Shown: positions 1 to 64,000 of the stretch, piece after piece
How the letters are laid out: each line of letters begins with the position of its first letter
Numbering within the stretch: position 1 is the stretch's first letter
Source of the DNA: Octopus vulgaris
Taxonomy: Eukaryota
DNA: 64,000 nt
Direction of reading: 5' to 3'
Assembly (NCBI GenBank): GCA_951406725.2
Contig: OX597819.1
Span: 79,980,001-80,044,000, forward strand
Notes under the pieces: model-generated
Told to the model about the DNA's origin: nothing
Seen by the model: the letters and a program-made list of their open reading frames with translations, nothing else
Databases searched by the model: none
Position numbers and translations under genes: made by a program

Positions 1-150
1 GCGGAGGCGTGTGGGATAGTAGGTATGAAGTTGCACTTATGGTTGAAAGATTGTGGTTTCCATTCCTGGCCCGGTCGATGTATTGTATTCTTGAGCAAAT
101 CACTTCAATTCAGGTTGCTCCAGTCCACTCAGCTGGAATAACTGAGTAAT
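1..150 (+). mobile_element. tRNA-derived SINE family B, partial copy
   Basis: Head with degenerate A/B-box-like motifs, then 'ttgctccagtccactcagctgg', shared with copies at ~6247-6510(-) and ~53555-53850(+); related copies at ~9690-9980(-) and ~38650-38858(-). Confidence 0.6.
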
Positions 151-409
151 CTTTGACGGACCGTCGTCCAGTTCCGTGGGAGAACATATGGCACAGACTA
201 AGAGGAAACCGGCCTGAGGAGCCTATGGCGCAAAAGGGAGCTTTAATAATTTTTTGTGACTCTCTGGTAAGAAGCCTGCTTCTCAACAACATGATGCCGG
301 GTTCTAACCCACTGCGTAGCAATTTGGGAAAGTGTTTTCTACTAAGCTTCGGGTAGACCAAAGTCTTGTGAGCAGATTTGGTAAACGGAAACTGAAAGAA
401 GCACGTAAC

Positions 410-440
<31 letters not shown>

Positions 441-522
441 TGTATGTATGTATGTATGTATGTATGTATGTATGTATGTATGTATGTATATATGTATATA
501 TGTATATATATATATATATATT

Positions 523-555
<33 letters not shown>

Positions 556-562
556 TCATATA

Positions 563-810
563 TAGGGAGAATTCACAAAAAAAACAAAAGACGAAGAGAG
601 ATGGTGTAGAGAACATGCAGATGTATTAGTTTAAAGATCGGGAAGTTAAAAAGTCTTTAACGTTTCGAGCCTATGCTCTTCCACAGAAAGGAATGGAGAA
701 AGAAACAAGGAGAGAAAATAAAGAATGTGTAGTGGCTAGCGATCTATTATGGCGTATGCCGGACAGAGGGATCACACAGGAGAGCCAGGGAGAAGGGGAG
801 ATAATAAAGT
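563..810 (-). mobile_element. Short PLE-type (pLTR-like) non-coding module carrying a variant hammerhead, copy 1
   Basis: Homologous to 33355-33558(-) and ~46430-46570(+); embedded in TA/TG microsatellite. Confidence 0.65.
655..690 (-). ncRNA. Putative minimal type I hammerhead ribozyme, variant core
   Basis: Minus strand reads cuuu-CUGUGGA-A-GAGC(auag)GCUC-GAA-ACGU-U-aaag: 4-bp stem I, 4-bp stem II, loopless palindromic stem III. Confidence 0.5.
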
Positions 811-1472
811 ATGTATGAATGTATGTGTGTATGTATGTATGTATGTGTGTGTATGTGTGTGTGCGTGTGCGCGCGCGTGGTTTGTCTCTCTACCACTGCT
901 TGTCAACAGCTGTCGTTGTCTTTACGCCCCTATATCTTAGCATTTCGACAAAGGACGCCGAAAGAATAAGTACTAGGCTTAAAAATAGTCCTGCGGTCGA
1001 TTTGTTCAGCTAAAACCCCTCCGGACAGTGCTCCAGCATGGCCGCAATCAAATGACTAAATCAAGTAAAGCAACAACTGTATAATACAGGTAAATTTTAT
1101 ATAACTGTGGGGTACAACTGTTTGTTCTAGTCGATGTTATATAAGAGAACATGTTAGAAAGACATGTGTACGCCTTGTAAATAAACATCCTTAAAATCAA
1201 TCAAGAGCTTATTTCAGTGTAATATTGCTGGATCACATTATGCAGCGAGTATTTCTTAGATTTTTAAATGGAAAACAGTATGAGGGTCTCATGAGAATCA
1301 AGTCAACTTATACGTCGACATATACGTTATGCATATGAATATATGCATTTTGTCTGGAGTTTCAATCTTGAACTTTCAGGATAAGCGCATATATGAAAGC
1401 CATTTTCGTCGGGTGTATGGCTGCATGCGTATGTATGTCTTCGGCTGTTTTATTGCGTATGTGTTTGTGCCT

Positions 1473-1531
<59 letters not shown>

Positions 1532-1624
1532 GAGTGGGTAAGGTGACGATTTAAACTTTCATTTTGACTCACTGGGAGAGCGTAACTGAGATATAAAAAC
1601 CAACCGTTTTTTAGTTCAGTTTCC

Positions 1625-1765
1625 ATTATCATCATCGTCATCAACATTCATCACCAACACCACCACCACCACAGCCACAGCCACCACCGCCGCCGTCGCC
1701 GCCACCAATACCATCATCATCATCATCATCATCATCATCATGGTCATCGTCATCGTCATCGTCAC

Positions 1766-1797
<32 letters not shown>

Positions 1798-2110
1798 CCA
1801 ACACCACCACCACCAACAGCATCTTGAGTAGCAGCGGCAGTGGCAGCAGCTCCTTCAACGTCATTATAATTATTGCATACTAGTCAACCGTCGTCATCTT
1901 CAGCCTCATCATCATCATCCTCATTTTCTGAGTCGTCGTTTTGTCGTGGCTGTGGATGTCATCAAAATCATCACCACTATCAACAACACTAAACCACCAC
2001 CAACACCACCACCACCATCACCACCAAAACCACCGTCACCACCACCACCACCATCATCATCATCGTCATCATCATCATTTTTAATGCCAACACCTAATCA
2101 TCGTCATGTC
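1625..2110. repeat. (CAT)n/(CAC)n trinucleotide microsatellite cluster
   Basis: Direct inspection; the source of the poly-M/V/P/S pseudo-ORFs. Confidence 0.95.
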
Positions 2111-2172
2111 TACGTGTTATATCTTCATCACGTCTGGGAAATTTAAGCATGAAGAATCATTATGATTTTGTC

Positions 2173-2224
<52 letters not shown>

Positions 2225-2308
2225 ACACATACACACACAACAGCACACACATATACACAAACATACAGACATACGTGCTATACATACAGGTACACCTTAT
2301 TTATACTC

Positions 2309-2345
<37 letters not shown>

Positions 2346-2830
2346 TATACATACCTATATATATATAGATATATATATATACACACGCACACATATATAC
2401 ATATATACACGCATAATACATACGTACATACATACACACATACACAGATACATGCTTACATGCATACTCTTATTATAAATTGTTAGAAGCTGAATCTTTA
2501 CTATTCGCTACTTCAAGTTTCTATATTTCCGACGTTCAGATGATGAGAGAAACTCGAAAAACGATTTGTGAGGTGACGGATTCCAGTGGATACAACACTT
2601 GACGTAGAGTATTAAGTGCGCGCTTTTCTCCATTTTTTTTCACAGTCAGTTGTTTACACACGTCTGCATACACATATGTATACATCCGTCCATCCATCCA
2701 TCCATACATACATACATACATACATACATACATACATACATACATACATGTATACATGCATACCTGCATACATACACACACATATATGTATATGTATTTA
2801 TACATACATACATACATACATACATGCATA

Positions 2831-2862
<32 letters not shown>

Positions 2863-2868
2863 AATCTA

Positions 2869-2985
<117 letters not shown>

Positions 2986-3069
2986 TGGTAGATCGACAGA
3001 TAATAAGATATAGCTAGATAATATGCATATTGTATGCGCGTGTATGTGTGTAGAGATAGATAGACAAAC

Positions 3070-3163
<94 letters not shown>

Positions 3164-3343
3164 GCGGATAGCTAGATATGTAGGTAGATTGGTAGGTAGA
3201 TAGACAGACAGACAGATCTACCTATATACCTACCTACATATCTGTTTATCTCTCTCTCTATCTATCTATCTACACACACTAACACACAGATATAATAGAA
3301 ACACTTCTCTATTTCTCTACCTGTCTATATATCTGTCTATCAA

Positions 3344-3380
<37 letters not shown>

Positions 3381-3789
3381 GCGCACACATATACATATAC
3401 ATATAGACAGATAGAAAGACAGACAATTTATAAATATAGCTGTGTATATGGCCATATGCATTTGCTTATGTATCATATATTTCGTATCTGAGTACCAATA
3501 TGAATAATGCATACGTATTTGTATGTACGTATGTACGTATGTATCCATGTGCGTGTGTCTAAGTAAAAAAGGAGAGATGAAATTAGTAAATAACGGTGGA
3601 ATAGAGAAGGTGGGTGTGGTAGATGTGCATAAATGCTGGCGTGTGTTTATACGTTTATGTATGTGCGACTGTGTATATATGTGTTCAAATTCAAATATAT
3701 CTGGCATTTGTATGATCGCCTGAGTACGTACATCAGCCGTATTGTCTTGTCTTATCTTATCTTTCGATTTCGGAATTAAAAACATTAAA

Positions 3790-4430
3790 AGTGGGAGGAA
3801 ATAGAGAAAAAAATGGAGGATAAACAAATGTAGAGAAAGAAAAACAACGAAAGATAGAGAGGAAGAAAACTAAGAAAGAGAAAATGAAAGAGAAAAGAAA
3901 TGAGAAATGAGAAAATGAAACGAAGGCCTGAAAGAATGACAGAAGGGAAAAAAGTCAAAAGGAAAAAAAAAAAAAATTGGAAGAAATTCAGAGAGAAATT
4001 GAAGGCAGGAAGGAGGAAAGAATGAAAAAGAAAGAAAGAGAGCAAGAATGAATGGAAACTGAAACAGAAGCAAAGAAAGGAAGAAATGCTGAAGAGAAAG
4101 AATGTCAGAAAGAAACAAGTAAAACGAAGGAAAATAAGAATTGCCCCTCCCCCCTCAAAAATAAAAGAATGGAAGAAAGACAGAATCGACATAAAGTAAC
4201 AAAGAACAAGCGAAAGAGTAACTGGCATGAATAACACATAAGCAATAAAAAGAAGGCAAGAAGAAAGAAAGAAAGAAAGAAAGAAAAAATGAATGAATGA
4301 ATGAAAGAACGAGCGAAAACGGTGAAGGAATGAAGGGTGAAAAAGAACAAATGAAACAAGTAAGAAGAAAGAAAACATAAAGGAAAGAAAAGGAGGAAAA
4401 AGGAAGACGGAAAGAAGGAGAGTCACAATG
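3790..4430. repeat. Low-complexity polypurine (GA-rich) tract
   Basis: About 640 bp dominated by A/G, with (GAAA)n and (GAAT)n runs. Confidence 0.9.
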
Positions 4431-4686
4431 AATGAAATTTATATAAATATATACTAAAAAATAAAAACGGAGGGAAGATGGATGAGGGGTACCAGTGTGG
4501 AAAGATTGTGTGTCAAGTCTGGCCCTGTTAATACAGTGGCGCCATCTATTGCATTTAGAAATCGTTAATCTTCGTTATGATCCAGACATGGTACTTATCA
4601 ACATTTCGTCAAGTGTCTGACAGATATAGGTCAAGGACACGAAGAGCTTGTTGGGTGTTGTATAAGTGTACGTTTATGTATGTATG

Positions 4687-4773
<87 letters not shown>

Positions 4774-4933
4774 GCAAACATTCACATATGCATAGAATCA
4801 CATCCGTAAGCCTCTACATATTGACATACGAATATTCAAATTCATTTATGCATTTGTAGCTGTGTAAACAGAAAACAACACACGAGCACTCAGATATAAA
4901 CATGCACACACTCTTGTGTTCTGTCTCTCTCTC

Positions 4934-4989
<56 letters not shown>

Positions 4990-5848
4990 ACTCTCTCTCT
5001 CTCTTCTCACATGCACACACATACGTGGAGGTACATGTGTGTATTAACTGTTGTACATTTGAACGTAACACAAATATTTCTGTGGCCGTGTGTGTGTGTG
5101 TGCATGTGTGTGTTCGTGTGTGTTTGTGTGTGCGTATATATATATATATATATATATATATCATTTCATATGTATATATGTATGCAAATATATACATACG
5201 TACGTATACTTTATAGTCATATGTATATAAATGTGTGCGATTGTGTGTGTGTGTGTGTGCTTGTGTGTATGTGTGTAGATGAGTATGTAAGTATGCATAC
5301 ACAAATGCCCACATGCAAACACATATACAAGGATTTTATTTTCCTCCTACGTATGAATATTCTCTTAACACTCAAAGTTACATAACCCAAAACATTGCAG
5401 TATCAAGTTATGGAATTTAAAATCCGTGTGCGTGCGTGTTTGTGTGTGTGCTATTTAGTAAGGAAATCACATTGTAAATAGCTGTTCATATGCCATCGAA
5501 TTAGCGTTTAAATCTTTGGATTAAATGCCTTCCACTACTTGTACTGGCTAACTGCGACCTTACTGAGGTGTTCAGTACTTTGAGAAGGAAATGCTTTTCA
5601 CAAATAGTCCCCTAAAATTCTCAACATGCTCATCCAGCAACATGAATTTCAGACAGAGCACATCTTTAAAACGCTTCTCAACAAAATACGAAACAAACTA
5701 AGGCTTCGCCTTTTTCGACAAATTCATATTCGTAAGGACTACAAAAGAGCTTGGTAGAAAGGACAGATTTCACCTCACTGTTGGCAAACAGTTCAGTCTG
5801 GGGCCACCACAATCCACCACCAGAGGTCAAGAACAATTCTTGTATATA

Positions 5849-5888
<40 letters not shown>

Positions 5889-6246
5889 GCATGGTCGAAT
5901 CGGCGGTTAAGTGAAGTTGCTAAAAACTTAGCACAGTTAAAAACAAAATCTGTCAAAAGGATGGATAAACCCAGTGTAGATTCAACCACTATCTAGCACT
6001 CAGAAATTGTTGGTATTCGGCGTGCTGACAGATATCTGGGAGTGAAACACTCCTCAGTTTTTCTTAACGCATGTCTCTAGCAGATCACTCTGATATAGTA
6101 AGACCGGATGCACAAGGACAGGCATTGGATATCTTAGGGATCTTTTGCTTGCGTTTGAGATTACTACAATCTCACATTCGTGAGTCTGCGACCATATTGG
6201 GACTAGAAATCTTGTCTCGGCTTGTCTCTGGAACATAGAGTGGCAA

Positions 6247-6510
6247 TCCGTCAGTTACGAGCGTTCCAGTTGACCCGATAAATGGTAGAGACTGCTTGTG
6301 AAATTAACGTGCTAGTGGGTGAACCCTCCACAGATACGCGTACCATTAACATTGTTCTCAGAGGGATTCAGGCTGATAAGATTGGTCTTTCGGATTACAA
6401 GTAGATTACATTTTTGTCAGCTGAATGGACCGGAGCAACCTGGAATATAGTGTCTTGCTGAAGGACACAACGCGTCACCGGGAATTGAACTCACAGCCTA
6501 TGTTTGATAA
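6247..6510 (-). mobile_element. SINE family B copy
   Basis: Reverse complement of 53555-53850 ('gaaattaacgtgc...ctccacaga...cagctga.tggac.ggagcaac...ggaattgaactcac'). Confidence 0.75.
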
Positions 6511-6855
6511 CTGGTGAGTTGTGTATTCGAGTGTGAGTTTGGATGATATTTACGAACCCACTCAAAAGGTGAGCATCGCAAAGAAATATTTCTCGTCGTC
6601 ACTCGACCTGCTAAATCTAACAGCCAAATGCTTCTCACATCACTCCTCTCGCTTTTACTCTCACCCTCTCCCTTAAAGAAGGCCATTATAGACAATGAAA
6701 TCCTAGATAAGATATATGTATGACCGAATGTATAGCACGTTGATTGCTGAAGCACTTTTGGTTATAGGGTGAGCTTGATCGAGTCTAACCGGCGGACAAA
6801 CACAAACACTAATAACAAGATTTCCATAAATAAATATCTCGGTAAAAATATATAT

Positions 6856-7119
6856 TCTTTTACTTGTTTCAGTCAGTTGACTGTGGCCATGCTGGAGCAC
6901 CGCCTTTAGTCGGACAAATCGTTCCTAGTACTTATTCTATAGGTCACTTTTGCCGAACCGCTAGATTACGGGGACGTAAACACACTAACATTGGTTGTCA
7001 AGTGATGGTGGGGGACAAACGCAGACGCACAAATTCGCACACACACATTATACACGTATATATATATATACGTGTGTGTGTGTGTGCATATATATATATA
7101 TATATATAATGTATGTATA

Positions 7120-7157
<38 letters not shown>

Positions 7158-7164
7158 GTATGTA

Positions 7165-7242
<78 letters not shown>

Positions 7243-7437
7243 ATATATATATATATATACGTAATATATATATACTTACGACGAGCTTCTTTCAGTTTCC
7301 GTCTACGAAATTCACTTACAAGGCTTTGTTCGGCCCAAGGCTAAAGCAAGAATACACTTGCCTAAGGTGCCACACAGTGGACTGAACCCGGAATCATGTG
7401 GTTGGGAAGCAAGCTTCTTACCACACAACCACGCCTG
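6856..7437 (-). mobile_element. SINE family A copy with expanded internal (TA)n
   Basis: 'cttttacttgtttcagtca...ggccatgctggagcacc' through 'ttcagtttccgtctac...ggactgaacccggaatcatgtggttgggaagcaagcttcttaccacac'. Confidence 0.85.
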
Positions 7438-7803
7438 AAGGAAAAGAAACACACACACACACGCACACAAGATTGGTCATGTCTTAGACATAATTGATCA
7501 TAGGTCTTTTCCAGTTGGGTTAAACAACAATAAAAACAACAAAGGCTAGAGCTTCTCATGCTGGTTCTCGTCGGTAGCCTACACCTTAAGGACCACTAGA
7601 TTTCGAGAGGGTTTAAAACCGCCAGACACTCCTTTATTTAGGCTACTAAGCTTCAACCTCTTTACCTGAAAGCTAACCAACCAGGCAAGTAATTTGTTCC
7701 TTTTTTGTGTAGCTCAAAACTTATGATATGGTCCTACTGATATAGGTCGAATGACAAGACGGTACTTACCAATACATACATACATACACGCATACATACA
7801 TAC

Positions 7804-7876
<73 letters not shown>

Positions 7877-7970
7877 TATATACGTAAATATATATATGTG
7901 TGTATGTATATATATATGTATATATGTATGTGTGGATGCCTATATATATCTATGTATATATGCTTGTGCG

Positions 7971-8029
<59 letters not shown>

Positions 8030-8256
8030 GTGTGTATGTATGTATGTATGAGTAAATACACTCGTGCGCACACACATACGAACGTTACATATGTACGTAC
8101 ACTTCGTATTTGTATAGGTGCATGCAATCGAAAGGTAGATCTCGGTAACAGTCAGATTAACATTAATCATTCTGTTCGCCTTGACAAGTGTAACGTAGAA
8201 AAGGTGGGTACTGTGTCAGGTGTCTCGACGCTGAATGACACAGAACGAGGTATTGT

Positions 8257-8257
<1 letters not shown>

Positions 8258-8288
<31 letters not shown>

Positions 8289-8570
8289 GGTGGTGGTGGT
8301 GGTGGTGGTGGTGGTGGTGGTGGTGGTGGTGGTGGTGGTGATGATGGTGGTGGTGGCTGCGGCGGCGGGGCCGTGGTGGTGGTGGTGGGGTGTGGGTGTG
8401 TGGTGCTGGTGTTGGTGGCGGGGTGACGGTGGTGGTGGTGGTAGTGGTAGTAGTAGTGGTAGTAGTAGTGGTAGTAGTAGTGGTAGTAGTGGTAGTAGTA
8501 GTAGTAGTGGTAGTAGTAGTATTAGTAGTATTAGTAGTATTAGTATTAGTAGTAGTCGTAGTAGTAGCAG
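8258..8570. repeat. (GGT)n/(AGT)n microsatellite cluster
   Basis: Direct inspection. Confidence 0.95.
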
Positions 8571-9279
8571 TGGCTCAATACAGTCACTTTTTTTTTAATA
8601 TAAATCTATATTTCTAGGACCGTAAGTCATGCCAATGCGTTCTTCGTTTTATATGACGAGGTGGTTCGATTCAAAAGAAACTTGGTTGCTGCTTCCAGAA
8701 CGTCATGCAGCCGCGTAGGAGTAGCTACGGTGCTGTCAACTGGTCAATGAAAGGTTTAATTGAGACTGGTGACGCTAAAGTATGTATATGATGGGAGAGA
8801 CAAATACTCGCAAAAAGATTGATATGAAACCAGTTTGAAAACAACATTATGATTCGAATTATTTATTGACGAATAATATTTGATTCCTTCAGTAAGTATG
8901 GGAGCTAATTCTGAACAAGTTTAGGCCTTGTTATATCTCCTTAGCAAAGCGTGTTTTTTTTCTCCGTATATACTGAAGCAGTAATGGTAGAATTAACAAG
9001 GTCGCACTGTTCAAAATATTCAATGTGATTTTTTTGTTAGGCATGCGATTCAGGAAGTCCTGCGAGAAGCTGTTTACACATGACTGCTTTACGTGTTCAC
9101 TTGAACTTTCATTAAATGTAATCAAATCTTGTACAAACTTCTCCACATGGTCACCGGGAAATACGAAATCAAATATCTTTAATCCTTTATCTTTTAACTT
9201 TTACTGCTTTCAGTCATTTGACTTCAGTTATGCTAACGCACCACATTAAAAGGTTTAGTAAAACAATTCAATCGCGGTA

Positions 9280-9500
9280 TGAGAGGGAGCTGAAAAGTTC
9301 GTAGCTTCAACGGTGTAAAGAAAAGCCTGGCTGGAGGCCCAAACTTCCGAGTTCTTTTACAGGGCTTAGAAAAGCTTAAGGATCGCCCCAATTAGTGTGT
9401 GAATATGAAAGAGGAATATGTTGAATAAAATCTTAACTAATTGATTCTCTTGTATTTTCTTTTACCCAAAGCCAGGAACTTTTCAACTCCGACCCTCTCA
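9280..9500 (+). mobile_element. Mariner-derived MITE inserted in a minus-strand SINE A remnant
   Basis: Inverted ends 'tgagagggagctgaaaagttc' and 'gaacttttcaactcc...ctctca' near TA. Interior retains the mariner transposase C-terminus (GLEKLKDR...VNMKEEYVE*). A second copy lies inverted at ~26667-26883. Confidence 0.75.
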
Positions 9501-9689
9501 CATATATTTTAAGCCTGTTACTTATGATATCGGTTTCTTTTGCCGAACCTCTATCTTACATGGGCACAAGCAAAATAACACCCGTTGTCAATCACTGTGG
9601 GGACAAACACAAATATAACGATACACAAAGACACACACATAATACACACACACAGACACACACACACTTACACATATATATGATGGACG

Positions 9690-9976
9690 TCCCCATCGAA
9701 GACGATGTATGAGTGTTCAGCTTTAACTGAACGACCTGAACAACTGATTTGTTTATAGTGATCAAGTGTATGCTCCTTACATTTGCTAACTCCCTCCATC
9801 AAATTGACGTTGCCTGAACACTTGCATGGTGTACCACGCGTCAGTTGTCAAAGAGATTGCAGAGCAACACGAGAGGAAGTGTTTTGCTCAAGAACACAAC
9901 GCACCACTCGGTCTAGGAATTGAACCCACGATCTCACATTCGTTAGTGCAGCACCCTATCCACTAAGCGATGCATC

Positions 9977-9980
<4 letters not shown>
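9690..9980 (-). mobile_element. SINE family B-like copy
   Basis: 'gtgttttgctcaagaacacaacgcacc...ggaattgaacccacgatc...cactaagcgatgcatctgc' is the reverse complement of a tRNA-like head. Confidence 0.65.
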
Positions 9981-10032
<52 letters not shown>

Positions 10033-10036
<4 letters not shown>

Positions 10037-10934
10037 TAATACTAAGTAATTAAGGGTTTAGCAACGAATTGCCTCACCAACACACCGAATTTAGAAATAG
10101 CAGTCAAAGAGATATAGCTATTCCTTCTACTAAAAGGGGGATCTCAATAAAAACACAGCACTTGAAAGGCAAACACAGACAGGTAAGAAAGAAAGAATGA
10201 AATGACGGCAATCTATCATACAATTTTAAGTTACCTACGGACGTACGTTTCGAAATCAAGTTTAGGAAAGCATAAGAATTAGAAAATTCTACCTTACCCA
10301 AACTTCTTTTCTCATCGGCGCAGGATACTACAATTATGAATAATTGTATATTAAATTTTGAGATACTAGAAGGCATTATCTCAACTCAGTGTCAGAGCGA
10401 GCCAAAGCATGACCAGTACCACGAAATTCAAAGTGTGAATGAAAGTTTGTGTCACCAGCCCCCTTCCACCCGCGTGTAGCCAAGACAAAATGCTGTGGTC
10501 ATTTACTGGGATAAAATATGGTTATCAGTAGCAATAAAAGGGTGAAATTAATTAATTTGGAATAATTATCAATTACACCAAGTAGATTTCGGCATGTAAA
10601 AGCCCCATTCGAGGAAAATTTAAGTAATACTAAGTAATTAAGGGTTTAGCAACGAATTGCCTCACCAACACACCGAATTTAGAAATAGCAGTCAAAGAGA
10701 TATAGCTATTCCTTCTACTAAAAGGGGGATCTCAGTAAAAACACAGCACTTGAAAGGCAAACACAGACAGGTAAGAAAGAAAGAATGAAATGACGGCAAT
10801 CTATCATACAATTTTAAGTTACCTACGGACGTACGTTTCGAAATCTCGGTGTGTTGGTGAGGCAATTCGTTGCTAAACCCTTAATTACTTAGTATTACTT
10901 AAATTTTCCTCGAAATCTACTTGGTGTAATTGAT
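10033..10934 (-). mobile_element. Non-coding PLE/retrozyme-like insertion: 588-bp unit in partial tandem plus terminal inversion
   Basis: 10033-10257 repeats at 10621-10845 with one mismatch seen. 10846-10934 is an inverted copy of 10568-10676 lacking 20 nt. Flanked by (TA)n on both sides and contains a hammerhead motif. Confidence 0.8.
10234..10324 (-). ncRNA. Putative type I hammerhead ribozyme with long stem II (core CCGAUGA)
   Basis: Minus strand: ccugcg-CCGAUGA-[gaaa...aaguuuggg...ccuaaacuu...uuuc, ~60 nt]-GAA-ACGUACGU-C-cguagg. 6-bp stem I, palindromic stem III, GUC site at 10240. Confidence 0.7.
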
Positions 10935-11334
10935 ATATATATATATATATATATATATTCCAACAAAACTGTCCGACGAATGGGAAATGCATGCATGCAT
11001 GCATGTATGTATGTATGTATGTATGTATGTGTGTATGTATGTATGTATGTATGTATGTATGTATGTATGCATGTATGAGTGGCATGGGCTTCCAGATAGT
11101 CTTCGTCTAAGAAATTCCCTTCGAAGGCATTAATCGGCCCGCGATTATAGAAGACACTTAGAATGTGTCATATATAGGAACTGAATATGTTTTGTCCAAA
11201 CAAAGGGAAGCTAACTTCGGTAGGACTTGAACTCAGATTACAAGCAATCAAAATATACACCAGATAAGCTGCATCTACCCGACGCTGTAACGATTCTGGT
11301 AGTTCATCCGTATACATTAATCTAAATCCCTAGA

Positions 11335-11655
11335 TACACTAACTGAGGTAGCGCACATGACTGGAATGAATCTAATAATAGGTCACCAGGATTCAGAGCT
11401 GATCTTGGGATACACAATAAGAACAAAATCATATAGAAAGCAACCACTGCTGACAAACTTATATCTAGCCTAGTACCCTGGAGCCTTTTTTCACTTGTGG
11501 TACACTTATATTCTTTTGCAAATTCGGCGGCACATCTGAACGAAAAATATAACACGTAGTATAGGAATAAAATTATATACTGGTTGCACTGCGGCACACC
11601 TAGTATCGTTACGTGACACACCAGTGTGCCTCAGCATACCGGATGTGGAACACTG
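11335..11655. mobile_element. hAT (Charlie-like) non-autonomous remnant, right end only
   Basis: Ends '...gtgtgcctcagcataccggatgtggaacactg' followed by 'atctagac' (NTCTAGAN-type target). Left end not recognisable. Confidence 0.35.
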
Positions 11656-12184
11656 ATCTAGACAACCTGACAAAGGGTCCTGCCAGTCTGTCTGCCAGTA
11701 CGTTTATCTGTCTTTATATATATATGTACACCTTCCTCTGTTGATCTGTCTGGTATTGTTGGCCTAAATGGAACTAATATCAGCAGTCTTCATGATGTCT
11801 TTTGTCTTTGTGTGTACCTAAGTGTGTGTGCATGTGTATGTGTATGCGTGTGTTATGTGCGTGTATGTGCGTGTGCGTTGTGTCCAGCATACATTTGACA
11901 GTTTGCATAAATAAGAAAACGATATCTTATCTAAAAATAAAGTACTTAATTTTTTTTTTAATTATGGATTAGATGACGGTTGTGAAATAACGATTCCTAA
12001 TTTTGGCCCAAGGCCAGCAGGTTTGAGGGAGGGGTTAAGTCGATTACATCGACTCCGAAAAGATAAAAGGCAAAGTCGACCTCAGCAGAATTTGAACTCA
12101 AGATGCAAAGACAAGGAAATGCTACAAAGCATTTTGCCCGGCTTACTAGCGATTCTGCCAGCACGTCACTTTAGGCAGCGAAAT

Positions 12185-12415
12185 AACAGTTTACTCAAAG
12201 CAGCTACTCTCAGCTTCCACTACAGCCCCATGATGGTTCTAGAACTTGGAGCAAATATTCTTCACTGCGTCCCTGGGAAGATCTTCGAACGCCTTGATCT
12301 TGGCCACCAGCTCGGCCTTAGTGTTCAGGCAGAGAGCAGTTGGTGTCTTTCACAACTGCGATCCACACATAAGATACATGGGATTACAATTCGGGAATTA
12401 TGGAACCGGAACATC
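12185..12415 (-). mobile_element. 3' fragment of a maT/DD37D-like transposase gene
   Basis: Aligns by eye with 35760-35990 ('ctgggaagatc.tcgaacgc..cttgat.tt...caccagct...gagcagttgg'). Confidence 0.6.
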
Positions 12416-12887
12416 TGTTAACATTGTTTTTCTTTTTTTTACTACAACTTATGTGACAACACAAAATTTATTTCAAGCTAATAAGGGGAGACCTCTGTAC
12501 AGACGTTCGATGAGCTAGATGTAGCAGCGAAATTTCTCTAGAGATCCAATCCAATAAGCTCTAATTCGGACTCACTGAAAGAACTAATCTTATATTTACA
12601 TATTTAGACAACATCGTGTGTGTGTATATATATGTGTGTGTGTGTGTGTAAGTGTGTGTTGTGTATCATTATTATAATGTGTGTGTGTGTGTGGTGTGTG
12701 TGTGTGTATGTGTTGTATATAATTGTAATGACCAGAAAATATAATGGTATTTCTGATTGTATATATGTAATAGTGTGTTGCTGTGGGACATAAAATTTCG
12801 AAGAATGAGTGAATCAAGGCTATCAACAGCATCAATATAATGTACCTTATAACTAACCAAATAAATAAATAAATATCCATATGATTA

Positions 12888-13300
12888 GGCGCAGGTGTGG
12901 CTAACCTCCCAACCACATAGTTACGGATTCAGTCCCACTGCGTGGCACCTTGTGTAAGTGTCTTCTATTATAGCCTAGGGCGGACCAAAGCCTTATGAGT
13001 GGATTCTGTTGACAGAAACTGAAAGAAGCCCTTCGTATATGTGTATATATATATGTGTGTGTGTGCGTGTGTGTGTATATGTGTGTGTATATGTCTTCGT
13101 ATCTGTGTTTGTCCTCCGCCACTTGACAACCGGTATTGGTATGTTTACGTCACCGTAACGTAGCCGTTCGGGGAAAAAAACGATAGAATAAGTACAGGCT
13201 TAACTAAAACAATAAGTCCTGAGGTCAATTTACTGACTAAAAATACTTCAAGGCAGTGCCCCAGAACGGCCGCAAACAAATGACTGAAACGAGTAAAAGA
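12888..13300 (+). mobile_element. SINE family A copy
   Basis: 'ggcgcaggtgtggct...ttcagtcccactgcgtggcacctt...aaatgactgaaacgagtaaaaga'. Confidence 0.85.
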
Positions 13301-13499
13301 TAAAATATAAAAGAAAAGATGATTACAAATATGTGTGTGTAGTTAGGTTGCGAGATTAGTCCCACGACAGATGTGTACATTTGGAATTCGAATATAGTTC
13401 TGTTTCCTGAAAGATTTACTGAGTATCGAAGGGTATTATTAAGTTTTTGTACCAATTGTCTGAAAATCGTGATTGAAATTATTATTGGAATACTGCAAT

Positions 13500-14450
13500 A
13501 AATAGCAGATCTTGTATGCTTGCATATTCACATTTATATGATAATATTTCCTGATCTTTTATTGATTCACTGCAATGAGATATCGGGTCAATCAAAGAAC
13601 AGGATAATACTGTCAACTGTCTGAACTTGCATCAGCTGACAGTCATGTGGTGAGATGACAAGGGGATTACAATAGTTTTTGTCGTTTATAGATCTCCAAT
13701 TGTATAACTTGTTTTATAAAAGAGCCAGACTTTTGACATCAGTACATGTTAAAGAGGATAGCTTTAAAGAAATGCTTGAGTTTTTCTCCAGCCATTGTCT
13801 TCTCTTTTAGTTATACATTTAGTCTCTGTCTAATAGTTATCTTGTTACAAACAGACTAGTTTGAAGAACTTAATGGGTTTTTAACATCAATAACTGTTAT
13901 AGGAGGGGTTAATAACCTCAGGCATAGAGTATCTGTGCCACTCCAATGCTATAAGAAGTAAAATTTAAATATGGTTATATTTCCTAATATTATTTTAGAT
14001 AAAGATAATGAGAAGTTATTATATTCTTTCTTTTTGCATGAATATTAGTAATCAGTATGCTATATATCTACTTAAACTGATAATCATATAGGCTCACGTC
14101 TTCGAATCATTATGAGTTTATCTCTTTCAGTACATATCTCTGCAATAAGGAAAATAGGGATATATTCTCTGATGAAATATTCATAAAAAGCGTGGGGTTT
14201 TCATCAATATATGATTTGATACAGGGCACTAGGTATGTAGTCTACGTGTGATAATAATTTCATCAAACATGCAGGATGATGATGCTGTGACGGGGAAAAA
14301 TTTCGAATTCACCAGAACAAAAAATGAGAACTTAAGGAATGTCATAAAATATTACAATTAATTTTGTCTGAGATTTGACTGACTTTTGTCACTAAACTAG
14401 TATTGGCAGTAATAATTTCCTTCATAATACCACTAAAAAAAGGGAATTAT
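13500..14450 (+). mobile_element. Possible highly decayed APE-type LINE remnant
   Basis: Only an 'IVFVVYRSP' APE-like motif (~13670-13698) in a microsatellite-free block with many stops. Confidence 0.25.
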
Positions 14451-14500
14451 TTTTTACTATAACTGTACCAATAATAGTTGTCTGATTATCACAACACATA

Positions 14501-14602
14501 GTACACCTGATTACTTGAATAAACAAAAGTTTTAAATACACATCATAATTACGTAATTATGGAATTAATAATGTTTATCCTAATGAAACAGCTGTTGTGC
14601 AC
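14501..14602 (+). ncRNA. Degenerate long-stem-II hammerhead motif
   Basis: guacac-CUGAUUA-[auaaaca...cauaauuacguaauuaug...uguuuau]-GAA-ACAGCUGU-U-gugcac. G8 is mutated. Confidence 0.5.
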
Positions 14603-15046
14603 ATTTAATGTATGAACTATATATTTATCCTTTTGTTTTCAATCTAGATATGTTGTTCTATACGATCGTTTTAGCTGATTATATAAATAAATGCAAGCCA
14701 TTTCCATTCGGATTTACTGCAATATAATAAAGTCACAATAAGAGACCAGAACCAGCTGTTGCGTGTCAAGAACCTATAGAAAACAGCTGAAAGCAAGCCT
14801 ACGGCAACTTACAGGAGTGTAGAAGGTAAATTGCTACCAAGCTTACAACATCCGCGTTAAGTTGATTATAAGGATTGACATACAGACACGCACACGCACA
14901 CACACACACTCACACATACATGCGCACACGCACAACTACATACAAACACGTATACTTACATACATACATACATGTTTACACATAAAAGCACACACGTTTG
15001 CATGCATATATGTATATATGTGTGTATGTATGTATGCATGTATGAA

Positions 15047-15200
<154 letters not shown>

Positions 15201-15202
15201 AT

Positions 15203-15464
15203 AACAAGAGCACTCAGAGATCGCTAACCTTCGCCAAGGCAAACCAGTCTGTGCCAGACACGAGGCCAAACATCCCTGAAAGTTAGATCCGAATCCATCT
15301 AGCGGTTCTTGAAATATCTTTCCACGGACAAACAAATAAATACAACTGAAAGCAATACACCCGCCTGTTGTAAACTTATCAGACAGGTAGTCATGAAGGG
15401 TATACTGGGGCTAGTATGTTTCTTCCCCAGTGTCACTTCGATGGCATGCGCTGCTCTCTCTCAA

Positions 15465-15465
<1 letters not shown>
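15203..15465 (+). mobile_element. Short Helentron/HINE-like non-autonomous repeat
   Basis: Starts 'aacaagagcactcagaga..gc.aacct.cgccaagg' and contains a 'ggacaaacaaa' tract, as in HINE-type elements. Recognition by eye only. Confidence 0.4.
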
Positions 15466-16968
<1,503 letters not shown>

Positions 16969-17201
16969 TACAAGAGAGATACACCGGGGGACGTTTAAGA
17001 TGTAAGAACGATAAAACAGAGCTCCAAAATCTATCCACAAACATCGAAAGCAAGGACATCGTATGGAGCCAAAGATTTACTAACAAAGGATTGGAATGTA
17101 TCCGAGTAAGTAATACTCATTGAAATTTATTACTATTTTCGAAACGAAATGATGTATTTTGACTCGATATCATCTCCACCTCTAACACAACACATGTAAA
17201 C

Positions 17202-20200
17202 ATGCGTGATACATTACGATCCATCAACACCAGATCATCCCCAACCCCAAACACCATGTACAAAGGAACTACGAAGAAATTAAATACCAACGATATTATT
17301 CAACCCAAGAATAACAATCGGGAGGTACGTAATTTAAACTTACAACACAAAATGTACGAAAAACTACACGTGCAAAACAATGTGACAACAGAAATGAACG
17401 GACCGGTACCCTACGAAAATGACGACCGTCAAAATAATGGGCCGGACGTTGTTCCTCATGTCCCGCAAATAAAACCCAAAAAACATAAATGGACACGTGA
17501 GGAATACATTTCTATCCTACACGCATACTTCACAGCAGTGCTCTACCCAAAAAATAAAATCACAACAACACATACATATAAAATATGGAAGGAAAATAAC
17601 ATAAATATAGACTTGAATACATCAATGGACACTAATAAACTAGCTAACGTACGAAGGTACATTCTCAACGCAAAAAAATATCAGAAATAGAAATAGAGCA
17701 TCTAACAGAAAAAATACACCAGGAAAATGTAGATAGAAGCCACAAAACAATGCCCAATAATATAAACACTGAAACAGTAAAACACGAAGACAAACGTAAC
17801 ATTCCCAACAAATACGATGTAAACAAAAAACAACAAACCCAGACCGTAAGGATGCATAATAATACACGACAAACAGCAAGCCAAAACACGGCAAACAAAC
17901 ATATAAATAAGAAAGAAAGCGACACAAATCTAAAACCTGGAAACAACGAAGGGGAGCCTAATGATTATGATAATATAAAAAGTAAAATAATCAAAGAACT
18001 GAAAACCACAGAGCTCAAAATGGACCACCGACCATACCTCCCAAAAATCAAAATAGACAAAACAACAACACCAATTATAAACAGCATAAACCTAGCCGTC
18101 ACGGAACTAATAGCCACTGAACAAAAAGCGATATCACTGAGCTAAATGACTTTAGTATACGCAGCAGCCACTGCAGCCACAAAAGAAGCTGGATACTCAC
18201 TCAAACCAATCCAAACAGGAGTACCACCACCCAAACAAACCCTGTGGGTAAATAACATCCAAAACAAAATACAAAAAATGAGAAAAGATCTGTCGATTCT
18301 TAATGAAATCAGTAGACAATCAACACTACTGAGCAACAAAAAGAAAACAAAAATACTCCGCAAATATAACATCACAGAAAAAGATTTACTTGAGATAAAA
18401 GAAAAGCTGAAGCAAGATATCCTTGCCAAAGCACAAAGGATTCGCCGGTACGAGAAACGCCAGTGCTTCTTTGAACAAAACAAAAAGTTCAACTCCAACC
18501 CCAAAAAGTTCTACCAAGAACTTGGCAAAAATAAAATAGAAATCACTCCCGCACCAACGGCAGAAGAAATGGAAGAATTCTGGAGAGAAATATGGTCGGC
18601 GAACGAACAACCAAAAAAAAAGGAGTATCAAAACAACAAACTCGGCATCTGAGCAACTTTGGACCCCCATAACAACTGAAGAGGTCACCCAGGCACTGCA
18701 AAGACTAAGCAACTGGAAGGCACCTGGGCATGACAAGATCCCCAACTTCTGGTTGAAATATCTAACAGGAATGCACAAAAAGCTGGCTGAAAAATTTAAC
18801 AACATACTAGCAGAGCCAGAGACAATGCCCGAATGGCTCACGAAGGGGAAAACCATCTTAATTCCCAAATCAAATGAGACAGCAAAACCAGAAAACTACA
18901 GACAAATAACCTGTCTCCCTACATGTACAAGGCATTTACTGCAGTGATATCGTAAAGGTTGAACAAGCACCTGGACGAAAACCTGTTTCCAGAAGAGCAG
19001 AAAGATGCCGCAAAGGCTCATATGGCTGTAAAGATCAACTAATGATTAATAAAGCCATAACTGAAGACAGCCACAGAAAGAAGAAAGGCCTCAGTATGGC
19101 CTGGATCGACTACAAAAAGGCGTTTGATAGCATTCCCCACACATGGATCCTCGAAACACTAGCCATTAACAAAGTAGCACCAACAATTATAAAATTCATA
19201 GGGCACTCTATGAATAAATGGCAAACAGTGCTACAGCTCCAAACAAAAGAGGGACTCATGAAAACCAAAGCCATCCCCATTAGAAGAGGAATATTCCAGG
19301 GAGACACGCTCTCTCCACTCCTTTTCTGCTTGGCACTGTCACCTCTATCTGATATGCTAAATAGAACTGGATGCGGATATAAATGTTACGGCAAAACGAT
19401 CAGCCACCTTTTATATATGGATGACCTAAAACTATACGCTGCAAATGACAAACAGCTGGAAACACTATTAAAGACAGTTCATGGGTTTACCAAAGAAATA
19501 GATATGAAATTTGAATATGAAAAATGCGCCAAAGTAACCATGAAAAGAGGAAAACTAGTTAAGAGTAGCAACATCACACTAGATAAAACCAATGAAATGA
19601 AAGAATTAGACCAAAGCCAAACTTACAAATACTTAGGAATCCATGAACTAGATAAGACACAACACACACAAATGAAAGGGAAAATAAAAAAAGAATATTA
19701 TAGACGAAGTAGATCAATACTAAAATCAGAGCTCAATGCTAAAAACAAGATGATAGGTATTAACACTTTAGCTGTCCCAGTTACACTAAATGAACTGACC
19801 AAAATAGATAGGAAAACAAGAAAAATAATGACAGGATCTGGGATGCATCACTCAAAATCTGACATAGAAAGACTATATATACAACGTATAGAAGGTGGTA
19901 GAGGCCTTATACAGCTGGAAAACTACTATAAAATAACCACCATAGGACTGCAAAAATATCTACTTCAGAAGGAAGGAAAACTGATACAAATAGCGACAAA
20001 ACACAAGCAAAACAAAAAACTGTTCCCAGTATTTAAGGAAGCTGACAAATACAAACAAGAAATCATACCACCTAATAAATATGAAGAACAAGAAGAAGAA
20101 GATGAAGAAACAACAAAAGCTATAAAACAAATGAAATCCAAACTAAAAATAGAACAGCAGCGAACCATGATAAAACGATGGCAAGAAAAGCCCCTTCACG

Positions 20201-20946
20201 ATAAATACTGGACTAAACTAAACGCAAAAGAAATAGACAAAGAAAAATCCCAGCAATGGTTGAGAAGCTCAGGATTCAAAGCAGAGACAGAGGGATTTTT
20301 AATTGCAGCACAAGACCAAAGCCTCCCCACCAGAAATTACCAAAAAAATGTAATGAAAAGAAATATAACAAGTAACTGCAGAATATGTGGAGATGGACAA
20401 GAAACAATAAATCATATTATCTCTGGCTGCCCAGTCCTGGCTAAGAAGGATTATATTCACAGACATGACAGAGTTGGAACCTACATACACTGGAAGCTAT
20501 GCCAACATTATGGAATAACAACAGAAAAAAGATGGTATAGGCACACACCAGAAAAGGTCACAGAAAACGAGAAAGCAACCATACTCTGGGGTATGCCGAA
20601 ACACACAGATAGAGAAATTAAGGCCAACAGACCAGATATAGTTGTCAGAGATCATGAAGAAAAAAAATGCTTTCTAATTCATGTATCAATACCGGCAGAT
20701 GACAACGTGTCTCTAAAAGAAACGGAGAAACTTTCAAAATACAAAGACCTGGAAATAGAGGTAACCAGAATGTGGAATCTAAAAACAGAAACAATTCCTA
20801 TCATAGTAGGTGCATTAGGCATGATAAAAAAATATTCAGACAAATGCATAACAAAAACACCAGGACTTACAAACACATATAACATACAGAAAATTGCACT
20901 ACTAGGCACTGCACACATCCTACGCAGAACACTTTCCATACAATAA
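17202..20946 (+). pseudogene. Disrupted retrotransposon polyprotein ORF
   Basis: Consecutive fragments 17202-17690, 17750-18145, 18146-18652, ~18650-18950 (NWKAPGHDKI, ENYRQITCLP) and 19042-20946, broken by frameshifts and stops. Confidence 0.88.
19042..20946 (+). CDS. Reverse transcriptase + CCHC + RLE endonuclease (open C-terminal 634 aa of the disrupted ORF)
   Basis: WIDYKKAFDS, RRGIFQGDTLSPLLF, HLLYMDD (YMDD at 19414-19425), YKYLG, GGRGL, CRIC...H...C, RHD, RPDIVV, KLSKY. The expected second catalytic Asp reads His (IHVSIP). Confidence 0.9.
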   Translation: MINKAITEDSHRKKKGLSMAWIDYKKAFDSIPHTWILETLAINKVAPTIIKFIGHSMNKWQTVLQLQTKEGLMKTKAIPIRRGIFQGDTLSPLLFCLALSPLSDMLNRTGCGYKCYGKTISHLLYMDDLKLYAANDKQLETLLKTVHGFTKEIDMKFEYEKCAKVTMKRGKLVKSSNITLDKTNEMKELDQSQTYKYLGIHELDKTQHTQMKGKIKKEYYRRSRSILKSELNAKNKMIGINTLAVPVTLNELTKIDRKTRKIMTGSGMHHSKSDIERLYIQRIEGGRGLIQLENYYKITTIGLQKYLLQKEGKLIQIATKHKQNKKLFPVFKEADKYKQEIIPPNKYEEQEEEDEETTKAIKQMKSKLKIEQQRTMIKRWQEKPLHDKYWTKLNAKEIDKEKSQQWLRSSGFKAETEGFLIAAQDQSLPTRNYQKNVMKRNITSNCRICGDGQETINHIISGCPVLAKKDYIHRHDRVGTYIHWKLCQHYGITTEKRWYRHTPEKVTENEKATILWGMPKHTDREIKANRPDIVVRDHEEKKCFLIHVSIPADDNVSLKETEKLSKYKDLEIEVTRMWNLKTETIPIIVGALGMIKKYSDKCITKTPGLTNTYNIQKIALLGTAHILRRTLSIQ

Positions 20947-21040
20947 CCATCAGAGCATCACAACAAATCACAGCACATACCTAAGGCACACAGAGCTGCG
21001 CTCGGTAGTGAAGTGAAAGCACGCTATAAAAATAAAACTA

Positions 21041-21376
<336 letters not shown>

Positions 21377-21381
21377 TAATG

Positions 21382-21452
<71 letters not shown>

Positions 21453-21602
21453 CTGTGTGGTAAGTAGCTTGCTTACCATCCACATGGTTCCAGGTTCAGT
21501 TCCACTGTGTGGCACCTTGGGCATGTGTCTTCTACTATAACCTCGGGATGACCGAAGCCTTGAGAGTGGATTTGGTAGACGGAAACTGAGAGAAGCCTGT
21601 CG

Positions 21603-21699
<97 letters not shown>

Positions 21700-21892
21700 T
21701 TTGTCTCCCCCACCATCGTTTGACAACCGATGTTGGTGGGTTTACGTCCCCGTAACTTAGCGGTTCGGCAATTGTGACCGATATAATAAGTACAAGGTAT
21801 TAGGCTTACAAAGAGTAAGTTCTGGGATCGTTTTGTTCGACTAAAGTCGGTGCTGCTTCAGCATGGTCGCAGTCTATTGACTGAAGCAAATA
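21453..21892 (+). mobile_element. SINE family A copy (5' clipped)
   Basis: Matches the family consensus, with internal (TA)n(TG)n. Confidence 0.85.
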
Positions 21893-22414
21893 GAACACAA
21901 TGAGTTACATGGAGCTTCAGACATTCATTAACTGTCACATTTTCATTTGAAACAGCTACTCTTCAAAGTATATCGTATACATAGTATATACAGACTATTT
22001 AATTGTTCACGTGGGTGATGGCTAGATGAATATGGGTTTCTCGTTATATAATCAATAGTCGATATTATATCATTGCTTTCTTCAATGTCTTCAATCATAT
22101 TTTATGATTTGTCATCCATACGTTACTGAAACAATTGTTAACTTTGGAATATTATATAATGACGTTGACACACACGTATATACATACATAAAGATATATG
22201 CACACGTATATATATGGATTTATGCGCACTCTCACATTCACACATTCACACATATACACACACAGGTATAATGTAATGATATTTACGAATATGTTTATAA
22301 TATGTATAGCCTATACATAGCGGTGCCCCAGCAAATGGCGGTGCCCCAGCAAATGGTATTGTCCCAGCATGGCCACAGCTCGTGAGCTGAAACTAGATAA
22401 AATAAAATAAAAAA

Positions 22415-22454
<40 letters not shown>

Positions 22455-23355
22455 ACATATGTCTTAGAGTGTGGAGTTTCGTATATATATTTCTTTTAGT
22501 ATCTATTTCGTTTTTGGATTTGGTTTGCAAGATTCTATATTTATATTATTCCCAGTATGTTTAGACGTTTAACTATACACACTCATACACACACTCGCAC
22601 AAGCACGCGCAGACACAAGCACATACATGCAAAGCCACAACATGCACAAACACACACACACACACACACACATACATAAACACAAACACACACACACACA
22701 CAGAAGCGCACATACACATATCAATAGAAGCTGTGTTCAGATACCTGTGAAATATGTCAGTCTCATTCGTCACAAGCTCACCTTTTACAATCCATTTCTT
22801 TCTGACACAAAACTCATTACTCTCTTTCATTTCACATAATGTATTTCCTTTTCTCTTTCACATTCTCCTTATTTATCATCTATTTTCTCCCATCGTTTCA
22901 GACACCCCATCTCCACCAAATCGCCGCATTTACAATCCCCATTATATTTTATCCCCCCCAAAAAAACCCCAAATCTTTTGTCTGTTCTTCTTTTTGTTTA
23001 TCTGTGTGCTCTCCATTTTCTTTTATTTCTTGTTGCTTTTTATGATTTCTTATTCCTCACTTCTCTATGTGTGGCTGTTATATCTTCTGCTATTATTATC
23101 CTCGTTGATGTTCTGATAATCGTATCGTTGTTTTGTTGATTTTTGCACTGCTTTAGTTGTCGCTGTACTCGTTGTTGTTACTATGTTGATGTGTGATGTA
23201 AGCAGAACGGATAGGTCCTGTTTCTATGTACAATAATAACACCTCTGACAGCCTGAATATTTAAACATGATAGGATGGGCAGTTAACCAATGTTTCTGCT
23301 ACCATAACAACTTCATGGTGGTGGTGGTGGTGGTAGTGTTCGTGATATATATATA

Positions 23356-23728
23356 GGGGTAGAGTGCTGTGTGGTAAGGTTCCAGGTTCAGTCCTACTGC
23401 GTGGCACTTTGGGCAAGTGTCTTCTACTATAGCCTCGGGCCGACCAAATCCTTGTGAGTGGATTTGGTAGACAGAAACTGAAAGAAGCCCGTCGTATATA
23501 TGTATATGTATATATGTATGTGTGTGTCTGTGTTTGTCCCCCAACATCGCTTGACGACCGATGCTGGTGTGTTTACGTCCCCGTAACTTAGCGGTTCGGC
23601 AAAAAGAGACCGATAGAATAGTACTAGGTTTACAAAGAATAAGTCCTAGCGTCGATGTACTCGACTAAATGCGGTGCTCCAGCATGGCCACAGTCAAATG
23701 ACTGAAACAAATAAAACAAGTAAAACAG
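23356..23728 (+). mobile_element. SINE family A copy
   Basis: Matches the family consensus, with a small deletion in the head. Confidence 0.85.
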
Positions 23729-23946
23729 TATATATATAATGAATGTATGTATGTATGATAAAAATACAAATGGGTTATATATTTACTACAGCTGTTTCAG
23801 AAGCATTTATACATATAAGTGTGTGTTTGTGTATGCATACATAGACACATATACACCCACACAAAGACATATTTCTCTATATCTATATCTGTCAGTCTAT
23901 CTATCAACCTAACTCTCAGTCAATCAATCAATCAATCAATCAATCA

Positions 23947-24004
<58 letters not shown>

Positions 24005-24608
24005 ACATACATAAATATGCATGTGTGTAAATATATTCGTGCGTGTGCATACACGAACACATGTTTAATACTGGTACGTATACGGACACACACATACATA
24101 CATTTAGTATTTGTTATACCACCTTTTATCCATTCAATTATCTCGGCTAATATGTAGATAGCATGCACACACACACACACACACGCACACACATATATAC
24201 ACACATGCATATAGACATATACATATAACAGTATATGTGTACATACACACACGTAGGGATATGTCTTTAATACGCATAGACATGTACATTTATATATATA
24301 TCTATGGTGTGTGTGTGTGTGAGTGTGTATGTGTGTTGACGTATGCGTCAAATATAGATAAATTTGTACACATATGCGTATGCATATTTTGTGCATATAC
24401 ATATACTTACACACAAATACACACACAACTCACGGACAGCTCTACGTCGATGAGTGACAGCGGACACGTCAAGAGATTTGCGAGATAACTGTGGAATTGA
24501 GAAAAATTAGCAGACAATACCACCCGTTTTTTTATAAGACAAGGATGCGTAAGGTTGATTTTGGTTGGGTGGTAGGCATTGCTGGTGATAAGAAACAGAG
24601 GGGAGAGA

Positions 24609-24640
<32 letters not shown>

Positions 24641-25222
24641 AAGTGAACGAGACAGAGAGATGTGAGAGTGAGGGGAAAGAGGATGGAGAGAGAGAGAACC
24701 TGATTTTTCGAGTGTAATACTGGATTGATCGGTGTCAGTGCAATGGACGGTGAAATGAAGACCAGAGGGGGGAGGAGGAGGAGGAGGAGGAGGAACAAAA
24801 AGTGTGATGATAGATTAGTTAAATATGAATAAGTCTTTTATCGGTAGGCAGGTAGGTGTATTCAATGAATATAATAGTGCGTGCATATGTTTGTGTGTGT
24901 GTGTGTGTGTGTGTGTACGCGTGAGTGTCAGTTCTGTCTGATGGTGTGAGCGACACCGTGAGAGGATATCTCTTCATCCACACATACACACACATACACA
25001 CATACACATACGCACGCATACATACACAGATGCATACATTCACATAACATGAATGAAAAAAACAAAATCAAAACTCACACACCTGTACACAAATCAGACG
25101 GAAACTAATCTCGCATTACAGGCATTTTATATATTTAATCATATATCGAGAACACACATACACTCACTCACATATATATACATACATACATACATACACA
25201 GACACTCAGACACAGACACACA

Positions 25223-25282
<60 letters not shown>

Positions 25283-25328
25283 CATATATCTATATATACC
25301 TATATATACATACATATATATATATATA

Positions 25329-26498
25329 CTAGCATTAAAGACCCGTCGTTGCCGGGTCATAATGCTAGTGCATGTATATATGTGTATATATATGTGTACA
25401 TATTACATGTACATCTATATATATATATATCTACACATAAAATACAAAATACAAAGTTATATCTTGATATCGCTAGTAATAAACAATACTCAAAATATAT
25501 AACAGACTGGAATTGTTAGCCCGTCTCTTGTAATTTCGATCAATTGTATCTTGTCCTCCCTCTTGTATAGAAGTGTGGCTACAATCCAGCCTACCTCTAT
25601 ATCGGGGTGGGGGCATTAAAATTTTTTTCCGGGACGTCCTACCTCCCAGATATAAAGGTAAAAATAAAATATTTCCACTTTGCAAGTTCGAGTCGAGTAC
25701 TCCCTTGCACGCTTCGTTGACTTGAACCTTGCTTCTATTGTGGCGAATTTACCGCCTCTGATTAGATACCTTTCATAGTCGCACCAAGACACTTTTCGAA
25801 GGTGCTTTCTTCTGGGTGTTCAAATCTTTTTTCTCTACATTGTATACGTTATAGACAATAGACTTTTCTTTTGTTTAATTTTTTATTATCCATCTGGTCT
25901 ATTCCATTTCTGCACGCTAATTTTATTTTTAATTTATTCCCATTCATGTGAAACCACTTATTCAAGTTCAAATCATTGATGCAATTTTATACCAATTGCT
26001 ATTTTTACTTTTGACATGTTACTTTAGTTTGATTTTAATTATAACTTAATACATATAATTCAATTGTTATTATTATATTCATTGTTAAAGTGAAAGTATC
26101 TGACATAAAATAGAGAAACGTTTTTGTTTCACTTTTAACACGTAATACTGAAATAGTGGAGAAGATATGATATTGCTATGTCCTCGCTCTAGGCAAGAAT
26201 TTGAACATTTTTTTGCCCATGAAACTACATGGACCCTAAGTAAGACATGTGTAAATTTTGAATGGAATTAGTTGTGTAGTTCTCAAGTTTTAGGGAATTG
26301 TAGTGGAGAAGATATGATATTGCTGTGGGCTCGCCCTAGGCAAAAAGTTAATTTTTGCCGATGACACTCCCCCGACCCTAAGTAAGGCATGTGTAAAATT
26401 TGAATGAAATTGGTTGTGTAGTTCTCAAGTTTTAGGGAAACACACAGACAGACAGACAGACAGACCGACACACATTCTCAGTTTTATATATATAAAGA
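25329..26498 (-). mobile_element. Non-autonomous Helitron
   Basis: Minus strand begins A|TCTTTATATATATAAAAC..., then (GTCT)n, two ~145-bp tandem core repeats (~26153-26297 and ~26301-26438), and ends hairpin + CTAG|T at 25329. AT insertion site with no TSD. Confidence 0.8.
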
Positions 26499-26533
26499 TA
26501 TATATATATATATAATTATATGTATATATATAC

Positions 26534-26566
<33 letters not shown>

Positions 26567-26576
26567 TGTATGTATG

Positions 26577-26657
<81 letters not shown>

Positions 26658-26666
26658 ATACACAGA

Positions 26667-26883
26667 TGAGGGAGTGTTGAAAAGGCTTTGATTTTCGGTA
26701 AAAGAAAATACAGGAGGATCAGTTAAATATGATTTTATTCAACATATTCCCCTCTCAGATTCATGCGCTCATTGTAGCGGTCCTACAGTGTTTTTAAGCC
26801 CTGTACAAGACCTCGTAAGTTTGAACCTCTAACCAGGCCTTTTGTGACAACCCTAAAGCCAGGAACATCTTAGCACCTCGTCA
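26667..26883 (-). mobile_element. Mariner-derived MITE, second copy of the 9280-9500 family
   Basis: 'gattttattcaacatattcc', 'aagccctgta' and 'ccaggc.tttt' are reverse complements of the 9.3-kb copy; eroded TIRs. Confidence 0.7.
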
Positions 26884-27443
26884 CGGGTGTGTATGTGTGT
26901 GTGTATTCCTTTATTCTTTTATTTGTTTCAGTCACTTGACTTCGACCATGCTGGAGCATCGCCTTTAGTCAAACAAGTCGACCAATAGCACTTATTCTTA
27001 GTAAGCCTAGTAATTACTCTATCGGTGTTATTTGTCGAGGAAAGCGAGTTAACAGAATTTTTTTAAAAAGTTCGTTATTTCTATATTGAATCAATTTCTG
27101 GATTAATCCTATGGATTTCCCCTCTTCAGTAGAAAATACGATAAGAAATAAATGAAATACTTACACGGAGCCATGGAAAAAAAACAAAAGCAAGAATCAT
27201 GAGTACGCATAAGTACCTCAGTTATATCTAAATGTACAATCCTTTAGCCAGCCTCAGCACACGTGTGCGCTGTTCTGAACCACTTTTGATGAAATTTCTT
27301 CTGAAAAAAATGTTATCCTATATTAGTAGTAGATTTATTACCATTCACTTAGGGACTGGTAACCCCTATAAGTTGTAGTTATATATATATATAATATTGG
27401 GTAACATACATTTATTTATTATAGGCTTACAACTTATTATTTG

Positions 27444-27624
27444 CAATTTTTCCAATTTTACTACATTGAGATAAGCAAGTACTTTCATGAGTTACGCGAT
27501 CATCAGGTTTATGTAGTGACAACTGTGTCAGCTATGGAACACGACTATCACTACATAAACCTGATGATTGCGTAACGCATGAAAGTACTTGCTTATCTCT
27601 ATGTAGTAAAATTGGAAAAAGTTG
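27444..27624. repeat. Inverted repeat (~76-bp arms, 28-nt spacer) with a hammerhead motif in each arm
   Basis: 27444-27519 is the reverse complement of 27548-27624 with few mismatches. Confidence 0.9.
27555..27596 (+). ncRNA. Putative minimal type I hammerhead
   Basis: auaaac-CUGAUGA-u-ugcg(uaa)cgca-u-GAA-AGUACU-U-gcuuau. Mirror copy on the minus strand at ~27471-27512. Confidence 0.6.
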
Positions 27625-27646
27625 AAAGTTCATTGATTAATACACA

Positions 27647-27697
<51 letters not shown>

Positions 27698-27788
27698 ACA
27701 CACACACACATACATATACATGCATACATACATTCATACATGCATACATACATACATACATACATACATACATACATACATACATACA

Positions 27789-27821
<33 letters not shown>

Positions 27822-28199
27822 GTACGGGCGCGCCCATGTGTGTGAATATTTCTTCTGTCGTCTACGCAAATGTTATCGAAAAAGCACAACCGAATGACCC
27901 TATCTATCCTTGGCTCCAAGCTAAATATCACTAAACTACTACTTATGATAACCATCAGCAATATGCCACTTTCAACGCCACTGTAACTATTACCACAGAC
28001 ACACCCACACATATGCATATATATACATACAAACAGATATAAAGATAGAACCGGGAAGAGGAAGTGATGCGTGATGCTTAGATAGAGAGATTGATAGACA
28101 GACAGACAAACAGACAGACATGCAGACAGACAGACAGGCAAACAGACAGATAGATAGATAGCTAAATAGATATTTCGAAATTAATATATATGTGCTGCT

Positions 28200-28700
28200 C
28201 TATGCTTATGTTTGTACATCGTGCAAGTAGGCCCTCCTTTTGGGATACGGTATTTTAAACGCAGCTGCATGCTTCTCTTGTTAGTTTGTGGCGTATATTT
28301 GCCAATTTACCGATTTGACCTCGTATATTTATATATTAAATTAGTCGAACATATTCTAATTTATAAGAAGGTTTCCAATGTCCTTGAGTAACTCACAAAA
28401 TATTGTGATCATCAAGATGTTATATATTATCTGTGTTTGGCAGATATGTTTATACTGATCGTTAGTGGTGTCTCTTGTTGACTGACATCGCCTATCGGCT
28501 GATTTTGATGCCACTATTTGTAACAAGACGATGATCAGGCAATCTATAACTGCAGAAACCCTTCAACAGTAACAGGTTCAAACAGAACTGCTTCATGTCC
28601 TTGTCAACTATATTAGAGCCATTTTAATAAGATACTTTAGATTGCGAAATGTTCAAATACTTACACTTTTCAAAAGTGTAAGTATGACAGTAATATCTTA
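28200..28700 (-). mobile_element. Possible decayed CR1/L2-type LINE RT C-terminal remnant
   Basis: Minus-strand 'KLEYV' then 'IGKLANIRHKLTR' resemble the LEY...I.KLE.VQR.ATR region. Confidence 0.3.
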
Positions 28701-28839
28701 ATGTAGCTATAAGAACCTAGTTGCTATAATTCTATCATAGCCAATAAGAATAGAAAGATATCCTATTGAAATGTAAACATGCCAATGAAGAAATGTCAGG
28801 CTTGTGGTTATTTTTGCTACTATTAATGATTTTTTTTGG

Positions 28840-29325
28840 CCTTGAGTATAATACGCGGGGGATTTTTAGGGGGTTGTACCTCTGAAAAACTTAAACCTTG
28901 TGTATAATACGCACCCCTTCTCTAACTTGAGTCAAGGAGGTCTGTATAATGTCCTTGGTATGTAAAAATGTATACGGTAACGTACTTTATTATTATTGTA
29001 TATATAACATAATGCAAATGTGTAGCTTTTTTGTGCATTTTGTTTGCAGAAAATAAAGAAATAATAGCAATAACGTTTAATAAATGTTACTTACTGCAAG
29101 TTATGGATGATTCTTTTATGACTTCATTGCTTTCATTCTTAGCTTAAGTTATTTTCGCGCCCGACATCACAAAATCCGTCTGAATAAACATTGCCGGACA
29201 GCACATAGAGACTCGGACATTGCTTAGAAAATATTTTTCCTTTTTAACTTCGTATATAGTACGCACTAGGGATCTTGACCTTGAAATTTTTGGAAAAAAT
29301 GCGGATTATACTCGAGGATTTACAG
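28840..29325. mobile_element. pogo/Tc2-like non-autonomous DNA transposon
   Basis: Right end 'gcggattatactcgaggatttacag|ta' is inverted relative to left 'cttgagtataatacgc'; internal repeats of 'tataatacgc'. Left terminus eroded. Confidence 0.6.
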
Positions 29326-31630
29326 TATTTTCAAAGTTGTTGCAGAGTTGACCATCCAGTTTTACTTTTATGTGCAGGGAATCGAGGCGCATATCCCACG
29401 CGTCCTTTTTAAGACGGTTAGAATAAGATTGGAAGGAAATTTGGTTGCTATTTCTAACATTTCTAGTTACCACATAGATGTTTCATTGTGGAATCGGAAG
29501 TTTCTGGACGGTGGATAGAGCTCCTTGGTGAGCCTGGTATGAGAAAATCGAACCTCTGTCATGTCATACTCTACCGTAATGAAAATTAAAGAGACGTATA
29601 GTCCTGGATAACACTGTCTGAAAAAAGTAAGATGTAATGGTTTTTTTGTCCATAAGACTGCTGTATCAGACCTGATTTGGGTCTAAACAACAATAAGAGA
29701 GAACTAGAACTTAAAGGCACAAGTGATAGTTGGTCTGTTTCATCTAAAACAAAAAGTGAAATGAAAAGTAAATGATTTAATTATAAAATAATATTAAATG
29801 AAATTTGTGCTAAAACATTTGTTCAAATACCGAGACATGAATTATATACTAACATTTTCGATACAGCTCGTTAAAAAGAAAATATATATTTTGAAATACG
29901 TTTCGTTATACATAAGAATGTATGATGTTCAAGCATTTTTTTCTAGAAATGTCGTTACACAGTTTAGAAATGTAAATCAAAATAATAAAATATATTAAAT
30001 ATCTATCAATTAACACATGCGTTAATATGCATTAAAATTCCGTTTGCAAACCGGAGTAAATCATTGTTGCTATTCAGCACCAGCCCGGTATTGATCAAAC
30101 TGGTCTACTTATCTACATTATTGGAAATAAATATACGTTAATACTTAATTTGACAGTTACAACAGACGGTACAGATTTTGTCATTTAAACGATGTCTTAT
30201 TCTTATTTTAATTTTCATCTCCATAAGATTTAACTACATGCTTTTAGAGAGTGTTTTCAATGATGATAATGTTAGAAATATAGAACAAAGTTATAATTAT
30301 ATACGTGAAAACATGTAACTTAAATAAATAAGGCATGATGGGAGAATCTAAAGAGAAAAATAACTAGTATTGTTATTGATTACATATTATCAGCTTGTGC
30401 TATAAGCCCTGGCTAGCAAATAGAGCGCCAAACACAGACACACATGAGTGCTCGTACACATGCATACACGCACACAAATATACAAGTGGTACTAAAAGAA
30501 TGCTTCTTTTAATACAGACCAGACATAAACATATCAATCGGAGATTCTCAAGTACAACCGTTGGATCACTGCACTGAGATTATTTCGATATATGTTCTAC
30601 TTCTGAGTTCAAATCCCATTGGATTCAGGTGTACACTTCATTTTCATCTCCCAGTGGTAATTAAATAAAGTAATAATCATGTTTTTGGTCAGTTCTTCAG
30701 TGTGAAACAGAAAATTTAATAATCATGTCACAAATAAACACATAAGTGATTGCTATTCGTATTCAATGAACACTAAAGTTCAGTTTGCTAATTGAATGAA
30801 TAATTAATCCTACATTATAACTTTTCAAGCCAATCATCAAGTTTGTTTTCATTATAATATATCTAATTATATTGTGCTTTTTCCTTCATTACACACACAC
30901 ACACACACAAACACACGCGCACGCGCACACACATATGCCCAAGTTTCACAAAGATTACACCCTAAAGTAGGTTTGGCGAAAAGTAAACACTCTAAATGAT
31001 AAGAAGACAAGGAAAATCCTTTAACACATCTTTAATGATTCGTTACAATTATTTCTGTACCAACTCTATTCGCAACGCCAGTTTACACAAAAATTCGAAA
31101 TGAAAATTTACGTAATGTTTGCAGTTTCAGACATTTCAAAGGCACGTCATCAGACTTGCATCAAAGATATGCTGTCGTTACATTGTGCGTCTTCCATACC
31201 TTGGTTTTTGCTTTATATTGGGAGGACGCACACAAAAATGAATAAAAGTGTGATTATGGGATGAGTAAGTAGGGGGTGGGTAATTTAAGAGGGTGTGGAG
31301 AAATCAAGAGGAAGGATGCGAAGAAGTCAAAAAACAAGGGCTGGAAGATGCACAATGTGACAGCACACATTGATCTTCACAACCGTTATTGTATGTGTAC
31401 ATCCCGTACCTTAGCGGTGTGGCATAAAAGATCGATAAAAGTAAGTATCAAGCTTTAAAAAATTAAGTACTGTAGTAGATTCATTCGACTACAACACTTC
31501 AACTTATAGCTCCAGATTGATCTCAGTCCAAAAACTAAAACATTGTAAAAAAAAAAAAAGAAAGTAACGCTGTTTGATTGAAGTATTTATGCTCTTTCTA
31601 CATAAACCGAGGAACGCTACTGCCCGGCAT

Positions 31631-31678
31631 CTTTCACTGAAGAGGAGATAATCACTCCGAAATGCTTGCGTCTCACAG
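31631..31678 (+). ncRNA. Hammerhead motif with canonical core and decayed stem I
   Basis: CUGAAGA-ggag(auaauca)cucc-GAA-AUGC(uu)GCGU-C. Stem I cuuuca/ucacag pairs only 4 of 6. Confidence 0.55.
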
Positions 31679-32428
31679 TCTGAATTGGTTGCACTGCGAG
31701 CTGATTTAGTCGTATTTACATCATTTGTCTACTTCGAGAAATTTTCTTCATGACAAAACACAGTGAATGGCTTGTATACGAGTTCGAATCTGTTACTGGC
31801 ATATCCAAACTGGTAATAACATTGTATTTTGAAACAATATCAATGTTTGTCACTTCGTCCAATAAACAAGGCAGAGCAGACCAAGCTTACAAATGCTACA
31901 ATACATTATTTTATTATTTACCCTCACGGCACACTAACCTATAATATTTTCTGAAAATCTCACATATAGTTTCACAATATCAATATAATGGACGTGAATG
32001 TAGAACAGTAGTATTTATTGGTCTTTTAGAAGAATACTTCGTATTCAGACAGGAGTGGAGGGAAGAACGATCAAGTTATTATTTCGCAATAACCCCTACG
32101 TATGCTACCACCTTTCACATATTAAATGAATCAGTGTCTGATGTGTATTGTCTAAACGGACAATATATACATCAGAAACCTCTCTCACAAATCTGATAAA
32201 CTCACATGTATAGTGACATCTGTCGAGTATTAAATGATACTGTCAGCTCTTTCTTTTTTGCATGCTTTCTCCATTTTCTTCATTCCTCCCTCTCGCTCTC
32301 TCAGCCGTTAAACTCTCGCTCATTCACTCTGTCACTCCCCCTCTCTGTCTGTCTGTCTTTCTCTCGATGACTCTCGGTCTCTGCCTCTCTCCCTCTCCCT
32401 CTCCATCTCTCCGTCTCTCTGTCTCAAG

Positions 32429-32463
<35 letters not shown>

Positions 32464-32657
32464 ATCATCTCTGTCTCCCTCCTCCTCTCCGTCTCTCTCT
32501 TCCTCTAACCCTTCCCCTCCCTCCCTCCCCTCCCCATCCCTCTCTCTCTCTATATATATATGTATATAATATAACTTTGATAACTTTGATAGGTTTCGGC
32601 CAGTATAGGCCCAGACCATGTCTAACTAAATAACACCACCTTGTATATATATATATA

Positions 32658-33023
32658 AGAAGCTTGCTTCCCAACCACATGGTTCAGGTTTCAGTCCCAC
32701 TGCTTGGCACCTTGGCCACATATTTTCAACTATAGCCTCGAGCCGACCAAAACTATGTGAGTGGATTTGGTAGACGGAAACTGAAAGAAACCCGTAGCTT
32801 ATATATGTATGTATTTATGTCTGACTTTGTACACACCACCATCGCTTGAAAACCGATGTTGTTGTGTTTATGTCCTCGTAACTTAGTGGTTTTGCAAGAG
32901 TGACTGAGAGAAAAAGTACTAGGCTTACAAAAAATTAGTTCTGGGATTAATTTGTTCGATTAAAAAAGCAGTGCTCAGCACGACCGCAGTCAAATGACTG
33001 AAACAAGTAAAAGAATAAAAGAA
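32658..33023 (+). mobile_element. SINE family A copy (5' clipped)
   Basis: Matches the family consensus. Confidence 0.85.
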
Positions 33024-33104
33024 TATATATATATATAGATAGAAAGGTAGGTAGATAGATAAATAGATAGACAGACAGACAGAGAAACAGACACACAGCT
33101 AGAC

Positions 33105-33147
<43 letters not shown>

Positions 33148-33175
33148 TAAGTAGAGATATGCAGATATGCATTCA

Positions 33176-33217
<42 letters not shown>

Positions 33218-33296
33218 ACTGTATATATATATATATATATATATATGCATATATACATATATATGTGTGAATATATACATAGATATACCTACATAC

Positions 33297-33354
<58 letters not shown>

Positions 33355-33358
<4 letters not shown>

Positions 33359-33558
33359 GGAGAGTTTACGAAAAAACAAAAGACGAAAATAGGTTGTGTA
33401 CAAAACAAACAGATATATTAGTATAACGCTCAGGAATAGAAAAAGTCTTTTACGTTTCGAGCCTACGCTCTTCTACAGAAAGGGACAGAAAAAACAAGGA
33501 GAGAAACAAGGAGAGAAAAAAAATGTGTGTAGTGGCTAACGATCTATTATGGTGACTG
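33355..33558 (-). mobile_element. Short hammerhead module, copy 2 (motif at 33447-33482)
   Basis: Homologous to 563-755. Minus strand cuuu-CUGUAGA-A-GAGC(guag)GCUC-GAA-ACGU-A-aaag; (TA)n both sides. Confidence 0.7.
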
Positions 33559-34225
33559 TTTATATATATATAAACACACACACACACAAGGTCTGGAAGT
33601 CGCACAATGTGACAGCACACGTTGATCTTCACAACCGGTGTTGGTATATGTACATCCCGTAACTTAGCGATGTGGCATACATACATACATACATACATAC
33701 ATACATACATACATACACTTACACACACATGTATATATAACCATTTCGTGAATTTCAAATCTACGCCGTTTTTCCTATCGTCTGTCTATTCCCCTTTTTT
33801 TCTGTTCACTTTTACCTTCACTTTTCCCTTCTACAATATTCCTCCTCCTCCTCCTCCTGTCCCCTTTTCTCATCTTCCACCGCCCCTTCATTCTCCTCCA
33901 CATCGTATTTACATTACATTTACCTACATCACATTCATTCTTTTCTTATTCTTTCTTCTTCATTTGTGTTATATTTCTTAATATATTTTTATTCTATTTT
34001 ATCTATGGTTAATGCTGTTTTTTTAATTACTTTTTTGCCTTAGTTTCTTCCTATGATCTATCTTTCATCATGCTGTCATTCCTTAAATCAATCTTCGGGT
34101 TGCTTTTTTTTCTGTATTTTCTTTCATATACTTATATTCATTTTTTTTCACTTCTATTCCCTCCTATCTTATTACTCCTCTCTTTATTTCAAGGAAACGC
34201 AACTGTTTCTGTCTCTCTGTTTCAC

Positions 34226-34289
<64 letters not shown>

Positions 34290-34385
34290 AATATTTACAT
34301 ATACAAACACATATTCGTACATTTATAATACATGGATACATACATCTGCGTTTATGTATCTTCCTATCTTATCTGTCTAACTGTC

Positions 34386-34473
<88 letters not shown>

Positions 34474-35649
34474 CAAACTTAATTATTATCGCCTAATCCG
34501 TGTGTGTGTAGTCACTCTCTTTCATACATTCAAGTTTTGGTGATTTTTCTCTCTTTCTATCTTTAATTTTTTTTCATTTAATTTTGCTTTCTTGTTACTT
34601 GTCGTTATAAAGCTAATAATCTACATTTTAGTATTAGTTAATACAAATGAGTATCGTTTCCTTTTATTTCTTCAAATCTACGTATTTTTGTTTTACTTGC
34701 ACATTTTCTTATTACCGTCTATTAGTTTTATTTTCTTTCTGTCTTGTCGTTTTTCGTTGTCGTTTTTATACTATATATCTTATTTTCATTGCCATCCTTA
34801 CTTAAGTCAATTCTAATATTATACACAATTAAGAAAGAAATCGTGCCAATAAGGAAACCGTTACGTGGTAGTTGTCTCTACTAAAAATATAAACCTTATC
34901 CCCATCAAATTTCGTATGTGAAAAAAGGTCACATTTAATAACTTAGCTGTAGAGATACTATGTAAGGAAGAAAGACCAGATGATGTGGTTGGAGAGGCTT
35001 AGCTGGGGTTAATCAAGAATAAAAGCAATTCCAAACTTGAGTCATGAACCTGTTAGAAAAAGCAGCTAAATCTCATTCAGATGTTTACTCATCAACCACC
35101 TGAAGCCTTACATGTCAGAAATTGCTGCTATATGTCAACAATCAAATAAAGCTCGACTTGCTAGAAATAGTCGCCAATGTCACTCGTATCTCACAGTTAT
35201 CTTAATAAAAGAACACATCGGATAATGTATTCCTAAACTCATACACGGCATGCCTCCTTATTTATTAATCCACCCAAGGTTTTAATTATGGAAAAATTAC
35301 CAAAATTTTATGAAGCTTAAGATTAGCGTATTCCAGATCCTTGTTAGTTAAATATGATGTTTTCCTTCAACTACAAAACATCTTGTAGCCGCAACACACA
35401 AAAATGCATACACTAAAACCTATTTCAATACAAAAGACTCGAAATAACATGTGATCCTTTTCTTACCTCTCTCTTTTTCAATTGTCATATATATATATAT
35501 GTGAAACTTATGAATACGTCCAATATATTTTCAGTTTAACTATAATATAAAAACATTTATTGTGTGAAAATGTATTTTTCTATTTTTATTTTCATGCAGT
35601 TAAATACATAGAATAAAACTATTTTATTTCATGTTAAGGAGTTAAACTT

Positions 35650-36880
35650 ATTTTGGGCTAAATTTGACAGTGTTCATAAGAGAAAAAGAAAACACAGTTT
35701 CCTTTTCAAAAATAAAAGTACTTTAAATATTATAAAAGATTATTACTAGGAGATAGCTCTTGATACAAACTAACCGGCCTCGGTTTTCCCCATGACCTCA
35801 AGACGATTCTAGAACCTGGCTCATGCGTTCTTCACTGTGTCTCTGGGAAGATCATCGAACGCATCCTTGATTTTGATCACCAGCTTCGTCTTCGTTTTGG
35901 AAGTAGAGCAGTTGGTCTCTTTCAATTGCGTCTCACACACAGTAATCCAATGGATTATAATCGTGGGAATTCGGAGGCCAGAAATTTAGGCTGGTGAAGC
36001 CGTAGAAATCAGCTTTCAGGAGGTATGACAAGGAATAGAATTCTGCAGCAACCATGTCTTGGTAGATCAGTCTCCAGCAGCTTCACAAAGCGGTTTCAAC
36101 TGAACCTAAGGTCCTGTCCAAAGATGTCGGTGGCATGATATCATCCTCACCAGGGACACCCTCAAAGTCATCACGGTTTGGAGGAACTGGGTTTTCATGC
36201 GTGGGTGATCAGATGGATTGTAAGCGAGCCACCCGTTTTTCCTGGTGTTCCGTAACTTGCTCTGCCAGAAGTTCTTTTCATCTGAGAAGAACCAGATCCT
36301 TTCCGGCTCACAAGGATGGCTCGGCTTGTTACGGAGCTTCTTTACCTTCGTCAAGTGGTTCTCCTTGGCCTTAGCTGCCAGAATTTGTTCCCTATACCTC
36401 TCGCACGAGTGGTAGCGAATATCCTCATTTAGGGCCAGCTTCATGATGAAGACTCAACACCCTTTTCTCTCACCAAAGACCGGATTTCCTTGCTCAGATC
36501 ATCCATCACTTTGTTCTGAAATTGCTGGATAGAGTCCGGCGTGCGAACGCCGTCAGAACACTTGTTGTGTCAGTTCCTGTAGACCACGACTTGGTAGTCT
36601 CCGTTGCAACTGTTCATGTCGTGTCTTACATGCTTTACAGCATCCTCAGATTGTTGAACAGCAGTCACGATGTTGCGTTTTGATAGCTGATGCGAATCAT
36701 CATGAAACTGGCAAATCTCTTCCAATATTGAAATGGTTACCAGTCTTCCATGTCAGTCAACTTTTTCTCAGCTACAACTTTAATCTTTATGTTCTCCAAC
36801 GTCGGTGACTGTTCACAAATACATCACAATGTTCCTGAAAAAAAGGAAACAAAAATATCATAATTAGCTCGAACAACCTG
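35650..36880 (-). mobile_element. Decayed maT/DD37D-like Tc1/mariner transposon
   Basis: Minus-strand IWFFSDEKNF and FWPPNSHDYNPLDY motifs. Terminus TA|CAGGTTGTTCGAGCTAATT at 36880; other TIR partly eroded ('tgggctaaatt'). Confidence 0.8.
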
Positions 36881-37030
36881 TATGTACATAAACAAAATTT
36901 GACACATTTTCAACCTCTTCTCTGTATTTTACACACTCACACACAAAAACACACATACACTCACACTCACACACATACACGCACACAGACACAGATACAC
37001 ATACGCACTAAAACATACACACACAAACAA

Positions 37031-37093
<63 letters not shown>

Positions 37094-37163
37094 TATATAT
37101 ATATATGTATATGTATGTATATATATATATATATATGTATATATATGTATATATATGTATAGG

Positions 37164-37239
<76 letters not shown>

Positions 37240-37374
37240 CACGCACCAACAAACAGATACACATACACACACAAACACACAGCTTTACCATGATTGATAT
37301 GGTGTTTGTGAGAGTTAGGGGAAGCAGCAACAACAGGAGCAGTACTACACAACGAGGATAAATGCATGTAGTCG

Positions 37375-37945
37375 TTTGATCGGCCAGAAATAGCCGCCAA
37401 ATCTCCCATAAATCACAACCTACTGTCTTAAAAAATTGGTGGATATTGTTGTCCTAGATACAATTTAGAAGAAAAAATAAAAGAAAGAGAAAATGTCAGG
37501 ATGGTCATAAATGGAACGATTTTGACCAGAGGTCTCTCGATCTAAAGTATCGTGGAGCTAAACAACATCTATGGCAACAATAACAATGACATCAACAACA
37601 AGAGCAGCAACAATAGAAAACCAAACTTACCAGTGAACTCTCTCTGACAAAACACAGAACGTATAAATGGTCAATCGTCCTTTTTGAAGTACCTGTCAAA
37701 TTCCCGTCAATTAACACTCTACTATTTGAAAAACGGAAGGATATTATCGGAAATGTAGTGCTCCGTAAAAAAGAAAGGCGAGAAGGCTATGGTTGGTATT
37801 GATAATATTTTGACCGTATGTTTGCTCGATCAACACTGATTTGCATTCTAACCAAACAATCAGAAAGATGATGGAAAGCCAAGGAGAGAATCTGTTTAAA
37901 GTTACTCAGCCTGCTAGAAATGGCAGTAAAATCTCCTTCAAGTTG
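37375..37945 (+). repeat. Degenerate tandem copies of a dispersed unclassified repeat ('ctagaaatagcagccaaatctc...')
   Basis: The same motif recurs near 6610, 12520, 14780, 29440(-), 35055, 35160 and 39045(-). Confidence 0.55.
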
Positions 37946-37981
37946 AGTCATATTCCGTAAGATGAAAAAACAAATGTTGTA

Positions 37982-38143
37982 GGCGCAGGAGTGGCTATAT
38001 GGTAAGTAGCTTGCTTACTAACCACATGGTTCCAGGTTCATTCCCACTGCGTGGCACCTTGGGCTAGTGTCTTCTACTATAGCCTCAGGACGACCAAAGC
38101 CTTGTGAGTGGATTTGGTAGACGGAAACTGAAAGAAGCCCGTC

Positions 38144-38191
<48 letters not shown>

Positions 38192-38383
38192 ATGTGTGTA
38201 TATGTTTGTGTGACTGTGTTTGTCCCCCAACATCGCTTGACAACTGATGGTAGTGCATCCCCGTAACCTAGCGGTTCGGCAAAATAGATCGATAGAATAA
38301 GTACTAGGGTCCTGGGTAGATTTGCTCGACTAAAGGTGGTGCTCCAGCATGGCCGCAGTCAAATGACTGAAACAAGTAAAAGA
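37982..38383 (+). mobile_element. SINE family A, best-preserved copy
   Basis: A-box-like 'tggctatatgg', B-box-like 'ggttcattccc', internal (TA)n, tail 'aaatgactgaaacaagtaaaaga'. Confidence 0.9.
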
Positions 38384-40713
38384 GAAAGTAAAATAAAAGA
38401 GAAAGTGAATGTTGTAGTTGTGCTTGTGGTCGTTTTTGTTGAAGATAATGTTGTTATGCTCAAGTTCAATATTACTTTCGCAAAATTTCTCTCGGTGCAA
38501 CATAGACTTTTCTGAGAGAAAGCAAGGAAATACATAGTGGAAGTAGTGAGAAGAAATAGAGAGAATGAGTAGGGAGAAGGAAGTTGAGAGAGGAATGGAA
38601 GGAGAAAATTGATAAAAAAGGGAAAGGTAAAGTTACTTTCTCGAGTCACGCTAACTTAAAAGGGCCGATATCCCGGTTTCATGGCGGAACGCCGATCTGT
38701 CACAGGATTACTAATTTTTTACCCATTGAGTGGATTAGAGTAACGGAAAATGAAGGGTTTTGCTCAAGATCACAACGCCTTGCCAAGAGTAGGATTCGAA
38801 ACCACAATCTTACGATCATGAATCCAATACCTTAACCACTAAGTCACGCGTCTCCACAGGAAAAATTGATTCCAAGACCAGACGGCTGTTTTATTTATCG
38901 ACTGTGAAAGGAAGAAGGATAAAGTTTATCTTGCGTCTGATTTGAACTGAAAGACATTGCAACCGTGTTTTTAGTGATATCTAGGGCTACATTGTCTTGT
39001 GTATCATTTTTCATAGGAATAAGTAGGATATGATTTGATGGAGATTTTGCTGGTACTTCTAACAGGTCGAATGGCCGTTTAGAGATCTTTCGATTTCGTA
39101 GTGTTGTCCTGTATAGTTACTGTCTCGAGGAAAGAGAAAACGAGGTGGTTATAGTTAGAACGCCGATGTTAATTTGGCTACTGTATTAGGGATGGTCTGG
39201 GTCTAAGCAACAACAACAAAAACGAAAAAACTAAGTTAACCACAACTCTTAAAATCTGATCTATTCATCACCCTTTGTGCATATAATGAGAATATTCAAT
39301 CGCCTACTATTTGAGTGTGGATGGTTCTTGCGAAGTATATGATGCGCCAGCTATGTGTGTAGATTCATTTACCTTTTTTTTTCTGAAATGGCCTGCACTG
39401 CCAGTACTCTACCATGACCCTTCACAGCACAACATAATGAATTTCCAAAAGCGATACAGAGAAAACAAAAGCAAACTTAACCCCAGTACTTGATTAGGGA
39501 GAAAATTGACCCACAATACTTCATTAGATAGCACTGAAATATGAAGGGGAAAAAAATTGACTTCAACAGGATTTGATTTCAGGGGCGCACATAGCCAGAG
39601 CAAAAAGCGGAAGATAGTTTATCCGGCACTCTAACGACTCTGTTAATTCGCTGCCATATCTGCCGGTCTTGTTAGGAAATTGTCCTGTTCAGGAATATCG
39701 TTATCATGCTGTCGCTTATACACCACAGAAACGGAGTACTGGCCTTAGGAGCTCTTTGAGGTCAAGAAAAGTAATAATAAATTGAAGCCTAGAGAGACTA
39801 TAAATTAATTATGAATTCCATTTTAAAACTTACCCTCAGTTATTGGCATTCTCTTGTAACATATTTTACAGAATATATCGAGTTTATGTATATTCTTGAT
39901 ATTTAGCAGTTTCCCTTTAACTTTTTTTAACATTCACGCAGGAAAATCCTCGTACGATGCGTTTTGTAGTTTCGGTGATGAAAGCTTCATGTGTCCGTAT
40001 ATTTCTATGAACATCTGACTACCATGAAAAACGATTGCCTGGGGAAGAAACTGAAAATAATTATTTAGTTTATTTTGATATATGGCTTGGCATCCTTTTC
40101 GGGTGTCTTTTCGTTTTAGCTAGAAGCACACACACATTCACATACACGGTTCCTCGAAGAACATTCAGTTAGTCAAACAACTGAATTACCTACTCATACA
40201 ATTAATATATGAGTGGCTGAACACAGGCATGTTTCCCATAACCTAATTCTTGTGCTGAATCAGCGTTATAATTCTTCCTAGCCTGATTTCTCTCGCCATT
40301 ATAACGAAAATATATTAAAGTGATTAGAAAAAATCTTTTGAAAAGTGACAAAAATGTATCAGAATTAAAGGAACATGTAAACAAAGCCAAAACGTAAGGT
40401 TACCTTGGAATTTCCATCCCACTGTCTTCTACACGGCTTCCATCCGCCTAATTTCACCAAAGGCTATAGATATCTGCCTAAGGAGCCAGAAAGTGAGATC
40501 GAACTCGGGGATTTGTAGTTGCGAAGCTAAAGTACATCGTATTTACCCGTGTATTTATCGCATTATCTTTTTCATGATTTTAACTGAAGGAAGTGGAGTG
40601 CTACTAATACACGGGCAAAGTCTGAATATAAAAGGAAACATATTACATAGGGTTTAACATTGAATTAGGGTAAACATGGTTTATAAGTTTGAATGCGTAT
40701 GTTTGGGTATGTA

Positions 40714-40867
40714 CAGTCTTGGACAGAAGTTTGGAACATATGTCTGAAAATTAGAATTGTTATATCAAATGCCCAAACTTATAAGCTGTATACATTTGAG
40801 TCGAATTGTACTCGGGCATAACAATTTTAATTTTTAAAATAATGTTCTAAACTTTTGACCACGGCTG
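40714..40867. mobile_element. Tc1-like MITE
   Basis: TA|CAGTCTTGGACAGAAGTTTGGAACA ... TGTTCTAAACTTTTGACCACGGCTG|TA; inversion extends inward ('aaaattagaattgttat' / 'ataacaattttaatttt'). Confidence 0.8.
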
Positions 40868-41741
40868 TATGTATGTTAGATTATTGTTGCATTTTGACCT
40901 AAACTAAATTTAAAGATCGCAATGTTTCATTGAGAGTTAAGTAAGAATAAGAATACAAATACATTCTTTCTATACTACTGATGAGCGCAAAAAGATGGGG
41001 AATCTCCTGACGGACCGATTTATGTTTTGATGAACGTGCTTTAAAGAAGACGTATATGGAAAGGGCTATGCTTGCAGTGTGATACAGTTTTCGTGGTCAG
41101 TTTACGTTCAAAAATGCTTTTTAATCCATGTGGTTAGCAGGAAACGTTTTATCTTTCTCTATCATGCTATGTTGTTTCTCGCTGGTAATCGAATTAGCAG
41201 TTAAAGGATTACCGCATTTTACGGAGCGATTTGTCCAGGATTTTAGTCAATGATGTTCTTTAAATTGACCTTATTTATGTGTGTATCTATGGTTGTGTTT
41301 TCAGGTATGTCTGTGAATATTGCGTGTGTCCTTGTAGTGAAAAGTATATACATAGCACGACGGAGAAAGAAACGGGGAGACAATCTTAGAGGCAGGGACC
41401 AAAAGAAAACCAAATAAGAAGAGGGGGGGGGAATTAGAAAAGGAAAAAGTGAGACCAATGAAGAGAATGTCGCGAGATGAGGTAGCAGGGTGAGGTAGAG
41501 GGGTGAGGTGGTTGAGTAAGGGAGACAAATGGAAGAAAACAAGAAAGAGGTGAAAGGTGCAAGGGAAAGAGAAGAACAATAATAAATGGAGATAATCTAT
41601 TCATTTATTTATGTCTACGGTCTGTTGCGACTCAATTTGTGTGTATGTATATATATATATTTATATATATATATATATATATTATATATATGAATATATA
41701 TGTATGTATTATATATATATTTTATAAATGTATATATATAC

Positions 41742-41803
<62 letters not shown>

Positions 41804-42133
41804 ATATATCTTTATGAATATATTTATATAATTACATCCGTTGGCATCTATAGATATAGATATATTATCAAACACACACATATGTCAATGTAGAGATATA
41901 TAAATGCACATAGTTTAAGTAAATCTATATGTTTATATTTATATATATGTATAGATTCGTATATCTATAAGTTTTGTATGTACACACACATACACACAGA
42001 GTCACATACTTACCGTACTCATTTATCACGTTATGTATTTTATATCTATCTAATTAAGATTTTATTAGCACAAGGAAAAGACAAAGATACAGAGAGGATA
42101 AGAGTGACGAGAAATATACAAGGAAATATATGT

Positions 42134-42174
<41 letters not shown>

Positions 42175-43277
42175 TATGTATATGTGTGTATGTGTATATG
42201 TATGTATGTATGTTTATGAGTTTAAAGAAGAAAAAGAAATAACTTCACAAGATGAGCTAGTGAGAAAACGCCATTATGTTATCGAAAAGACGGTCTTAGC
42301 GGGTTATGGTGTTAAAGAATCATTTGCAGAATGTCGAATATGGCGGAGGTGCGAAGGAGTGAAATTAATGTGATAGTGATAGTGATTTTGGTGGTGACGG
42401 TAGTGGTAATTTTAGTGGTGGTGTAACAAAAATGATGACCCGTGTTATATGGTCATTGTAATCAGATTTACTTTATTCAGTTAAAGAGCATCTCGCCAAG
42501 TATAATATGATATGAAAGTTCGTTAAATAGATGGTGTTATACTTTTCTCGATGTGTGCTGAAGGGGTCGACTGACTAAGGCATAGCTGTGCAAACTTTGG
42601 AAAAAAATACCTTACAGAGTTTGATACGATTCTCGACACTCAGAGGTCAAATCTCTGCAACATCAACATTACTTTTTATCCTTTAGTGGTTAATAAAAGT
42701 AAGTACGAGTGAAATAGTAGATTCGATATAATCGACTGACCATTTTTCTGAAATTTTTGGTCTCGATTGTATTTTAGAAATATTTAGCTCCACATCCTGT
42801 TGAGGCCATATTAGCCTTTCCTTATGCTGGGATCGATAAAATAAAGCACAATCAAGCACAGAGGTCCATTTAATTGAGTAACTCCTCATCTGAAATATCA
42901 GGCTTTGCGACAGTGCTAGAAACCATTGCGCCTGAACGCACTAGGAAATAGTTAACTGGTTGAGAAACAATCATTAAAGCATAGATTGAAATACCTTGCG
43001 GTATTTTTCCGCTTCTTAGTTCAAATCCCACCAAGGCCACATTTAATTATATTTTGGGTGGATGAAAAGTATCCAGGTGATAGATTAAAGAAACTGTTAG
43101 TGTATGAGGCAAAATGTCTTACGCAAAATGTCTTGGTTCTTTATGATCTTAGTTCTTGCATGGTAAAATGTTTTCCTCTCCTAGTCTAACAGCACTACCT
43201 TGTCAATGGGTGCCTTTAGCAAAATTCACTTTTTCGTTAGTTGTCTGAGGCAGGTTTCCGCATGGTATTGTATATTA

Positions 43278-43530
43278 TTGGGTTAATGCATAATTATTGC
43301 GCCTTTTTTCAACATATTTTATTCAGCAAAAACAATAACTTGTAACAAAAACATCTTTAAATGATTATTCAGGAGCATATTCCCCATGTACTTCAATTAC
43401 TGCTTCCCATTTGCTTGGCAGCCGATCAGACAGTCATTGAAAGATGTTTTTGTTAAATATTGTTATAGTTTTTGTTGAATAAAATCTGCTGAAAAAAAAA
43501 CAAAGCCGCAATAATTATGCACCAACCTAA
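43278..43530. mobile_element. Mariner (Hsmar1/MADE1-like TIR) MITE
   Basis: TA|TTGGGTTAATGCATAATTATTGCG ... CGCAATAATTATGCACCAACCTAA|TA, with ~90-bp imperfect inverted arms. Spacer encodes the transposase tail DRLPSKWEAVIEVHGEYA on the minus strand. Confidence 0.85.
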
Positions 43531-43539
43531 TATTTATAC

Positions 43540-44130
43540 GACAATGTCATACGGCATAGAGAGATAGTACCGTAATGACATTTTTGGGCAGTTGCTAATC
43601 ACATGTACAATGTCTTCCACAGAAATATGACGTAATCTACATTTGCGGTTTCATCTTGCAGCTACATTGGTTTTATTGTCTCTTTTGTTTATTCAGTATT
43701 GCGTAGCAAATCTCCTGCTCTTGTATTGCAGATGTATAACTTTCAAAGTGTGTTGTAGCCGTCACGATTTCAAGAGAGGCCTCTCTTCATGTCATTATCA
43801 CTGTTTTCTTCAGGTTTCGTGAAACATACCCATGCATATTCTTTTTGTCATGTTGGGTGCTTCAAATAAAATGTCTTCTTTGAGGTATGTTAGTCCGGCT
43901 GATTTGGGGTTGCGTGGGAAGTCCTCAGGAAGAGAATGCCTGAATTAATGTATTTATTTTTGATTTTGTTGCCTGACACAGTCTCAATGTTACTGTACAA
44001 CATTGAAAAGGCTGTCTGCACTGATTTCAAGCTTCTACCTCCTTTTTCTCTTCTTAGGTAGAGACTGTGGAGATTTCCATTTAATGTCAGTTTCTTGCTC
44101 TTTTTAACGTCTTTGGAGTGAATATCCTCT
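43540..44130 (-). mobile_element. Old RLE-type LINE fragment
   Basis: Minus-strand MHGYV, FESYTSAIQEQEI and RKCRLRHISVEDIVHVISNCPKMSLRYY (degenerate CCHC knuckle). Confidence 0.75.
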
Positions 44131-44268
44131 AAACCAAACTTGTATGTACGTCATTATTCAGTTTTATTTCAAGATTTCTTGTCAATAGAGAAAGAGTGAA
44201 TTTCTAACCTAGGCTCCTTCATTGGAATTTCAACATCAACAGGTTATTATTGAATGTACATATGTATA

Positions 44269-44674
44269 GGCGTAGAAGTAGCTGTGTGGTAAGTAGCTTG
44301 CTTACGAACAACATGGTTTTAGATTCCACTGCGTGACACTTTCGGCAAGTGTCTTCTACTATAGCCTTCGGCCCATTAAAGCCTTCTGAGCTGATTTGGT
44401 AGACAGAAACTGAAAGAAGCCCGTTGTATATATGTATATATATGTATGTGTGTGTGCATGTGTGTGTGTGTATGTTTGTGTGTCTGTGTTTTTCCCCACA
44501 ACGTCGCATGGCAACCGATACTGGTGTGTTTATATACCCGTAACTTAGCGGTTCGGTAAAAGAGACCAATAGAATAAGTACTAAGCTTACAAAGAATAAG
44601 TCCTGCGTTCGATTTGCATAACTAAAGGCGGTGTCCAGCATGGCCACCTTCAAATGACTGAAACAAGTAAAGAG
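44269..44674 (+). mobile_element. SINE family A copy
   Basis: Matches the family consensus. Confidence 0.85.
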
Positions 44675-45233
44675 TATATATATAGATTTGCATGTTTTGC
44701 TTTATGTATGTATTATTATGCATCTAGTTGCATGTGTAGACATGCTCATATATACTTTCATGATAAACTTCTGGAAACTTTTACAGATTTTTATAGTTCC
44801 AGTGATGGCTTGGATCTGTAGTCTTTGAATCAGCGCTCACCTTTCTAGTTTTAAGAAGCCTAACTTCCCGAGATTAGTAATTAGGCAGTTTATTACATAC
44901 CTCAATAGCCTCTGTATGTATGTATGTATGTATGTATGTATGTATGTATGTATGTATGTATGTATGTATGTATGTATGTATGTATGTATGTATGTATGTA
45001 TGTATGTATGTATGTATGTATGTATTCATGCATGTATTAATGTATGTATGAATGTATGTATCCATCTACATATAACCTGTCGGTTGCATTTCTATATAAG
45101 GAGTGTATTCGCAGGAACACAATATGTTCCTGTATAAAAAGAACGTTATTTTCATACATATAGAATATTATGAAATGCATTTCAATCTAAGTAGACAAAA
45201 TATTTAATATTAAATGCCACTGAATTCTATATA

Positions 45234-45283
<50 letters not shown>

Positions 45284-45437
45284 TTTAGATATATATAAAC
45301 ATACATATATAGAGATATATATATATATACACATATACATATACATATACATATATATGTACGTACAATAATAACTTTAATAATATATCATAATAATAAT
45401 ATATATTCACCGATTTAAAGCGACATTTATATATAAA

Positions 45438-45479
<42 letters not shown>

Positions 45480-45485
45480 TGCATA

Positions 45486-45691
45486 GGCTGAGGCATGGCT
45501 GTGTGATGGAAGTTTTACTTCCCAATCAGATGGTTCCGGGTTCACTCCCACTGCATTGCACCTTGAGCAAATGATTTCTACTACAGCTTCCGGCCGTCCA
45601 AGTTCAGTGTGGGTTTGGTAGACGGAAACTGAAAGAAGCTCGTCAAATATGTGTGTGTGAGTGTGTGTGCATGTGTATGTGTGTGTGTGTT

Positions 45692-45781
<90 letters not shown>

Positions 45782-46000
45782 TGTGCGTACGTGTCTGTGT
45801 GCGTGTGAGTTAGAGAGAGTTTCCCTCTAGAAACGCTTGACAACTAGTGATGGTGTGTTTACCTACTCGAAACCTATCGGCTGGGCAAAGAAAAACGGTA
45901 CAATTAGTTCTAAGTCCGATTCATTTGAATAAAATTCTTCAAGGTTGTGCCCCAGCATGGCCGGTGTCTAACAACTGAAACGAGTAACAGATAAAAGATA
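45486..46000 (+). mobile_element. SINE family A, diverged copy with long internal (TG)n
   Basis: Head 'ggcatggctgtgtg...ggttcactcccactgc' and tail 'cccagcatggcc...actgaaacgagtaa'. Confidence 0.75.
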
Positions 46001-46094
46001 AAAACATAGAAGATATTCATTTGTAACAAAATTCTACGCAAACGAAATAACAAATAGAAACGTGTGTCTATGCATGTGTACGTATGCATTTACG

Positions 46095-46168
<74 letters not shown>

Positions 46169-46199
46169 CGTCTATCTATCTGTCCATCTATCTATCTTC

Positions 46200-46737
46200 T
46201 TTAGCGTGTTTCAGTCATTAAACTGCTGCCCTAGTGGTGCACTGCCACGAAGAGTTTTCAGTCAAATGAAACGTCTCTTGTATTTATTTTTCTCCTCTTC
46301 AACCTCGTACATATTCCATCAGTATTTTTTACTGAAAAGCTAAGGTACAGTGACGTGAAGAAACCAACAATGGTTGTCAACACACACACACATAGTCTCT
46401 CTCACACACATACGCACACATATCTATAAGTTTTTTTTTCATTCTCTGTTTATTTTCTCTTATTCCTTTCTGTTGAAGAGCGTAGGCTCGAAACGTAAAA
46501 GACTGTTTCATTTTTCCCGAGCGTGAAACTAATACACTTGCCTCGTCTTTAGTTTTCCTATAAATTTCAATACATGTATTGAAAGGCTTCTTTCAGTTTC
46601 CGTCTACCAAATCCACTCGAAAGGTTTTGGTTGGCCCAAAACTATAGTAGAACATACTTGCCCAATGTCTTACACAGTAGGACTGGATCCGAAACCATGT
46701 GGTTAGGAACCAATCTTCTTACCACACAGCCAGACCT
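46200..46737 (-). mobile_element. SINE family A copy with a nested hammerhead module
   Basis: SINE halves at ~46200-46380 and ~46583-46737; insert at ~46430-46570. Confidence 0.75.
46466..46501 (+). ncRNA. Variant minimal hammerhead, copy 3
   Basis: cuuu-CUGUUGA-A-GAGC(guag)GCUC-GAA-ACGU-A-aaag. Confidence 0.5.
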
Positions 46738-46802
46738 GATGTATATTTGTGTGTTTGTGTACACACACACACACTAACACACACACACACACACACACAC
46801 TA

Positions 46803-46839
<37 letters not shown>

Positions 46840-47052
46840 AAGAGAGAGGGGGAGACAGATAAAGAGAGCGAGAGAGAGTGAGAGAAAGGAAAGAAACTGA
46901 GAGAGAAGGAGACGGACAAACAGACAGATAGAGGAAGTGAAAGTAAAGACATATATATAGAGATTAAATATAATAACAGAGGGCAGTACTTGTCAATATT
47001 GTATAATGATAGGTGGGTTTTATGACCTGTCCCTATGGCAAGAGTTCAACAT

Positions 47053-47144
<92 letters not shown>

Positions 47145-47382
47145 GCACGCACATACATATATATGTTCTCTCTACCTACTTTTCTTTCCCTCTGGCGTTA
47201 TAATTCGATCAAGTTTACGAAATATAAAACAACCACGATCTGTGATAGAAATAGCTGAGGATGTTAGGGTCGGGGATTCTGAAAGATGGGGGACGATGGT
47301 GGAGAAGGAGAAGGGAACCATTCAAGGCGTTTGCATGTGTGCGTTTTGATAAACACGCATACACACAGACACGCACACTCGA

Positions 47383-47420
<38 letters not shown>

Positions 47421-47633
47421 AATTTAGGGTAGCAAAAAAATTCAATAGAAATTTATCGCTACCAGCGGCCTAGTGGAAAAGAGAAAATAGTCAACGACTA
47501 AATATATAAATATAACAATTTAGGAGTGACCCTAACAGGTCATTCGTCCACCAGAAAGAGCAGCCATAACTCACACCGCCAAGTAGTAGTAATTCAGAAA
47601 TTAGGTGAAAATTTAAAAACATTTACCCTAATT

Positions 47634-47738
47634 CATCTTTTAGACGATGCATCGTTTCTGTGTCATTAATGATTAAATTAGCTTAATTAAATTAAATTAA
47701 GCTAATCTACCATAGGTTACACTTCATCAGTAAAAAAC
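47634..47738 (-). ncRNA. Type I hammerhead, long stem II (left arm)
   Basis: Mirror of 47854-47959. Confidence 0.75.
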
Positions 47739-47853
47739 CTGGGAGAGACAAATATACACGAGGCGTCTGTATCGATGCCTCCGGAATATCTGTCTTAAAA
47801 TTTTCAAGACTGACGTATTCGCGCCAAACTTATCAGCAGTAAATATAAACTGC

Positions 47854-47959
47854 CGTTTTTTACTGATGAAGTGTAACCTATGGTAGATTAGCTTAATTTA
47901 ATTTAATTAAGCTAATTTAATCATTAATGACACAGAAACGATGCATCGTCTAAAAGATG
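47854..47959 (+). ncRNA. Type I hammerhead, long stem II (right arm)
   Basis: cguuuuuua-CUGAUGA-[a-gugu...auuagcuuaauu/aauuaagcuaau...acac-a, 65 nt]-GAA-ACGAUGCAUCGU-C-uaaaagaug. 9-bp stem I with two G.U, 12-nt palindromic stem III, GUC site at 47950. Confidence 0.8.
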
Positions 47960-48073
47960 AATTAAATGTTTTTAAATTTTCACCTAATTTCTGAATTACT
48001 ACTACTTGGCGGTGTGAGTTATGGCTGCTCTTTCTGGTGGACGAATGACCTGTTAGGGTCACTCCTAAATTGT

Positions 48074-48107
<34 letters not shown>

Positions 48108-48395
48108 TATATACATATATATGTATATATATACACACATATATATATATATATATATGCATATGCATATATATCTATATGCATTTGTGTCTGTATATAC
48201 ATACATATATATATATATAGACAAATACATATAATATATATGAGTATACATCTATAACTATATGCATTTGTGCGTCTGTATATATACATGTATATATATG
48301 TATATGTATATATATACACACACATATATGTGCGTCTGTGTATATTTGTATATACATATATAACTATATGCATTTGTGTATGTGTATATATATGT

Positions 48396-48452
<57 letters not shown>

Positions 48453-48501
48453 CACACTCATGTCCAGAAGCATGTCCAGAAAGAGCCAAACACCAAGCTT
48501 G

Positions 48502-48551
48502 CTTCACTAATTATGGCAACGGAAGTCGCTGAAACTGACGTCAGTCTTAAG
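48502..48551 (+). ncRNA. Degenerate hammerhead remnant
   Basis: cuuca-CUAAUUA-u-ggcaac(ggaa)gucgcu-GAA-ACUGACGUCAGU-C-uuaag. Perfect 12-nt palindrome plus GUC, but two core mutations. Confidence 0.4.
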
Positions 48552-48735
48552 AATTCTCGTTCGCTATTATTCGGACACATATGGTCCTTGCTAGCGAGTG
48601 TTTTCATTCATGTGCATTAATTAGAGCATTTTAGGTCGTATTTCTAGCAATGTAGGTCTCTTTTAACACCCTAGTCACATTTAACAATAATTATGTATGT
48701 ATGTATGTATGCATGTATATATGTATGTATGTATG

Positions 48736-48834
<99 letters not shown>

Positions 48835-50174
48835 ATGTACATATATTGATGTACATATATATATATATATATACATAAAGACACACTCATACATGTGTGT
48901 GTTTATGTGTGTGCTTGTCCCCACCACCGATTGACAAACGCAACCTAGATGTTCGGCAATAGCGACAAATAGAAGAATACCAGGCTTTTAAGAATGAAAG
49001 AGTGCTGATGTCGATTCACTCAACTAAAGATTCTTCAATGCGATGTCGTCTGAAGCAAGTAAAAATTTAAAAAAAGCAACATTATTATAATATAATATAA
49101 CACCTACTCACACACAAACACATACACACATACACTCACACACACACACACATACATAAACACACTCACATTCAAATGTACAAACACACACACTGGGTTC
49201 TTAATTGCTGATTTATTTGTAGAATGTAACAAAAAAAAAAAAACTATGAATGGGACACCAAGTTTCGCCTTAAGAACTCGATTAATGAGATATGAGAAAA
49301 TTGAGTGGGTGGTTGCGCGTGCGTGTCTACGTATGAGTGTATCTCTTTGTATACATTGATCTTCTGAACGGTTTCTATATTCGTCGTGGAATTGGTTTCA
49401 TCTGATTATGCTAACTATGGAAGCAGCGTATATTTTGTGTAATTGTAATTTCCCTTGCCATTAAAGCTCTTATTATATCTTCAATATGTGTGGAGAAGAT
49501 ATTCATACAGTTTAATAAAATCTTGGTAACATTAAGAAGTATGCTTAAAACTATTAGTAATAGTATGTCATTTAATATTCGTTTCCTAGTTTTCTGTTTT
49601 TGAATTTCAATGTTATTTTCGATTTACTTTACGGCATCTTCAAAGCTACTGTTCTTTAATGCTTTACTGCTATAATAGGCTGAATGAATAACGAATATCT
49701 TATTAAGGGATATACTGGATACGTGCTTACAAATATTTTAAATTAAGTTCTTACAGATTAAGATGGAATACTTAGCCATAATATGCTGAATTTATATACC
49801 AGAATTTCTCTTTAGGATTACGTTAAGTTCGGTATTTACCAATATGTAATCTATAATTATATAAAGAAATTAACTCTACTTAGATGCGTACCTGCTGTAA
49901 CCCTTGACTATACGTTTTCTGGAGTGTTGATAGAATCCAAAAATGTGATCATTCATGCTTCGTACTTAGCGTAGTCCATCATCACAGTAAAGTCTGAACT
50001 GTGTGGAACGAAATCATTTACGATGTAAGTCATATACGCAAAATCGCTGCCTAGATTACAATCCCTTGGCATATAAAATGCATTTTCTGGTCATTAACTT
50101 AAATGAGTAAAATAATTATTGTTATACAGCAAAGTTTTCCTATCTATATTTAATAAAATATATGTGTACGTATA

Positions 50175-50335
50175 AGGCGGTGAGATGGCAGATTTTTTAG
50201 CGCGTCGGACGAAATGCTCAACGGAATTTATTCCGGCTTTTTACGTTCTAAATTCAGATGTTGCCGGGGTCGACTTTTCTTTCATCATTTCAGGGTTGGT
50301 AAGATAAGTACGGCTTCATCTTCCCCTAAAAAAAT
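50175..50335 (+). mobile_element. tRNA-derived SINE family C copy
   Basis: 'ggcggtgagatggcaga...gaaatgct...acgttct.aattcagat...ggtcgactttt.ctttcatc'. Relatives at ~12060-12170(-), ~39530-39660(-), ~42570-42730(+) and ~30560-30680(+). Confidence 0.65.
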
Positions 50336-51710
50336 TGCTCGTTTCGTACAGAATTAAAGTACTTATAATGATATTAATCTTCATGTCCGTAACTGGAATA
50401 AATCTCCACAAAATTCTAAATAAATGAATTCTAGTAGATACATTCATCGCTATTTCTTGAGGAGTTTCTGAATACAAAAGGATTAAAATTATTTATTTAA
50501 CTACATAATGGATAGGTGTAGGATGGTCTTGTTATTAAAAAAATATGTATTCACCGAAATTAAAACTTCATTAATAACAACCACATTCCTTGATATCATG
50601 CTTTATAAATAAACTATTAGAAATATGAAAATATCACGTGTTTTTGTACATGCATCAAGGCATCTATAATATGTTCTGTAAATAATAAAATGTAATGGAT
50701 GGATGTGTGGTGAATTTTCTAATACTGTTTTGGCAATCAATCAAACATAAATGATTAATCATATTTTTATACCTTTGCGAATATTTTTGTTTTTATAAAA
50801 TAATACTACTTTTCCAAATCAATATAAAACATTCGTAATGATTCAAGATGTCACAGCTTCTAATGAAATACCCGCATATATTTCATGTTTTTTATCTTGC
50901 TTGTACTGACGAACTTTCGCCCAACAAATTTTTCGGACGTTGTTCAGTAAAAATCGAAAGCATGATAAAGAAGAGGGGATATTACATGATCTTCTTCGAC
51001 CATGGGCTGGAGTGCAAATACTACTATGGAAAATGAATTCAACTTCAGAGGTTGTAAATTCCTTCCACAGATCAAAATACTTCATCTCTTTGCACCAACT
51101 TCATTTAACAACTGTTAAAACATGTTACACAAATATATACCAAAATTAAAACTTCCAGATTCATCCATGTTTCCTTAAACCAGACCAGACTTATGTACAA
51201 CAGAAATGTATACAAGAGATACCCAACAATATTGCCAATATGTAAAAGAAAACTAATTCTCATTGTTGAAGAGGAGAACAATGAGCCTAACAATGAATGA
51301 TATAGTAGAAAATTTATGATTATATGGACCATGAAACATGCATTACTTTCAAAGATCATTCTGACGATTTTCTTACCAACTTCAAATTACTTTAATAAAG
51401 GCATGAGGAGTGAAATAGGTAGAATCTCTAAGAATGTTAGTTTCTCTCAGTTCCAAACTTGCATTGGTTAATTTTATTTTATTATTCTATAATAGTTTAC
51501 AGAGTATTGAGTGATTCAATAACATGGATTGTAAGAGTATTTATGAATTTATGTATTTCGATGAAATTGAGTTCGATATAGCTGAGGTGTATCATGAAAT
51601 CCCCCCCAGAATGTTTTAGAATTCATTAGTGGCATTTGTCCTTTTAGTGATCAGACATTAATTTTATGTTCACTCTAGGAAATATTTGCTAGTTTAACTT
51701 ATACATTATA

Positions 51711-53021
51711 CGATGGACTATCCAAAAGAAACCGGAAGTTTACAATATTATTTTATTCACTTAGCTTTGCATGTTTACACTTTTATCGCCTTCAACGTAT
51801 TCTCCATTTGAAGCAATGCATCAGTCCAGATGCGATCCCTACTGTTCAAAACAGTCCTGGAACTCTTGCGAAGTGATGCCTTTTAACGCCTCCGTCGATT
51901 TTTCATCACCTCATCCACATTTGCAAAATGTTTGATTTTAAGAACTTTTTTCATTCGGGGGAACAAAAGAAAGCCACTGAGGGTAAGATCGTGTGAATAG
52001 GGACGATGGGTTAGCGGGGTCATACCATATTTGGTCAAAACCTGTCACATACTCATGGCGGTGTGCGCAGGTGCAATGTCGTGATGAAACCACCACTCTC
52101 TACTTTGTCACAGGTCGTGGCGTTTTCTTCTCGTTGCACCTCGGATACGCTTCAGAGCTTCCAAGTAAGATGTCTGGTTAATAGTTTAACCAGGAGGAAA
52201 AAGTTATATGTTGACAATTCCTTTCTATTCGATGAAACAAACCAGCATCGTCTTGACACTGGACTTCACTTGACTCGCTTTTGGCGGGCGTGGTGACATT
52301 GAATGCTCTCATTGACTTGATTGCCCTTCAGTTTCCGGGTCGTAGCCGTAGCAGTTGTTTTCGTCACCAGTGATGACCTTCGAAAAATGGTCCGGATCAT
52401 TCACCAACTGTTCTTTTAGTTCACGACACGCATTCACTTGTGATTGCTTTTGATCTTCCGTGAGCAAGCGAGGCACAAATTTTGCTGCAATTCTTTTCAT
52501 TCGCAATTTATCGCTCAAAATTCATTGGCAGGAGATCCAGGACATCAGTCATATCAACTAGTTCGTCAATTGCTTGGCAATGGTCCTCCAAGATCAGTTC
52601 ATGAATTTTCATGACGTTTTCTTTCGTTCGGGAAGTCGAAAGCTGTCCTGAATGAGTTGGTCTCCAAACGGCAAGGGACCATTCGAGAGCGTGAAAACTA
52701 CTTGTAAACTTGTCTTTTGCTCATTGTAAGCTGTTTGAGGCATGACAACTGTTTCGGTCGCCGTTTTCCCCAGCAGAAAACAGAATTTCAAGGAAGCATG
52801 CTGCACTGTTCCTTTGTTTCAGCCGTCGCAAAAATCGACGAACAGAGGAGAAGTACTGCAAAGCAAAGACTCACCACGCGGAAGTGCGGTACGAGCCGAT
52901 GACGCTGATCGGGAAACTGATGCCTGAGGGTCGCATCAAGTGTCTTCTAGCTGTGGGAGCCTGAACTACAACGAACTTGTCTCACAGAGAACGTTCCCGG
53001 TAACTTTTGGGTACTTCCTCG
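51711..53021 (-). mobile_element. Full-length but decayed mariner transposon (~1.3 kb, irritans-like TIR)
   Basis: TA-flanked imperfect TIRs CGATGGACTATCCAAAAGAAACCGG / CCGGTAACTTTTGGGTACTTCCTCG. Transposase motifs LKFCFLLGKTATET, KFVPRLL, ITGDE..CYGYDPE, HHDIAPAH, PYSHDL, GEYVEGDK, with frameshifts. Confidence 0.93.
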
Positions 53022-53409
53022 TACAATATACTTCGAATGTATACATTCGTTGCTTTCTTCCAAGGAATCTAATGTTCTTAGCTCAGTTTTTCCTTGGGGC
53101 TGGTCAGATGGGAGCAATCTCAAGAAAAATTACTCGAATGACCCGTTCTTGTTTTCTTTGTATCGTCTTTCTGGATGTTTTGTTGTCCCCTTTTTGGATC
53201 ACCTAGTTGTCCGGATGTTTTGCGTTCTTGTCCCATTTTGTATTTTATATTTATATATATATATATTATAATATAAATTATATTATAATATAAATATAAA
53301 TAATATAAATAAGTATTTTCAAAGTTGAAAAAAATTACAAATTTTTTCTCTTACGAGGTTTTTCACGCTAACTACTGATAATTTCTTATAAAGATTTTAT
53401 CCTTATTTT

Positions 53410-53491
<82 letters not shown>

Positions 53492-53554
53492 TATGTATCT
53501 ATATATGTAAACATATGCATGTATGTGTGTATCTCCATATCTATCTATTGTGAT

Positions 53555-53850
53555 GTCAAGTTGCTTACTAGTTAGGTCATTCGGCTCACGATCTTAACGC
53601 TGTGAGTTCAATTTCTGGTGACGCGTTGTGTCCTTGAGATAGACAATTTATTTCCTGTTGTTCCAGTCAGCTGGCAAAAATGAGTGGTACCTGTATTTCA
53701 AAGGGTTAGCCTTGTCACACTTATGTGAACTATGTTAAGAGTACACGTGTCTGTGGAATGCTCAGCCACTTGCACGTTAATTTCACGAGCAAGCTATTCC
53801 GTTGATCGTATCAGCTGGGACCCTCGTCGTCGTAACCGACGGAGTGCTCT
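53555..53850 (+). mobile_element. SINE family B copy
   Basis: 'gtgagttcaattt...gtgtccttgag...cagctggcaaaaatgagt...cacgttaatttcacgagc...cgtaaccgacggagtgc'. Confidence 0.75.
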
Positions 53851-54544
53851 TTCTTCTTTCACCTCTCACTCTCTCCCTCTCTTCATCTCTCCCTCTCTTC
53901 CTCTCTCCCTCTCTCTGTCTCTCTCTCTCTATATATATATGTGTATTATATGTATGTATATATATACGTGTGTATATATGATTATATATATATATATGTA
54001 CTCATGTTTGTATGTATTTATGTATGTATGCTGGTATGTCTGTATAAGCATGCAAATGCTAAATTTGAGATCAGATGTGAAGAATGTACTATGAGTTCTA
54101 AGAAACTACAATAGCCGTTTATAAAACGATAATGCAAATGCTAATATCCAAAGCAACATTTACACCGACAGCCAACACAAGCTCACAAATATATTACGCT
54201 GTATATATATATATATAAATATATATATACATACAACTGAGAGCCAGAGAGAGAGAGAGAGTATAATATAACATGACAAACATGACAACGGTGTAAGGAA
54301 AATTGACATAGCTACATAGCAAGTGAATATAATGTCGTTCAGAGGCGAACAGAGAAGATATGAAAATTATAACAACTTCGTTTCACTACAGATTCGAATC
54401 GTAGTCGTTATGGCATGTAAGAAATGTGTCTATTATTCCATTTGTAATTGAAACAAACGGAATGATACACTGTCGTTTCCTCAAGGATATTGACAAATAT
54501 AGCGAGATGAATAGACATATGGAAGTAACCACAAAATAGCAGGC

Positions 54545-54622
<78 letters not shown>

Positions 54623-54827
54623 ATCTCTCTCTCTCTTGTCTCTCTATCTCTGAATGACATAAGAGTTATGCTGCGGAATATTCATTAACTTTGAACTTTC
54701 AGACACGTTTGTATATATATAAGCGTGCAAGCGTATGTGTATGTTTTTACTGGTATGATGTGTTGTGTTTATTCGTGTGTTTGTGTTTATATGTATGTGT
54801 GCGTGTATATAAACGGGATGTATCTTG

Positions 54828-54946
<119 letters not shown>

Positions 54947-55193
54947 GCTGTATGCGTAGAACCATGTATCTATCTAAATGTTATATTATTATATATGTAA
55001 TATTATATACACACACAGAGAAATACACACAGACATACACACACACATATCATACTCACACACACGCAGTTATATAAAAATATAAATTCACAGAAATATG
55101 AGTGTATATATATATAGATACATAGATAGATAGATAGATATAGATAGACAGATAGATAGATATATAAATAGATACATAGATAGACAGATAGAC

Positions 55194-55224
<31 letters not shown>

Positions 55225-55231
55225 TAGATAG

Positions 55232-55266
<35 letters not shown>

Positions 55267-55462
55267 GATAGATAGATATATAGATAGATAGATTGATATA
55301 TATATATATATATATAGATAGATAGATAGATAGTTTGATAGATAGATAGATAGATAGATAGATAAAAAGATATACGAATATATATATATATGCACGTGCG
55401 TGTGTATATTACTATATATATATATACATGTACATGTATGCATGTATGTATGTATGTGCGTG

Positions 55463-55509
<47 letters not shown>

Positions 55510-55799
55510 TTATAAACGTATATGTATATATGTATATATATATATACATATATATATACATATATCTGAGTGTATGTTTGTGTATATATGTATATATATA
55601 TATATATATATGTATGTATATATATATACATATACATGTATGTATGTATGTATGTATGTATGTATGTATGTATGTATGTATGTATGTATGTATATATGTA
55701 TGTATGTATGGTGGAAGACCATTTTATAACGTGAGAAATTGGAATTTTGATGTATCTCTCAACTTATAAATGGATAAATGTAATAATATCAATGACATT

Positions 55800-55927
55800 A
55801 CTCGTGCTATTATTGTGGTTCATTACACTCTTCATATCATTATAATCGCCATCATTGTCATCATCATCAACATCGCAATTCTTCTTCTTATTATTATTAT
55901 CATCATTATTATTATTATGGTTACTTC

Positions 55928-55993
<66 letters not shown>

Positions 55994-56410
55994 CATTGTT
56001 ATAAGTTGCCGCTGTAGTTTTTGTTGTTAATGTTGTTCTTGTTTTTGTTGCCGATGTTGTTGTAATTGTTGTTCGTTCAGTTGGTCCAGCTATTAATGTT
56101 GTTGTTGTTGTCATCATCATTGCTGCTGCTGCTGCTGACGCTGTCTTTGTTGGTGTCATATCTGTAACATTAAAAGTTCTAGTGAAGGCAATATCATTCA
56201 CTATTTTTATTGTCATTGATTCCATAGTTAATATCTCTATCCCGATCGAAAGCAACCACAACCACTGCCAGCAAGACGATTACCACCACCACCACCACCA
56301 CCACCACCACCACCACCATCCACTAATAATAAGACGAGGACTTACGCCATTATTTCCACTACCACTACTACTAATATTACTGTAGTTAACACCACAACCA
56401 CAAATAGTAT
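55800..56410. repeat. (TTA)n/(GTT)n/(CAC)n microsatellite cluster
   Basis: Direct inspection. Confidence 0.9.
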
Positions 56411-56509
56411 GTGATACAACGATAGAGCTACAAGAGAATGACCAGAACAGCTAAAAATAACTAATTAATCTTCCTTAAATCACATAATCTTTCTCCCTCA
56501 TTCTTCCCC

Positions 56510-56565
<56 letters not shown>

Positions 56566-56687
56566 CTTCATCTCTCATAAAATGTTAAGGAAACGTTTAA
56601 ATAAGTCACTCCTGGATGCGCGGTTACGGAATAAAAATTATATATATGTAAGAATATATGTATATGCATACGTGTATATACATATAC

Positions 56688-56730
<43 letters not shown>

Positions 56731-56736
<6 letters not shown>

Positions 56737-56867
56737 CAAAATAAGCAACAAGGATATCCAGAGGTAATGTAGTACGATCGTTTCAAGCAAATCCATTTAA
56801 ATTAGAGTTGCTTGAAACGATCGTATTGTATTACCTCTGGATATCCTTGTTGAATATTTTGATTTTA
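56731..56867. repeat. Fold-back palindrome (60-bp arms, 17-nt spacer) carrying the 3' half of a hammerhead in each arm
   Basis: 56731-56790 pairs with 56808-56867; each orientation reads GAA-ACGAUCGU-A. Confidence 0.9.
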
Positions 56868-57111
56868 ATCACCTTATTTTGAAATTGTATGGATAATATC
56901 GTACTAAATTCTGGTGCATCAACTGAAGTACCTAATTCATCTGAATCTAAATTTTAGCTGTTATATATATATATATATAAAACATATATATATACATATA
57001 TAAATATGCAGCATATAAACACACATACATGCATAGGTATATATATATATATATATATGTGGGGGTGTATATGTAAATTTATGGATTTGTGTTGAAACAG
57101 ATATTGTTCCA

Positions 57112-57318
57112 TTTCGGGAGGGTCAATGTTTTTGCCAAAGAAACACACGCACTATATATTCGTTCTTCACTCGTTTATTACTGTTCTGATTCTAACTCAT
57201 CCATGTCCATCGTCCGGACGTTGGACATGAGTTAGGTTGAAAACAAATAATAAACCAGTGAAGAACGAATATATATTGCGTGCCCTCATTTGGCAAAAAA
57301 AAAATGACGATCCCAAAA
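57112..57318. mobile_element. ~200-bp palindromic MITE-like element
   Basis: Nested inverted blocks: ggga..gtca/tgac..tccc, tttttgccaaa/tttggcaaaaa, cacgca.tatatattcgttcttcact.gtttatta and its complement, ctaactcat/atgagttag, centre cgtccggacg. Confidence 0.8.
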
Positions 57319-57379
57319 AATAATAACATATGTATATATGTATATGTATATATATATATACGAAAGAAGGTTTGAAAAT

Positions 57380-57750
57380 GAAATTTAAAAGATGTTTATT
57401 TACTTTACCGGTTTCACTCTTTGGAAAAAGATTGTCAAAAGTAACATGTAGAAGTTTGGCTGCGTCAATTATTGGTTGTAACAAATTGCTACATTACATA
57501 TATACAGTCTTTGGTAACAGGGACATGTTAAGGACATAAAAAAGTTCAACAAGTTCCTTAAAATATACCCATGGTCGAATAGGCGTTGCTTGAAGGTGGT
57601 CCCAGCCAAGTCGATGTATCTCCGATCTTAAGTGTTGGCTGTGTTATCGCCTCTGGTGTTTCTTCTGTTTCAGACCGTAACAGTTTTCTGTCTCCAGTTT
57701 GAAAAGAGGATATTTGTCTATGGACATTGGAGTCTGACGAATCCTGTATA
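57380..57750 (-). mobile_element. Decayed PLE GIY-YIG endonuclease fragment
   Basis: Minus-strand RRYIDLAGTTFKQRLFDH (~57568-57624) resembles the YIG.T..TFK.R...H motif. Confidence 0.6.
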
Positions 57751-58039
57751 AGGCTAAGCGTTTAATGGATACGAAACCATTGGTCACTCTATGACCAGCC
57801 ACATAATTAACCGCCTGCCAATGTATATACATATATGTATATACATGCATATATGTATGTATATACATAAACATACCTATTTACATATATACATATATAC
57901 ATATAAGGACACAGGAAATGTGTCAAAGCCGACAGGAAGCGTCGATGCTTCCTAGGGCTAAACAGCGGTGTGGTAATTCCCTAATTCCCTTACGGGACTG
58001 TCACGTTATGTTGACAGTATACAACCACTCTATATATAT

Positions 58040-59650
58040 ATAACATTATCTGGGTAATAATCTTATATTTTGTATTTCAAAGCTTGTCTAAGACTATCAG
58101 CTGCTTATGCTATCATACTGCAGGAATACTACTTTTACTGGATATACATGTAGAAATCCGTCAGTGTACGCAAAATTCACACAAAAAGTTTATAATGTAA
58201 GTAGACGGACTAAACAGGTTCAAAGGTTCTTACAGCGGTTCTTTAATGTATCGCTGATTGCACCTATATATGCATATATATTTACTTGCTTTTACAGTAG
58301 ATTTATACATAATGTTTCTACGTAGAAACTCGTTCGCAAGAGGACATGTTTTTTTACAGCTACAGTTGCATTTTCTTATATTATCATCTGCAACCACGTT
58401 GCCTCTTGCTGTATATCTTTCAGTGAATGTTATTGTTGTTATTATTACTATTTTTATGGCCGTTGTTCTCATTGGTGTTGTTCCCAGCGTTTACCCCATT
58501 CCTGTAGTTATTATCAATGCTAAAGTTAATATTTGTACTTACATTAGGATCATTTGGACTTTCATGAGTTTTGTTTCTCACTATTATATTCTTACCTACT
58601 CTCTGGACCGACGCACTTCCGGACGATATATTTAGACACTATGATTGCCATGTTCAGGTTATGAATATGGTATTCAGTATTAGTTGCTGTACATGACAGT
58701 TTCACCATATGCCTGTTAAAATTTGCATAATGTATACAGAATTTAGGAATATGTATATCTAATGCAGAAAAGAATTCTCTAACAATTATTGATGCAGCTG
58801 GTAATCCGAGCATTGGATTGAACCATAACGAGCTATCATTATTAGATTTATTATTATGTTTAGTGTAATTGTTATCGTGCTTGGAAGAGTCATCCAGATT
58901 GAAACAAGATAGTCCTTATATTCCTACTTCCAACAGCTTTCCTTTTATCTTTATTACTATTTGCCTTTGTTTTTATTTGACTGTCAGTTTAAGCCTTTTC
59001 CCTAGGGTAATACTAATTCTAAAATTCTGTCCCCTTTATGTTCGCTAGTATACCTATCTGTATATCTTTTCTTTTTTTCCTCATTATTTTCATTTTTATA
59101 TTGATTAGCTATATTATTGTAAGGTGTATAGTTAGTTTTTTTCATTGTATCCAGTAGTCTCCAATACTCTTAAATTGAACTCTTAAATATTCTTTCAGTC
59201 GCAGAGTACCTGGAAATTATATTCGACACACTTTTAACTATGCTTCTGGATTTTGTTTTATCTACATATCTTTAATTTCCGTTGGGTTTATAGTATGGCT
59301 CAAAAAGTTCAGTGTTTCAACTGAGTGCTACATCTAGAGAATTTACTACTTTGCAATCATTTTCAATTGTTATAGGTAGCGCTATATTCTTAAGGAATTA
59401 AACTATATTTTTCTATATTGCTCCATTTCTGTTTACTTACAATTTTCCGCGAGGAAAAGAGTGCCATCCCTATATGAACCCCTGATGACATGCAACCTCT
59501 GATGACGAGCAACCATAGCAAGTTGGGTGAAACTGAAAGCAATTGTACATGTCTTTGAAGAGTAATTTATTTCTGCCCCTGTATTGATTTACGCTATAGA
59601 ACTGGGAAAATTCTATAACTTCGTTACAATTCTTCTCCAATGACCGTCAG
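58040..59650 (-). mobile_element. Decayed Penelope-like element ORF (RT + CxCx5C linker + GIY-YIG), Naiad-like
   Basis: Ordered minus-strand motifs: GSYRDGTL (59463-59474, degenerate YRDD), ITIENDCKVVNSLDVAL, FEPYYKPN, LWFNPM, FFSALDIHIPK...FNRHMVKLS, KCNCSCKKTCPL...IMYKSTV, AYIGAISDTLKNR. The 5' extent is uncertain, possibly to ~60650. Confidence 0.8.
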
Positions 59651-61212
59651 TAACATGGAATATTGTTGACAGAGTCGGATACTTCATTAAATCATAGACC
59701 ACCAAATTCTGCCTAACTATTCGGATACTCATGCGACGTATAGTATTTGTTTACCCGATTCCAGCTTTATTTTCCAGCTGCCTCCACTCGAAGTTTACAA
59801 TTCACGAATATCGTTTTTAACCAGTTTCAGCCAGCTATGCAAAGTAGCTACCCTTAATGGTGATATACATAAACTTAGTAGCATCGATTTACGCTAAATT
59901 TTGTCCCGTCTCTCGTAAATCTTGAGATCATTTTGACCATGTGACTAGCCTTAACCAATAAAAGTCGACTGTACATCTTAGTACTTATCTGTATAGGCAT
60001 TGATATATTCATATAAATACATGAAAATAAATAACCAGTAGGAAGAAAATCGTTTAAACGTAAAGAGTTATAGAGCAACTAGTAATACAGAAGCTTGGAG
60101 ATCAGAACATCCAGGTAAAGCTTTCCATATTCGTAAATAAGGGGATGGGTTTAAAATATGGTTTTGGTCTATCAATGAGAATATGTGAACATTTTAAAGA
60201 CGTGATTTGATCGTAGCCTCAGTATGTAACGAGCATTGTTTTCATCTCGAGGACGAGATGGTCCACAAGATGATTCTCAAAAAGATTTGGGATGCTAAAT
60301 AGAATTGCTCTTTCCTGAAAGATGCAAGGAGAGTAAAGATTAAAATCTGACTTCTTACGTTTTGCCAGTTAATACGTTGATAATGTAGGAATATGATGTA
60401 TTTCAATTTTTTAAGCCCCGAACGTAGTTAGATAGCCTTGTGGGAGATCATTTGTTGGGATTTTTAAATGTGTAAATGTGCTGGTCAAAGTTAAGTTGCT
60501 ATTCATTTGAGATGAGGTTCATGAAGTTTTTATCTAATAAGCAAGTGATAACTTTAGCGGATGTGTTTACAGAAGTATTTTGAGTTAGATGAGAAGGCAT
60601 GTGAATTGCTGAAATTAAAAATTTAGTGCTTGATTTACACTCAAGAAAATCGCTACAAAAAAGTTTGCGTAATACTACTGTGCAATATCACCCTTCCCAG
60701 TATATAACATTCATTTCTATATAGAAGCATATACACAAAACCGCTTAATCTAGTCTTCGTCGATATAATAATACAAGCACGGGCATATATATTCGCACAC
60801 ACAAACACGCACACATTCTCTCTCTCTATCTCTATCTCTCTCAGATACACTCACACACGCACACACACAAACACATACGCAAGCGTTTAGTACTAACTGT
60901 CGCACAAAAGAGTACTCAATACCATGGTGGAGGTTTAATGATAATTTCTATCTGTATGTATACATATATGTATGTATGTGACTCTCTCTTGCTCGATCTT
61001 GATGTGTCGCTTGCCTTCTCTTACTCTCTCTCACTCTCTCTCTCTCTCACACACACACACGCACGCACACACACAAACACACACAAACACACACATGCCA
61101 CGCTCACCACACATACACATATATGTATGTATGTACGTATATATATGTACATGTATATACGTATATATATATATATATGTGTGTGTATGTGTGTGTGTGT
61201 GTACACCTATAC

Positions 61213-61268
<56 letters not shown>

Positions 61269-61285
61269 CTATATATATACATATG

Positions 61286-61319
<34 letters not shown>

Positions 61320-61517
61320 TATAGATAGATATATATAAATACACGCACACACTCACATACACACATATATATATATATATATACCTACGTATGTATGAAT
61401 AAGTATTTTGTATATTTCATATATATATATATATGTAGATTCTATATCTATATTAATATACCTATCTATATGTATATTTCTCCCCCTCGGCCTTTCTCTC
61501 TCTCTCTCTCTCTCTCC

Positions 61518-61579
<62 letters not shown>

Positions 61580-61670
61580 GAGAGAGAGAGAGAGAGAGAG
61601 GCATATATATACATACATACATATATATATACATATATATATACATATACATATATATATATACATATAT

Positions 61671-61701
<31 letters not shown>

Positions 61702-62778
61702 GGTGTCTACATGCATATTTACAACGTACATACACAGCTGACATGGATACATGATTTAATCTATGCACATTATACAAAAGAAGAATACACATCCATATAG
61801 ATTACACCGAACAACGCACACACAAACACACACATATACACATGCACGCACACACACACGCCTACAGACACAAAGGTGTATACAAATACAAAGGTATGCT
61901 ACACACATACGCTGATACACTTATCTTCTCATACATTGTTATAGAAATGATTAAGCGTGTTTAACTAAACGTGAAAGATTCTCGTAGATTCGCGGGTCTT
62001 GATTCGTGTGACGCCAAAAATATATACTACTTTTCAAATGAAGCTATTAGTCGAGATGAAAGGATCCTGTAGCCAAAATATTAATCGGAAATGTCATTTG
62101 GAAACACTATTATAATTAGAAAACTCTCATGGAAGCCATTTTACGGGCGTCGCCATTTCTATTATAGTTTTCTCTAACGACGTTTGTTTGTGTATGTATT
62201 TATTTTTGTATCCGCTATTTATACAGCCATCTTGTTTCTTCGCTTTGCTAGAGCAGACGATAGAAATTTTTCGAATATTTGTATACTTGTTAGTTTCAGT
62301 CGTTGTTTGTTGGTACTTTTTTCGAGCAGTTGTTATTGTTCGTGAAATTGTCTGCGTTTCATGCTACAATCGTTTGTTTTGTCTTTCATTTGCTGTTGTG
62401 GTTTTTTGTTTGCGTTCTTTTGTTATTTGTTTTTGCTACTCTTCTTCTTTCGTTGTAATCACTGTGTGGATGTTGCTGTATCTCGTATGGTCATATTGTT
62501 GTTATTTTTCGTCCATTGTTGCAGCCAAGGTATGTTGCCAACGTCCGTTCCTGATGTTGATGCGACTGTTGTTATTGTGATTATATTACTCAGCTTGTAT
62601 TATACAAATGCACGCCCATAAAAACACAAACATATTATATATATATGTGTGTGTGTGGGGGGGGGGTATACACATATATATATATATACGCACATGTATA
62701 TATACATGCATATAAATGTGTGTATATATATATATATATATATATTTATACGTGTATGTACGCATATATGTATATGCA

Positions 62779-62840
<62 letters not shown>

Positions 62841-62916
62841 CACATACTCACGCATATATAAATATGCATAAGTATACACACATGTACATACAACTGATTG
62901 TCAATGCCTACGTATG

Positions 62917-62980
<64 letters not shown>

Positions 62981-63179
62981 TAGGCATATACACAAACGCA
63001 AAGATTCGTTCACACAGTTACACATATACACATGCAATTTTATGTAACCCCATTTCTGTCGTTCTGTCAATCTCGTTTTGTATCAATTTACATTTTATTA
63101 CAATGCCTTTTAATATTGCTTATATGTTAGTTTTTTTTTTGCTATTTTATATATTTTTGCCTTCTAGTCAACTGAAGAA

Positions 63180-63181
63180 TC

Positions 63182-63230
<49 letters not shown>

Positions 63231-63530
63231 ATTTTTATTACCATCATCATCATCATCATCATCATCACCTTCAGCATCATCTTCAGCATCATTATCGTCA
63301 TAGTCATCCTCGTGTTGGTGGTGGTGGGGATGGTCGTCGTCGTCGTCCTCCTCTTCGTCCTCCTCCTCCTCGTTCTCATCATCATCATCATCACTGTTGT
63401 TTTTTTATTGCTTTCGTTGATGCTGCTGCTGTTATTATTTTTATTATCCTTCATCGTAATTAATTTTGCTGTTGTTATTTTTATTACTGTTTTCGTTATA
63501 GTCATTATTATTTTTTCGATATATTATCAT
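63180..63530. repeat. (TTA)n/(CAT)n/(CCT)n microsatellite cluster
   Basis: Direct inspection. Confidence 0.9.
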
Positions 63531-64000
63531 TATGTTGAGGCGACGAGCTGGAAGAATCGTTAGCACAGCATACAAAATGCTTCGCAGTATTTCATATATA
63601 TCTTTACGTTGCAAGTTCAATGTCACTCTTAGCGCGGCAAAGCCTCACATTTCTGGTACTTTGCTTTACATTCTTTCAATGAGATATGTACCACTTAAAT
63701 ATTATGTTCGACGTAAACAAGCAGACCCCACCGACCAAATTTCAGGCACGGTTTCTCGAATAGAAAGGATTATCATTATGTTAATATTGTTGTGGTTGCT
63801 CTATTCTTTAACTGACAAAATTGTCAAGTCTCATCATCATCATAGTCTGTGTTGGACGTACATCATCACATCTTGTTCAAAAGTCGTTTACTGTTCTGAA
63901 TATTTGTTAAAGCTACTACTTCACTAATTAAAGAGAGCAGCTTCTAAATTGTGCACTAAATGGCACAGTTATTATAGTAATATTATTGTTCCCGTCTTTT

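Follow-up and report, generated by a model that had tools for sequence, protein, structure and literature searches.

The window, a 64-kb stretch of Octopus vulgaris DNA, carries three copies of a 36-nt hammerhead motif, each embedded in the truncated tail of a Penelope-like retrotransposon (PLE; Table 1). The sequence-only reading had placed the motifs where we find them and had limited their differences to N7, one base of loop II and H17. Both statements are correct: exactly 3 of the 36 columns differ, namely N7 (G/A/U in copies 1–3), the first base of loop II, and H17 (U/A/A). The likeness extends beyond the motif, with 93–204 nt at 79–84% identity between pairs of copies. The fragments are 150–250 nt long and stop ~70–90 nt beyond the motif, in two cases abutting (TA)n directly, and copy 3 has lost ~20 nt by an internal deletion downstream of its motif. 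A relaxed hammerhead descriptor, permitting any base at position 6, matched the window at the three motif sites only, and an Rfam scan of the window returned no hammerhead family among the best 150 of 310 matches, only microsatellite-driven matches to miRNA families. The copies are solo, and therefore have no dimer partner in cis; as truncated tails 13–33 kb apart, the third on the opposite strand, they do not constitute a working set. They are likely dead-on-arrival 3′ ends, relics of a working element that themselves do nothing. They also differ from non-LTR retrozymes, defined by short non-coding tandem repeats that each contain a hammerhead, in that the window copies are solo and the repeats of long elements enclose an open reading frame (ORF).

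Table 1. Features of the 64-kb window, with the parts of the copy 3 motif listed singly
Feature	Position	Strand	Remarks
PLE tail, copy 1	565..812	−	5′-truncated, between microsatellites; ends approximate
Hammerhead motif of copy 1	655..690	−	U6 at 683, N7 = G at 682, H17 = U at 659; first loop base A, a CpG transition
Second zf-RVT piece	15792..16388	−	opposite strand to, and upstream of, the 678-codon frame
678-codon open frame	18910..20946	+	RVT_1 and zf-RVT; part of a LINE-type ORF2, not PLE
PLE tail, copy 2	33358..33556	−	5′-truncated, between (TA)n tracts; ends approximate
Hammerhead motif of copy 2	33447..33482	−	U6 at 33475, N7 = A at 33474, H17 = A at 33451
3′ tail, copy 3	46424..46570	+	5′-truncated pLTR fragment of Neptune-like PLE, older subfamily; ends approximate, read against relatives
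Hammerhead motif of copy 3	46466..46501	+	minimal type I; numbering after Cervera and de la Peña 2014
Stem I	46466–46469/46498–46501	+	
C3–A9	46470–46476	+	U6 at 46473, N7 = U at 46474
Extra A	46477	+	
Stem II	46478–46481/46486–46489	+	
G12–A14	46490–46492	+	
Palindrome ACGU	46493–46496	+	
H17	46497	+	A; predicted cut 3′ of H17

The source of the motifs is almost certainly the terminal repeat (pLTR) of a Neptune-like PLE. At a long copy (locus L025/L089), the upstream sequence runs into a frame with reverse transcriptase (RT) and GIY-YIG motifs. A genome search with the protein of this locus gave 23,908 candidates, 115 of which were scored, many equally, with open frames of up to 1,214 codons. 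The motif lies within 1.5 kb of 27 of 30 loci chosen by protein similarity alone, always as U6. Among 15 places (16 stretches) chosen for long open frames, 10 possess at least two same-strand motifs ~4.5 kb apart and 5 a single motif; the 26 motifs of the young subfamily in these places are all identical (U6, U7 and U17), and in full-length, near-identical elements both terminal repeats contain the U6 motif. These places are 98.1–99.97% identical to L123 over 2.2–2.9 kb, indicating that the family is young, and by the evidence of its copies it is recently active and very abundant. In the young element, ~330 nt separate the motif from the open frame downstream of it. The encoded protein, P0001, matches RVT_1 (E 1.6e-7) and contains a DKG motif and a CxxxxCxxC linker; its GIY-YIG match (E 0.0076) is below the curated Pfam cut-off, with an IIYC...YIGQT motif visible. 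The label Neptune-like rests on the cysteine linker, which Craig et al. 2021 (10.1101/2021.04.23.441226) attribute to both Neptune and Nematis PLEs, and on a resemblance to Acropora; the choice of Neptune over Nematis is provisional.

Beyond the genome, a contig of organism B is identical over L123:6696-6767, U6 included, and four contig sets presumed to be RNA-derived contained no splice joint; these are assembled contigs, so cleavage ends are not visible in them. In L123, the 3′ UTR from the endonuclease to the hammerhead is occupied by a lengthy C/T-rich tract together with short tandem repeats (2760–3070 and 7260–7500), and the reading frame of L123-type elements extends into the C/T-rich tract, with stop positions that vary among copies. 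At L013 (G000:C1:1878305-1878476), two truncated copies lie tail to tail ~145 nt apart, an inverted layout typical of PLEs. About 55 nt beyond the motif, the 3′ flank in all subfamilies contains two blocks, one conserved and 17 nt long and the other CTAATACA, close to the 3′ end of the element; both are candidate sites of RT initiation or protein binding.

Across the 2.8-Gb genome, a 27-nt core pattern that accepts any base at positions 6 and 7 and in the loop is matched exactly at 19,868 places, compared to 0 for the reversed control, and the motifs are therefore non-random. A 17-mer from the flank alone has 22,956 matches, and a pattern of the stems alone has 52,084; most loci are counted on both strands by the latter, corresponding to roughly 26,000 or more loci. 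Position 6 of the exact matches is U in 18,928 (95.3%), A in 356, and C or G in 584. Position 17 is C or G in 360 exact matches, with G in 40 of the first 100 of these listed, and G17 copies are spread over the tree. The original description of the motif as non-canonical, owing to both A6U and an inserted A, is accurate for U6 across the family: Fig. S3 of PMC4209133 has A6 in 56 of 56 rows, with the consensus CUGANGAH. The inserted A is ordinary, given an extra base at that place in 54 of the same 56 PLE hammerheads, and the ACGU palindrome is likewise a standard feature; PLE minimal hammerheads are described as conserving both an additional base after position 9, before 10.1, and a palindromic 15.2–16.2 (PMC4209133). 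U6 is, as judged from sequence, the sole unusual feature, and because U replaces the canonical A6 in most exact matches we file the motif as a variant rather than a canonical hammerhead member.

The ancestral state was likely A6, as suggested by its presence both in a sister family and in other hammerhead families of the genome. The sister family has the same stem II, a different loop, and G-C instead of C-G as the outer stem I pair; it comprises loci L030, L036, L044-L046, L048 and L058, with a tree support of 0.99 for 8 copies. The other families combine A6 with compensatory stem II sequences. In the older subfamily to which copy 3 belongs (745 matches), position 6 of the first 100 is U77/C14/A8/G1, a variability exceeding the 12% mean of T columns (binomial p 0.002) and equalled by 4 of the 40 T columns. 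This variation may mean that U6 is tolerated rather than required. Reversion at the level of a master element is unsupported: among 53 copies of the older subfamily, those with C6 or A6 form no supported clades and share no convincing diagnostic base in the flank.

A second large family of minimal hammerheads (L317-L326; G000, e.g. C1:585829-585863) has canonical A6, a 5-bp stem II and a 10-nt loop, with 2,251 exact matches and N7 mostly U or A, and thus provides a natural control for the U6 family. A further apparent U6 family, distinguished by a longer stem II, was rejected as the decayed fringe of the A6 family, in which 97 of the first 100 of 2,251 matches have A6. A metagenome scan yielded at least 119 stretches, 11 with a stem II of at least 4 bp and one (L423) with a stem I of 3 bp. 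The L423 contig bears an inverted motif pair, one A6 and one U6, near-identical to the published Acropora Neptune hammerhead. The U6 motifs of L423 and L391 were discarded as candidate U6 lineages, since each adjoins an inverted A6 partner and looks like single-copy decay.

Conservation was evaluated site by site in copies that had been selected on their downstream flank alone. The first 100 of 22,956 places gave 90 loci, representing 89 distinct copies, 69 of which retain the full ungapped motif (the 20 dropped were mostly truncated inside or past the motif, and a few had indels). Position 6 of these 69 copies is U66/A3, N7 is U29/A23/C11/G6, and H17 is A55/U12/C1/G1. The remaining core positions (C3 U4 G5, G8 A9, G12 A13 A14, and A15.1-U16.1) are each conserved in 65–69 of 69, and the extra nucleotide and the G10.1-C11.1 pair are present (A9.1 and G10.1 in 68, C11.1 in 65). 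Defining a polymorphic column by at least 5 minor alleles, with CpG transitions set aside, reveals none among the 34 motif columns other than N7 and H17, compared to 42 of 87 in the flank (Fisher p 2e-8, an optimistic value given shared ancestry and non-independent columns); the flanks are thus more variable than the motif, as the first reading had it. C7 forms a CpG with G8, such that the C/U split at N7 could partly reflect decay, an explanation unavailable for A7 and G7.

Flank tags assigned 149 of the 279 collected copies to subfamilies of 4–53 copies each; many of the 279 were gathered with motif patterns, which biases this set toward conservation. Across the 8 U6 subfamilies so defined, two positions alone differ in their majority base, N7 (U, C, G or A) and H17 (A or U). 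The ACGU palindrome (15.1–16.1), which replaces helix III, is the majority in 9 of 9 groups, with departures that are CpG transitions. The proposal that variation falls on positions tolerated by a hammerhead consequently stands for N7 and H17, and falls for the loop base: the G-to-A change of copy 1 is CpG decay, found in 9 of 69 copies, and G is the majority in 8 of 8 U6 subfamilies. The outcome named beforehand as fatal to the proposal, that N7 and H17 would be no freer than other sites or would be accounted for by CpG decay, did not materialize, as all four bases occur at N7, and subfamilies differ in having A or U at H17. Covariation was absent within the U6 lineage, in which neither the loop (GUAG) nor the exact stem sequence is any less frozen than the core; one stem I pair shows a compensatory change relative to the A6 sister family, and stem II covaries only among the other, A6 families. 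Frozen loop and stem letters are as compatible with protein recognition as with catalysis. A tree of 211 copies and 149 columns separates the subfamilies with weak support at deep nodes, and we claim no order for the changes at N7 and H17.

Folding and cofolding of 36-mers, which cover nested structures (the helix III dimer is non-nested and lies outside the model), give predicted pairing probabilities between positions 6 and 15.1 of 0.65–0.98 for U6 (4 natural motifs) and 0.00 for A6 (2 natural motifs). The predicted U6-A15.1 pair stands beside G5-C15.2, in a fold incompatible with the active hammerhead; once 30–35 nt of flank are added, 2 of 4 U6 copies have this hairpin as their minimum-energy fold. 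U6 is predicted to favour a competing monomer fold. One candidate role, which we consider unlikely, is that of an off-switch: a selected U6 would zip the lone motif into the inactive hairpin (G5-C15.2, U6-A15.1), and a dimer or a protein of the element would open an active hammerhead that does not depend on A6. Solo copies within host transcripts, in their tens of thousands, would then be silent, while full-length elements would still process their RNA.

On balance, we think that the U6 motif likely still cleaves in full-length elements, slowly and with the assistance of a dimer or a protein. A read-through transcript of the pLTR-ORF-pLTR unit would bring two motifs together, their ACGU palindromes would pair as helix III, and cleavage after H17 would trim the transcript to unit length; U6, derived from A6 in this lineage, would have been tolerated since even slow cleavage would suffice. 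Two same-strand motifs ~4.5 kb apart, U6 in the youngest copies, and constraint everywhere except N7 and H17 argue for such activity, and there are analogies that may serve as precedent: the S. mansoni minimal hammerhead, which does not cleave as a monomer and cleaves weakly as a multimer (PMC4209133), protein help in the anole, and a slow but active A6C motif. Arguments to the contrary include the low activity of all single and double CUGA-turn mutants in saturation mutagenesis, the C3/G8 swap excepted (PMC9901934), the near-abolition by A6C of Mg-dependent cleavage in one ribozyme (PMC7151607), the dispensability of the hammerhead in the anole PLE, and the spread of Naiad PLEs without a hammerhead (10.1101/2021.04.23.441226), as well as the frozen loop and stems without covariation, the predicted competing fold, and the variability of position 6 in the older subfamily. 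The main rival, possible though somewhat improbable, is that the motif has lost the ability to cleave and is retained because, when folded, it offers the RT/endonuclease of the element an RNA handle, with U6 lengthening stem II into an irregular hairpin (U4-G16.2, G5-C15.2, U6-A15.1). The predicted 6:15.1 pairing of U6 and not A6 motifs, the invariant loop and stem letters, the slowness of position 6 mutants (PMC7151607, PMC3088659, PMC9901934), and the finding that cleavage is dispensable for in vitro insertion of the anole PLE (PMC11167929) are all consistent with a handle. However, the hairpin leaves C3, A14, the extra A and U16.1 unpaired or at its periphery, and yet their majority base is constant; N7 and H17 do shift, with no subfamily having G as its majority at H17. 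This pattern is the hammerhead's own; moreover, the hairpin is the minimum-energy fold in only half of the four U6 copies once flanks are included.

It is distinctly unlikely that U6 rode along neutrally in a ribozyme that is now a relic, with the apparent conservation of the 36 nt arising from few changes in master lineages or from a constraint on the DNA (a promoter or an endonuclease target). Invariant blocks do occur in the flanks as well (45 of 87 columns lack non-CpG polymorphism), the motif is near-palindromic, so that the stems-only pattern matches both strands, and the deep nodes of the tree are weakly supported; against this, the difference in polymorphic columns between motif and flank is marked, the free sites inside the conserved block are exactly N7 and H17, and N7 has four different subfamily majorities. 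Least probable by far is a hidden reading frame, in which N7 would occupy the third position of a valine codon, GTN. One frame does pass through the motif and places N7 at a four-fold degenerate site, but A17 creates a TAA stop (55 of 69 copies), the frame of the young element closes 8 codons after the motif with the long frame starting only ~330 nt downstream, and the A6 sister family alters both that codon and the loop codons, such that this explanation is largely refuted.

The role of PLE hammerheads is itself a puzzle, given poor cleavage in vitro and one case that is dispensable for insertion, and the U6 lineage bears on what selection keeps. A normally invariant core base has changed in a lineage that became one of the most abundant hammerhead-bearing repeats of its genome and is still making near-identical copies. 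Together, the U6 lineage, the A6 sister family and the A6 and C6 copies form a naturally matched set, within one genome, for separating catalysis from protein binding. On the practical side, descriptors that require CUGANGA miss ~19,000 motifs in the Octopus genome. If the motif is dead, the interest shrinks to transposon annotation. Among the papers listed by a literature search, which did not extend to the text of the likeliest source (Lunse, Weinberg and Breaker, RNA Biol 14:1499), none concerned a natural A6U hammerhead.

The nearest known systems are the minimal hammerheads in the pLTRs of metazoan PLEs (Cervera and de la Peña 2014, PMC4209133), the closest row being that of the Acropora digitifera Neptune, with nearly the same layout. 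The Octopus motif shares with them type I topology, a short stem I preceded by a U-rich tract, an additional base separating 9 from 10.1, G10.1-C11.1, a 4-bp stem II with a 4-nt loop, ACGU for helix III, presence in both pLTRs, and the predominance of solo copies. It differs by U6, as opposed to A6 throughout the published rows; in the parts of that paper covered, the sole core variant named in the text is U3-A8. Copy number is higher here (19,868 exact matches versus 2,000–9,000 per genome), albeit counted differently. The parent element likewise resembles the Neptune/Nematis-type EN+ PLEs of Craig et al. 2021 in its single ORF with RT, DKG motif, zinc-finger-like linker and C-terminal GIY-YIG, and in its pLTRs, partial tandems, inverted truncated copies and insertion at microsatellites. 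A natural substitution at position 6 with the rest of the core kept is also found in the A6C hammerhead of phage Bcep176, slow but active, slow in Mg and better in Mn (PMC3088659; PMC7151607); there, the base is C rather than U, and a single assayed phage motif contrasts with a large transposon lineage known from sequence alone. Finally, the Poseidon PLE of the green anole resembles the Octopus element as an active PLE with a minimal hammerhead in its pLTR; this hammerhead cleaves only with the element's own protein, its mutants had no effect on in vitro insertion, and RNA-seq gave no reads ending at the cut site (PMC11167929). The anole ORF starts at stem II and cleavage depends on protein, whereas the Octopus motif lies ~330 nt upstream of the frame and carries U6.
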